DNA of 64,000 nucleotides. Origin: Pachysolen tannophilus NRRL Y-2460 (lineage: Eukaryota). Below the pieces are notes generated by a model that did no database searches, was not told the origin of the DNA, and was given only the letters and a program-made list of their open reading frames with translations. The DNA lies in NCBI GenBank assembly GCA_001661245.1, contig KV454012.1:216147-280146 (forward strand), given 5' to 3'. The position numbers were made by a program, and so were the translations under genes. Shown here in pieces: positions 1-64,000 of this stretch; the stretch's first letter is position 1; every line of letters starts with the position of its first letter.

Positions 1-114
1 AAAAAAAATTTTAAAGCGCTGAATAAGAAAAGAAGAATTATATAATATATATATATATTTATATAATATATATTTATATATATTGTACTTTATAAGATAA
101 AGTAGATATTGAAC

Positions 115-337
115 ATGGCATCAGAAGGTATCACTGAAATTGATTCTAATTTAATCGAGACTAATTACGACAATGTCGTTTTCTCGTTTGATGATTTAAA
201 TTTAAAACCAGAAATCTTAAGAGGTAAGTAAATGTTATATTTTATTTAGAATAAGATTTGATTTTTTTTTAAATTTTTTAAAAAATTTCATAATTATTTA
301 ATTTATTTGAATATAGTTTGGAAAACTAACAGAAAGG

Positions 338-376
<39 letters not shown>

Positions 377-1471
377 ATTTCTATAGGTATTTTTGGTTAT
401 GGTTATGAAAGTCCATCTAGTATTCAACAACGTGCTATTTTACCAATTACTGAAGGTCGTGATGTATTGGCTCAAGCTCAATCCGGTACTGGTAAGACTG
501 CTACTTTTACCATTGCTGCTTTACAAAGAATTGATGAAAAGGAAAAAGCTACTCAAGCTCTTATCTTGGCACCAACTAGAGAATTGGCTTTACAAATTCA
601 AAAAGTTGTCTTGGCAATTGGTTTACATTTAGAAGTTACAGTTCATGCTTCTATTGGTGGTACTTCTATGAAAGAAGATATTGAAGCTTTTAAAGCTGGT
701 GTTCAAATTGTCGTTGGTACTCCAGGTAGAGTTTACGATATGATTGATAGAGGATATTTTAGAACTGATAAAATTAAAATGTTCATTTTGGATGAAGCTG
801 ATGAAATGTTATCATCTGGTTTTACCGAACAAATTTATAACATTTTCCGTTTATTACCACCAACTACTCAAGTTGTCTTATTATCAGCTACTATGCCACA
901 AGATGTCTTGGAAGTTACTACAAAATTCATGAGAAATCCAGTTAGAATCTTGGTTAAAAAAGATGAATTAACTTTAGAAGGTATTAAACAATTTTATATT
1001 AATGTTGATGAAGAAAAATTTAAATTTGAATGTTTATGTGATTTATATGATTCTATCTCAGTTACTCAAGCTGTTATTTTCTGTAACACAAAGAGAAAGG
1101 TTGAATATTTAACTGAACAATTAACAGAAAATAATTTTACAGTCTCTGCTATTCATTCGGAATTAAGTCAAAAGGAAAGAGATACCATTATGGAAGAATT
1201 TAGAACAGGTTCATCAAGAATCTTAATCTCTACCGATTTATTAGCAAGAGGTATTGATGTTCAACAAGTTTCATTGGTTATCAATTATGATTTACCATCA
1301 AACAAAGAAAACTATATTCATAGAATTGGTAGAGGTGGTCGTTTCGGTAGAAAAGGTGTTGCTATAAATTTTGTCACTGAAGAAGATGTTGGTATGATGA
1401 GAGAAATTGAACAATTCTACTCTACTCAAATCGAAGAAATGCCTGCTTCAATTAATGATTTATTTGATTAA
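115..1471 (+). CDS. TIF1: eIF4A DEAD-box translation initiation helicase; exons 115-223 and 387-1471
   Basis: ATG at 115 ([10 protein letters not shown]...). Intron 224-386 has GTAAGT, AACTAAC and TAG; splicing gives ..[18 protein letters not shown]. Motifs [21 protein letters not shown] and HRIGRGGR are present. Confidence 0.96.
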
Positions 1472-1952
1472 GTTTAAAAATGAAAATTGAAATTTGAAAA
1501 TTGAAAAAAACAAAAAGTTAAATAGAAAAGTACAAAACTTTCTTTTGACTCTTTTTCTTTTTCTCTTTTATTTTTTTTTTTATTATTTTAAAACTGAGTC
1601 CTTTTTTTTCATTTTTATTTTGTAGCTTTTATTTTTGATAATATATATATCTGTTCGTGGAGAGTTTGTTATAATTAGTTTTTTTTTTTTTTTTGAATAT
1701 CTGTTTCAGTATGTTATTATCATCTATCAAGAGCAAAGTTCATATATTTTATTTAAACAAACAAAAAAAATTAAAAAAAAAAAAAAAGAATAATAATAAT
1801 AATAAATTCATTTACACATTTATAAAATCATCACTATAATTTATTTATTTTTTTAAATATATAATAATTAATAGTTGAATAAGTATAGTAAAATTGAAAA
1901 AAAAAAGAAATGAATTAGCGATGATGAAATTGATATTGATATATTTAATACT

Positions 1953-3119
1953 TTAACGCCGCCTTATTCTTCTACGATCATTATTATAATTATACCTGTA
2001 ATAGTTATGATTATTTTTTCCACTTCTTATGCCTCCAGGATTTTTATCTGTTGTTGAAAACTTTCTCTTTTTCAACTTATTAACATTAGTTCCTGTACCA
2101 TTACCATTGTCTTTATCATTTTTAATTCTATCACCACCACCCCAATCATCATAACATTGCAGAACGATTAAATTTACTTCTTCCAATTCTTTGAATTCTT
2201 CATCTTCTAAATCTGGTTGATAATTAATTTTTTGGAAACATTCATTAAATTCTAATTGTAAATCATCAACATATGGATTTTCCCATAATTTTTCTTTTGA
2301 TTTTTTAGTACGTTCTCTATCATCTTCCATTCTTCTTAAAATCAATTTTTCATCTTTGTTTGAATTGCCATTTTTTGGAGTAACTATATTTGTAACTATA
2401 TTTGTTGTTGTTATTGTGGTAGAATTATTTAATAGTTGAGATTGATCCAGATTAATTGAAGATGATTGATTACTTGGTAATACATCATCCACTGAAGACA
2501 GAGGAGGTATTTCCAAAGGTATATGTTTATCTTTCCTTATTCTTTCATATTTACTCTGTTTTTTTTTCAATAATAAATATTCCCATACTTTTGTGAAAAC
2601 TTGATCAATATCATCATAATTATCAATTATTGGTAATTCATGTGTCATAAAATAATTTGTCTTTATAAACGGTACATCTTGCTCAATAAAAGACATATCT
2701 TCATCACTAATTAATTCTTTTGAAGCTGCAGAAAATTTCAACTTATATTCTAAAGATTTGGTAAATCCCAATAAATTGGATATCTTGAACAATATTAAAA
2801 AAGATGAATTTAAATTTGCATTATCATCATTTAAAATAATTTCAAAAATTCTATAAAAATCTCTAACAAAATTCGAAATATATGGCCTTGATGAAACTTG
2901 TAATGACTGCAATATCAAAACTTCAAAAAATTGAAACAAATTTAACTTATGATTCAAATCACTATTCTCTAAAACTTCTAATATACATGAATGGAAATCT
3001 TCTTGTAACTCTGAATTCGTAATAGCAAATTTACTAACATTGAGATTATTCGTATTGGAACATGTCAAAGACTTGAGCATCTGCTGGAATTTCAACCTAG
3101 CCTCAAACGGATCCATCAT
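1953..3119 (-). CDS. CTK3: CTD kinase I gamma subunit (Ctk3-like)
   Basis: N-terminal MDPFEARLKF and C-terminal RMEDDRERTKKSKEKLW match the Ctk3 family; first ATG at 3119. Confidence 0.8.
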   Translation of the reverse strand: MMDPFEARLKFQQMLKSLTCSNTNNLNVSKFAITNSELQEDFHSCILEVLENSDLNHKLNLFQFFEVLILQSLQVSSRPYISNFVRDFYRIFEIILNDDNANLNSSFLILFKISNLLGFTKSLEYKLKFSAASKELISDEDMSFIEQDVPFIKTNYFMTHELPIIDNYDDIDQVFTKVWEYLLLKKKQSKYERIRKDKHIPLEIPPLSSVDDVLPSNQSSSINLDQSQLLNNSTTITTTNIVTNIVTPKNGNSNKDEKLILRRMEDDRERTKKSKEKLWENPYVDDLQLEFNECFQKINYQPDLEDEEFKELEEVNLIVLQCYDDWGGGDRIKNDKDNGNGTGTNVNKLKKRKFSTTDKNPGGIRSGKNNHNYYRYNYNNDRRRIRRR

Positions 3120-3385
3120 AAACAAATTTATCTTTTCAACTTATTTATTTATTTATAAAAGAAAGTATTTTACTAAATAAAAAAATATTTATGTATTAAA
3201 TAAAATAGGTGAAGAGGTTTGAAAAATTTATCAAAACTTTTCAATATACAAATTTGAAAATTTAACAAAAATAGGTACAAAATAATAGATAATTGAATAA
3301 TTGAATAAACATATATATATATATATATTCGGTTGAAGTGATTTTGTGCTCTCTTGACTGCTGGTTGATTTATTTTGGTGTCTTT

Positions 3386-4555
3386 ATGAGGGTATTTCAG
3401 CAAACCCACTATGATTGTGGTACAAAGGATTGGATCTTAAAAGTTCTTTCTTTATCAAACCAGGGGATAGTGACTTCTTTGACGGATGGTACTGTTCGTA
3501 TTTTTCAACAAAATGGTTCTATTGATTCTCCTTTGAGTGTGATAAAGGCACATAGTTCCACTATTAATGGTATGGCAAAAGTTGATAGAAGTAATGTTAT
3601 TTCCACTTGTGCTTCTGATTCGATAAAAATTTGGGATCCAAGGAAAAGTATCACAACTCCAACAACGGTATTAAATAATGGGAAATCTTTTCTTTCATTA
3701 GATTCAAATTATAATTGGTTATTGGCAGCTGGAACAGAGTTACAAGGTGTTGATGCTGAGGTTTATATTTGGGATTTAAGAAATACAAAAGAAACAGTTC
3801 GATCATATGTGGATTCACATCATGATGATGTTACTGAAATTAAATTTCATCAGACAAATAAAGATTTATTACTCTCAGGTTCTACAGATGGTTATGTCAA
3901 CATTTATGACATGAAGATACTGGATGAAGAAGATGCATTGCATCAAGTGATCAACTTTGCTTCAATTCATTCTGCAAATTTCATATCAAAAAACAGAATT
4001 GCAACATTATCCCACATGGAAACTTTTGCAATTCATGGATTAAACGAAGATGAATCCGAGGAATTGACACAACCACTTCCTTCAAAAGATTTTGGAGATG
4101 TAAGAGAGTTATGGAATTGTGAGTATGTAGTAGATATTTATCCCGGATACGTAGCATGTGGTGCTAATTCCAGATCTGAGCTCACGTTATACCCTTTCGA
4201 TGCCGTTTCAGAAACTATAGATTTATCAAAACCAGTATGGTTGGCTGGAGCTCATGGAGAAGAAGTTGTTAGGTCAGTTTGCTATGTTGGAGAAATGATA
4301 TATAGTGGTGGTGAAGATGGATGTTTAAGAGTATGGAAACTGCCACCAAAGGGACAATTGCAAGTTATGAATGATTTCTTTGGTGAAGAAAAAAATTATG
4401 AACAAGTTCAAGATAAAGAAATGGAAATCGAACATGAAATGGAAGATATAAAGAAGGATAAGAGTAGTAAAGAAAAGAAAAGTAAAAAAGATAAATCATC
4501 TGACAAGGACAAGAAAAAGAAAAAGAAAAAAGACATTAGATTTAAACCTTACTAA
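3386..4555 (+). CDS. WD40-repeat protein (WDR89/YNL035C-like)
   Basis: Motifs LLAAGTEL, WDLR, YVDSHHDDVT, LLSGSTDG, EEDALHQVINFASIH and a C-terminal RFKPY; first ATG at 3386. Confidence 0.8.
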   Translation: MRVFQQTHYDCGTKDWILKVLSLSNQGIVTSLTDGTVRIFQQNGSIDSPLSVIKAHSSTINGMAKVDRSNVISTCASDSIKIWDPRKSITTPTTVLNNGKSFLSLDSNYNWLLAAGTELQGVDAEVYIWDLRNTKETVRSYVDSHHDDVTEIKFHQTNKDLLLSGSTDGYVNIYDMKILDEEDALHQVINFASIHSANFISKNRIATLSHMETFAIHGLNEDESEELTQPLPSKDFGDVRELWNCEYVVDIYPGYVACGANSRSELTLYPFDAVSETIDLSKPVWLAGAHGEEVVRSVCYVGEMIYSGGEDGCLRVWKLPPKGQLQVMNDFFGEEKNYEQVQDKEMEIEHEMEDIKKDKSSKEKKSKKDKSSDKDKKKKKKKDIRFKPY

Positions 4556-4874
4556 ATTTTCACTAATTTTGAAACATCCATCACATTTACATTAATAGAC
4601 AATCTGTTCAATTGCTATATCACACATGAGACACAACAACAACGACAAGAACAACAAAAAAAAAAAAAATAAAGATAAGAAGATAGATATAATTCATAAA
4701 TACTTTAAATAATCATATTGTGATAAAAATAAAAAAAAATTTATATAAATTGTAACTAAAATCCTAATTTCAGATGATTGATAGAAAACTGGAAACTAGC
4801 TTTTACTTAGTTTCACATCCTTCATTATCAACCTTTTGATGTCTTTTTTTTTTTTTTTTTTGTTTCTCTTCTTT

Positions 4875-5289
4875 NNNNNNNNNNNNNNNNNNNNNNNNNN
4901 NNNNNNNNNNNNNNNNNNNNNNNNNNNNNNNNNNNNNNNNNNNNNNNNNNNNNNNNNNNNNNNNNNNNNNNNNNNNNNNNNNNNNNNNNNNNNNNNNNNN
5001 NNNNNNNNNNNNNNNNNNNNNNNNNNNNNNNNNNNNNNNNNNNNNNNNNNNNNNNNNNNNNNNNNNNNNNNNNNNNNNNNNNNNNNNNNNNNNNNNNNNN
5101 NNNNNNNNNNNNNNNNNNNNNNNNNNNNNNNNNNNNNNNNNNNNNNNNNNNNNNNNNNNNNNNNNNNNNNNNNNNNNNNNNNNNNNNNNNNNNNNNNNNN
5201 NNNNNNNNNNNNNNNNNNNNNNNNNNNNNNNNNNNNNNNNNNNNNNNNNNNNNNNNNNNNNNNNNNNNNNNNNNNNNNNNNNNNNNNNN
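4875..5289. other. Assembly gap (N run) flanked by poly-T
   Basis: N run in the sequence. Confidence 1.
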
Positions 5290-5415
5290 TTTTTTTTTTT
5301 TTTTTTGGTTTTCTTCGCTTTTCTATAAAATAAAATAAAATAAAATAAAATAAAATAAAATAAAATAAAAAGTTTTTAATTTTTTTTTTTTGGTTTTTTT
5401 ATTTTTTATTTTTCA

Positions 5416-6996
5416 TCACTTTTTTGGTGGTGGTGATGATGATGACTTTTTATCAACGTCTTCCAAAGCATCCTTCATTTCTTGTTGAGGTTTTACAGTT
5501 TCTTGAACGATTTCTTCTTTTTCTTTAGCATCTTGTTCATCTTTAGTCTTTTCATCAGGTTTTTCATTTTTTTCAGTGGTTTCTTTCTTTTCGTTAGCTT
5601 CAGTCTTTGCATTTTCTTTATTTTGAATTTCATCTTCATAATCACTTAATTTAATATCATCTTTAACAACTTGTTCTGAAGATTTTGCCTGTTCATTTTC
5701 TTCTTTAATTAATTCATCTTGTTCTTTCAAAATATTCAATTTCAATTTACTATCCTTACTTTCAATCTCCAGTTTAGTTACGTTGTAAACTTCATCAGGG
5801 ATAGAACTTAAGACTGCTAATAATGCATCATAATAATTTTCTAAATCATCAGCATGTTCTCCATATGTAAAAGTTGAAGATAAAATTAATAAAGTTGATG
5901 GAATTTTTTGACGTAATCTTAAATCTAACCAAATACGTAAATCATCTCTTAATCTTGCAGGAGAAACACCTAAAGTTTTTATACCTCTTGAAGCACATGC
6001 ACTTTGTAATTCAGGAATACTCAAGCTATCAACACCTTCATAATCTATAGCTCTATCATCTTTAATAATTTGTAATAATCTATATCTAATTTGATATCTT
6101 AACATTGGATCAGTACCAAAATGGCTTAAATTCATATATTTTGCCATTGCAACAAGTTGTGGTCTAGATAAATTATCCAAAACTTGATCATTTTTAAAGT
6201 ATCTTGCAACTCTTAATAAATGTTCTATTGTTGGTTTTTTAACTCCAGTATTTAAAATTTTGAAAAATTCTACAAAATCTTTTTTCTCTTCATCAGTAAC
6301 TTGTTTTGGAATTTTTAATCCACTTTCTGAAACAGTTTTTTGTATATATTCTGAAGTTTTCTTTCTTGTATCCAATAAAGTTTTCTTTTTCTGATTTTTA
6401 TCTGCAGTAGATTCATAAGTTGAAGGTAAAAGGTTTGGAAATAATTTTAAAGCAATTGGTAATAATAATTCTGCAAATGGAATAATAATAAACATTGAAA
6501 ATGGTAAAAGTCTCAGAATATCACCAAGAGTTCTTGAAAGTTGAGAATTTTCTCTTCTTGATAATTCATAACCTGCAGCAAGTTTCATTAATAATTTCAG
6601 TGAAACTTTACATTCATAACCTAATAATTTTGTACCATCCCAATAATGATGAGCTTCATGTTTTATCTTTTCCCAAAGAGTCAATTTTTTATCAGTCTTG
6701 GCAACTGCACCACCACCATTGCTACTACTACTTGAATCTTGAGTTTTTTTAGATTCTTGTAATTTTAAATCTCCAGCTACAACATTAGAACTCCCCAGTT
6801 TTGGTAATTTCTCCTTAGTAGAATCTGTCTCATTCAAACCAGGAGTTGTTGAATAAAATTGAAACCTAGTATTAACAGTATTCCCATTCAAATTAAGTAC
6901 TCTTCCACCAATGGGTAATACTCGCTGATTATTATTAAATGCCAATGCCCGAACCTTTGTACTGGTTGAAGTGGCAATTCTAAAACTTAAACTCAT
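5416..6996 (-). CDS. MDM38: LETM1-family mitochondrial inner-membrane protein (Mdm38/Ylh47)
   Basis: Motifs [34 protein letters not shown] and [11 protein letters not shown]; presequence-like N-terminus from ATG 6996. Confidence 0.88.
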
Positions 6997-7519
6997 TACC
7001 AAAATTGCATACACATATAAATTCACACCTATTAAAAAAAATAAAAAAATTAATATTTCCTTTCTTCTTCTTGTATTCTTCTTTTTTTTTTTTTCTTTTT
7101 CCTTTTTTCCCCTTTTTTACTTTTTCTGTGTTTCAACCTTTTACTAATCTCTGAAAACCGATGAAAAAACCACTTCTATATAGAATTCAATCAATTCTAT
7201 ATAGTTGGTATTATTGACATTAAAATAATTGTTATTGGTACAAAACAATTTCTACCCCCCAAAAAGAGAAGAAAAAAAAAAAAAAAAAAATTTTTTTTCC
7301 GGAAAAAGGGCAAAGGGCAAGTCTGGAGATGGAAAAAAATTTAAAGAAAAACATAGAAAAAATTACTAGAAATAGTAATTCTTACACTAGAATGGCCAAA
7401 AAAAAAAAAAAAAAAATCCCCAAGTGGTAATTTCTGGTGCTCATGTATCAATGGTGAGGTTATTTAGTGGAGAAAAGGGCAGATTTTAAGCCTAAGAGAT
7501 AAACCCAAAATTGCCTAAT

Positions 7520-7526
7520 CGGGTAA
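7520..7526 (-). promoter_or_regulatory. Reb1-type site (TTACCCG) in a divergent promoter
   Basis: CGGGTAA at 7520-7526 between divergent genes, next to a TA tract. Confidence 0.4.
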
Positions 7527-7648
7527 TTTTCTAAGGTGATATATATATATATATATAATATATATAATATATATAATAAAAGATATTATGGTATTAAATA
7601 AGTTAGTTATTTTGTTATTCTTGTGGTATAGGTTTTATCTTGATAAGG

Positions 7649-8566
7649 ATGAGTTCTAATTCGAATTTTCCTATGAGAATGCCTGGATCATTTCCTGGCT
7701 TTTCTGGAGCTTCAAATTTTTTTGGGGGAACCGATAATAATAGAAATAGCAATAATGTAATTGATGAAGAAGAATTAAATAAGATTCATTTAAATATGGT
7801 TCAAACTAGGAAACAAAAATGTAAAAAATTTCAACATTTATTATTACAAGAATATGATACTATTACTATATCAATATTAATTATTGCTTATTATTTTGAT
7901 AATTCTGTTTTTAAATTATTTATACGATATTCATTACAATATTATTTATTAAATTTAAATGATTTTTTAGATACATTAATTGAACTGAATCAAATTGATA
8001 TTTTAAGTACAAGTACAATAGAAGATCAAGAATTACAAAGATCATTAAATAATTCAATTCAATTACTTCGATCAAGGTATCAATCAAGTTTAAAAATTGG
8101 TTTATTACTTTTTAATGGATTTTGTATTTTAGATCATTCTTTTAATTTAAAAAATTTACCAATATCGTCATTAAAAGGAAAAGGAGAATATTTACATGGT
8201 TTTTGGTTTTTAAATGTAATAGGACAATCACCTTTAAATTCAAAATACCCTATTGTAATGGCAGATTTATTAATTTTATGTTTACAATGTTGTTTATATA
8301 AATTTAAATTTCAATCCATTAATCAAAACCATGATCATGATCATGATCATGATTCAATGGATTTAATAGAAGATGGATTTAGTGGTGAACCTATTGTATC
8401 AACAATAGATTTAGTCCCAAATATTGGTATTAAAGATATAATGAATACAATAGGTTTAAAAAAATTATCATTACATAATAACAACCAAATTCTAGATCCT
8501 GAATATCGTCCTTTTACTTCAACTATAAGGTCATCAGAATCTACTGGATCTTATGGAGCGGTCTAG
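7649..8566 (+). CDS. DUF1746-like membrane protein (Dsc4/Vld1/Gld1-like)
   Basis: YDTITISILIIAYYFDNSVFKLFIR, YLHGFWFLNVIGQ and DLLILCLQ resemble DUF1746; several hydrophobic segments. Confidence 0.55.
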   Translation: MSSNSNFPMRMPGSFPGFSGASNFFGGTDNNRNSNNVIDEEELNKIHLNMVQTRKQKCKKFQHLLLQEYDTITISILIIAYYFDNSVFKLFIRYSLQYYLLNLNDFLDTLIELNQIDILSTSTIEDQELQRSLNNSIQLLRSRYQSSLKIGLLLFNGFCILDHSFNLKNLPISSLKGKGEYLHGFWFLNVIGQSPLNSKYPIVMADLLILCLQCCLYKFKFQSINQNHDHDHDHDSMDLIEDGFSGEPIVSTIDLVPNIGIKDIMNTIGLKKLSLHNNNQILDPEYRPFTSTIRSSESTGSYGAV

Positions 8567-8885
8567 ATACTATGTTTTCCATACCCTATCATACATTACA
8601 TACCCTTGAAGTTAAGTTAAGTTAAGTTCACCCACTCACCCTCCCTTTGATTGCTCTAGAACATGGATTGAAAATGCATAGTGGAATAAAAATAAGGGCG
8701 GTGGGAGAAGATTTTTTTCCCTCCACCACCGCTTGCCGCTGAAACCGCTGACACAACTTGTCACTTGCCGCCGCCGCCACCCATTTCGTCTACCCTTTTT
8801 TTTTCTTTTTTTTTTCTTTTTAGACCCCATTCCAGGCTCTGTTTCAACCCGCTCTCAACCCGCCCTGGACTCGCTTTTTTTTTTT

Positions 8886-8912
8886 GCTAGACCAGCTAGA
8901 CCAGCTAGACCA
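8886..8912 (+). repeat. Tandem 9-mer (GCTAGACCA)x3
   Basis: Three exact copies, inside a GC-rich intergenic island. Confidence 0.9.
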
Positions 8913-9458
8913 ACTTACTACCGTATACCGTCTTGTTATTATACCTGTACGGCTGAGCTCACCTGACCTCACCTATAGCCCTTGTTAGCCGGGCCACTAA
9001 GGCTTTCTACCCGCCTGATCCACCACCCGCCCGCACTTCCCTTCTTTCCATTCCCTTCTTGCCTGGGCCACCCGCTACTTTTAAGCCAATAAATTAGCTT
9101 ACGTCATGTTTTTTTTTTTGCTTATAATTTTTTAATTTTTTTTACTTTTTTTCTTTGTATATTCGGAAAGGCTGTTTGAATGAGAGGAGTTTAAGTGATG
9201 CTGTTTTCAATAATAATACATGTGGTTAGGTTTTCTATATATCAAATACAAATAAATAAATAAATAAATAATAATAATTAATAATTTATTTAAAATCTTG
9301 TAATTAATTAATTTAATCAAATATTATCTTTTTTTTTTTTTTACTTTTTTGATAGATAGATTTTAAAAATTATTACTATGTTAATCTGAAAGATAAAAAA
9401 GATAAATAAAAAAAAAAAATTTTTTATATAAAGATTTTATAAAAATACAAAGAGCGAT

Positions 9459-12071
9459 ATGTATCAAATGCCAAATAATGCTAATGCTAGCTCTAGCAAT
9501 CAATCAGATGTTAATTATTTTGATTATAGGAATTTGAATAGTAATCCGTCATTATATTCGGAATCAACAACTTCATCTTCTTTTTTATTTAATGAACTGA
9601 ATAATGTTTCGCCGCCGATACCAGAAGATTCAAATGATGATTCAAATTTATTATATGGGAATTTAATTTTACCGCTGTCACATCCAAATTCTCCATACCA
9701 TATTTCATTACCTGTAAAGACGGCGGTACCAACTCAAGAGTTGGCTAAAAGATTTACAATTTGGAAAAAAATTATTAAACAATTAATTTTTTATTTTAAA
9801 GAAGTTGCAGTATTAAGACAACATTATTATCAATTAAATTTACATATGTTAGATAATATTCAATTTTTATCTGGTAATTCCAAAAATAAAAAAGGTGGTG
9901 GTAATAGTGGTATTAATGGCGGTGGTGGTATGAACACCATGAATTCAGGAACTATGTCACCAGGAGGAAATTCAATTAATAATAGTGGGAATGGTCTTAC
10001 ACCAAATCAAGATATTTTTTTTGGTAGTTCTGAAGATAAATTTATAAATTCATCTTTTTTACCAATTAATTCAAAATCAGTACAAAGTATTCCTGCAACT
10101 TTATTTAATTATCATAAATCTTTAAGTGAAAAAGAATTAATAACTTATAGTGAATTAACTTTAAAAATTATACCCAGATTAGAAAATTTGAAAAAATCTT
10201 TAAATTTTAAAATAAAAGAAATTTTAAATTTAAAATCAGATTTTAAATTTACAAGATTAAGAACAGAAGTTGCAATGACAGGTCAAATTTTAAATAGTTA
10301 TATTTCTTCAATTGAAATGTTAGAAAAAGGTTATGTTACAGCAAATTCATGGGGTCAATCTACAGATCAATCTAATTCAACAATAAAAATTTCTGGTAAA
10401 AATGATCCTTATTTATTAAAACTTCAATTGGATTTACAATTGAAAAAACAATTATTGGAAGAAAATTATTTAAAAGAAGCTTTTGTAAATTTACAAAATT
10501 CAGCTTTAGAATTAGAAAAAATCATTTATAAAGAATTACAAAATGCAATGAAAAATTATAGTAAATTAATTAATACAGAAATTGAAAGTGTTAAAATTTC
10601 TTTAATTAATGATTTAAGTGATAATTTTTTACAAAATAATCAATCAATTGATTGGAATTATTTTATAAATAATGATAATAATAAAAATTTTATCAAAATT
10701 GATAATACAGATGCATTGAAAATTAAAAAATTATCAGATATTTCTTATCCTTATCAACAAAAATTATTGGGAAAATGTATAAGATCTGGATATCTTGAAA
10801 AAAAATCAAAATTTTTAAAAAATTATAGTAGATTTTTTTACGTTTTAACTTTAAATTATTTTCATGAATTTAAAACAAATGATAGGAAAAAAGATCCATA
10901 CCCAATTTCTTCTATTAATTTAAATCAATGTGTATTGACTGATTATGAAAATGATAGAAAATTAATTTTACATACAAGAAATAACAATGGTTCTACAATG
11001 AATTATGTTTTCAAATGTAATGACTCAAAAGAATTGACAAAGTGGTATAACGATTTAAAAGAATTGACAAGTTTTAATGATTCCATCGAAAGAAATAGAT
11101 ATTTTGAATTGAAATATAAAGATGGTTATAATAATAGTATCAATTCTTCATCATCTGCATCTACTGATTTTACTAAAAATTCGGGTTCAACAAATCAAAG
11201 TTCTATTTCAGGTTCATCAGGTGATCTTCAAGGTTCTACTTTAAGTCTTCCTAAAATTAATAATAACGCTAATAGTAGCACTGGCAATTTTCTCAAGAAT
11301 CATAAGAAATCATCATCGTCATCATCATCATTATTACAAAAATCTCTTAATTTCAATCAATCATTACCAAAACCTAAATCTGCTACTAATCTTTCTAATT
11401 TGAAAAACAACGCATTATCTACTGGATCTGGAGGTTCTTCATCATTTTCTGATACTTCAACTTTAAATACTCCGGGAAGTGATTCAACACCTCGTGCAGA
11501 AGATGCTCATAAACTGGGACAAATTACTATGCATTTGAATTTATCCAATCAAAATTTGATTCCTAATATTGTTGTTGGTGAATCACCTAGTGGATTAGAT
11601 ACTGCTTCATCCAGATCTACTCCAACAAATACCCTCAGAGTCTCTGGTAGACCTATTCCTGGTGAAGGTGGAGATTATTTTGGCAACATTGCTAATAATT
11701 CCACATCACAAGGTGAAGGTGGTACAAGGCATTCAAGTTTACCAATAGTAGCATCAAATTCTTCAAACTCATCATTGACAAACATGCGAAATCAAGGGGC
11801 AGCAACTTCTCCTTCAGGTCAAAGAACTCCACCAGTGGCTAATAAGAATAATAAAAAATTCAACTACCGTATCCAACTACCTTCACCTCAGGGTAACTTA
11901 AACCAAATGGTTATGCATATGAACAGTAACGGTGGGACTCCAAACCCTGGTAATATTCCACAGACTCCCGGAGAGTTACCTAATCATTCCGTCAGTGAAA
12001 TTATTAATGATTTCCAGCATACTCATATAGATAATGCCAATTATGATGAAGAACATAATAACACACAGTAG
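9459..12071 (+). CDS. SLM1: BAR-PH domain phosphoinositide-binding protein (Slm1/Slm2-like)
   Basis: DPYLLKLQLDLQLKKQLLEENYLKEAF and the PH domain CIRSGYLEKKSKFLKNYSRFFYVLT; Ser/Asn-rich tail. Confidence 0.78.
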   Translation: MYQMPNNANASSSNQSDVNYFDYRNLNSNPSLYSESTTSSSFLFNELNNVSPPIPEDSNDDSNLLYGNLILPLSHPNSPYHISLPVKTAVPTQELAKRFTIWKKIIKQLIFYFKEVAVLRQHYYQLNLHMLDNIQFLSGNSKNKKGGGNSGINGGGGMNTMNSGTMSPGGNSINNSGNGLTPNQDIFFGSSEDKFINSSFLPINSKSVQSIPATLFNYHKSLSEKELITYSELTLKIIPRLENLKKSLNFKIKEILNLKSDFKFTRLRTEVAMTGQILNSYISSIEMLEKGYVTANSWGQSTDQSNSTIKISGKNDPYLLKLQLDLQLKKQLLEENYLKEAFVNLQNSALELEKIIYKELQNAMKNYSKLINTEIESVKISLINDLSDNFLQNNQSIDWNYFINNDNNKNFIKIDNTDALKIKKLSDISYPYQQKLLGKCIRSGYLEKKSKFLKNYSRFFYVLTLNYFHEFKTNDRKKDPYPISSINLNQCVLTDYENDRKLILHTRNNNGSTMNYVFKCNDSKELTKWYNDLKELTSFNDSIERNRYFELKYKDGYNNSINSSSSASTDFTKNSGSTNQSSISGSSGDLQGSTLSLPKINNNANSSTGNFLKNHKKSSSSSSSLLQKSLNFNQSLPKPKSATNLSNLKNNALSTGSGGSSSFSDTSTLNTPGSDSTPRAEDAHKLGQITMHLNLSNQNLIPNIVVGESPSGLDTASSRSTPTNTLRVSGRPIPGEGGDYFGNIANNSTSQGEGGTRHSSLPIVASNSSNSSLTNMRNQGAATSPSGQRTPPVANKNNKKFNYRIQLPSPQGNLNQMVMHMNSNGGTPNPGNIPQTPGELPNHSVSEIINDFQHTHIDNANYDEEHNNTQ

Positions 12072-12083
12072 AAAAAATAAAAA

Positions 12084-12122
<39 letters not shown>

Positions 12123-12342
12123 AAGATGTGCCGTTTTTCTTGCTGTTAATATTTTATAAAAGTATATAAATTTGTTTATATCCAATTACGCTGTATATTT
12201 TTTAAATTATTTTGCGCTTTCATTCCAGGTTATGGAATTTATTTTGATTTTATTCTATATTTTGTTTTTTTTTTTGAAAATATTTTTATTTAGCATTAAG
12301 GTTTAATTATATAAAGGCGCATATATATATTAATATATATAT

Positions 12343-12834
12343 TTATTGTTTTCCTGTACTTCCAAATCCTCCTTCACCTCTCTCCGTATCATCCAACTCT
12401 TCTTTTGAAATTTCAGCAACCTCTGCATTAACAATCTTTTCCAAGACCAATTGTGCAATTCTATCACCTGCATTAATTTCAAAATCTTTATCACCATGAT
12501 TGAACAAGACAATTTTAACTTCACCTCTATAATCAGCATCAATCACACCAGCACCCGTTGAGATTCCATGCTTAACAGCTAAACCCGATCTTGGTGCCAC
12601 TCTACCATAAGTCCCAATCGGAACAATAATGGAAATGTCAGTAGAAACTAAACCTTGGCCTTTTGCTGGAATCAAAGCTTTTTCAGATGAATATAAATCA
12701 TAACCTGCTGCAAAAGGAGATCCTCTTGTTGGTAATTTACCTGCTGGTGACCTTAAAAAAACCTTCAACTGCTCTGAAACTTTTGTCTTCTTAATCATTG
12801 GCTCCTCTTGTTGCTCTTGCTTATCAACGGACAT
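12343..12834 (-). CDS. DUT1: dUTP pyrophosphatase
   Basis: All five dUTPase motifs: [42 protein letters not shown] at 12834. Confidence 0.96.
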
Positions 12835-12906
12835 ATTCACTATACCTATTGTTTATTACTATTTTGTGATTATAATTAAAATATAATTTATATTAAAATG
12901 AAAAAA

Positions 12907-12939
12907 ACGCGTACTATATATTTAATATTTCACTCGCGT
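12907..12939. promoter_or_regulatory. MCB (MBF) elements upstream of DUT1
   Basis: ACGCGT at 12907-12912 and TCGCGT at 12934-12939, about 70-105 bp upstream of a DNA-metabolism gene; CpG is rare in this genome. Confidence 0.7.
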
Positions 12940-13429
12940 CTTCAAGTATTAGTTCATATGTGTCGCTAGTTTGTGTGTCGCTCGTCTGTGTGTCTGTGTG
13001 TCTGTGTGACACTGTCATTGTGACATGGCAAGTCAAAGACAACAAGACAACATGACATAGTGTGACATGACACAAAATAACATGACACTGACGTGTCTTT
13101 TATCTTATGACGCTTTCCTCTTATATAATTTAAGGAAAGGTTCTTTAACTGAACCTTTTGGATCCCAAAAAGGCCCACACAAGAGAAATTAGGCCAAAAA
13201 CAAAAAAAAAAAAAAAAATTGGTTCAGATAATGGACCAAAGCCGCAGCGTTAAAAAAAAAAAATTTAAAGTTTAAAAACGACAATATTTCCGTTTTGGGA
13301 AATAGTTCCCATTTAAATTTGACTTTATGTCCGAAAACTTTAGTTATTTTATATATCAGGAAGGAGAATAATAGAATTTATAAGATTTATATTCATTGAT
13401 AAAAGTGTAGAAAGAAGAGACATTCAAGT

Positions 13430-15235
13430 ATGAGTGAAGAGAATGGATATGGTGGTGTTCTGTCTGTTGTTTCTGGTGCGGATTATATAGTAAGCAGTCA
13501 GGCTGGGGATGTTGAAATTGTTGGAGAAATTGAGAGAAATGGAGAGATTGAGAGAAATAGAAATTTACATTTAACAGGTATGGAAAGACCAGATGTTTTT
13601 GGATCAACTACTCAGGAAATCATATGTACGTTGACGTTGACGTTGGCTGTTGGTTCTTCTCCAATGACAACTGGAGTGTCTATGTTGAGTTTGTCAAAAG
13701 TTTCGCTGGAATTTGATGAAATTGGAGGTGCTTTAACGTGGGCTTCTGGATCTATTGGTTTAGGTGCAGGTTCATTTTTGTTAATCATGGGAGGAGTAGC
13801 AGATGCTCTTGGAAGGAAAAGAATGATTATGATTAGTTTTTCTCTTTATGCGTTGATGAACTTGATTTGTGGGTTCATGCATACATATATAGGGTTGTGT
13901 ATTACAAGAGCATTGATGGGAGTTTTCGTGGCTGCAGCTACACCTTCAGCAGCAGGTATTCTTGGTTCAACTTATCCAACGGGGAAACGTAAAAATAGAG
14001 TAATGGCAACTTTTTCAGCTGGTGCTCCTGTTGGGTTTGTTGTTGGTTTGTTGATCGGTGGTATAGGTTCTCAAGCTTTATCATGGAGAGCTTGTCATTT
14101 TTTCTTAGCAATAGTATTTGGATGCTTAGTACCAATAGTAGTATTTGTGGTGCCTAATGATCCAAAGTTACATTATAAAGATGCTTTAAAAGTTTTAGCT
14201 ACTTTGGATTATTTAGGTTCATTTTTAGCATTATCTGGCTTTACATTATTTTGTTTTGCCTTAACACAAGCAAATGCAACTACAGATAAATGGAAAACTC
14301 CTTATATTTTGGCAACATTGATTATAGGATTTTTCTTAATTGTTCTGTTATGTTTGTATGAAGCTTATATCCCAAAAAAACCAATAATGCCAATGACAAT
14401 GTGGAAAAGTGCAACTTTTACATTATCAATGTTTATAATCTCATTATGTTGGTTGGATTTTCAAGGTGTTTTAACTTTTTACTCTATTTTATATTTTGAA
14501 GAAATTAAAAATTATTCACCTTTACATACAACTGCTTGTGTGTTGACAATGGGAGTTGCAGGTGTCTTGGTCAATATATTTGCAGCATTCACATTACATA
14601 TCATCCCTGGAAGTATATTGTTAATAATTGCAACCTCTGGATTTACAGGTGCTGCAATATTATGGGCTACAATGGGGTTTGGTAGAATATATTGGACAGG
14701 TCCCTTTTTCGCATATATCCTTGTCGTTATTGGTGCTGATTTGGCTTATAATGTTTGTAACATGGTCTCTCTAACATCTGTTCCTAAAAATTTACAAAGT
14801 TCTGCTGCTGGTGTTTTTAATACTGTTATCCAGCTTTCAGGTACTGTTGGATTGGGAATTTCTACAGCATTAGTTAGTGCAAGATATGACTTATACGGTA
14901 CTCTGGAAGAAACTGATTATCCTCATAGGTTATTTGACGGATTCAAGAACGCATATTGGTTTGCTCTAGGTTGTGGTGCTACAGCATTGATCGCCTCTCT
15001 TTTTGTAAAAGTTGGTACTGTTGGAAGTAAGGAAGATAGAGCCAAAGATTTAGAATTGGAAAATATGTCTTCTGGTCAAAATATAAATGATGAAGATGAT
15101 GAAAATCTGGATATTTCTGATCCAGAAGAGGAAGAAAGAGAAGAAGGAAACACAAATGATGCTGAAGAAGAAATTCAAGAATTGAAAAGTGATCATGGCG
15201 GTATTGTCAGTAGGACAATATCGAGAACACTTTGA
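13430..15235 (+). CDS. MFS DHA2-family drug:H+ antiporter (Atr1-like)
   Basis: About 14 TM segments; motif A GGVADALGRKRM; GILGSTYPTGKRKNRVMATFSAGAPVG; LDYLG. Confidence 0.85.
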   Translation: MSEENGYGGVLSVVSGADYIVSSQAGDVEIVGEIERNGEIERNRNLHLTGMERPDVFGSTTQEIICTLTLTLAVGSSPMTTGVSMLSLSKVSLEFDEIGGALTWASGSIGLGAGSFLLIMGGVADALGRKRMIMISFSLYALMNLICGFMHTYIGLCITRALMGVFVAAATPSAAGILGSTYPTGKRKNRVMATFSAGAPVGFVVGLLIGGIGSQALSWRACHFFLAIVFGCLVPIVVFVVPNDPKLHYKDALKVLATLDYLGSFLALSGFTLFCFALTQANATTDKWKTPYILATLIIGFFLIVLLCLYEAYIPKKPIMPMTMWKSATFTLSMFIISLCWLDFQGVLTFYSILYFEEIKNYSPLHTTACVLTMGVAGVLVNIFAAFTLHIIPGSILLIIATSGFTGAAILWATMGFGRIYWTGPFFAYILVVIGADLAYNVCNMVSLTSVPKNLQSSAAGVFNTVIQLSGTVGLGISTALVSARYDLYGTLEETDYPHRLFDGFKNAYWFALGCGATALIASLFVKVGTVGSKEDRAKDLELENMSSGQNINDEDDENLDISDPEEEEREEGNTNDAEEEIQELKSDHGGIVSRTISRTL

Positions 15236-15440
15236 GTTTACAATAATGACGTTGCTAATAATAATAATTGATGAATTCAACCTCATAAAATTAAATCCTA
15301 GATTTTAAATTTATCAAATTAGTTTTGCATTTTTTTTTTCGCTTTATTTTCTAACTTTTTTCTTTTGATTAAGAATGAAATTAATAATTAATAAATAGTA
15401 ATAGAAAAATTATTGAAATATACAAAAAAAGAAGAAAAAC

Positions 15441-17747
15441 TTAAAAAACAATCCATTTTATTACAACCCAAATAAACATAAACAATTTTTTAAACATCCT
15501 CCCAATGAAAACATTTATCCATATCAACCATAGGAACAAACCTATCAAATTTTCCAACAGGAAATATCCGAACTTGGTTAAAACATCATTATTAACGTTC
15601 AAGTTCAAATTACTATCTAACTTCTCCAATCTCTCATTTAGTCTTCTAATTTCTAATGTGATCGAAGTATTAATTTCACTAATGGTTCTATCTGATAATG
15701 ATAATAATGAATCAACCTTGTTCGAATATTGCTGTGATAAAAAGTTTTTATAGTTGGAAGTTCCGTGTGATCTAGCATTTAATAAACTTTCGTATTTTTT
15801 CGAAATTTCATTTAAATTGACGTTATAGTTCTGATTCAATTCCGATAAAATATTGTTGATCTCAGCCTTCTTGAGACTTAGTTGGTTATTAATTATGATT
15901 GGTTTATTCATTAGATTATTCTCTGCTATCAAAACTAATCCGTTCAATCTTTTCAAGATATTAGCCTGTTTAGTCAATTGAATGCACTCATCCTCGGTCT
16001 TATTATATACTGTGTTGTTATCTACAACACCAATATCTTCTAATTCAGCTTTTACATCTCCTTTATCTGTACTTAATCTCTCAAAGTATCCCAGCCCCAG
16101 CCCCATCTTATTTCCACTATTTTCCATTGCAGAAGGTAATAATACATCTTCAGGTGCCTCCTCTGGAGTCCTATCTAATTTTTGAAAGTTACTATTACTA
16201 GAAAGCTTTCTATAATTAGACCTCTCAGAAAGTGGAAGAATATTAATTTCCCTCATTGGCAACAATTCGACTTTATCATCAGTGCCGATAGATGAATTGG
16301 ATAATGAGCTTTTCGGTGTTGTAGTTTTTGCATGCAGAACCAGTAAATAATCTTCATTAGACAATTCTCTTTTCTTTTCTTCGCTTTCATCATCTGGGTC
16401 ACTAATTGTCCCTTCTGCAGAGACTAATCTATCATTGCTTTTGGAACTATAATTTCTCAAAATCTTAGCTGGAGATTTGGACAATTTTCTAATATTAAAG
16501 CCAGCATTTTTTGTAGTTTCTCTACCTAATCTTTTAACACTGCTATTGTTACTACTAACAGGAAAATCATCCGTAGATGTAGTTGTCAGATATATATTAT
16601 CGGAAGGTGTTGGATAATATTTTTGAATTTCACTATCATTTTTAGTAGAAGTATCCAGCTCCTTATTCTTTTTATCTTCAAATAATTTTTCGTACATTTT
16701 ATTTTTATTTTGAAGAGAAGGATGATAATAACGATGATGATGATGAGGATAATGATCGTGATGATTATGACGGGCTTCTTTCTCTAAATCTTCTTCTGAT
16801 GGAAACCATAGCCTTCCATCGGGTCTTCTTAAGTGATGCCAATGTTGGGTTCTCCAAGTCAAATCATGGGCCAACTCTTTCAAATCAACTTGCCATATCA
16901 ATTTATGCTTTTTATTTTCACTAAACACTTGTGATGATGGTGTTACCAACTTCAAATCTAGAGGTGCTGGATACTGTCTATATTTTTTATATAATCTCCT
17001 ATTTCGTATCACTTGTAACGGATTGTAAACACCTTCCACGTTTGGGTATAATGGATTACCATTTGCATCTGTTTGGAAAATTTCTTGACAACGTCTAATA
17101 TTAATATGGTATAAACTTATTGTTATCTTGACTCTATTTGCTCGTTCGAATACAGCATTAGAAAACTCGTAATATTTCTTTGAATTTTCATTTTTAAAGA
17201 TTTTATTACTGACTCCACCTGATGTTTTACCTATAGCACTTTCTTGACCTGCTATATGGTTATTAAAAAATTCAGATTGTAGTTGATGCTGTTCATTCGC
17301 AAGATCAGGTTCGATATTTAAATCCGTCATCAACCCCTTTCTAATACCTAGAAACAACGTAGCTAGTTCTCCTGTTTGTTTCATGGTATCCTTCTCTCTT
17401 CCAGTTTCTTCATCGTTTCTATTAGTACTATTACTAAGATTATGATTATTATTATTATTATTATTATTATTGATTATGGTGTCATACTCGTCTAATGTAG
17501 AGGAACCCAAACTTCTATGAGGCGAAGAAGAAGAAGTCGGAGTCGAATACGACAACCTCAGTTTCCTAGCCTCCACCTGAAACCCATTGGACTTATTTTT
17601 ATGAAACCTCCTATGCTTAACCTCAGCCGGATTTTTCTGAGGTGATGAAGCCACAACAGCTGTTGCACCATTACTTTGATCATCCTCCACCATCTTCCCG
17701 ATACTGATGTCCTTCAATTTCTCCTTGATATTACTTCTACCAGACAT
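15441..17747 (-). CDS. MTC4: Mtc4-like protein
   Basis: VEGVYNPLQVIRNR and W..DL.W motifs, C-terminal coiled coil and TM segment. Confidence 0.65.
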   Translation of the reverse strand: MSGRSNIKEKLKDISIGKMVEDDQSNGATAVVASSPQKNPAEVKHRRFHKNKSNGFQVEARKLRLSYSTPTSSSSPHRSLGSSTLDEYDTIINNNNNNNNNHNLSNSTNRNDEETGREKDTMKQTGELATLFLGIRKGLMTDLNIEPDLANEQHQLQSEFFNNHIAGQESAIGKTSGGVSNKIFKNENSKKYYEFSNAVFERANRVKITISLYHINIRRCQEIFQTDANGNPLYPNVEGVYNPLQVIRNRRLYKKYRQYPAPLDLKLVTPSSQVFSENKKHKLIWQVDLKELAHDLTWRTQHWHHLRRPDGRLWFPSEEDLEKEARHNHHDHYPHHHHRYYHPSLQNKNKMYEKLFEDKKNKELDTSTKNDSEIQKYYPTPSDNIYLTTTSTDDFPVSSNNSSVKRLGRETTKNAGFNIRKLSKSPAKILRNYSSKSNDRLVSAEGTISDPDDESEEKKRELSNEDYLLVLHAKTTTPKSSLSNSSIGTDDKVELLPMREINILPLSERSNYRKLSSNSNFQKLDRTPEEAPEDVLLPSAMENSGNKMGLGLGYFERLSTDKGDVKAELEDIGVVDNNTVYNKTEDECIQLTKQANILKRLNGLVLIAENNLMNKPIIINNQLSLKKAEINNILSELNQNYNVNLNEISKKYESLLNARSHGTSNYKNFLSQQYSNKVDSLLSLSDRTISEINTSITLEIRRLNERLEKLDSNLNLNVNNDVLTKFGYFLLENLIGLFLWLIWINVFIGRMFKKLFMFIWVVIKWIVF

Positions 17748-18018
17748 CTTCTACCTATATCGAATCCATAGTTTACCTACTTCCACTCTATGTTTTGTAT
17801 TATACAATTTTAAAAAAATTCCATTTCAATTAAAAGATGTTATCAAAAAAAATTAATTAATTAATTATTTTTTGTATTTTTGCTACAAGTTTTATTAAAT
17901 GTCGAGAGATTAATATACGAAATTTAACAAATTAAATACAAAGCAGAGCAGAGCAAAGTAAAGCAGAGCAGGTTAGCTTGAGGAAAGGAGATATTGAAAA
18001 TTAATAGAGAAGGACAAA

Positions 18019-18462
18019 ATGTCGTATTATTTGGCGGTGATAGGAACTATGGATAATCCAATTTATGAGTTGGAGTTTGGAACTTTTAAACAACAAAATA
18101 ATGGGAAATCACTTTTAAATCAAAAACAATTGGAGTTGATACCTTTTATAATAAATTCTTCTTTGGATTTAATAGAGGACCTTCAATGGAAGTTCAATAA
18201 GAATTATTTTAAGAATTATGATAATTTCAATAACAATTTTTATAAGCTTAGTTGTTATTTGACGTTTGGAAATATGAAGTTGATCTTATTACATCAATTG
18301 GATGATAATTTGAAAAATGATGATAATATTAAGCAGTTTCTATTTGAGATCAATGAGTTATATGTTAAGACAATGTTGAATCCTTTTTATAATGTCAATG
18401 AAAAGATAAAGAGCGAACTGTTTGATTTGAAAGTGAAAGCTGTTGCTAGAAAGTATTTATAA
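18019..18462 (+). CDS. TRS20: TRAPP subunit Trs20 (sedlin)
   Basis: MSYYLAVIGTMDNPIYELEF, SSLDLIEDLQW and ELYVKTMLNPFY. Confidence 0.92.
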   Translation: MSYYLAVIGTMDNPIYELEFGTFKQQNNGKSLLNQKQLELIPFIINSSLDLIEDLQWKFNKNYFKNYDNFNNNFYKLSCYLTFGNMKLILLHQLDDNLKNDDNIKQFLFEINELYVKTMLNPFYNVNEKIKSELFDLKVKAVARKYL

Positions 18463-18767
18463 AATGGTATTTTATATAAATATTAAAGTAAGTAGGGTTA
18501 TCTTATTGGGACTTTATGAATAGCATCTAACATTCTTATCATTAGATTGAATGATAGAACATGTTTTATAATAAATTTTTGAAAAAAATTAATGAAATAT
18601 TACATATCATTGATTATATCAATAACACAAGAATTGAAACAAAAAAAGAAATTATACAAAAGCTTTTCAAAAATAAAAAAACACATTAGAGTTCATCATC
18701 TCATCTAACAAAACTAAAAAAAAACTTTAAAGAAATATAATATATATAGTATATGTACAACAATCCC

Positions 18768-20726
18768 TTATTCTTTCCTATTCTCATCTTCCACCTTAGC
18801 TATACCTTTTAATAAATCATAGGTATCAACAACATTCTTCCTTCTATTCCCGTAATTATTATTTTTACTCTCGTTACTATTATCACCATCATCATTACCG
18901 CTTTCTAAATTTGTAACAAAATTTGTATTTTCATGTTTGATATAATCATGAATTAAAGAAGTAACTTTATTATTTTCCAACTCATAAATTTTCTTCAAAA
19001 CCATCGAATTGCTATTTAAAGTATTCACCATTTGCTCGAATTTATCAATTTTTCTCTCAAGACTATTGTTCTTAATAAGATTCAATTCTAATTTATCAAA
19101 TTTGTCCGTTATACCATTTATTAAATCATTGTTTACAATTTTCTTATAATCAAAGGATAATTCTTTTAATGATTTGGAATTTTCAGTATCAAATTTGTCT
19201 AAATCAACCTGATTAACATCAACATTAGAAATAATATCATTATAAGCTCTGAGCCAATCTTCTTTCTCCTTTTTTAACTCTTTTAATCGGTTTTCATAAA
19301 TTTTAATATTTTCCAAATTGGAGACATTCTGCATATTAGGTAATAGTTTGACTGACCTATTACTCATATCTGTCTTATCATTATTATTATTGCCATTTCT
19401 ATTACCTTCCTCTTCTTCATCCGTTTTCCTATTCCACCATGAAGTATTCATTCGTCCATCAACTAAATCTCGAATCAATTCTTCTTTTATAACTTTGGCA
19501 ATATTAAACATAGTAACTTCTTCAGCAGAAGCTTGACTCTTTCGCTGTTTTAAATTCAGATTTTCTTGGTTTAATAATCTTTTAGAACACCATATCAACA
19601 ATTGTCTCATCTTATAAGGTTCAGGTAAACTTTGATCAAAATGCTTATAAAATTCTTCAGCGCTAACATCATTATGCGGCACCGCAACAAACCCATTCCC
19701 AATAGAAGAAACTCTTTTACCACGATTACTCAACGAAGATCTTCCCCTATTTGATTTTTCTCGTAACAGTTTATTCTTCTTTATCACAGGTGAATCAGAT
19801 ATAGGTAAAAGCATCTGTATAGACGTTTCATGTTGTTCATAATAGTCAGGTGGTGTCTTATTATTGTTGTTTTTATCACTGTTGTTTTTATCGTTATTAT
19901 TATTACTATTATTATTATTATTATTGGGCGATGAAATTGGAGGTGAAACAGGAGGTTCAATTTTAGATTTCTTTGTTTTAGTTGTTTGCTTCTTATTTGT
20001 TTTTGATTTAACCGGTGTTCCTAATCCAAATGAAAATGGATTTTTATCTTTATCTTCGGGTATCACCACTTTATTTGTATTTTTACCACCACGTTTTCCT
20101 GGTTTCAGTTCAATTTCTTCCATCTCATTTAACAAGCTTTTCCTATTATTTGTCTTTTTCACTCTCTTTGTTGGTTGTTCATCATTTTTTGAAGATACCG
20201 TTTTCCTTTTATTTTTATTTTTATTACCAGTTTCTATGGTATCATTTGAAGGTATAGGCATTTCTGATCCATTAGTTTTAATTTTTGAAGGCCTTCCTTT
20301 CTTTTTTGGTTTATTTAATTCTTCCAGTACTGGCTTTATATTTTCTAATTTTGATTTTTGCAGCAGTTTTAATATACTATTATTACTTGAATTTCTTGAT
20401 GATACTTCATTAGTAACAGGTATTTGTACATTACTTGCTCTCTTAAATACAAACCCATCATCTTCTTCAAAATTCAAAGATTTCCTATGTCCAGAAATAT
20501 TATTATTATTATTTTTATTATTATTATCATTCAGTTGTGCTTTCTTATTTTTATTGTTTTTCTTTTCTTTCAACAATTCCGATAATGATGAATTTGTCCT
20601 CCTTGCTCTTTGAACCACAGATTCATTTGCAGAATCATCCAGCTCCACCGAATGGTTAACACTTGTTTTCAGTTCGATACGCGTTGAACGACGACGACGA
20701 AGCCCAGCTGGCTTATCATTAGGCAT
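18768..20726 (-). CDS. DSN1: MIS12/MIND kinetochore subunit Dsn1/Mis13
   Basis: DDGFVFKR, SDSPVIKKNK, RSSLSNRGKRVSSIGNG, PH.DV...EFYKH and LPEP..MRQLLIWC. Confidence 0.85.
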   Translation of the reverse strand: MPNDKPAGLRRRRSTRIELKTSVNHSVELDDSANESVVQRARRTNSSLSELLKEKKNNKNKKAQLNDNNNKNNNNNISGHRKSLNFEEDDGFVFKRASNVQIPVTNEVSSRNSSNNSILKLLQKSKLENIKPVLEELNKPKKKGRPSKIKTNGSEMPIPSNDTIETGNKNKNKRKTVSSKNDEQPTKRVKKTNNRKSLLNEMEEIELKPGKRGGKNTNKVVIPEDKDKNPFSFGLGTPVKSKTNKKQTTKTKKSKIEPPVSPPISSPNNNNNNSNNNNDKNNSDKNNNNKTPPDYYEQHETSIQMLLPISDSPVIKKNKLLREKSNRGRSSLSNRGKRVSSIGNGFVAVPHNDVSAEEFYKHFDQSLPEPYKMRQLLIWCSKRLLNQENLNLKQRKSQASAEEVTMFNIAKVIKEELIRDLVDGRMNTSWWNRKTDEEEEGNRNGNNNNDKTDMSNRSVKLLPNMQNVSNLENIKIYENRLKELKKEKEDWLRAYNDIISNVDVNQVDLDKFDTENSKSLKELSFDYKKIVNNDLINGITDKFDKLELNLIKNNSLERKIDKFEQMVNTLNSNSMVLKKIYELENNKVTSLIHDYIKHENTNFVTNLESGNDDGDNSNESKNNNYGNRRKNVVDTYDLLKGIAKVEDENRKE

Positions 20727-21104
20727 TGAAACAAAGGAGAAATGAATACCAAAAAAAAAAAATAAAACACAAAAACTATATCTATCAATAATAATAAAAT
20801 ACCAATTAAAAAGTTATTCCATATAGCTAATCTATTCAAAAGAAACCATCCAATTAACTCAATCTAATTGATTAATCAACCTTATCTTCTTTTGTATATA
20901 TTTAATATTGTTGATTATTTATTCATTTGTGGTTATTTTAATTATTTTATTTATTTATTTTATTTGTTTATTTATTTTTCTTATTTATTTATTTTTCTTT
21001 TAAATTTTTTACCAATTTTTCAAAAATTATAAATTAAAAAGTTATAAAAAATGATTTAATTAATTTCTATAAAAAGCTATAAGAAGAGAAGAATGGTAAG
21101 GGGG

Positions 21105-21730
21105 TTAATCTTGTAAGTTGTCTGTAGTCGTTTGATCATTATTTTCAAGTGGATTTATAGTTGTAATTAGTTGTAATAATTGATTCATGTTATCATAAAG
21201 TGTTTCATTTACCTTTATATTGTTATTTTGTGTAGTAATAACATCTCCTTCAGTGTCAGCGTCTGCTACAGCAGGTAATTGTCCCAATATCCAGCTCTCT
21301 TTTAAGTTTCTTGTTATCGATAAGAGCTCTTCTGAGAGTCTAACAATTGTCGAAGCATTGGATTCTATTTTCAACATCTCTACTGCCAATGTACCTTGAG
21401 ATTTATCCAAAACCTATACCAACATACCAATATGAATTTAGTTAGTATTAGCTATCATATTCCTGTTATTGCTTTTCCCACTGCCTGTTTCCTTTTTTAT
21501 AAAGAATCTGTATACTTACCGCTGATAATTCAACTATACTTTGAAATTGCTGAAGTATTGATGCGATATTTGTATCAATCTTTTCTATTTTTTGAAAACT
21601 ATGTGTTAGATAAAAATAAAGAGTCTTTTTTTTTTTTTGTTAAATATAAATAAAAATTAAATCATTAAAACAAAATAAGTTAATAGTTCAATCTCAACTT
21701 ACTCATCAACGTTATTGATCTCTTTTGCAT
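21105..21730 (-). CDS. SRB6: Mediator head subunit Med22/Srb6; exons 21730-21703, 21584-21520, 21413-21105
   Basis: Two GTAAGT introns with CTAAC branch points. Spliced product MQKRSITLMKKIDTNIASILQQFQSIVELSAVLDKSQ...IVRLSEELLSITRNLKESWILGQL fits Med22. Confidence 0.78.
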
Positions 21731-21903
21731 CGTCTATTCTCGGTATATATCATATATTTATTCTATATTTCTATTTAATTCCATATATTTGTATATTATC
21801 ATTTACAAATTATATTTTATAAATCATTTTTCAACTACTTTTTTTTACAAATTTATATAATAAATTTAATAAATTAAATAAAATAATTTAAAAAAAAAAA
21901 TTT

Positions 21904-23546
21904 TCATTTCTTTTCCCCACAACTCCTGTATCTGGAAAGCTCAGCTAGTTTATGTATCATTCTGTTGGCATTGGTAAAACTTTCGTGTGTGTTTAAGGAA
22001 CTATTACCATTAATTTTGCCATTAGCATTAGCATTAGTATTGTTGTTAGCATTACTATTAGCATTTGTAGTGATAAAATTATTCATCTTATCTCTTAAAT
22101 TGTTAAAATCAAAATTAATACCTAAAGGATTTGTGATTGTTGCATTTGAAGTTTTTAAACCTGTTTGGATTAAAGAATAACCATCCATCAAATAATTTTC
22201 ACCTGAATCAATCATAACACCTAATAAATGCATAGATATTCTATTATCTTTAATAATTTTTGTTAAAAGATTATATTTACAATCAAAATTGGAATTACTT
22301 AATTTCCCAATATCAATCATTATTCTTGGTACAATAGTTGAATCTTTATCTAATTGTTCTAATTTAGTTGTAATTTTATAAAATAATTGTTCAACATTCA
22401 AAATATCTTTTTCAACTCCACCATTATCACCTTCTTTGAAAACATTACTTAATGATAATATAACAAATGTATCACTATTTCCAGAAGTACCAACTATTGA
22501 AACTGTACCAAGTTTTGTAATTGATAAAAAATGATGAGGAAAACTAGAAGAAAAAATTGCATCTAAAGCAGAATCAACTTTAAAAGAAAATGAATCATCT
22601 GAAACTTCAGTATGAAATCCAACAGGGTATGAAACACCAGAAGCTAATTCTCTATGTAATTGAGATTCAGTTAAAGAACTTTCAACAATTCCTAAACAAA
22701 ATAAATCGGATAAATATTGTGGAGTTAAAGTATCTGATAACTCACCAACAAGTGGACAATATTGTGCTAATTCACATAATAAAGCCCTACATATTGGAAT
22801 ACCATTTTCAATCTCAAAAGTAATTAAAGGTTGTCCCTGGTTATTGTTGTTATTATTATTATTATCATCATAATCACTCATGTTATTATAGTCTAAATTA
22901 TATTTGTTTAAATTTGTTCTCATTGAAATCAACAAATCTTTAGTATCAATTGATTCATTATTTGTATAAATCTCTTTTATACAATCTACTTCTTTTTGAG
23001 AAATTGTACCATCATAAGCTTCAGATTGTTGAATTTCATTTTTTGATACATCAAAACTTCTCTTACCAGAGATAATACTAATCCACTGAGCACAATTTTT
23101 AGCTTGAATTGGGTTTGTGATATATTTTGGACCAGTAATAACCAACATTGGATTTGGATTTGAATTTGAACTTGAATTATTCTGTGTCATTTCATTTCTT
23201 GACATTTCAATTCTTGACCTTTTTTCATCTTTATCCAATATATTATTAATTGCAGTTCTATAAAAAATAATCTTTTCTTGTAAAATTTCACTAATTGGAA
23301 ATAAAAAACTTTGAAGAACTTCAGGTTGTACAATAGGAATTTGACCTCTCTCTAAAAATACATATATATAAAACTTTTGTTAGTTATTTATATTAAAATT
23401 AAAAAAATTTAATTCACATCAACTCATATTAGTAATAATTACCAGAGATGTATAACCCTGAACCCGAAGATGAAGTTCTTGAAGCTAAAGCCCTCCTCTT
23501 ACCGCTTGTAGTACCATAATCCCAAGCTGTTGGAAACTTATCAGCA
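21904..23546 (-). CDS. Degenerate class I DAHP-synthase-like protein, 3' part (exon-1 remnant 23546-23443, intron 23442-23352, exon 23351-21904); 5' end displaced by inversion
   Basis: [47 protein letters not shown] and GVMIDS are Aro3/Aro4-like. Intron GTAATT..AACTAAC..TAG keeps the frame. No in-frame ATG precedes the remnant in the present orientation. Confidence 0.8.
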
Positions 23547-23795
23547 GTCTTGATCTCATTACCAGCAGGTGCTATTGCTAAATCACCAGTTTTCACTCAT
23601 GTTGTTAAATCTATTAAATTATTAGGTTCATATGTTGGTAATAGAGCTGATACAGCAGAAGCAATTGATTTCTTTGCAAGAGGTAAAATCCATTCTCCAA
23701 TTAAAGTTGTAGGCTTATCTGAATTACCAGAAGTTTATAAATTAATGGAAGAAGGTAAGATTGCAGGTAGATATGTTTTAGATACATCAAAATAA
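23547..23795 (+). CDS. ADH: C-terminal 82 aa of a zinc alcohol dehydrogenase (inverted fragment)
   Basis: VLISLPAGA...[20 protein letters not shown]...[13 protein letters not shown] is the canonical yeast ADH C-terminus; no start codon of its own. Confidence 0.92.
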
Positions 23796-24509
23796 AAGAA
23801 AAAGGCTGGCCTTTTTTTTAAAGAAAAATTTTTTAATTTTTTTTTTTTAAAAAAGAAGAAGAAAAATTTCAAAGATTTGATTTCAATATCAAAACCTTGA
23901 ATTTCCTTTCCTTTCCTTTTTATTTTTTTGAATTTTATTTTTTTTTAATCAGAATTTATTTATTTAGTTTGTGTTTTGTTTTAAACATATTTATTACGGA
24001 ATCATTTTCTTTTTTTTACATGGAAAAGAAAAAAAAAAATCAATATCTAGCAGATATTTAGTTTAGAAATTTTAAATGATTGTTACTTGACTCACTAAAT
24101 AATCAACCCTTAGTAAATTAAACCATTAAAAAGCTTACTATCTATCAATACAATTGGCTAACCTCAATATGAGGTTTGGTTCTTAGTAAAGACAAGTGTC
24201 ATATGTCGTACTACTTTTAAATATGAAGTGAGAAAAAAAGTGTAAAAAAGAGAAAAGGAAAGTGTCACATGACGCTATTTTCTTTTTTGTGTTTGTGATG
24301 GAGCATATGCATAATTAATGCAGGAAAGTAAGACATCAATACAGAAAGAAAGAGAAAGAGATGAGAGATGAGAGATTTGATCAATAACAACATTATCATT
24401 ATATATATATATATATATATGTATTTGAAGGTTTAAAAGCTGAGTCCAGAATAAGCCAAACTGAAAAGTACAAAAAAAAAAAATTAGTTTTGGTTTTGTT
24501 ATTTTCGGT

Positions 24510-24586
24510 ATGCTGAAGTTAATGAATAATGGGTTATCTCCAAGTCGTCAACAGATGGTAACTAGTAGTGCTGGAACAGATGTTTC
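24510..24586 (+). CDS. Displaced first 77 nt ([26 protein letters not shown]) of the DAHP-synthase-like gene
   Basis: ATG at 24510 joins in frame to 23546(-) once 23547-24586 is re-inverted. Confidence 0.65.
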
Positions 24587-25423
24587 AACTTTACCACATG
24601 GTCTAACGTATTCACAAGATTGAGTGATAGCTGCTTCAGAAACAGCAACGTTAAGAACACCATGAGGACCACCATTTGTTGCTTCTTGAATATCTTTAAC
24701 TAAATCTTTTGATTTTTTAAAATCAATGAAAACTTCAGCACCAAATGATTTAACCAATTTTTCCTTTTCATCTCCACCATCAATTGCAAGAACTCTATAA
24801 CCCATTGCAACTGCATATTGAACAGCTAATGAACCTAAACCACCACCTGCACCAGAAATTGCAACCCATTCTCCAGCTTTTAAATCTGCAGTTTTTAAAC
24901 CTTTATAAACAGTAATACCAGCACATAAAATTGGAGAAATTGAAGCTAAATCTGTTCCTTTTGGAATATGTGCAGCTTGAATAGCATCAGCAGTTGCAAA
25001 TTGTTGGAAAGAACCATCATGGGTATAACCAGATAAATCTGCTTCAGCACAATTAGATTCATTTCCATTAATACAATATTCACAATTTAAACATGAACTA
25101 TTTAACCATTTAACACCTGCATAATCACCAATTTCAAAATTAGTAACAGAATCACCTTTTGCAACAACAATACCTGCACCTTCATGACCACCAACTAATG
25201 GCAATTTTGTATCTAATGGCCAATCACCTTTCCATGCATGTAAATCAGTATGACAAACACCAGAATATTTAATATTAACCAAGATTTCATTTGGTTTTGG
25301 AGTTGGAACTGGAATATCCTTATAAATTAAAGGTCCACCACTTTTTTCAAAAATAACAGCCTTTTGACTAGAAGGAATACCAGCTGGAAATTTAAAACGC
25401 AAAGCTCTAGTTTGCTTAAACAT
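24587..25423 (-). CDS. ADH: Zinc alcohol dehydrogenase, N-terminal 279 aa, with short mitochondrial-type presequence; truncated by inversion
   Basis: [16 protein letters not shown], structural-zinc Cys cluster and GAGGGLG are present. Homology ends abruptly at RPCGKV, followed by a non-homologous 12-aa tail to the stop at 24548. Confidence 0.94.
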
Positions 25424-25719
25424 AATTAAAGTGGTTATAAATTAATTTTTTCAAATAGTAGTAGAAATAAATAGAAAATATGAAGTTAATGTAATTAGAT
25501 TCTTGTAATTACAATTAGTTCAATTTAATCGTAAAGGTTATTCAAAGAGTATTTATACAAACAAGAAAGAAAGAAAAAAAAAAAGTACCACCCAAGAAAT
25601 AGGAGTAATACAATCGAAATTAATGATCATTTTAAAGACAAAAATTAAAAATAAAAATACCAATCAAATGAAAACTATTAACTGAAACATAAAAGGGTAA
25701 AAAAAAAAAGTACTTACGA

Positions 25720-25731
25720 CCCCGCAATATA
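25720..25731 (-). promoter_or_regulatory. Mig1/CreA-type site upstream of ADH
   Basis: Minus strand reads TATATT-GCGGGG (AT box plus SYGGGG); TATAAATA at 25557-25550. Confidence 0.55.
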
Positions 25732-26221
25732 TAAAGAGAGAGAGTAAAATAATAATAAAAAAAGTAATTAGGTAATTTTTAACATTTTAGTATTTTGACC
25801 AGTTTTCTTTATACTATAAGTAAAGGAAGTAACTCCATTCCCGATTAATTTCCTTATTTTTTTTTTTTTTTTTTTTTACTTTGGTTTAAAAACTGATAAA
25901 ACCCCTCTATCTCTTCTTCTCTTTTTCTTTTTTTTTTCTTAAAAAAAATAAATAGGCCGGAACTATGGTATATAATATTTATAATATTTATAATATTATA
26001 ATATTATAATATATCATCTTTACTCCGCGTCTCGCTTTATCTTCCCCGATGTAAAATTTATTAATTTTTCAAAAGAAAAAGCAAAACATTGTACATATAA
26101 TATGTATGTCTATGCATGTATTGGTATATAACGTATGTATCTAATACATATATAGATTAATGGTATTAATTAGTATATACGATTGATTGATCAATTGATT
26201 TATTGGTTGATCAATTTTTTT

Positions 26222-27949
26222 TTACAAATCTCCAAAAGAGTCATAGACATTTCTCCAATTACAGAAAAAACCTTTAAAAAACTTAATACCTAATCCGAGA
26301 TCCTTTGAACCTGACATTCCTCTAATACTATGCATTGATAATTGTGGGATACCAACATCTATTACACGAGCACCTGTTTGACTTGAAATAAAAGGACCAA
26401 TTGTAGAACCTGAACGAATATCATTTCTTACATGGAATTTTTGGAAAAAATCATTATTTAATTCTGCTAATTGTTTAATAATTGAAATTCCAATAAGATC
26501 TGTGGCCGTATGTCCGTTTGGATCCAATTTGACGGTGATCCCCGTATTGGGTAATGGTCGATGGCGGGGTAAGTACGCATCTGGGAAATTTGGATTAAAT
26601 AAATGCGTGACATCAGTGGAGAGTATAATAGAATTTGCAAATATAATTTTATTTATGGAATTTGTATCATCAAGTTTATAAAAAGAATTTGTTACTCTAT
26701 TAATTATTGATTCGAAAAAACCTCCTCTAACACCTTGTCTTGAAAGTGATCCAATTTCTTCATTATCAAAAAGTCCAACAATTGTAAAATTTGAATTTAA
26801 ATTTGAATTTGAATTATTACTATTATTATCAAATTCAATTAATGCATTAATTGCTGCATATGAACATAATTTATCATCAAGTCTAGGTGCAAAAAAAAAT
26901 TCATTTGAAAGACCACCAATTGAACCTTTTTGAATATCAAATAAATCAAAATCAATTCCATAAATTTCAGAAACTTTTACATTGGCTAATTTTGCTACAT
27001 ACCTTAAAAATTTTAAAGAATGTTCACCATATAATGGAGCAGATTTTTCATCTTCTAAAGGTTCTGGTTCATCTTTAATATCAAACCCAATTATTGGAAC
27101 CATTTGAGTTTCTAAATTAAATGGTCCTTTTGAAACTGATCCGAAATGTTCAGCTAAACTAGCAATATGTCCAATAGGATGTGGTGTTGAATTAATTAAT
27201 TTTATTGAAAATTTACAATTTTTCCTAATTAAAACTCTACCACCAAAACCCAAATCTCTATCCCACCATTTATCACTTAATGCACCAGAATATGGTGCAA
27301 CTCCAAGTAATTCATAACCTTCATTTTTAGGTTTAACAGAATTTGGTTTAAGTTTCACTGTTAATGAATCAACATGTGCAACAATACTACCAACACCATT
27401 ACAAGGTTTCCAATCTTTACCTATGATAAATGCTATCAATGAAGTACCAGATCTAGTAGAAAAATATTTCCCAGGTTTCAAGTTAGACCAATCAAGTTTC
27501 TCTGGTAAATATTTAAACCCATTCATAGTTAATAATTCACCAATTCCTTCTACAAAATGATATGTAGTAGGATTAGAATAAGTAAAATCAATGTAGTCAT
27601 TAGTATACTTGATGTAATAATCATCATTATCATCATTTTTCACTGAATTTTTTTTCCTATCATTATTGCTAGACTTGCGGGAATGATGACACTCATCCGA
27701 TTCATCTGCATCTTCAAATTCAAAACTATTGTAAGAATATAATTTTTGAAAATTTGTTGTAACATTTATATTACCAGACTTTTGGGATTCAGGTTTTTCG
27801 GACAAAGACTTGGAAATTACCGGATCGCAACCACAATATGCAGACTCCATTTCTCCCGCCATTTGCAAACCTCCAACAACATTTATCTTCTTCAGTACTA
27901 CAGATCCAATCTTCCTATCTTTTAAATCTTTGTTATCTGACTCTGACAT
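26222..27949 (-). CDS. APE1: M18 vacuolar aminopeptidase I, copy A
   Basis: NPTTYH, HVDS, WWDRDLG, SLAEHFG, PRLDDK, DNEEIGS, DVTH, PNGHTATD, SGSTIGP and QLSMHSIR; likely ATG at 27949. Confidence 0.88.
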   Translation of the reverse strand: MSESDNKDLKDRKIGSVVLKKINVVGGLQMAGEMESAYCGCDPVISKSLSEKPESQKSGNINVTTNFQKLYSYNSFEFEDADESDECHHSRKSSNNDRKKNSVKNDDNDDYYIKYTNDYIDFTYSNPTTYHFVEGIGELLTMNGFKYLPEKLDWSNLKPGKYFSTRSGTSLIAFIIGKDWKPCNGVGSIVAHVDSLTVKLKPNSVKPKNEGYELLGVAPYSGALSDKWWDRDLGFGGRVLIRKNCKFSIKLINSTPHPIGHIASLAEHFGSVSKGPFNLETQMVPIIGFDIKDEPEPLEDEKSAPLYGEHSLKFLRYVAKLANVKVSEIYGIDFDLFDIQKGSIGGLSNEFFFAPRLDDKLCSYAAINALIEFDNNSNNSNSNLNSNFTIVGLFDNEEIGSLSRQGVRGGFFESIINRVTNSFYKLDDTNSINKIIFANSIILSTDVTHLFNPNFPDAYLPRHRPLPNTGITVKLDPNGHTATDLIGISIIKQLAELNNDFFQKFHVRNDIRSGSTIGPFISSQTGARVIDVGIPQLSMHSIRGMSGSKDLGLGIKFFKGFFCNWRNVYDSFGDL

Positions 27950-28094
27950 CGATAGACTCGGGCTTCCTTTTTCCAGAACTAGTTTCCCACAACCTTTCAC
28001 CCACCAAAAGCTAACAAAATGAAACAAATAAAAAAAAAAAAAAAAACAAAAAAAATAACTTCTTCGTTTCTACGTATATATATATATATATATA

Positions 28095-28469
28095 NNNNNN
28101 NNNNNNNNNNNNNNNNNNNNNNNNNNNNNNNNNNNNNNNNNNNNNNNNNNNNNNNNNNNNNNNNNNNNNNNNNNNNNNNNNNNNNNNNNNNNNNNNNNNN
28201 NNNNNNNNNNNNNNNNNNNNNNNNNNNNNNNNNNNNNNNNNNNNNNNNNNNNNNNNNNNNNNNNNNNNNNNNNNNNNNNNNNNNNNNNNNNNNNNNNNNN
28301 NNNNNNNNNNNNNNNNNNNNNNNNNNNNNNNNNNNNNNNNNNNNNNNNNNNNNNNNNNNNNNNNNNNNNNNNNNNNNNNNNNNNNNNNNNNNNNNNNNNN
28401 NNNNNNNNNNNNNNNNNNNNNNNNNNNNNNNNNNNNNNNNNNNNNNNNNNNNNNNNNNNNNNNNNNNNN
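28095..28469. other. Assembly gap (N run)
   Basis: N run; the two flanks are noisy copies of one another. Confidence 1.
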
Positions 28470-28834
28470 AGAAACAAAAATAAAAAAAAAAAAAAAAACA
28501 AAAAAAAAAACTTTCTCGTTTTCACGTTATATATATATATATATATAACGGTATGAAGATGATCCAAGTGGTTCAAGTGGTACTATTGTTCCAAGTGGGT
28601 ACTAAACATTTAGTTCATTTAGTGAAAATCAAGTATTAAATGGAAAATTGCAGTGTGATCAAAACTAATGTTTCCAAAAGTAGTATAGCACCATCCTCAT
28701 TTGGAGGAAGGCAGGTATATTGTGTTTCCCAAAGAAGGTTAACTACAGCCAAATTTCATGTGATTCAGTTGAAGATCTAAATTAGCAGTATATAATTGAA
28801 GTAATAAAAATGAGTAACGTTTCGGTGATCTGCC

Positions 28835-30433
28835 TCATAAATCACCAAAGGAGTTATAAATGTCTTTCCAATTTTTGAAAAAATCTACAAAGAATTTAAT
28901 GCCCAAGCCAATATCTTGTGAACCAGACATTCCTCTTATACTATGCATTGCCAATTGAGGAATGCCTACATCTATTGTTCTCGCACCAGTTTGGCTTGAT
29001 ATAAATGAGCCAATTGTGGATCCTGACCTAATATCATTTCGACATTTAAAAATTTGAATTTTATTATTTGTCAAATTAGCTAATAGTTTGACAAATGCAA
29101 GTCCTACTTTATCGGTTGAAGTTTTAGTTTCGTTGTAAAATTTAACTACTATCCCAGTGTTTAGTAATGGACTATGTCCTTTTAAGTAAGCACTATCAAA
29201 ATTCGGATTGTATGCATGTGTTACATCAGCAGATAAGATGATTGAATTTGCCATTGCAACTCTTGTTTGACTGACAACATTTTTAGTTTGAGCAGAAGCA
29301 GCAATAACTTTGTCAACTACTAATTCGAATATGCCTCCACGAGCACCTTGTCTTGATAAAGATCCTAATTCTTCATTATCATAACATGTGACCACCACAA
29401 ATGACTCATCATAGTCTGCTTCACTCAGATATTCTATTAAAGAATTTATGGCAGCAAATGAACATAATTTATCATCTATTCTAGGTGCAAAGAAAAATTC
29501 ATTTGAAATTCCACCTATGCATCCTTTATGAACATCAAATAAATCGAAATCAAAATCTTGTAATTGAGAAACTTCTACATTTGCCAAGTTTGCAATATGC
29601 CTTAAAAATTTTAAAGAATGCTTCCCATATAATACAGATTTTTTCTCCATGGCAGTTGGCTCTGGTTCCTCTTTAAGATCAAATCCAATTATTGGAACCA
29701 TTTGGGTTTCTAAATTAAATGGACCTTCTCCCAATTGTTGAAAAGGGTCCACCATGCTTGCAATATGCGCAATTGGATGAGGTGTTGAGTTGACTAATTT
29801 TTTGGAAAATGTATTATCATTATTTTTAACCAAGACTCTACCACCAAAACCCAAGTCTCTATCCCACCACTTATCACTTAACCCTCCAGCATATGGAGCA
29901 ACCCCAACTAATTCATAACCTTCATTTTTAGGTTTTACAGAATTTGGTTTAAGTTTCACTGTTAATGAATCCGCATGCGAACCAATCGCAGCTACACCTT
30001 TCAAAGGTTCCCAATTTCTACCAACAGCAAATGCACTTATACACGTATCCGATCTTGTAGTATAGTAAAGTCCCAGCTTTAAATTAGACCAATCTTCTTT
30101 CTCCGATAAATATGTGAAACCATTAGAAGAAAGTAATTTCTTCAACCCATCAATAAAGTGATAAGTGGTGGGATTATTGTAAGTAAAATCAATATAATCT
30201 TGCGTATATTTCAAATAATATTCTTTTGAATCCCTATCCAATTGCATTCTTTTACAATATTGTGTCTCTGGTGGTGAAATTAATGATAACAATAAAGCAG
30301 CTGTTTTATTTTGTAATGGAATCTTATCATCAATCGAATTTTGCTTCAATATCTCATTAATATCTAATCCCGCTTTTTGGATTTCATTGAGAAGCTTCTC
30401 CACATATCCCATATTTAGATCAGCTTCTGTCAT
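28835..30433 (-). CDS. APE1: M18 vacuolar aminopeptidase I paralog, copy B
   Basis: Same M18 motifs (HADS, RIDDK, DNEELGS, DVTH, LAMHSIR) with a helical propeptide-like N-terminus. Confidence 0.85.
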   Translation of the reverse strand: MTEADLNMGYVEKLLNEIQKAGLDINEILKQNSIDDKIPLQNKTAALLLSLISPPETQYCKRMQLDRDSKEYYLKYTQDYIDFTYNNPTTYHFIDGLKKLLSSNGFTYLSEKEDWSNLKLGLYYTTRSDTCISAFAVGRNWEPLKGVAAIGSHADSLTVKLKPNSVKPKNEGYELVGVAPYAGGLSDKWWDRDLGFGGRVLVKNNDNTFSKKLVNSTPHPIAHIASMVDPFQQLGEGPFNLETQMVPIIGFDLKEEPEPTAMEKKSVLYGKHSLKFLRHIANLANVEVSQLQDFDFDLFDVHKGCIGGISNEFFFAPRIDDKLCSFAAINSLIEYLSEADYDESFVVVTCYDNEELGSLSRQGARGGIFELVVDKVIAASAQTKNVVSQTRVAMANSIILSADVTHAYNPNFDSAYLKGHSPLLNTGIVVKFYNETKTSTDKVGLAFVKLLANLTNNKIQIFKCRNDIRSGSTIGSFISSQTGARTIDVGIPQLAMHSIRGMSGSQDIGLGIKFFVDFFKNWKDIYNSFGDL

Positions 30434-30754
30434 TTACCTTTTCTTGAAATGAAGAAGAAAACTTTTGAGTATCAAAGAGCATTGAATAATTCATTCCACC
30501 TAAATTCACTTCATTTCGGCGTAATGAAGGCGAAAAAAAAAAAAACAATATTGCTTCTTTCGGAAATAATAGAGATAAGAAAAGGCTGACAAAACCAGTT
30601 TCGATAATTGAATGATGATGAAGTACAAGATTCAAGATTACCATGACTTACTACTATTGATAGCCATCTATTGATAGAGGTTTCTGAGTTGAGAGTTTTG
30701 TTTTAAAATTTTTTTGATCAATTGCCGTTATACATGCTAATATCTATACACTTT

Positions 30755-33505
30755 TCAGTTGGTTTTTTCTACTAATTTTTCGGAAACCAATTCTAAAATC
30801 TCTTTGGGAGATTTATTCATGTTTTCAATTTTCTTTCTTATTTCACACCATTTTTCACCATGATGAGGATCAGCTTTAATTAGCTCTTTGATCAAATCGT
30901 TTATTTCTTCAGGATCACCGTGTCTGGTTAAAAACAAATACAACCAACACCAACTGTCACCATTGTCTTTGTCTAATTCGATTGCCTTATCGAAAAATAG
31001 CTTTGCTCTTAAAAATTTACCATCAAACCATAATATATAGCCTATAGTTAACAACACCAAAGGATGATCATTTGTATGAATCATAGCATCTTTAAACATT
31101 GTTCTTTTTTGAGATTGTTTTTCTATTAATAGCAAATTTTCACACCATAATTCTGGTGAATGAGGAAATTTCTTTAATGCTTTGGAAAGAATAATTCTAC
31201 TTTGAGATAAATTCTTATTTCTTCTCTCTAATCTTATCATCTCTCTCCAAATCAAAGTAGAATCTGCGTTAATCGTCAAAGCTTTATCCAAAACCGCTCT
31301 CGATCTAATGGAAGATTTGAATTTGAATTCTTCCAATCTTGAAAGTAATAACCACAATGGAATTGATTTCTTACAGTTATTAACACCAATTTTAAACGCC
31401 TCCCTAGCTTCTTCATTCTTCCCTAAATCTTGTAATATCTGTCCTTTTTGCATATGCAATTTATCGCAGGTTGGGAATTTTTCCAAACCTTCTTCTACCA
31501 ATTCTAGTGCTTTTTCATTATTATACAGTCTTTGAAAAGTAATATATTTGTAGTAAATTCTTTCTGAACCTACCACATCTTTTGCTTTTTCAAAATATTC
31601 AAGACATTTATCAATATTTTGAGTGGAATTTTCCAATTTAATAGAAGCCAACCATATATCTTCATTATTAGGTAATTTTTTAAATGCATCATCCAAAATC
31701 TTTCTAGCCTCATTTATATCACCATTCATCCATTTTGCCTTTGCGTACATTAGCCAAAAAATTTCATAATTTGGATTTTTAGCAATTGCATCTTCTAATA
31801 CTAGATATAAATCCATGAGCGAGCCATGGTTCCTCTCCAAATCGATATAAGAATGCCAAGTTGCAATATCCTTTTGATAGTTTTCCAAGATATAACGATA
31901 CATTGCTCTTGATGTTTCAATGAAATTTTGCTTTAAGGCCATATCTGCATCCTTTTTCAAAATCTTCAATTTTTCATCGAAATCGTAATCGTCTAATTGA
32001 AAATCAAAAGTACTTTGAATTATACCATTACATGTTAAATCATATCCAGCTACTTCACAATCAATCGCTTCTCTTATCCAATCATCCCTAGTTAGTTCAC
32101 AATGATGTTTTGAAATCAATTCAGTTATTCCCTTTTTCAACAATTTATTGATTTTAATTTCATTAGCAGTATTTTTCTCTTCCAACTTGGCTGCATATAT
32201 CCATATCTCTACTGAACTTGGATTTGCCTTTCTAGCATCATTTAAAAATTTTTTGCATTGACTGAAATCTTTTTCTAAATTAATTAAAGTTATCCATAAT
32301 TCTATAGAATTTGGAATCAACTCAACAGCTTTGTTCAACAACTTCTTGGCATTTTCAACATCATCTTCCAAATCTACTGCTCGTTTCCATAATTCAATAC
32401 TAGTAGGTATTTTTTCTAAACCTTTCCTTAAAACTCTTTTCAGTGAGAATGGATCAGTTTCCAACTGACATGCTTCTAACCATAATTTAATACTATTTGA
32501 ATTAAATTCTAAAGCTTGTCGTATAATTTTTTTACATGAAATTATATCTGAACGATTTAATCTTATATTTTCCAACCATATATCATCATTTAAGGGGCAA
32601 TTCTCACAACCTTCTTGAATAATAGATCTTGCTAAGGAAAATTTCTTGGTTTGTTCTTCTAATCTTGCACTTGCTATCCAAGCAGAAGGCTTATTTGGTT
32701 CATTTTTCCTTAAATTACTCAAGATCAATCTTGCCTTTTTTATATCCCCAACATTTTTAGTTGATAAAGAATTATTTGGACTTTCCAAAAATTTTAAATA
32801 ATCTGTAGAATTTACCGATTTCATTAAAGCATTACTACTATCCAATTTCAAACCCAACAATTTATCCTTTGCCAAAGCTATACTTCTGAAATTGGTCTTG
32901 TGGTCATTTTCATCATTTTCACTGTTATTGGCATTGTCATCATCTTCAAGAGTATCATTTAATTGATTTGAACTTGTTAATCCAGTCAAGACAGTATCGG
33001 GAACCGCATAGAATCTTTGTTGTTGTTGTAATAACTTCCGCTGTCTTTTATTTTTCTTAGTCAAATCACCAACTTCAGGCAAATTCGCCCATTGATCACC
33101 ACTAACCGTTGATAAGGCCTCTTTTAAATCTTGAAACTGCTCACTTATTAAATTCACTTCATTTTCTTGTTCTAAATCTTTCTTTTCATCATTTTCATCC
33201 TTAAATTTCCTCTTGCGCCTCTGCTTTAATCTATTTTCAATTTCCTCATAAATCCTATCCGCATCATCATCATCTTCATCTGCATTTCTCGATTTCAATA
33301 ACCCAATCTCACTATCCTCAACAGCATCATTAAACCTTCCATCTTGTTCTACTTCATCACCCTCATTACCAACAACACTAAAATTCCCACTTTGTAAACG
33401 GCCATTACCAATATCAGCTCGTGTAGTAAAACCAGTAGCACCCCTCCCAACACCAGCAACATATCCAGCAGGTGCCTCCTCATCTAGAAAGCTCTTCCTA
33501 TCCAT
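30755..33505 (-). CDS. PRP6: U4/U6.U5 tri-snRNP splicing factor Prp6
   Basis: APAGYVAGVGRGATGFTTRADIG, W.NLPEVGDLT, WIASARLEE and HAT/TPR repeats. Confidence 0.93.
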   Translation of the reverse strand: MDRKSFLDEEAPAGYVAGVGRGATGFTTRADIGNGRLQSGNFSVVGNEGDEVEQDGRFNDAVEDSEIGLLKSRNADEDDDDADRIYEEIENRLKQRRKRKFKDENDEKKDLEQENEVNLISEQFQDLKEALSTVSGDQWANLPEVGDLTKKNKRQRKLLQQQQRFYAVPDTVLTGLTSSNQLNDTLEDDDNANNSENDENDHKTNFRSIALAKDKLLGLKLDSSNALMKSVNSTDYLKFLESPNNSLSTKNVGDIKKARLILSNLRKNEPNKPSAWIASARLEEQTKKFSLARSIIQEGCENCPLNDDIWLENIRLNRSDIISCKKIIRQALEFNSNSIKLWLEACQLETDPFSLKRVLRKGLEKIPTSIELWKRAVDLEDDVENAKKLLNKAVELIPNSIELWITLINLEKDFSQCKKFLNDARKANPSSVEIWIYAAKLEEKNTANEIKINKLLKKGITELISKHHCELTRDDWIREAIDCEVAGYDLTCNGIIQSTFDFQLDDYDFDEKLKILKKDADMALKQNFIETSRAMYRYILENYQKDIATWHSYIDLERNHGSLMDLYLVLEDAIAKNPNYEIFWLMYAKAKWMNGDINEARKILDDAFKKLPNNEDIWLASIKLENSTQNIDKCLEYFEKAKDVVGSERIYYKYITFQRLYNNEKALELVEEGLEKFPTCDKLHMQKGQILQDLGKNEEAREAFKIGVNNCKKSIPLWLLLSRLEEFKFKSSIRSRAVLDKALTINADSTLIWREMIRLERRNKNLSQSRIILSKALKKFPHSPELWCENLLLIEKQSQKRTMFKDAMIHTNDHPLVLLTIGYILWFDGKFLRAKLFFDKAIELDKDNGDSWCWLYLFLTRHGDPEEINDLIKELIKADPHHGEKWCEIRKKIENMNKSPKEILELVSEKLVEKTN

Positions 33506-33613
33506 ATCAAACCGTCAATTTAATGAATATCAATATAAAAATGAACCATTTTATTAGTCGTGCAATTTTTCAATTAACCTTTAATACCTCTTTTTCTAAA
33601 TGATAATTTAAAA

Positions 33614-33639
33614 AAAATTTTTCACTTTAATGAGATGAC
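33614..33639. promoter_or_regulatory. RRPE plus PAC-like motif upstream of RRB1
   Basis: AAAATTTTTCA followed by TGAGATGA about 65-90 bp upstream of a ribosome-biogenesis gene. Confidence 0.55.
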
Positions 33640-33701
33640 CTTTAATACCGTATATAGTTTTAAAGAATTTCCTCCCTCATTGAAGAAGGAAGGAATCGGA
33701 G

Positions 33702-35276
33702 ATGCCTAAGAGAACTGTTGATTTAGAAGGTAAGCTGTCTGAGAAGTTTTCCAAGACTTTGGAGAATTCGGTTCCTCATTCTCATGAGGAGGCAGGTCAA
33801 GATGAAAATAATTTAGATAATGTAGAGATGGGTGATTTTGAGGATCCGTACGGTGATGATTTTGAAAGTGATGGAGAAATCATAGAGATTGATTCGGCAA
33901 ATGAAGAAGACGAGGATGGAGATGTTGTAGATAAGCAGCAGTTGATTGAAAGAGAGCAAGAGAAAGAGCAAGAACAAGAGCAAGAGAAAGAAGAATCAGC
34001 AAAAGCAGGTCAAGAAGGTGAGATTTATTTACCTCATAGATCAAGACCTTTAGGACCCGATGAAGTATTAGAAGCTGACCCAACAGTTTATGAGATGTTA
34101 CATAATGTTAATATGCCTTGGCCATGTTTGACCTTGGATATTTTACCAGATAATTTGGGAACAGAGAGAAGAAATTATCCTGCATCTATGTATATTACCA
34201 CGGCTACACAAGCTTCAAAGGCAAAGGATAACGAGTTAATAGTTATGAAGTTGTCGTCATTAGCGAAAACTTTGGTTAAAGATGATGATGACGAAAATGA
34301 AGAAGAAGAAGAAGATGATGCTGATGATATTGATGTTGATCCAATATTGGAAAGTGAAACTATTCCATTAAGAGACACTACAAATAGATTAAGGGTATCT
34401 CCTCATGCTCAAACTACAGGTGAATATTTCACCGCAGCAATGTCTGAAAATGGAGATTGTCACATTTTTGATCTTTCCTCACAATTTAAAGCTTTTGATA
34501 GTCCTGGTTACGTTATTCCAAAGAATTTTAAAAGACCAATTCATACTATTAAATCTCATGGTAACGTCGAAGGTTATGGTTTAGATTGGTCCCCTTTATT
34601 AAGCACAGGTTCCTTATTAACAGGTGATGTTAGCGGAAGAATACATTTGACACAAAGAACTGCAAAGAATTGGGTAACTGATAAGACACCATTCCAAGCT
34701 TCTAATGCTTCAATTGAAGATATTCAATGGTCTCCAAGTGAACAGACGGTCTTTGCTACAGGTGGAACTGATGGGTATCTAAGAATTTGGGATACACGTT
34801 CAAAGAAACACAAACCAGCTATAAACGTTGTTGCATCAAATACAGATGTCAATGTTATCTCATGGTGTAATAAAATTGATTATTTATTGGCCTCTGGTCA
34901 TGATGATGGTTCTTGGGGGGTTTGGGATTTGAGAAATTTTTCGAACAATAATAAGCCTGAACCAGTTGTAAGCTATGATTTCCACAAGTCGGCTATTACA
35001 TCGATTAAATTTAACCCATTGGATGAGTCAATAATTGCAGTTTCTTCTGAAGATAATACTGTCACTCTTTGGGATTTAGCAGTTGAAGCAGATGATGAAG
35101 AAATTAAAGAACAGAACGAGGCTCTACAAGGAAGACTTAATGATATTCCACCTCAGTTATTATTTGTACACTGGCAGAAAGATGTAAAAGATGTTTGTTG
35201 GCATAAACAAATTCCAGGGGCATTGGTTAGTACTGGAACTGAAGGTTTAAACATTTGGAAAACTATTAGTGTTTAA
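33702..35276 (+). CDS. RRB1: WD40 ribosome-assembly chaperone Rrb1
   Basis: [35 protein letters not shown] and [11 protein letters not shown]. Confidence 0.94.
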
Positions 35277-35376
35277 AACAACCCTATTAATATAGAACAG
35301 TAATATATATATATATATGTATATGTAATATATGTAATATATGTATGACCCCGTTTTATTGCTACAAAATCTAAAA

Positions 35377-36246
35377 TTAACCTAGTAATGCATCAGTCTC
35401 ATTACCAGTATATCCATTTATATCAGTGTTTGCATTTTGAGCAACACTATTACTATTAGCGTTATTTTCATGGACAATTTCGTCCACAGCTTGTCTTTCC
35501 AAATTTTTAAAATTGTATTTATAACCGTAATATAAACACATCACTAGTAAATATCCTTGTAAGCAAGCTGCTGTGAAATAAGGTAACCATGAAGACCAAT
35601 TTGAGCCTGGAGCAAGGTACAAAGTTAATGTCCAAAGAAACCCACCAGGGGTTTGGATCATCATCATATGTAAAGATAAAGTTCCTGGATGTTTTAACTT
35701 GTGAGTTGTATAAATTTGTGGCAAATATTGTAAACCTCCTAATAATGCAGCTGATATCCCACTAAGTTTAGCAAACGGTAACAACAAGTTATTATTAAAA
35801 TATAAAAGGTAAATCACAATGACCACATTAATAGCAAAATACAAAAGGAAAATTATAAAACTATCATAAATTTTCCTATAATCATTCATATCTTGTGATA
35901 GAGAGTCCTTTGTTACTAAAACACATAACACTGGTATCATCAGGTAACCAACAAATTGTACCCCAACTTGTATCAAACTTAGCTGTGAATTCAAACATTG
36001 GAAACTTGTTAAATAATTAACACAACAATACCTCGAATATGAGCTCAACAACCACAAGTTGATCACAGAAGAACATCCACTAGCTGAACCTAAGAGTAAA
36101 AAAATAGATGATAGTCCTTCTGAGCTTTTCCGTTTGATAATTTTTAAATGCTGGGGAAGATAAGATATATATATACCAACAGTTAACCCAACAGATACAA
36201 CAAAATTTATAATCGATGGCGACTCATATATTGAGCAATTATCCAT
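35377..36246 (-). CDS. PQ-loop membrane protein
   Basis: Two PQ motifs (SYLPQH..SSEGLS and QYLPQI..GTLS) in a 7-TM layout, with a C-terminal dileucine ETDALL. Confidence 0.85.
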   Translation of the reverse strand: MDNCSIYESPSIINFVVSVGLTVGIYISYLPQHLKIIKRKSSEGLSSIFLLLGSASGCSSVINLWLLSSYSRYCCVNYLTSFQCLNSQLSLIQVGVQFVGYLMIPVLCVLVTKDSLSQDMNDYRKIYDSFIIFLLYFAINVVIVIYLLYFNNNLLLPFAKLSGISAALLGGLQYLPQIYTTHKLKHPGTLSLHMMMIQTPGGFLWTLTLYLAPGSNWSSWLPYFTAACLQGYLLVMCLYYGYKYNFKNLERQAVDEIVHENNANSNSVAQNANTDINGYTGNETDALLG

Positions 36247-36522
36247 GATATACTAGTAACTGATCTTGATCTTTTATTTCCTACTTCCTAAGACTTGAAA
36301 TATCTATCTCATATACCATTAAATCAATGAATTAAAACTATTGCTTCATAGTAATCTGTATATTAAAACGGTAGTGCGATTTTATTTTTTTAGTAAATTA
36401 CCCCTTCACCTTTAAACTGAACCATTTTTAATTAATATTAAAATTATATTTATATATTAATATTATTGATTTAGCTTTGGATTGGATTGGGTATAATTGA
36501 ATAATTGATCCATCATAGCAGG

Positions 36523-36891
36523 ATGACTAGACCAACCGCGTTTTCCGAGGTGACTAAGTTTTGTAAGTCGCCATCAGAGTTGAGAATTAGAACTTTGAAT
36601 CTTTATAGGAGATATTTAAGACACTCTAGAGATTTTGTTAATAATTACAATTTAGATATTCCGGCTTCTCAAGTTAAGACAAAGATTAGACAGGAATTTG
36701 AAAGACATAGATTTATCAATGATCTTTCTGTGCAGAATGTCTTGTATATGAAGTCACAAATGGAATTTCAGGAGTTGGTTAATTTCTGGAAACAGGAGTG
36801 TCATGTTATGAAGTATTTTGAAACAATTGAAAATTACGATAAGACTCATAATAGTTCTTTTATTGAGAAGTTTATTAAAGGTGCTGACTGA
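36523..36891 (+). CDS. Complex I LYR-motif accessory subunit NB4M/NDUFA6 (LYRM6)
   Basis: LYRRYLR, KIRQEFERHRF..DLSVQNVL, NFWKQ and SSFIEKFIKG; ATG at 36523. Confidence 0.88.
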   Translation: MTRPTAFSEVTKFCKSPSELRIRTLNLYRRYLRHSRDFVNNYNLDIPASQVKTKIRQEFERHRFINDLSVQNVLYMKSQMEFQELVNFWKQECHVMKYFETIENYDKTHNSSFIEKFIKGAD

Positions 36892-36927
36892 TAACAATTG
36901 GTCATTCAATTGTTTATTTATTTATTT

Positions 36928-36958
<31 letters not shown>

Positions 36959-37178
36959 TTCATTTATTCATTATAATGAAAGATTATTTTTTATTTTTAA
37001 TAATTATTTTTGTACAAGGTTCTGAAACCTAATACTGTTCGAACAACTTCTCTGAAAAGTTCAAAAGTTCACATATGAAGCAAATAAGAATTTTTTAAAA
37101 AAAGTATAGAGTATAGTCATTTTTAAAGGCCTAATATATGAGCTTAAAATCAAAATCTATTTTATGGAAAACAAAAAA

Positions 37179-37406
37179 NNNNNNNNNNNNNNNNNNNNNN
37201 NNNNNNNNNNNNNNNNNNNNNNNNNNNNNNNNNNNNNNNNNNNNNNNNNNNNNNNNNNNNNNNNNNNNNNNNNNNNNNNNNNNNNNNNNNNNNNNNNNNN
37301 NNNNNNNNNNNNNNNNNNNNNNNNNNNNNNNNNNNNNNNNNNNNNNNNNNNNNNNNNNNNNNNNNNNNNNNNNNNNNNNNNNNNNNNNNNNNNNNNNNNN
37401 NNNNNN
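37179..37406. other. Assembly gap (N run)
   Basis: N run in the sequence. Confidence 1.
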
Positions 37407-37670
37407 ACTGATCTTGATCTTTTATTTCCTACTTCCTAAGACTTGAAATATCTATCTCATATACCATTAAATCAATGAATTAAAACTATTGCTTCATAGT
37501 AATCTGTATATTAAAACGGTAGTGCGATTTTATTTTTTTAGTAAATTACCCCTTCACCTTTAAACTGAACCATTTTTAATTAATATTAAAATTATATTTA
37601 TATATTAATATTATTGATTTAGCTTTGGATTGGATTGGGTATAATTGAATAATTGATCCATCATAGCAGG

Positions 37671-38040
37671 ATGACTAGACCAACCGCGTTTTCCGAGGTG
37701 ACTAAGTTTTGTAAGTCGCCATCAGAGTTGAGAATTAGAACTTTGAATCTTTATAGGAGATATTTAAGACACTCTAGAGATTTTTGTTAATAATTACAAT
37801 TTAGATATTCCGGCTTCTCAAGTTAAGACAAAGATTAGACAGGAATTTGAAAGACATAGATTTATCAATGATCTTTCTGTGCAGAATGTCTTGTATATGA
37901 AGTCACAAATGGAATTTCAGGAGTTGGTTAATTTCTGGAAACAGGAGTGTCATGTTATGAAGTATTTTGAAACAATTGAAAATTACGATAAGACTCATAA
38001 TAGTTCTTTTATTGAGAAGTTTATTAAAGGTGCTGACTGA
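37671..38040 (+). pseudogene. Frameshifted second copy of NB4M/NDUFA6 (probably an assembly duplicate)
   Basis: T5 instead of T4 gives TAA at 37788-37790. Confidence 0.5.
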
Positions 38041-38076
38041 TAACAATTGGTCATTCAATTGTTTATTTATTTATTT

Positions 38077-38107
<31 letters not shown>

Positions 38108-38320
38108 TTCATTTATTCATTATAATGAAAGATTATTTTTTATTTTTAATAATTATTTTTGTACAAGGTTCTGAAACCTAATACTGTTCGAACAACTTCT
38201 CTGAAAAGTTCAAAAGTTCACATATGAAGCAAATAAGAATTTTTTAAAAAAAGTATAGAGTATAGTCATTTTTAAAGGCCTAATATATGAGCTTAAAATC
38301 AAAATCTATTTTATGGAAAA

Positions 38321-38359
<39 letters not shown>

Positions 38360-38388
38360 ACACACAGCTTTATCTTTTTGTTATTTTA

Positions 38389-41300
38389 TTATTCTTTCAA
38401 AGAAATATCATTTATAAATTTATCCGTAATGTTATTTTTATCGTCAACTAATTTGATAAACCTTATCAATTCAAAACATGAAGGATAATCATTTTTTTCA
38501 AATAAACTTTTCAAAATTTTAAAAATTAAATCTTCATCTTTTTTACTGATTATCTTCCCCAGATTATTATTATTTTTATTTTGATTATTTTTAGAATGAT
38601 TTTCTTCTTCTTTCTCGTAATTCATTGCAAGAATCAAATAATGAGAACTTAGCTTATAGTCATTAGATGGTAATATCTTATTCATCAATATGTTTCTAGG
38701 CAGTTCTTGTAAATTCTTAAAAAATTTGAACCAATACTTGACTTCAATTTTTTTTAAAAAACTTAAAAAGAGAATATATTCTCCATTGGTAGTATTATTA
38801 CATGATATCCTAATCAAGTTTATTAACTTGTTAAAATAATTCAAATCATGGTCATCATCTTGTTCATTTTTCAAATAATTTAACATGAGCAACTCTAAGG
38901 AAAATTGGTAATTTTTAAATCTATGAAATTTTTCAAAAATTTCTTCTTCTTTAAATGATTTAAAAGCAGCTTGACTACCTATTTTTAAATAATAATCAAT
39001 CAAATTGTTTAAAAAATTCTTCTTTACAGCTAAATTCTTAAAATTAAACCAATTCTCTTTTTTCAAATTTTCATCTGAATTGTTCTTTCCACAATTTAAA
39101 ACTTTTAAATCGATTTCTAACCCAATTATTAAATTTTTTTCCAAAATTGTTAAAAGAGGATAAAAATTTGAATGATTATGTTGAATAACAGTTGAAATAG
39201 ACAAATGTTCTTTATAAAAATTCTTTTTATCGTTCTTATTTGATTCATGATTACTGTTATTGTCAACAGAATTTGTGCTTCCATTGGTGCTATCTGAAAC
39301 GCTCAATTTTGATAAAGCTTCACTCATTATAACTTCTTCTCTCTTATATTCTTCATCAGTAAACATTCCAAAAGTGTTATCATCATTGATATTAACAATT
39401 AATGGTTTGACTTTGAACAAATTAAAGCCTGTAGCTGATCTTCTCAATAAAATATTCAAATCGTAGAATATCATATTGATACCATTAAACAGAGATATTG
39501 AAGTCGAATTTATTTTATGCAAGTATTCGATACCTTGTAATAACAATATTCTTTCAAATTTGATGGAAGGTCTAGTATTAGCTCGCTTTGGGGGTTTTGG
39601 TGATTTGACTTCAAGAAAGTCTTTCATCGATGGTGACAGAAGCGATTGTTTAGAGTTACTGCGAATTAATCTAGGTGATTTGGCACCGCTGTTCAATGAA
39701 CTTAACGACGTTGACGATCGATTGTTAATATTATGCACCAAGTCAACAGTTGAAGTACTAACAGAGGATGCCAAGTCTTCCTCTTCTTCAATGGATTCTC
39801 TAAGATAAATAACATCACCATTAACTAAGATTAATAAATCATTTTCATTTATTTTATTTATCGATTTTATTGATTTAGGATCAAACTTTGGCTGTTGCTT
39901 TTTAGAAATTGGATTAAAAATTTTTTTCAAAGATAACACCCTTTCACATTTTAAAGCTAATTTCAGTTTTTCAGATCTAGTGGTATGACTAAGACCTTGG
40001 CCATGTTTCTTATCAGTTTGTTTTGAAATCTTAAACAAATAACAATTTAATTCTGTGGTCAACACAACTAATTCATCATTATCTATATTAAAATATAAAA
40101 AATCTTCTTTCGGTTTTGAACGTGGTCTTGGTTCATTAGTTTTTTTATTTATAAATTCTTGGTTATTAAAACCAAAACTCCAAATCACTAAATCTGTATT
40201 AAATTCTGTATCCTCATTCCAAATTAAATTTGAAAATAATAAAAGTTCTGTAGTTGGTTTTAAATTTTCTTCTTCTAAATTATCATTATCATCCTGATTT
40301 ATATCACCAAAAGTAGAATTTTCATCTGCTTTAATTGCTAAAATTAAATGATTTTGATACCATAATGAATCTATTATATTATTTGATGAAATTTCTTGAA
40401 ATTCTCCCACAATTGGATTTGTAGTATAATAATCATTAATTAAAAATTTCCAATTTTTCGAAAAACTATTATAAATAATTAAATCTTTATTACCAATACA
40501 ACAAAGATAATTTCCATCCAGTGAAGCAGTTAAAGAAACGATTCTATTATTTTTCAATTTAAAAGTTGTAGGTAATGAGATATGATACCATAATTCATTT
40601 TCTTTATTGTTAACTACTTCTGAAGAAGAATTATAATCGATTAATGGTTTTTCATAACCTCTAAAAACTGAAATATTATCATTATTATATAAAATTGGTC
40701 TTTTCAAAGTTAATGAATTTTGATGCAATATTGAATTTAATTTAACTAAATTAAATAAAAAAATTTTTTTATGATTTATGAAAATTAATTCATTATTATT
40801 TGAAAAATTACAATTTATTAATGAATTAAACCAATTTTTATCTTTAAATATTAATTTTGAATGATCTTCTTCTAAATAATCATATGTTGAAAAATTTAAA
40901 TTTCCAAAACAAGAATAAATATTCCATCCATTATCAAATAATAAAATTGTTGAAGTACCACATGGTGATACTTTAATTGTTAATATATGATTTGATCTAA
41001 TATTTATCAATTTTTTAATTATTTTAATCAAATGAATTGAAGTTCTACTAGTATCTTTAAATTTATTAACCAATAAATCACAAGTATCAGTCACTAAAGT
41101 TATTAGATTGAAATTATTATTAATTGCAAATTTATTAATTTTAGGTGAATCTTCATCATTACTTTCATATATGCAATTTCCAGAAAATTTTGTAATAGCA
41201 TTATTATTTTGTGGTAAAACTTTTACACACCAAACATTTCCCTTTTCATTAACCCAATATAAATTTTCAGATTCAGTATTATATTCAATATATTTTACTT

Positions 41301-42015
41301 GAGATCTATCTTTTTTATACCAATCCAATTCATCTATTAAAGTAACTTCAATATTACTACCATTATGTTTATCACCAATATGAATCAATTGTAAAGCATT
41401 TGGTTCTTTTGTTATTAATAATAATTGTTTCCTTTGTAAAGGAATAAAATCAAGTAAATCACTTTGAATTTTTAAAACAATTTTATATCTTAACCCAAAA
41501 TCATAATTTGGAAATTCTAATTCATTTTTCAGAAATAAATTTGTTAAAAAACTTTTAAAATTTTGTTCATTTGAATTTTGTAAAGGAAATCCATTTTGTA
41601 AAATCTTACTAGAATTTTGATCTTTTGAATATATAGTCAATACTTCTTCTAAAGAATTAGTATTAGAATTCTCATTTAAATCAAAAATTGTATAAATCAT
41701 TAAAAAATTTTTAGAAGTTTGAACAATAAAATTAAATCCACTAGTAGATCTTTTAATCTTAATATTTTCACCATAACTTGCAAGTGATTCATCCGATCTC
41801 AAATGAACACCAATTACAGAATTCGTCTTTGCATTTATTAAATAAATTCCCTTCTTAGTAATAACAGCATAAGGTAAATTTTTAATATTTAAAATTAAAT
41901 CAAGTACTTCATAATCATTATCATCATATTGATCCTCTTTTCGTTCAGAATCAGTCAGCGGCGGTAAATTTTTTGGTAACCCAAATATATGAGGAGAAGA
42001 TGAAGGCCAAATCAT
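38389..42015 (-). CDS. RIC1: Ric1-like Ypt6/Rab6 GEF subunit
   Basis: MIWP start, RS.ESL..YGEN, beta-propeller region, C-terminal F..SLE.L, KKIEVKYW.KFF and CFELIRF. Confidence 0.75.
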   Translation of the reverse strand: MIWPSSSPHIFGLPKNLPPLTDSERKEDQYDDNDYEVLDLILNIKNLPYAVITKKGIYLINAKTNSVIGVHLRSDESLASYGENIKIKRSTSGFNFIVQTSKNFLMIYTIFDLNENSNTNSLEEVLTIYSKDQNSSKILQNGFPLQNSNEQNFKSFLTNLFLKNELEFPNYDFGLRYKIVLKIQSDLLDFIPLQRKQLLLITKEPNALQLIHIGDKHNGSNIEVTLIDELDWYKKDRSQVKYIEYNTESENLYWVNEKGNVWCVKVLPQNNNAITKFSGNCIYESNDEDSPKINKFAINNNFNLITLVTDTCDLLVNKFKDTSRTSIHLIKIIKKLINIRSNHILTIKVSPCGTSTILLFDNGWNIYSCFGNLNFSTYDYLEEDHSKLIFKDKNWFNSLINCNFSNNNELIFINHKKIFLFNLVKLNSILHQNSLTLKRPILYNNDNISVFRGYEKPLIDYNSSSEVVNNKENELWYHISLPTTFKLKNNRIVSLTASLDGNYLCCIGNKDLIIYNSFSKNWKFLINDYYTTNPIVGEFQEISSNNIIDSLWYQNHLILAIKADENSTFGDINQDDNDNLEEENLKPTTELLLFSNLIWNEDTEFNTDLVIWSFGFNNQEFINKKTNEPRPRSKPKEDFLYFNIDNDELVVLTTELNCYLFKISKQTDKKHGQGLSHTTRSEKLKLALKCERVLSLKKIFNPISKKQQPKFDPKSIKSINKINENDLLILVNGDVIYLRESIEEEEDLASSVSTSTVDLVHNINNRSSTSLSSLNSGAKSPRLIRSNSKQSLLSPSMKDFLEVKSPKPPKRANTRPSIKFERILLLQGIEYLHKINSTSISLFNGINMIFYDLNILLRRSATGFNLFKVKPLIVNINDDNTFGMFTDEEYKREEVIMSEALSKLSVSDSTNGSTNSVDNNSNHESNKNDKKNFYKEHLSISTVIQHNHSNFYPLLTILEKNLIIGLEIDLKVLNCGKNNSDENLKKENWFNFKNLAVKKNFLNNLIDYYLKIGSQAAFKSFKEEEIFEKFHRFKNYQFSLELLMLNYLKNEQDDDHDLNYFNKLINLIRISCNNTTNGEYILFLSFLKKIEVKYWFKFFKNLQELPRNILMNKILPSNDYKLSSHYLILAMNYEKEEENHSKNNQNKNNNNLGKIISKKDEDLIFKILKSLFEKNDYPSCFELIRFIKLVDDKNNITDKFINDISLKE

Positions 42016-42364
42016 TTACTTTATTATACCCATAAAACTAATTATATCAATTGGCGCTTACAATTCTAATTTATTAAAACATTACCTACTTGAATTTATT
42101 ATATAACATTTAATTTTTTTTTATTTAGCCTACGTTTTACTTTCTTTGTTTTACCTCGTTTTACCTTTTACGACAAGAAAAAACAAAAAAAACAAAAAAA
42201 CAAAAATAAGTCTTATAATATTATATAATAATTATATACATTTTTACACTAACATTAAGAGTGGCTTATTTCCATCAAATATTAAATCCGTTTTCTTGGT
42301 GTTCATTATAACACCATACACACTTTCATAAGGAGAAAAGTCAACCAAGACTAACATCTCTAAA

Positions 42365-42435
42365 GCGCAAATGGTTTAGTGGTAAAATCCAACGTTGCCA
42401 TCGTTGGGCCCCCGGTTCGATTCCGGGTTTGCGCA
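42365..42435 (+). tRNA. tRNA-Gly(GCC)
   Basis: GCGCAAA/TTTGCGC acceptor stem, anticodon loop TTGCCAT, GGTTCGATTCC T-arm and a downstream poly-T terminator. Confidence 0.96.
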
Positions 42436-42716
42436 ATTTTTTTTTAATTGATTTGATTTTTTGTTTCTTGTTTAAATTTTGGCTCAATTTGCCCTAAAGA
42501 TATAATATAATATAAAATAAAATAATATCTCTAAATAACACATGCTTATCGTTAAATATTAAATCATAATTAAATACAAATATACAACCAGTACTTTATC
42601 GCTATAGATTATATATTCATTATTCAGCGCTTATTAACTAGTTTAATTCTTTTACTGTTGTTGGAACTTTTTGCATCTTTTATTTGTTTTGCTTTTTTCT
42701 CTTGAGACCCTAAAAA

Positions 42717-44360
42717 ATGGGAGATCGGTTAGTTGATGATGAAGGTCATCATCAAGGATGTGATCAGCGCTTGCCGTCCTCGAACAAGAATGGGAAGAGG
42801 AAGCGGTGGTTTTATACATATACAATATTCCAGATAATTATCAGTGTTACAGTGTTGTCGGTGATAGTTAACTATTATATATTTAAAAATAAGATTTCGA
42901 GAAAGGATTTATTGCCGCCGTTAGAAAATAATGAAGATATAGAAAATGTACAAACAGAACATGGATCAGGACCAACGGGTTGGGATTCGTTCCAGATAAG
43001 ACATATCTATCACCATGGAGCAGGTGAAAATTATAGGATTCATCGTCGTTTGGATATAACTCCTAGTTTTATTGAAAGTCAGATGAATGTTAAATCATTA
43101 GAAAATATAGTGGGAAATTGGCCACAGAGTTTCATGCAAAGTGATGAGTTACCTTGGACAAAAAAATTAAATGCAAAGAAAATAATCAACCAACCTGTAA
43201 GAAGGCTTAAAGAACGTGATCCAGATTTTATTGAATCATACCTTGATTATGCTTTGAAAGCTGGATCTGAAGAAGCATCAAAGATACATTTGGATTGGTC
43301 AGATGATCTTATTTCTCTTCCAAATATCACTGATAAAGAAAGTGTCGCTAACTTGCTGTTGATGTGCTCAAATGCTTATGTGGAGATTCCAGGAACAGGT
43401 GATTGGCAAGATGTTGGGGATACTTGGAATGAAACAGAAGGAATAGGTTGGGAAACTGATGGTATTAGAGGTCACGTGTTTGTCAATGATGATAATTCAA
43501 CTATAATTATAGCAATAAAAGGTACAAGTGCACAATATCTTAATATTGATGGCTCTTCAGATACTGTAAATAATGATAAGATTAACGATAATTTATTATT
43601 TTCCTGTTGTTGTGCTAGAGTATCTTATATGTGGGCTACAGTCTGTGACTGTTATCAATCTTCTTATACTTGTGATCAAAGATGTTTGGAAAAAGAAATG
43701 AATAGAGAAGATAGGTATTATAAGTCGGCATTACATATCTATAAGAATGTTACAAATCATTATCCAAATGCAAAAAATATTTGGTTAACTGGTCATTCTT
43801 TAGGGGGAGCATTAGCAAGTTTACTGGGGAGAACATTTGGTCAACCCGTTGTAACTTTTGAAGCAGTACCAGAATTATTAGCTACAAGAAGATTACATTT
43901 ACCTGTTCCTCCAGGTTTACCATCACACTTTGAACACATTTGGCATTTCGGTCATACTGCAGATCCTATTTATATGGGTGTTTGTAATGGTGCCTCATCA
44001 ACATGTTCTTTAGCTGGATATGCATTAGAAACTCAATGCCATAGTGGTAAACAATGCGTTTACGACGTGGTCTCAGATTATGGTTGGAGAGTGAACATGA
44101 TACATCATAGAATTCACACCGTTGTGGATGATGTTATATTAGCATATAATGAAACTGCACCATGTGTAATTCCGCCACCATGTCATGATTGTTTTGATTG
44201 GAAATACACTGCAGGAGATGACAAGTCTCAAAAAACGTCTACTGCTCCATTTACAAAGACTACAACTGTAGCAACTTCAACTTCCACGATTCCAAGTGGT
44301 GATCATTGCATTAGACGAAATTGGTACGGAAAATGCCTTGAATACGACGATCAAGATTAG
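42717..44360 (+). CDS. ATG15: Vacuolar autophagy lipase Atg15
   Basis: N-terminal TM segment, SNAY, AIKGTS, NDNLLFSCCCARVS, GHSLGG nucleophile motif and HFGHTADP. Confidence 0.94.
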   Translation: MGDRLVDDEGHHQGCDQRLPSSNKNGKRKRWFYTYTIFQIIISVTVLSVIVNYYIFKNKISRKDLLPPLENNEDIENVQTEHGSGPTGWDSFQIRHIYHHGAGENYRIHRRLDITPSFIESQMNVKSLENIVGNWPQSFMQSDELPWTKKLNAKKIINQPVRRLKERDPDFIESYLDYALKAGSEEASKIHLDWSDDLISLPNITDKESVANLLLMCSNAYVEIPGTGDWQDVGDTWNETEGIGWETDGIRGHVFVNDDNSTIIIAIKGTSAQYLNIDGSSDTVNNDKINDNLLFSCCCARVSYMWATVCDCYQSSYTCDQRCLEKEMNREDRYYKSALHIYKNVTNHYPNAKNIWLTGHSLGGALASLLGRTFGQPVVTFEAVPELLATRRLHLPVPPGLPSHFEHIWHFGHTADPIYMGVCNGASSTCSLAGYALETQCHSGKQCVYDVVSDYGWRVNMIHHRIHTVVDDVILAYNETAPCVIPPPCHDCFDWKYTAGDDKSQKTSTAPFTKTTTVATSTSTIPSGDHCIRRNWYGKCLEYDDQD

Positions 44361-44665
44361 TTTTCGTCATATGAATTAACGAATTTGTTTCTCATTTTAT
44401 TTAAAAAAAATTTTTTTTTTTTTTCCTTATCAATTTTATCATTTGGTACGATAAAGTCATTTTTTACTTTCAATTCTTTAATAATTTTATGAGAGTTAAA
44501 ACTCTTATAAAAATTACTTTTACTGTTCATTTAAATATATATATATATACCCTTAAATATAGGTTAGATCACAAATTTATCATTATCATTTGGCTGTAAG
44601 GTATAATATATACAATATAAAAAAAAAATAAAATAAAATTTTTGTTTCAAGGATCAAATGTCAAA

Positions 44666-45697
44666 TCACCATAACTCTTCAATGACAACATTTCCATCTT
44701 TTTCTTCATAAAACAACTTTGCCAGTGTGATCTTTATGGTTTGATTATGATAAAATTCAATAACTGCATTAAAATCAACGGCACCTTCTTTTATAGATTT
44801 ATTATAATTACTTGCTATTGGAATTCTACCTTCTGTTATTATCGAATAATCTCTTAAACCCGCCTTGTTTTCATTCATTAATTGTATATGGAAATCACCT
44901 GGGTTTTCATTTATTCCTATTGGATCCAAAATATCATTAAATTTCTCCTTTATTGGAACTTCTCTTCTTATCCAATTTATTGAAGGTTTATTATCTTTAA
45001 AAGATATATTAATTCCACTAAATATAAAATTTTCAAATTGTAAAAATACTTTAAATTTATCACAATGATGAACAATTAAAGGTAATCCAAATTTTTCTTT
45101 AACTTTTTGGTTTGATGATATTTTTTCAATAATTTTTAATTCTGTATGTTCTTGTAATTTATTTAAATCAATTCCATAATTATTTTCAGAATCAATTTCA
45201 AGTCTTTTACTAATATATAAAGGTATAAAAGAATCTTCACATTTTACTAAAGACTGATAAGCAACATAACATGCTATAGTAATGAAAAAGGGTAAAATGA
45301 AAATCCCTATCTTTGTAAAATTTGAAAATTTTGATTCTTCTCTTTTAATGTTATTAGTAGCAATAGCATTCTCTATTGTCTCCTTAAGAAGCTTCCTCCT
45401 ATTCTTCTCAATTTCAGAAGCCAATGACAAGTGATCATCTTTTTTAGAATTTTCCGAACTATTATAACGAAAACTAGAACCTTGTTTATACAATGATTTC
45501 AATTTTTGGATTAACCTAAATTTCTGTGGCCTCTTATTATAATATATATTCCCATAATTGCAATTACCAAAAAATCTTTTATTAATCAAAACTTCAGAAA
45601 ATCTATAGACACAATTACTGCTTCGTGAACCAACACCAACACCAATTAAATGATAAAATTGTCTAGCACTTCCATTTATTACTATCATCTTCTTCAT
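44666..45697 (-). CDS. Uncharacterised single-TM, probably mitochondrial protein
   Basis: 343-aa ORF with an Arg/Lys-rich N-terminus and one hydrophobic segment (IGIFILPFFITIACYVAY). Confidence 0.55.
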   Translation of the reverse strand: MKKMIVINGSARQFYHLIGVGVGSRSSNCVYRFSEVLINKRFFGNCNYGNIYYNKRPQKFRLIQKLKSLYKQGSSFRYNSSENSKKDDHLSLASEIEKNRRKLLKETIENAIATNNIKREESKFSNFTKIGIFILPFFITIACYVAYQSLVKCEDSFIPLYISKRLEIDSENNYGIDLNKLQEHTELKIIEKISSNQKVKEKFGLPLIVHHCDKFKVFLQFENFIFSGINISFKDNKPSINWIRREVPIKEKFNDILDPIGINENPGDFHIQLMNENKAGLRDYSIITEGRIPIASNYNKSIKEGAVDFNAVIEFYHNQTIKITLAKLFYEEKDGNVVIEELW

Positions 45698-45955
45698 AAT
45701 TGGACTATATTACACCTTTTACCTTTATCTACTACATAATAAGATCCGTCTCCATATATATCTATTATATCTTCTATAACAAAATTTCGAAAAAAGAATT
45801 GATACACTACACACGAAGAAAATAGTACACCAAAAGTTCAATTTAACCAATTAACTGTTGGAATATATATATCTATAAAAAAATAGCAGAGTAGAGCAAT
45901 CCAGACAATGAGTAATGTACATAAATGTTGGAAAATTGAAAGTTCTGTTTGTTTT

Positions 45956-47052
45956 TCAAACTTTTGGAAGTTTGGATGGATCCCAGTCATCGTCTTCATC
46001 GGCCCATGAGACTCCAGCAGTCTGGAAAGTTTGAAGCATCTCTTCAAATTCTTTCAGTTCCTTCAGTTCTTGTGCTTCTGCCTGTTCCCTTGTGAGATTC
46101 TTATTTTTGAATTGCCCTGATTTACCTTTGGCCAAGGCCTTGGACTTGGCACGAGCTTGTGCATATTCGAGTGTTGGTTTCCCCTTATTCCATTTAAGAT
46201 TTGGATCATTGAGTTTATTCTTTCTGTATGATTCTTTTTGTAAATCTTTTTTCTCACTTATGAGTTCTCTGGGTTTTGGCTTGGATATCAATCCTAATCT
46301 AGCTGCAAAATCTTGAGCTTCTACAGATAGCTCCGATATATCTTTTCTATCTTCTTCTTCTTCTTCTTCCTCTTCTTCAGAATTTTCAGAATTTTCAGAA
46401 TTTTCACTCTCTTCCACTACTTCTTCATAAATGTCATCCTCAGAACCAGATTCTTCATGTTTATCAGTAGGAGCAACATGAATGCCTAACCTTGATGCAA
46501 AACTTTTAGCAGCTTCTGTCATTTCAGGTTTTTCATTTTCATTTTCACTTTCATCTTCAATTTGATCATCGTAATCGCTAGTATCGTGTTTTAAACTTTT
46601 ACGAGAATTATCTTCTTGAAATTTACCTCTTATATGAGGTTTCCTCTCATTATTGTGAAATTTTTTATCCTGTTGAATTTTCATACTTCTTGGACCTTTA
46701 GGAATTGACTTTTTCGGTGAAGAATTAATAGATGAAGTTGGTGTTGGGATTGTTTCCTTTTCCTTTGTTTTTGTTGTAACTGTTGCCCATTTGGATTCTA
46801 GCAGTTTATTCGGTGGTATTGGAGAAACTGATGAAGAAACCGTAGTAGAAGTCATCGATACAGGTGAAACCAGATTAAGAGGTTCTTCATTTTTACTCTT
46901 TGAATGACGATCACGATCTTGTTCAACTGCTTTTTTAACTAAACTATCATCAGTTGCCCATTTAGAAATTAAACCAGACTAATGTCAAAAATTTTTGGTA
47001 AATATTAGTACCGTAATCTTAAATTTTTAATAATTTTAAAATAACTTACCAT
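45956..47052 (-). CDS. Charged low-complexity protein, possibly Gfd1-like; exon 1 is ATG only (47052-47050), intron 47049-46979, exon 2 46978-45956
   Basis: ATG|GTAAGT..TACTAAT..TAG|TCT is in frame with the long ORF, giving MSGLISKWATDD...; C-terminal SWADEDD. Confidence 0.6.
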
Positions 47053-47543
47053 ATTTGTGATACTACTAAACAGTCAACCTTGAAATCGTTCTTGATCAGA
47101 TTAGATGTATAAAAAAAATAGCAAATATTATTAAAAGCAAAAGCAAAATCAAAAGCAAGTAAATAGAAAAAAGTATAATAAAATATAGCTAATAATAAAT
47201 AAAAATACTTAATTATATTAATTAAGGTATTTATTATTTAATCTTAATTCTTTATGTCCTCATCTCTCTTTTTTTTTTCTAAAAAAAATTTTAATTTTTT
47301 AATTTTTTTTTATCTTTACCTGCCGCTAGATAACAGAAGAAAAAAAGAAAATGTTAAGTGATTCAAAAAAACTACAAGTTTTTTTAAAAGAAAACAAAGA
47401 AAATTAGGGTATTGGTTTCTAGAGTTTTTATTAGTTAGTTGTAAATGAATTGAATAGTACCATAGATTTTGATATAGTAAAGATAAAAATAATATTATTT
47501 TATAATAATAAAATAATTAAAAAAAAATTAAAAAAAGTAAATT

Positions 47544-47615
47544 TTCCGATGCCGGGAGTCGAACCCGGGTTTGCCCGGTGAAAGCGGACCGTGCTAGCCG
47601 TTACACTACATCGGA
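47544..47615 (-). tRNA. tRNA-Glu(TTC)
   Basis: Minus strand TCCGATG...CTTTCAC...GGTTCGACTCCC...CATCGGA folds as a cloverleaf; poly-T downstream. Confidence 0.95.
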
Positions 47616-48700
47616 TTGTTAGATGTTCTACTTCTATTCTTCAGAAAACTACAATCGTTGTAAAAAAAAATTTTTTTTTTTTTCAGAAAAATTAAAATAA
47701 AAGGCTTTAATAAGCATTAACTCTATTGAGTATTAGTTGTCAGTAATCAGTTATCGGCTATCAGATGTCTCAGTTTTTATTATGAAAGAAGTTGCCTATT
47801 TTTTTAGCTTTTTTCCCGCCTTTCTTCTTTCAATGATTAGAGAGTTTAAATTTAAAAATCGATGAAAAGCATCGAACAATTGCAGAAGAACGCGTAACAA
47901 AGTTTTTTATTTTTTATTTTTTTGAAAAACATCTAGCATAGCATTAGTATATTATTTTAGGTCTATTGTATAGTCGTGTGATACTATTTAGATTTGTCGA
48001 ATCAAATGAGAATCAAGTTTTTATTTTTTTTTGGGTTGGTAAAACCAACGCGTCTCTTTTGTGTCTTTATCTATATTTATCCTATCCTTTTATCCATTCC
48101 ATCAAGATAACCTCAAATGGCTTTCTGTGATCTAACGCCTCCAGTTACTTACTGCGGTGGAAGTACAATGCCGAGCCCAGAGAATTTTCTTACTGAATGT
48201 TAAATCTTGAATACTATATAGTACTAAATACTACAGAGTCAAGAAAAATAAACATCGTGCATAACTATCCAAAACAAACAAAAAAGGAAAGTAGAAACTT
48301 TAAATAGAATATCTATTTCTCGCTCTTTCTTGCTAATATTGAAACAAACAAACATATAAATGCCGTCCAACATTTATTATGTATACTTTATAAGCCGTTT
48401 ACTACTAACACTTTGCATTACAAAAATTGGTTTTCTTGCATTTTCCATTTTTTTGTAAAGAGAAGAAGAGAAAATATAGAAGAATATAGAATAAATGATA
48501 AACAATATTGATATCTTCGCTAAACAGTTTCTTTTTTCTCGACTTTATTATAAGAAATTCTCACATAAAAAGAAACAATTGAACTTTTAGTTATACCATG
48601 ATGACTTCATAGTCAATTTAACTATTACGGTACAATTGATCATCGAAGTTTCGCGAAACAAAAAGAAAAAAAGAAACTGTTAGAGCGGCGCAGGGCATCA

Positions 48701-49400
48701 CTTATCAGAAAAACTTTTTTTCTTTTTATTTTTTTTTTGCTTCCTGCAACTACTTAATCTTAATAAAATGCCGTAATTCATTAGTACTATATTTTTTTTA
48801 TTAAGATTATCCGAATCTTAAAATATGTATGATAAAGGCATAGATAGAGTAGAATGTAAAGTAAAGAAGAGATAAACTAAACAGATAGTTTCTTATATTA
48901 TAATTTTTTTTTAATCATAATCAATGTTATAGAAGGTGGATAGTGCCGCTCCTCTTTTATTCTTACTTATTACTGCCGTATAGTTTCTGTAGTTACCAAT
49001 TTTAAACAACATTATCCGCTTTGATTCTTGTTAATGTGACCTTTTTGGATCATAATTTTTTTTTTTCTTTTTTTTTTTCTAATGGTTCATAATATGAACC
49101 AACATAATCTTTCTTTAATAAAAAAAAAAATGCCCTCCAAATTTGTAGTGGAATTTCAGAATTTCTCGTTTGATTTTATTTAGACGCCTCTCTTCTTCTT
49201 CTTCTTGGACATATTCTTTTGCTACGTACGTATCATTGTGCATGCATGATGAAAAAAAAACGATCATCATTATCAAAGTAATAATAGTAATAATAATAAT
49301 ACCCAAATTGTTAAAAAAAGAAAAGTTGATAAGCAATGAAAAAAAAAAAATTGAAAATTGAAAACTATATTTTATTTGCAGCTTTCAGATTATCAAAATG
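48701..49400. promoter_or_regulatory. GATA (Gln3/Gat1-type) sites upstream of the permease
   Basis: CTTATC at 48701, GATAAG at 49328 and several GATAA/TTATC in a 1.9-kb intergenic region. Confidence 0.45.
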
Positions 49401-49535
49401 CAGACATATATATAAAGTATAGATCCGTGGAGAAGTTTTAAATTTCTTTTTTTTTTTACTATCATTCAATTAGAATATATATCTATATTTATTTATTTTT
49501 TATATACTTATTTCAGGAACTAAGTTGTATAAAAA

Positions 49536-51284
49536 ATGTCTACTCCAGCTAGCTCTGTGGATAAGAAACAAACTCATGAGGAGGCGGTTAACGTCTATGA
49601 GACTGCTGATGTTTATAATTTAGAAGAACAAAAAAGTTCTAGTAAATGGAAGGATTTTTGTGATACTTTTAAACCTTACCCATTTGAAGAGCTTGATCCA
49701 AATTTGAGTGAGGTTGAAAAAACTGCCATTGCCACAGCGAGGGCTCCATTGAATAGAAGTTTGAAAAATAGACATTTACAAATGATTGCCATTGGTGGTT
49801 CCATTGGTACTGGTTTATTTGTTGGATCTGGTAGTGCTTTAAGAACTGGTGGTCCAGCAGGTGTTTTAATTGGTTGGTTGTTGGTCGGTACCATGATGTA
49901 CTCCACTGTTCAAGCTCTTGGAGAATTGGCTGTTACTTTCCCTGTTTCTGGTGCATTTGTTACTTATAATACTAGATTTTTGGATCCATCTTGGGGTTTT
50001 GCAATGGCTTGGAATTATGCTTTACAATGGTTAGTTGTCTTACCTTTAGAATTGGTTGCTGCTTCAATAACAATCAATTATTGGAATTCTACAATTAATT
50101 CGGATGCTTGGGTTTGTATTTTTTATGTTGTTATTAGTTCAATTAATTTATTTGGTATTAGAGGTTATGGTGAAGCTGAATTTTTATTCTCAATCATTAA
50201 AGTTATTGCAATTGTTGGTTATATTATCTTGGGTATAGTGTTGGTTTGTGGTGGTGGTCCACATCATCAATATATCGGAGGTACATACTGGCAAAACCCA
50301 GGTGCCTTTGCTGCTGGCTTCAAAGGTGTTTGTACAGTTTTTGTTACTGCTGCTTTCTCCTTTGCTGGTACAGAGTTGTGTGGTTTGGCGGCAGCTGAAA
50401 CTGCAAATCCAAGAAAAACTTTACCTTCAGCTACAAAACAAGTTTTTTGGAGAATTGCTTTATTTTATATTATTTCTTTAACTTTAGTTGGATTATTAGT
50501 TCCATATAATGATACAAGTTTAATTGGTGCTTCAAGTGTTGACGCTGCTGCATCACCTTTTGTCATTTCAATTACTGAAGCAGGTATCAGTGGATTACCA
50601 AGTGTCATCAATGCTGTTATCATGGTTGCCGTGTTATCTGTTGGTAATTCCGCTGTCTTTGGTTGCTCAAGAACTCTTCTTGCCTTGGCAAATGCTGGTC
50701 AAGCTCCAAAAATCTTTGGTTTTGTTGATAGAGCAGGTAGACCAATGGTTGGTATTATTGCTACTTTAATTTTTGGTTTATTATGTTTCACTGCAGGTTC
50801 ATCATTCCAAGAAACTATGTTTGATTGGTTGTTAGCTATTTCTGGATTATCTTCAGTCTTTACTTGGGGATCAATTTGTGGTGCTCATCTTAGATTTAGA
50901 TACGCTTTACGTTATCAAGGTAGAACAACAGATGAATTATCATTTACATCACAATGTGGTATTTATGGTTCGATATATGGTGTTCTCTTGAATTTTTTAA
51001 TTTTAATTGCTCAATTTTGGGTTGCATTATACCCAATTGGTGATGCTCCAAGTGCTAACACTTTCTTCCAATCATATTTGGCCTTCCCAGTTATCATTTT
51101 CTTTTACTTAATTCATAAAATATGGACAAGAAAATGGCAAATGTGGATTAAAGTCCAAGATTTAGATTTGGATACTGGTAGAAGAGAAGTTGATTTGGAT
51201 TTGTTGAAACAAGAAATTGCAGAAGAAAAAGCTTTTATTGCTTCAAAACCATTATACTATAGACTTTATAAGTTCTGGTGCTAA
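49536..51284 (+). CDS. GAP1: General amino acid permease (YAT family)
   Basis: LKNRHLQMIAIGGSIGTGLFVGSG, FSFAGTEL, ASPFVI, DLDTGRRE and C-terminal FWC. Confidence 0.88.
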   Translation: MSTPASSVDKKQTHEEAVNVYETADVYNLEEQKSSSKWKDFCDTFKPYPFEELDPNLSEVEKTAIATARAPLNRSLKNRHLQMIAIGGSIGTGLFVGSGSALRTGGPAGVLIGWLLVGTMMYSTVQALGELAVTFPVSGAFVTYNTRFLDPSWGFAMAWNYALQWLVVLPLELVAASITINYWNSTINSDAWVCIFYVVISSINLFGIRGYGEAEFLFSIIKVIAIVGYIILGIVLVCGGGPHHQYIGGTYWQNPGAFAAGFKGVCTVFVTAAFSFAGTELCGLAAAETANPRKTLPSATKQVFWRIALFYIISLTLVGLLVPYNDTSLIGASSVDAAASPFVISITEAGISGLPSVINAVIMVAVLSVGNSAVFGCSRTLLALANAGQAPKIFGFVDRAGRPMVGIIATLIFGLLCFTAGSSFQETMFDWLLAISGLSSVFTWGSICGAHLRFRYALRYQGRTTDELSFTSQCGIYGSIYGVLLNFLILIAQFWVALYPIGDAPSANTFFQSYLAFPVIIFFYLIHKIWTRKWQMWIKVQDLDLDTGRREVDLDLLKQEIAEEKAFIASKPLYYRLYKFWC

Positions 51285-51625
51285 TTTTCGTTTCTCTTTT
51301 TTTCTTTTCTTAAACAAAAAAAAAAAAAAAAAAAAGACAAAAAGACCATTAATTATACGTTAAAACTTGTTTTTCTTCTTTTTTATTTATGTATTTTATT
51401 ATGTTCGTTATTTTGATATTTTAAGAATTGGTTGTTTCTATCCTTCGTTTTATCTTCTTACTTGTATATCTGATAATAAACCTTATCAATTCATTCATTC
51501 ATTTCTATATAAATAAGAAAAAAGAAAAAAGTTTTTAAAATTAATTAAACAAAATCATTTTTTATTTTCTATACCCTTTTATCCAATAAATTAATACTCT
51601 ATAATTTCTAAAATAACCTCCCAAA

Positions 51626-52363
51626 CTATAAATATTTTTCACTAAGAACGTTATAACATTCTTTTATAATAACATTATCTACAAATTTGTTAGCTTCAGA
51701 ACCACCATATTGGAAAAAAATCATTCCAATTAACATTTGTAATGATTTAAAACAAGTTTCTTTTTGTAAATCAGTTTTTGGTTCATTTTGATAAAATTCT
51801 TTAGGTGGTTTTACTAAATCATATAACCCTATTCTACTGCACGATTTAATCAAAGTTTTCTTATTTTGTAAGCGTTTTAATATACTCAGTTTACCATCAT
51901 CATTAAATGCATCAAAATTATTATTTGATTCCAATAATATCGATAAATTTATTCTCATTCTCAATATTTGTGATCCCATTTTTTGTATATTACTTGATCT
52001 CATTATAACATCAAATTTCTTATTATCTTTATAACAAGTTGAAATAGAAAAATCATTTTTACTATATAATATACTCAATAATTGTAATTTGGTAAATTTA
52101 TAATCGGGTATTATTTTTTGTAAATTACTTAAATCATTAGATAACAACCTATTAAAATTATCCAAATTCGTTTCAAACCTATTCTTCACCACAGATCCAT
52201 CAACATAATAAATATTTTCTCTTATTAATGGCTCCACTATACTACAATTTTCATAATTATTTAAACCAATCATACTTGGGTCATTGAATTTTAAATTCTT
52301 AAGCTCAAATGATAACCTCCTAGAAACATCGCAAAGAGTTGTATAAAATCTCTTGTATAACAT
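51626..52363 (-). CDS. Probable mitochondrial protein with RNase III-like fold (mL57/MrpL15-like)
   Basis: MLYKRFY presequence; NIQKMGSQIL and LIGMIFFQYGGSEANKFV resemble degenerate RNase III helices. Confidence 0.4.
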   Translation of the reverse strand: MLYKRFYTTLCDVSRRLSFELKNLKFNDPSMIGLNNYENCSIVEPLIRENIYYVDGSVVKNRFETNLDNFNRLLSNDLSNLQKIIPDYKFTKLQLLSILYSKNDFSISTCYKDNKKFDVIMRSSNIQKMGSQILRMRINLSILLESNNNFDAFNDDGKLSILKRLQNKKTLIKSCSRIGLYDLVKPPKEFYQNEPKTDLQKETCFKSLQMLIGMIFFQYGGSEANKFVDNVIIKECYNVLSEKYL

Positions 52364-52621
52364 CCCCTCCTAATTTTTTCTTCTTCAACTTCCAAATCCT
52401 CCCTCGCTCTATTGCATTTGCTTCTCTTCTATTCTTCCAATAATAATTATTTAATATTTTTACTAATAAATTAATATTAAAATTTTTTTTTAATTTTTTA
52501 TTTATTTTTTTATATATGTTAAAAAAGCAAAAAAAATTTCTTTTTTCACCTATATTTAATAATACGGTAAATAGTTGAATACGAGAGTTATATTGAGTCT
52601 TAACAAGTAAGACGCTTGATT

Positions 52622-55096
52622 ATGGCATTGAATAACGGTATTAATAATAATAGTGTTGGTAGTGGTGGGGTTCATGTTGACAGGTTGGGAAATAGTATAG
52701 GGGCAACTTCAGGTAATGGTATTGGTTCTTGGTATAAGTCATCATCATCATCATCATCATTTTCGAATTTACCTCCGGAGTTATTGATAAATATATTCAG
52801 TTATTTGGATCCTTATACTTTAGATATATTGGGATATGTTTGTTCGAATTGGAATTCTATTGTTAATAATAATGAGTTATGGAAAGAGACTTTTAAGAAA
52901 AGAAATGGTACAATACAATTTTCATCTATAACGAGATCCAAGAATTGGAGAAATGAATATATATTGAGAGAAGATATAATAAAGAAATGGCGTAAAGGTA
53001 CTTCTTTCCATCAGAATTATTTTATTCACAATAGTTTGTTAACTGATCTGGCTACAGATTTCCAAGGTGATAAAATTGTTCTATTCAGCAAAAATAGTGG
53101 TGATGTTAATCTTTGTAGTTTGAAAACAGGTAAAAATGAAGCAGTTATACCTGCTACTTCTCCAAGTGGTACGACATGTTATGATTTGAATAAGAATTGT
53201 ATAATTTTTGGTAGATGGGATGGTAAAGTTTATGCCAAGTTGTTTTCATCAAAATCTTATTTAACTTCTTTAACGTTATTCGAAGGAGGGAATCATTTAA
53301 ATAGAGTAACTTCTATAACTTCAAATAAATTCCAATTGAGTGGTAAACCAGGAGTTGTTGGAGCTATAAGTGGCGATGAAGAAGGAGAATTAATTTTTTG
53401 GGATTTGAAAATGGGTAACTTAATTTCTAAGTTGAAAGTTTCAAATGTTTCAATAGTTAATATAGAATCAAATTTTAAAGATATCACAATAGTACGGGAT
53501 TCAGAAGGTACCTTGTATATAATTCATAAAGATTTAATCAATTACGAACAAGATACACATCCTATAATTAAAACAATTGAAACTAAAACTCATTTGATGC
53601 CAGATGATCAAACGATTGTTCCGCTTAATCAATCCACAAGTACTATGGTTATCGATTTTGGAGGTAAAAATATTATATTATCAAAAGTTAATGAACTCAT
53701 AATTTATTCATATAATGAATCATCTTTTAATGTTTTGAAAAATTATAAGTTGAAAAATTCAAAAGATGAAATTTTTAAAATATGTATTGATGGGAATTAT
53801 ACAAAAGAATATGATTCTAAAATTGCTGGAAATGATGGATGTTTAATTGGATTATTATTAAGGTCTGGTAGAGTATTGATTTTAAATTGTCGTTCTCAAA
53901 ATTTAAATACACTAACTGAGTTTGATCCAGAAATTAAACAAGGTCCAGCGGTTCATGAAGAATTACCACCAATTTGTTCTATTTCAATTAATGCATGTGT
54001 TGTATTGTTAGGTACTTATAATGGATTTTCTGTGTTACATAATGCCATAACTGGTTCTTTGGTTAGAGTGGCATCTGTACGTATTCCTAAAAGGTTATTA
54101 CCTTTAGAATATTTAATTCCTGTAACATGTGTTTCATTGGATACAAGTGATAATTATTCAACTAATGGTATAGTTGTTGTTGGTAATGTTGTTCAATATT
54201 TTCAATTTGGAGAACAAAATTGTTATGAAAAATATAAAAAAGCTTGTCAACAATCTGCTACGAAGAAAAGGGCAAAGATAAAAGGACTGTTAAGTGATCG
54301 AAAATTTGCTATTGATAGAGGTATTAAAGTTGAATTAGACGATTTAACTTACGAGAACGAATTTTTAGAAAACAGGAAGAAATTGATTAGTAAATATAAT
54401 GGATTACAATACGATGAAGATGAAGAATTAAGCATTGCATTAGCTTTAAGTGAGAGTATTGCCGGTAATAACAAATTACATAATAACAACGAGAATAATG
54501 ATTTTTTTAAAGAAGGTAATAATCACATTAACAATGATTTAACCGAACAAGAGATTCAAGCTTTGGAGATATCAAAGAAAGAATCTTTACTGCAATTAAG
54601 TAAAAAAGATGATCTGAATTTGCTGGGCAAAAGACGTGAATCTGAAAGTAACATTGAAAGTATTGATCACGATGGTTGTCTTGGTAGCGGTTTTGGTAAC
54701 AGTTTTGGTAGTCGCACTAGCCACACTAGCCACCCTAACCACACTAATAGCAATAGCAATAGCAATAGCAATATAAATAGAGATGGAAGCTGTGGCGCCA
54801 GCAGCAGTGGTAATAGCGGTGACGATAACGATAATTTCAAGAACAAATGGAAACGATTTTCTAAAAAAAACAGAGTAAGATTGGATTTGAACCAACTTGA
54901 CGATAATAATAATAACAATAATAATAATAATAATAATAGTAATAATGATAGCGCCAATGCTAACTACGCTAACTACGCCAACAGCGCCAACAACGATAAC
55001 AACGCTAACAGCGCTAACAGCAGTAACGAGAATAACAATGATAAATTTGAAGATGAGTTAGCAGAGGCCTTAAAAAGGTCAATGTTTGAAAGCTAA
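52622..55096 (+). CDS. UFO1: F-box/WD protein with C-terminal UIMs (Ufo1-like)
   Basis: F-box LPPELLINIFSYLD, WD-like region, and UIM-like EELSIALALSES, QEIQALEISKKE, DELAEALKRSMFE. Confidence 0.72.
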   Translation: MALNNGINNNSVGSGGVHVDRLGNSIGATSGNGIGSWYKSSSSSSSFSNLPPELLINIFSYLDPYTLDILGYVCSNWNSIVNNNELWKETFKKRNGTIQFSSITRSKNWRNEYILREDIIKKWRKGTSFHQNYFIHNSLLTDLATDFQGDKIVLFSKNSGDVNLCSLKTGKNEAVIPATSPSGTTCYDLNKNCIIFGRWDGKVYAKLFSSKSYLTSLTLFEGGNHLNRVTSITSNKFQLSGKPGVVGAISGDEEGELIFWDLKMGNLISKLKVSNVSIVNIESNFKDITIVRDSEGTLYIIHKDLINYEQDTHPIIKTIETKTHLMPDDQTIVPLNQSTSTMVIDFGGKNIILSKVNELIIYSYNESSFNVLKNYKLKNSKDEIFKICIDGNYTKEYDSKIAGNDGCLIGLLLRSGRVLILNCRSQNLNTLTEFDPEIKQGPAVHEELPPICSISINACVVLLGTYNGFSVLHNAITGSLVRVASVRIPKRLLPLEYLIPVTCVSLDTSDNYSTNGIVVVGNVVQYFQFGEQNCYEKYKKACQQSATKKRAKIKGLLSDRKFAIDRGIKVELDDLTYENEFLENRKKLISKYNGLQYDEDEELSIALALSESIAGNNKLHNNNENNDFFKEGNNHINNDLTEQEIQALEISKKESLLQLSKKDDLNLLGKRRESESNIESIDHDGCLGSGFGNSFGSRTSHTSHPNHTNSNSNSNSNINRDGSCGASSSGNSGDDNDNFKNKWKRFSKKNRVRLDLNQLDDNNNNNNNNNNNSNNDSANANYANYANSANNDNNANSANSSNENNNDKFEDELAEALKRSMFES

Positions 55097-55115
55097 ATCA
55101 AAATTCCGCTGATTC

Positions 55116-55183
55116 TTAGTAATAGTTGACTACACGATTAGCCACAACTTAGTAATGTATTATAGATACTAGCGCTTACGTAA
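55116..55183. promoter_or_regulatory. Three Yap1-type response elements
   Basis: TTAGTAA at 55116 and 55149 and TTACGTAA at 55176, upstream of the flavodoxin-like gene. Confidence 0.65.
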
Positions 55184-55346
55184 TATGCTGTTTAACTAAG
55201 AATACATTATATAAACTTGCTTGAAAATCCCGAAACCTATTTCTAATTTAAATTGATAACTCAATTAATTATAAGTCAAATTCATATAGTTATTTTTCTA
55301 ATAGTAATTTTTATAATTCCAAAGTAAATTTAATCTATTTGCAATC

Positions 55347-56091
55347 ATGTCTAGTCCTCCAAGAACTGCGATCATTATTTATTCTTTATATGGTCATATT
55401 ACAAAATTAGGTAAGTATTCACGTATTCATATATTTAAGATATTCATTCTACTAGAGAAATTATTTGAGTACTTGAATTGAATTGAAATTCATATAAAGA
55501 GAAACAATGACTAACTAAAGCGTTGCGAATTTTTTTTTTTTTGAAATAGCGGAAAGTGCCAAGTCAGGTATTGTTAAAGCTGGTGGTGCAGCTGATATTT
55601 ATCAGGTTCCTGAAACTTTACCAGAAAATATTTTAAAAGCGTTAAATGCTCCTCCAAAACCGGACTATCCAATTGCATCTACTGAGACTTTAACTTCTTA
55701 TGATGCTTTTCTTTTCGGTATTCCGACGAGGTATGGTAATTTTCCATCGCAGTGGAAGGCATTTTGGGACTCTACTGGTAAGCTCTGGACTTCTGGTGCC
55801 TTGTATCATAAGAAAGCTGGTATCTTTGTCTCCACCGGAACTCCAGGCGGTGGTCAAGAAGTTACAGCATCTAACGCGCTTTCAACTTTAGTCCATCATG
55901 GAATTATTTATATCCCATTGGGTTATGGTCCTGCATTTCCTCATTTGACTTCTTTTGAGGAATTTCATGGTGGCTCACCTTGGGGTGCTGGAACTTTTGC
56001 TGGCGCTGATGGTTCAAGAACCCCAAATAAAACCGAATTAACTATTGCCCAAATTCAAGGTGAAAGTTTTTATAAAGCAATCACTTCTTAG
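55347..56091 (+). CDS. PST2: Flavodoxin-like NAD(P)H:quinone oxidoreductase (WrbA/Pst2/Ycp4 family); exons 55347-55410 and 55550-56091
   Basis: YSLYGHI, intron [41 protein letters not shown] and [10 protein letters not shown]. Confidence 0.9.
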
Positions 56092-56553
56092 AAAAAAATG
56101 GAAATATTTCCCATGAATCGTTGGATGTTTCTATTTCTAAGTTTTTTTTTCAAAACAAATTTTTTTTTTTTTTAATGGCTATCTTTTTTGCAAATGATCT
56201 GGAAATTCTTTGTTGAAATATATTCATAATATATTGATATTTGCTTTTTAAATCCAAACTGCTTGAAGTTAATTACTATTATGGAGAAAATTATCTCGAC
56301 GAGTTGTCTATTTCTCTCGCTCTGTCACTCTCTCCCTAACACGGTTTTCCTCCGTATCGTTGTATACTTATCTACTTATCTATATTTTTTACTTTTTTCC
56401 GAAACTGGTTACTTTAGACCTTGTACTCTGTGTTCTTGGAATACTTATCGATTCCATTTAACTTCATGAACCAGTAATTTCTGTATTCGACATACTGAAA
56501 AATATTGTTTTTTTTTCAGCATTTTGTGAAATCTACCTACCATCTTACAATAG

Positions 56554-56587
<34 letters not shown>

Positions 56588-57042
56588 TTTAAAGATTTTC
56601 CTTAAGTTTCCATTTTCTTTTCTTTTTTTTATTTCAAGGAAAGAAATACTAGTTCATGTCTTAATCTTTTAGTTACGTTAGTCATTGAGTAATTATTTAC
56701 AAGATCTTTCTCTATCTGTATTGTATAATACCGTATTTTTATTGAGAGAAACTACAGGTGCAAGATTATGCTCTGTTATGCAGGTAAACGTAGTAAACGT
56801 ACATATTGTTTACAAAAAAAAAAATCTTTACAGATCTTGCTGTTTCCTATTTCCAATATATACTCTATACTTCTGATGTCATGGATTCGGATAGATCTAA
56901 ATGTTTCTCTTTTTGAAGAGATCATTCAAAGGGCTAATAGTTGCCTTGAAAAGATCTTTAAAAATGATATAAAAAAAGGAGTAGAATCCTTTTTTTATTT
57001 CTTGATAAAATTAAAACAAATTATAGATTTGAATTCGACACA

Positions 57043-58563
57043 ATGGTTCTGGTTCCAGCGACTATTTCAAATCTTTCAGCTCCAAAGCCTGTTCATTTAC
57101 ATGAGTCAAATAAAGTTGTTCTTTCAGACTCCAATGAGTTATTGAATATGGATTGTTCTTTAAAACTTCTGAATGGAGATTTCGATGCGATTAATAATTA
57201 CTTGAACAAGTCCTTTGGATTAGAATCTGTTCATACCAATAATGATCAATCAACCGTCAGCTCAAGCATTTTTTCCTTGCTGTTAAACTTAAATCATGAA
57301 GAAGAGCAATCTGAAATTCAAACAGCTGCTTCAGAATTAAATTCTATTGACATAAAGAGCCTTGCTTCAATAAATAATTCTTCTTTAGATGCTAGTATTG
57401 AAACTAATAATATCTTACCTTTTGCTGGTAAAGATGAAAATGAGATTAATACACCTTGGTCCATAAAATTTTTTAAAAATTCACCATTTCCAACCATTAA
57501 TTCCAAAATTAGTGATTTATTCTGGTTTAAAAGAGAAAAATTGTTTTTCATCGGTTGGGAACAAGGTCTGGAATTAATCAATGGAGCTCATTTATATGAA
57601 ATTGAAATTCAAGAAAAAAAAGATAGAATATATAAAGTTAAACAAGTTCATTCAGACAAGTTTTTAAATAAAGAATTATATCGATCATTTGGGTTTTATG
57701 AAGATGCTCTGCTTTTCACTTCTTATAAACCTTGTAAAGATGATATTAAAAATGATCTGTTATTCAATCACTTGTATGTTTTCCATCAACATGGATTAGC
57801 TTGGACCACTGATTCTTTAATCAAAGGTATCAAACCTCCAAAAGTCTTCGGTCATGCATCTTTAAATTTAAAAATTAATGGTGAAGATTTCTTGTACATT
57901 TTTGGTGGAATCACTAAAACCAATAATGAAACAAAATCTTTCAATGATATTTGGATTTTTAATCTTTCTTCTAAAAGTGAAAATAATAGATGGAGAAAAA
58001 TTTCTCCAATAACGGGTGGAGATATTCAAATAATACAACCACCAAGATTATATGGTCATTCTATGACTAAACATGGTAATAAAATTTACATATATGGTGG
58101 ACGTAACTTTGATACAAATCAAGTTTCAAATCAATTATGGAGTTTTGATTTAAATAAAGAAACTTGGGAATTGCATAATACTTTTGGTAAAACCTTGGTG
58201 CCCGTTTATGAGCATAAGGCATGTAATGCAGGTAAAGGTTACTTGATAATTTATGGTGGGAAACACAATTTTAAAGATTTTTCTAATTCAATGTTTATTA
58301 TAAATTTATTCAATTTCAAAGTGGGGACTGTGGATTCAAATTTAATAAATACCCCATGTAAGAGAACAAATTTCCAAATGACTTTTGATTTTCATTCAAA
58401 TAAATTAATAATCTTTGGAGGTGAAAAGGTAAGAGATGTAGAAGAAGAATTTAAACAAGGTGAATATTATATGGGGGAAACTAAAATAGATACCAATGAT
58501 CCTTTTTTCAACCAAGTCTATGAATTCGATTTTGCTAAATTGAAAGATTATATTAAATTTTAG
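57043..58563 (+). CDS. Kelch-repeat protein
   Basis: Repeats LYIFGG, IYIYGG, LIIYGG and LIIFGG, preceded by GH/EH motifs. Confidence 0.75.
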   Translation: MVLVPATISNLSAPKPVHLHESNKVVLSDSNELLNMDCSLKLLNGDFDAINNYLNKSFGLESVHTNNDQSTVSSSIFSLLLNLNHEEEQSEIQTAASELNSIDIKSLASINNSSLDASIETNNILPFAGKDENEINTPWSIKFFKNSPFPTINSKISDLFWFKREKLFFIGWEQGLELINGAHLYEIEIQEKKDRIYKVKQVHSDKFLNKELYRSFGFYEDALLFTSYKPCKDDIKNDLLFNHLYVFHQHGLAWTTDSLIKGIKPPKVFGHASLNLKINGEDFLYIFGGITKTNNETKSFNDIWIFNLSSKSENNRWRKISPITGGDIQIIQPPRLYGHSMTKHGNKIYIYGGRNFDTNQVSNQLWSFDLNKETWELHNTFGKTLVPVYEHKACNAGKGYLIIYGGKHNFKDFSNSMFIINLFNFKVGTVDSNLINTPCKRTNFQMTFDFHSNKLIIFGGEKVRDVEEEFKQGEYYMGETKIDTNDPFFNQVYEFDFAKLKDYIKF

Positions 58564-58855
58564 TCCTTTCCCATATTGTATTATATTATAATAAGTAAAT
58601 AATTAAATTTATCAAGTAATTTTGTAGCCGATATTTTTCAACGGCGAACAAAAAAAAAAACAAAAAATTTTTTTTTTTCATTTTTTTTTTTTTGCTTTCT
58701 TTATTTTCTTTGAGTGCCACAATTTTTTATACAATTAAAATATCATTTATTTATAATTGATTAATAGAATATTAATCTACAATTTTGGAGAATATTTTTG
58801 TAAATATTGTATCAATTAGAGATTAAATTTTTTTTTTTTTTTTTTGGTTTTTAAA

Positions 58856-59422
58856 ATGTCACCAGCAAGTACGAGTGTACCAAAGTTATCAAAAAGTTTA
58901 CTTCATCCATCTGGAAATCAAGTTGCCACAATAGCAGCAGGTTGTTTTTGGGGAACAGAGAATATATATAGAAAACAATATGGTGATAAATTAACAGATT
59001 TAAAAGTTGGATATGCCAATGGTGTTACCACATCACCTTCATATCAAGATGTATGTAGTGGTAGTACTCAGCATGCTGAATCATTACAAATATCTTTTGA
59101 TCCTTCAAAAGTATCATATAAAGAATTGATCCAATTTTTCTTTTTAATGCATGATCCTACCACAGAAAATAGACAAGGTCCAGATATTGGAACTCAATAT
59201 AGATCAAGTATATTTACTTTTAATGAAGAAGAACAGAAAATAGCAGAACAAGTTAAACAAGAAACACAGAAAAAATGGTATCCTAACCACACCATAGTTA
59301 CCACTGTCGAGCCAATAACTAATTTCTGGGATGCAGAAGAGTACCACCAATTATATTTGATAAAAAATCCTGAAGGATATGAATGTCCCTCTCATTTCAT
59401 TAGAACTACTCCTAAGGTTTAA
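58856..59422 (+). CDS. MXR1: Peptide methionine-S-sulfoxide reductase MsrA
   Basis: GCFWG, HAE, HDPT, QGPDIGTQYRS and AEEYHQ; ATG at 58856. Confidence 0.95.
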   Translation: MSPASTSVPKLSKSLLHPSGNQVATIAAGCFWGTENIYRKQYGDKLTDLKVGYANGVTTSPSYQDVCSGSTQHAESLQISFDPSKVSYKELIQFFFLMHDPTTENRQGPDIGTQYRSSIFTFNEEEQKIAEQVKQETQKKWYPNHTIVTTVEPITNFWDAEEYHQLYLIKNPEGYECPSHFIRTTPKV

Positions 59423-60070
59423 TTTGATTATGTGTGTTCTTTTCTTTTTTTTTCCAATTTTTTAATTAATTTTTACTTTATTTTTTTTCTATCCTGTATA
59501 CCAATTACTACTAATTTAAATGAACGTTCATAATTAATTCGAATCAGACTAATACAGAAAAATTCAATATACCTCGTAGATATTAAAAACTTACTTACCT
59601 ACCCTACCCAACAACTCATCAACTCATCCATCCAACTCTTAATTTGAGGTAAAATGTATAGACGTGTATGAAATATCCAAACTTCCGTTTTAGGACAATG
59701 AAAAAAGAATTTTTTTTTTTCTATTTTTTAGTGGCGGCATCAAATCATTAAGTAAAAGTTGAAAATGTGTATTAATTATATATTCAGTCAAAAAAACAAA
59801 AAAAAATAAAAAAAAATAAAATAAAATTTAATTAATCAAGTTGTGTCTTTTCAGCGCTAATAAGTGTTGAATCCATGCATAGAAGGGGTTGATTTAATTT
59901 ATTATAAAAATATTTTTGTTAATATTGCTTTAAACCTAACTATCAAAGTATACATATTTACTGCTTGTTAGCTTTAGTTAGCGTTGGTTATTTTTTTTTT
60001 TTTTTTTTTGTTTTGTTTCCCTTATAAAATTTGAATTGGCAATAAATACACTACCGCACGATTATTTTTA

Positions 60071-61536
<1,466 letters not shown>

Positions 61537-61691
61537 TTAGTGGGGTACGGTTTTGCATATTTATTTAACGTTGTTATGATGAATTGTTTTTTTTTTTTTT
61601 TTATTTTTTTAATTTTCTATTTCCTTAACTATGGATATTAATATTAATAAGATATTTTTATATATATATATGTATATGTATTTATGTAAAA

Positions 61692-62846
61692 TTAATCAAA
61701 TGGTAATGGTTTTGCACGCTTATTGAATTCAGCGGCACCAAATGCAGCAGGAACTTTTATTCCACAAGAATCTCCAAAATGGGAATGTACTGGTAAACTT
61801 TCATCATCATCTGGATCCAAGGAGCCATGATGATGATGATGATGATGGTGTTGATGTTGGTTATTATCTTCTTCAGTTTCAGAATCACTTGTTCTCAGCT
61901 CGCTTATTCCTTGTGGACATTTTATAATGTTACCAAAGAAGAAATGTTGTACAATGGGTAATTTATTTAATACTTCACCTTGAAACATTTTAAACATTCC
62001 TTCTTCAACTTTAGACCATGTCTTTACACCACTAATATCATCCAACATGGGTGAATGCCAACGTAAACTTTCAGTTTTAACTTCATTTATAAAATTTATG
62101 CATTCAAAATAGAAATAATCAGGAGCAAACATTTCAACAACTTCTTTATTATGAATAGATTTTGGTTTTAAAAATTCATGAGTAGATAATTGAGATGCAC
62201 CAAATAAAAAGGGTAAGAAATGATAATCATCCAATCCCCAAACTCCATGAGAACCAGCAGGTTCAAGCCAATATTCTTTTTGTAAAGATCTCATTAATTT
62301 AATATAATTATAAAAAATTTTTAATACTAGGGCTTGTGAATCTTTTTCTAAATTAAGAATACCAAGATTTCGAAGACATAATAAAAAACATATAAAATTT
62401 AATTCATGACCTGAACCATAATCAATTCTAGTTCTATTTCCAAATGATTCATTTAAATAAACCAGTAATTCAATTCTAGGATCATTTTCATTAGAATATT
62501 GAGATAACAGAAGAATTCTTTGACCCAAGATATGTGAAATATTTTCATGTAAATCATCATAAAAATCTCTAAATTCGGGTTTACCAAACCTTGAAGCTTC
62601 CCTATCAGATACAACAGGATGTTTTTTAAAAATTATTTCTATATCTTGTAATATATTTAAAATACAATTACAATTTTCTGAAACAATTATATCTATATCT
62701 GATATTTTTTTGCCCCTAACAGATTTTGATAAAGTTTCAACAAAGCAAACAACTTCCTTATGGGTATCTGAGTCCTTCCATATTTTCAAATCTTCATCGG
62801 TAACTATACGCCTAACAGGCTCGATGAAAACTGTATCAGCTAACAT
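61692..62846 (-). CDS. RRD2: PP2A phosphatase activator (PTPA)
   Basis: SRFGKPEFR, RIDYGSGHELNF, YWLEPAGSHGVWGLDDYHFLPF and C-terminal PLPFD. Confidence 0.9.
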   Translation of the reverse strand: MLADTVFIEPVRRIVTDEDLKIWKDSDTHKEVVCFVETLSKSVRGKKISDIDIIVSENCNCILNILQDIEIIFKKHPVVSDREASRFGKPEFRDFYDDLHENISHILGQRILLLSQYSNENDPRIELLVYLNESFGNRTRIDYGSGHELNFICFLLCLRNLGILNLEKDSQALVLKIFYNYIKLMRSLQKEYWLEPAGSHGVWGLDDYHFLPFLFGASQLSTHEFLKPKSIHNKEVVEMFAPDYFYFECINFINEVKTESLRWHSPMLDDISGVKTWSKVEEGMFKMFQGEVLNKLPIVQHFFFGNIIKCPQGISELRTSDSETEEDNNQHQHHHHHHHHGSLDPDDDESLPVHSHFGDSCGIKVPAAFGAAEFNKRAKPLPFD

Positions 62847-62932
62847 TTTCAATTTTTTTTTATTTTATAATTAAATAAACCGAGACAATAAATATATAGA
62901 TATACAATTTATACCAAAAGTACTTGTTGTTC

Positions 62933-62963
<31 letters not shown>

Positions 62964-63446
62964 TAACCTTTTAAAACAACATGTCGTGTAACAAAATAGT
63001 AAATTATTTCAAATCGGGAAGCAAAAAAGGTAGTGTACACTACTCTTATTTTTTAAAAATATAATTGTAACATCATACACTACCCAGGTGGCTCAAATAT
63101 CACATGACTAAGCATCACATGATTTTATCTACAAACAATAGTCGTGTAATTTGAAACTAAAAAAAATTCTTTTAAAATTTTTTTTTTTTTTTTTTTTTCT
63201 TTTTTTTCTTTCTTTTTCGTATTCCGGTCATGAGGAATAAATAAATAATACAATTCTATAATTGTAATTATAATTATAATTATAATTGTTTTAAATATAT
63301 TTAATTTAATTTAATTTTATTTAATAATATTAATATTGATATTAAATATTAATCATCATCATTAATAAGATTTTATTGGAATAAATTAATCTATATATAT
63401 ATTTTTTTTGTTTATTGATTTTTTTATTTTAGGTGATAACAAGGGA

Positions 63447-64000
63447 ATGTTAAAGTTATCGAGATCATCACTTCGGAGCTGTTTAGAAGAATCATCGAGG
63501 ATATCAAGGATATCTAGAAGATATCAATCTTCTTCTTCTTCGAAGAAAGATCTTAATGTTAATAATTTGAAACCGGTAACAAGTTTACCGTCATCTTCAT
63601 CCAAGAAATTACTGGCAAGTGGTAATGGTAATAATAAGAAATATGATTCTAATGATAATAAGATAAAGGATAAATTTCATTCTAGTAATATAAATTCTTC
63701 AACTTCATCAGAAAAATTACAAGAAATTATTAAAAAACCAAGATTAGGTTTTAGTTCATTACCAAAAGTTTCTTCAACTTATAGTTTCCATCCAAAAGAT
63801 TTATTACTTGATAATTTTTTCAGTGGTTATAGACCAATGACTTTACCAATTCAACAACAACAACAACAACTTGAAAAACCAAAATATTTAAATAAAATTT
63901 CTCCACAATTAAATAAATCGGGAGCATATGTTTATTTTGAAATTGATGATAATTTGGATTTCTTAAACGATTTAGAAAATACAGCAAATGAAAATCCAGA
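63447..64000 (+). CDS. Pet20/Sue1-family mitochondrial protein, 5' partial (runs off the window)
   Basis: Open frame from ATG 63447 (MLKLSRSSLR...) containing LPKVSST...LDNFFSGYRPM. Confidence 0.6.
   Translation, partial: MLKLSRSSLRSCLEESSRISRISRRYQSSSSSKKDLNVNNLKPVTSLPSSSSKKLLASGNGNNKKYDSNDNKIKDKFHSSNINSSTSSEKLQEIIKKPRLGFSSLPKVSSTYSFHPKDLLLDNFFSGYRPMTLPIQQQQQQLEKPKYLNKISPQLNKSGAYVYFEIDDNLDFLNDLENTANENP

What the first reader, a model, noticed from the sequence alone, without database searches (positions are those of the whole stretch)
23547..24586. Precise 1,040-bp inversion that breaks two genes at once; flipping it restores both ORFs
Seen: ADH on the minus strand stops being ADH at ...RPCGKV (codon 24589-24587). 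The missing C-terminus (GTC TTG ATC TCA TTA CCA = VLISLP...DTSK*) lies 1 kb away on the plus strand from 23547. Reverse-complementing 23547-24586 gives an intact 361-aa ADH. The same flip joins ATG 24510 (MLKLMNNG...GTDVS) in frame to [11 protein letters not shown]...LYIS, then the intron 23442-23352 and exon 2, giving a 542-aa DAHP-synthase-like ORF. No base is gained or lost at either junction. The only junction homology is 1 bp (G23547/C24586), and I see no inverted repeats, recombinase or transposon nearby. The segment carries the ADH terminator and the second gene's promoter, so orientation would switch both genes on or off together. Inference: it could be a recent NHEJ-type inversion causing a double knock-out, a reversible DNA switch, or a misassembly/chimeric join. 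The undecayed fragments imply it is very recent or not real.
Basis: partly seen in the sequence, partly recalled or inferred. Interest (0 to 1): 0.9.

Follow-up and report, generated by a model that had tools for sequence, protein, structure and literature searches.

The report
Inverted segment is an assembly error
The 1,040-base inversion that seems to break an alcohol dehydrogenase gene and its neighbour is present in the public reference sequence of this yeast, but independent read sets all show the unbroken orientation, so it is almost certainly an assembly mistake.

Summary
In the window, 23547-24586 is a base-perfect inversion. Flipping it restores a 361-aa zinc alcohol dehydrogenase and a 542-aa DAHP-synthase-like gene. 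The organism is Pachysolen tannophilus NRRL Y-2460. The inversion is in the public assembly, because the NCBI protein PACTADRAFT_79087 reads straight across the inverted junction.

The reads disagree with the reference. Five public runs hold the stretch, and four were laid, from two samples and two studies. In 4 of 4, contigs assembled from the reads join 23547 to 24587 and 23546 to 24586 on opposite strands. That is the restored orientation, and it sits at flank depth. Those contigs account for all the depth in both junction bins, so no contig carries the window's junctions. No inverted repeat lies at the junctions, and 39 ORFs screened in the window gave no recombinase or transposase.

Verdict: a local orientation error in a fragmented scaffold-level reference, about 0.88. 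Both genes are intact in the organism, and their annotated models (a 291-aa ADH and the 508-aa PACTADRAFT_79087) are artefacts. A real inversion in one clone (about 0.08) or a rare switch (about 0.02) cannot be excluded from contigs alone. Biological interest is low, but the result is useful for curation.

The parts
23547..24586 (.). Segment that is inverted in the reference relative to the read-derived contigs (1,040 bp; boundaries ambiguous by 1 bp)
   Evidence: flipping it restores both ORFs. table 5: joints on opposite strands 23547<->24587 and 23546<->24586 (reported as 23547<->24585 in X1 and X2) in 4 of 4 runs.
24587..25423 (-). ADH, codons 1-279 (ADH_N domain plus the first 85 of 129 profile positions of ADH_zinc_N)
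23547..23795 (+). ADH, codons 280-361 plus the stop, lying on the wrong strand in the reference
   Evidence: it abuts the head piece at alignment column 296/297.
23796..24509 (.). Intergenic low-complexity DNA, inferred to hold the ADH terminator and the gene 2 promoter. Here the reference differs from the read contigs in homopolymer lengths.
   Evidence: tables 3-4: differences at 23930-23938. +T after 24009 and +A after 24028 in 4 of 4 runs. +AAAA after 24471 in 3 of 4 runs. One search shows the sequence.
24510..24586 (+). First 77 nt of gene 2 (ATG 24510, MLKLMNNG...GTDV), on the wrong strand in the reference
   Evidence: in frame with the rest of exon 1 after the flip; contigs join 24586 to 23546.
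23443..23546 (-). Rest of gene 2 exon 1 ([13 protein letters not shown]...SGSGLYIS)
   Evidence: conserved motif in homologues.
23352..23442 (-). 91-nt intron of gene 2 (GTAATT ... AACTAAC ... TAG)
   Evidence: Splicing it gives ...GLYIS|ERGQ..., which matches 6 of the 7 other-species homologues aligned. Not confirmed by RNA.
21904..23351 (-). Gene 2 exon 2, DAHP_synth_1-like (stop at 21904-21906)
   Evidence: PF00793, 43.2 bits against a cut-off of 25.5; identical to PACTADRAFT_79087 over this part.

Best explanation
The inversion is an orientation error in the public reference assembly of Pachysolen tannophilus NRRL Y-2460, not a feature of the organism. In the real genome the ADH gene and the DAHP-synthase-like gene lie head to tail on the minus strand. 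Both are intact and are separated by about 0.7 kb of low-complexity intergenic DNA. The reference carries the 1,040-bp piece (ADH 3' end, intergenic DNA, gene 2 5' end) reverse-complemented.

The annotation pipeline then produced two false models. One is a 291-aa truncated ADH. The other is a 508-aa gene 2 model that borrows antisense ADH codons and skips 20 conserved residues.

What is shown: the inversion is in the window and in the public record, and read-derived contigs carry only the other orientation. What is inferred: that the assembler or a gap-closing or patching step caused it. The exact step is unknown.
For: (a): 5 runs hold 0.91 of the sampled words. X1-X4 are one sample and study (2010-2016). 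X5 is another sample and study (2023).

(b): four of the five were laid; X4 was left out. In 4 of 4, one contig joins 23547 to 24587 on opposite strands (side 255; depths 15, 68.7, 176.8, 125). In 4 of 4, another contig joins 23546 to 24586, or 23547 to 24585, which is the same joint given the 1-bp ambiguity (depths 15.4, 66.4, 159.6, 115.2). These depths equal those of the flanks.

(c) None of the 32 listed contig pieces crosses 23546|23547 or 24586|24587 colinearly. Thirteen pieces were not shown. One search shows that the two joint-carrying contigs alone reproduce the observed depth in 8 of 8 junction bins to within 0.1, so no further contig lies over either junction.

(d) The inverted form is in the public record. 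NCBI protein PACTADRAFT_79087 (P0121) has ...[24 protein letters not shown], which maps colinearly to the minus strand 23575-23504, across the inverted junction. The truncated 291-aa ADH (P0001) is the only 100% match, on one contig of 2,193,613 bp.

(e) The assembly is scaffold-level. Its contig N50 is in the 10^4 bin, its scaffold N50 is 1.69 Mb, and it has under 2% N (passages of PMC13232491). The window itself has 3 N runs.

(f) Inside the segment the reference has homopolymer-length differences from all read sets (table 4). This points to locally weaker consensus.

(g) There are no inverted repeats at the junctions. No recombinase or transposase domain was found in 39 ORFs of the window screened against Pfam.

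(h) Both gene halves are undecayed, as expected if nothing is broken in vivo.
Against: The read evidence comes from contigs, which drop rare variants. They show that the restored form is present and dominant, not that the inverted form is absent.

I could not establish which runs the reference was built from, so a reference made from a different DNA preparation is not excluded.

The breakpoints lie in unique coding sequence with only 1 bp of ambiguity and no lost base. That is unusual for repeat-driven misassembly and would also fit a real NHEJ-type inversion. The step that produced the error is not identified: the assembly paper (Riley et al. 2016) was not held.
Confidence: 0.88

Rival explanations
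1. A real, fixed inversion in the particular clone or DNA preparation behind the reference. This would be a spontaneous, repeat-independent (NHEJ-type) inversion that knocks out both genes. It would be absent from the cultures sequenced in the runs examined.
For: The join is base-perfect, has 1-bp microhomology and lies in unique sequence. This resembles end-joining repair more than a repeat-driven assembly error. The public record carries it.
Against: Three runs of one sample spanning 2010-2016 and one run of a second study (2023) all show only the restored form at full depth. At the A-run after 24471, X1 agrees with the reference where the other three runs do not (table 4). That is a weak hint that X1 is close to the reference's source data, yet X1 also carries the restored junctions. 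Neither gene fragment shows any decay.
Confidence: 0.08
2. A reversible DNA switch. Both orientations would coexist in a culture, and the 1,040-bp piece carrying the ADH terminator and the gene 2 promoter would turn both genes on or off together.
For: The geometry alone: one flip affects two genes. P. tannophilus does have one proven invertible region, at MAT (passages of PMC6692504).
Against: The known MAT switch depends on 2-kb inverted repeats. Here there are none, only 1 bp. No recombinase was found in 39 screened ORFs. In 4 of 4 runs the contigs run straight through the restored junctions, without the branching that two abundant forms would cause, and at flank depth. A switch that cuts through two coding sequences would be without precedent.
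Confidence: 0.02
3. The inversion was introduced after the public record, for example as a planted test or a data-handling error in this scan.
For: None beyond the neatness of the event.
Against: An NCBI/UniRef protein of the public annotation reads across the inverted junction. The 291-aa truncated ADH exists in the protein collection on a 2.19-Mb contig.
Confidence: 0.01

Closest known systems
Local inversion (misorientation) errors in draft scaffold-level genome assemblies
   Same: A short internal piece is reverse-complemented in the reference while read data support the other orientation. The reference is a fragmented scaffold-level assembly with contig N50 in the 10^4 bin. Gene models at the site are distorted.
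   Different: The breakpoints are not in repeats or at N gaps, and no base is lost or gained. The error-producing step is not identified. That such errors are a recognised class of misassembly is from my own knowledge, not from a call.
Flip/flop mating-type switching of Pachysolen tannophilus (8-kb invertible MAT region flanked by 2-kb inverted repeats; Krassowski et al. 2019, PMC6692504, passages read)
   Same: Same species. A DNA inversion would change which genes are expressed.
   Different: MAT inversion works by recombination between 2-kb inverted repeats, and both orientations are found. Here there are no repeats and only one orientation is seen in read contigs. This is not a member of that kind.
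Yeast zinc-dependent alcohol dehydrogenases with an N-terminal extension (S. cerevisiae Adh3p, K. lactis Adh3/Adh4)
   Same: The restored protein has ADH_N and ADH_zinc_N domains. Its first 279 residues are 74% identical to S. cerevisiae Adh3p (P0115) and 79% identical to the closest relative, P0002. It has a short basic N-terminal extension shared with P0002.
   Different: The extension is only about 13 residues. Mitochondrial targeting is inferred, not tested.

Membership tests
Assembly artefact (misoriented segment) | Read data contradict the reference junctions and support the alternative join | tested here: met
   the restored junctions appear in contigs of 4 of 4 runs (2 studies) at flank depth; no other contig depth lies over the junction bins (8 of 8 bins).
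Assembly artefact (misoriented segment) | No raw read of the source libraries supports the reference junctions | not testable with these tools
   Only Logan contigs were served, no raw reads. Which runs were the source of the reference is not known to me.
Assembly artefact (misoriented segment) | The odd junction is in the deposited record itself | tested here: met
   The N-terminus of P0121 (PACTADRAFT_79087) maps across 23547|23546 colinearly.
Invertible DNA switch (yeast flip/flop MAT type) | Inverted repeats flanking the invertible segment | tested here: not met
   none of the 25 longest inverted pairs listed (of 355) lies at the junctions; no k-mer of 14 or more near either junction recurs in the window. 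Only 1 bp is complementary.
Invertible DNA switch (yeast flip/flop MAT type) | Both orientations present in DNA of a culture | tested here: not met
   only the restored orientation appears in contigs of 4 runs. Rare forms would be invisible in contigs.
Site-specific-recombinase invertible element | A recombinase or invertase gene in or beside the segment | tested here: not met
   The segment holds no ORF other than the two gene ends. 39 window ORFs scanned against Pfam gave no recombinase, integrase or transposase family.
Zinc-dependent medium-chain alcohol dehydrogenase | GroES-like ADH_N domain plus a complete Rossmann-type ADH_zinc_N domain | tested here: met
   ADH_N 1-104 of 104, and ADH_zinc_N 1-85 of 129 in the head piece; the tail piece supplies the rest and abuts without a gap against 5 full-length ADHs. 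It is complete only in the restored orientation.
DAHP synthetase I family (gene 2) | Pfam PF00793 above the gathering score | tested here: met
   43.2 bits against a cut-off of 25.5, but only profile positions 13-171 of 270 are matched. This is a divergent paralogue group also found in Komagataella, Scheffersomyces, Millerozyma and Ogataea. Enzyme activity was not tested.

The most novel reading that the evidence does not exclude
The inverted form is real but rare. It would be a repeat-less, base-perfect 1,040-bp inversion present in a minority of cells, or in the one clone behind the reference. It would toggle an ADH gene and a DAHP-synthase-like gene together, at a frequency too low to appear in contigs.
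Probability: 0.02. Interest if true: 0.8.

Novelty: not a real feature. Interest (0 to 1): 0.08.

Why it matters
This matters for curation, not for biology. The public reference of the type strain of P. tannophilus, a xylose- and glycerol-fermenting yeast and the founding CUG-Ala species, carries two wrong gene models at this site. The first is a truncated alcohol dehydrogenase, which could be mistaken for a pseudogene in studies of ethanol metabolism. The second is a mis-modelled DAHP-synthase-like protein (PACTADRAFT_79087), which has already been copied into NCBI and UniRef. The case also shows that a base-perfect double gene break with undecayed halves should be checked against reads before any biological reading.

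Tried and rejected
- Whole-genome tools. No genome is held for this window, so no genome-wide search for paralogues or similar inversions was possible.
- RNA evidence. No RNA holder was listed. Splicing of the 91-nt intron and expression of either gene are untested.
- Assembly method. Riley et al. 2016 and Liu et al. 2012 are not held, so the assembler and any gap-closing step are unknown. The independent CAHV01 assembly of the same strain, mentioned in PMC4937558, could not be queried.
- Proteomics. The supplements of PMC4937558 could not be read. A tryptic peptide spanning the ADH junction might be listed there.
- Earlier notes of this scan. There are none for this genome.
- A joint 'skips 417' (24045->24463) appears in 3 runs with only 21 letters on one side. 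I dismissed it as a low-complexity match from contigs that otherwise lie elsewhere.
- Further broken genes of the same kind. 35 other ORFs of the window were scanned against Pfam. None showed complementary domain halves on opposite strands.
- Literature. The search for PACTADRAFT_79087 found 0 papers. A search combining Pachysolen tannophilus, alcohol dehydrogenase, inversion and misassembl listed 10 of 31 papers, and none concerned this locus. I found no report of this error in those two searches.
- The first Pfam call failed on a frame slip and was corrected.

Full report
**What is in the window.** The region 21.9-25.4 kb holds two minus-strand genes.

- The first is a zinc-dependent alcohol dehydrogenase. 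It starts at ATG 25423 and matches ADH_N fully. It matches ADH_zinc_N only up to profile position 85 of 129, where the similarity stops at codon 24589-24587 (...RPCGKV). Twelve unrelated codons and a stop follow, giving 291 aa.
- The missing 82 residues (VLISLP...DTSK, stop 23793-23795) lie about 1 kb away on the plus strand, starting at 23547.
- In an alignment with five full-length yeast ADHs, the head piece ends at column 296 and the tail piece begins at column 297, without gap or overlap.
- Reverse-complementing 23547-24586 in a script gives one 361-aa ORF. That is the length of the closest relative found, P0002, whose sequence is 79% identical to the head piece.

**The second gene.** The same flip joins ATG 24510 in frame to [13 protein letters not shown]...SGSGLYIS. 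With the 91-nt intron 23352-23442 (GTAATT...AACTAAC...TAG) and the large exon 21904-23351, this gives a 542-aa protein with a DAHP_synth_1 match.

- The spliced stretch WDYGTT...[12 protein letters not shown] is conserved in 6 of the 7 other-species homologues aligned; P0159 lacks it.
- The 26 residues upstream of ADKFP fall in a region that varies between species. Homology therefore cannot confirm that junction.

**The junctions.** They share only 1 bp of complementarity.

- Nothing among the 25 longest inverted pairs listed (of 355) lies at the junctions.
- No k-mer of 14 or more within 40 bases of either junction recurs in the window.

**Where the sequence comes from, and whether the inversion is in the public record.** The search with gene 2 returned a 100% match named PACTADRAFT_79087, from Pachysolen tannophilus NRRL Y-2460 (508 aa, sources NCBI and UniRef), on a contig of 2,193,613 bp.

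- Its N-terminus...[24 protein letters not shown], maps colinearly onto the minus strand 23575-23504. It thus crosses 23547|23546 in the inverted state.
- The residues IAPAGNEIK are the antisense reading of the ADH tail.
- To obtain a start codon, the model appears to use a 19-nt 'intron' (my reading of the DNA printed). It also skips 20 residues that the homologues conserve.
- So the inversion is in the deposited assembly and was not introduced later. The annotation was built on it.
- The truncated 291-aa ADH is the only 100% match to the ADH head piece in the protein collection.
- The assembly (GCA_001661245.1, attributed to Riley et al. 2016) is described in passages of PMC13232491 as scaffold-level and 12.6 Mb. 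Its contig N50 is in the 10^4 bin, its scaffold N50 is 1.69 Mb and it has under 2% N.
- The window has three N runs: 4875-5289, 28095-28469 and 37179-37406.

**What the reads say.** Five public runs hold 0.91 of the sampled words of 22800-25500. X1-X4 are one sample and one study, dated 2010, 2011, 2016 and 2016. X5 is a second sample and study, dated 2023. I laid X1, X2, X3 and X5; X4 was left out because a call takes four runs. All four are served as contigs assembled from each run on its own.

- In 4 of 4 runs, one contig runs from 23807 down to 23547 and continues directly at 24587 up to 25242. This is a joint on opposite strands between 23547 and 24587, with 255 letters on the shorter side and depths of 15, 68.7, 176.8 and 125.
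- In 4 of 4 runs, a second contig joins the left flank (22880-23546) to 24586 going down. It is reported as 23546<->24586 in X3 and X5, and as 23547<->24585 in X1 and X2. These are the same joint given the 1-bp ambiguity. Depths are 15.4, 66.4, 159.6 and 115.2.
- These are exactly the two junctions of the restored orientation, at the depth of the flanks.
- None of the 32 listed contig pieces crosses 23546|23547 or 24586|24587 colinearly.
- Thirteen pieces were not shown. I therefore checked the depth table: the two joint-carrying contigs alone reproduce the observed depth of both junction bins in all four runs, 8 of 8 bins within 0.1. No other contig lies over either junction.
- The contigs include the intron and the intergenic DNA, so they behave as genomic DNA.

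**Limits of that evidence.** Contigs drop rare variants. They show that the restored form is present and dominant, not that the inverted form is absent. I do not know which runs the reference was built from. One weak hint exists: at the A-run after 24471, X1 agrees with the reference while X2, X3 and X5 have four more A (table 4). This suggests X1 is close to the reference's source data, yet X1 also carries the restored junctions.

**Quality of the reference around the site.** Inside the low-complexity intergenic part of the segment (23868-24483), the reference differs from the read contigs at several places (tables 3-4).

- Differences occur at 23930-23938.
- There is +T after 24009 and +A after 24028 in 4 of 4 runs.
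- There is +AAAA after 24471 in 3 of 4 runs.
- The coding flanks show 0 differences.

Elsewhere in the window, an ESA1-like acetyltransferase is split into two frames within an A-rich run at about 60448-60466. This looks like the same kind of homopolymer-length error, but I could not check it against reads. A Pfam screen of 35 further ORFs showed no other gene with halves on opposite strands.

**Explanation.** The most likely account (about 0.88) is a local orientation error in the reference. In the organism both genes are intact and lie in tandem on the minus strand.

- ADH and the DAHP-synthase-like gene may also be near neighbours in relatives. In Ogataea angusta the locus tags are KL919_002449 and KL919_002447. 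P0002 and P0124 both list a longest contig of 64,712. This fits an ancestral tandem arrangement, but it is an inference from names and contig lengths only.
- I cannot say which step produced the error. The breakpoints are in unique coding sequence and not at N gaps, which is unusual for repeat-driven misassembly. A patch or gap-fill piece pasted in reverse is one possibility, and it is pure inference. The assembly paper was not available.

**Rivals.**

- A real inversion fixed in the clone behind the reference (about 0.08) fits the clean end-joining-like junctions. It is opposed by three runs of one sample across six years, plus an independent run, all showing the restored form.
- A reversible switch (about 0.02) is opposed by several results. 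There are no inverted repeats. No recombinase was found in 39 screened ORFs. The contigs run unbranched and at full depth through the restored junctions.
- For comparison, the one proven invertible region of this species is the 8-kb MAT region. It relies on 2-kb inverted repeats (passages of PMC6692504).
- A planted or post-hoc alteration (about 0.01) is contradicted by the public protein that spans the junction.

**Novelty and value.** This is not a real biological feature.

- I found no mention of the locus in two literature searches. PACTADRAFT_79087 gave 0 papers. The combined search on Pachysolen tannophilus, alcohol dehydrogenase, inversion and misassembl gave nothing on this locus among the 10 of 31 papers listed.
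- The practical value is a correction of two gene models in the reference of a type strain.
- Codon 2 of gene 2 is CTG, which this yeast reads as alanine according to PMC4937558 (title, abstract and passages seen). The translations given here use the standard code.

Noticed in passing
window 60035-61533 (+): An ESA1-like MYST histone acetyltransferase (Tudor-knot, zf-MYST, MOZ_SAS) is split into two overlapping ORFs in different frames. The shift falls in an A-rich run at about 60448-60466. This is probably a homopolymer-length error of the reference, or possibly an unusual intron. It was not checked against reads.
   Followed up: partly
window 23868-24483: In low-complexity intergenic DNA the reference differs from the read contigs. 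There is +T after 24009 and +A after 24028 in all four runs, and +AAAA after 24471 in 3 of 4. There are also substitutions and a 3-nt insertion at 23930-23938.
   Followed up: partly
window 23504-23600 (-): The public gene model PACTADRAFT_79087 (508 aa) starts with antisense ADH codons. It seems to use a 19-nt GT...AG 'intron' to gain an ATG, and it uses a donor that skips 20 residues ([20 protein letters not shown]) conserved in homologues.
   Followed up: yes
window 26225-28069 (-) and 28838-30433 (-): Two tandem M18 aminopeptidase I paralogues, each with a full Peptidase_M18 domain. They are separated by the N run 28095-28469.
   Followed up: no
window 24513-24515 (+), codon 2 of gene 2: This is the only CTG codon in either restored gene; the ADH has none. 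In this CUG-Ala yeast it would be read as alanine, not leucine.
   Followed up: partly
window 25385-25423 (-): The ADH has a short basic N-terminal extension ([12 protein letters not shown]...) compared with cytosolic-type ADHs such as P0003. The closest relative, P0002, shares it. It may be a mitochondrial presequence, as in Adh3-type enzymes. Not tested.
   Followed up: no
window 15444-17750 (-), 44669-46978 (-), 51629-52619 (-): Long ORFs (769, 347, 340, 247 and 99 aa) with no Pfam family at E <= 1e-5. Not examined further.
   Followed up: no
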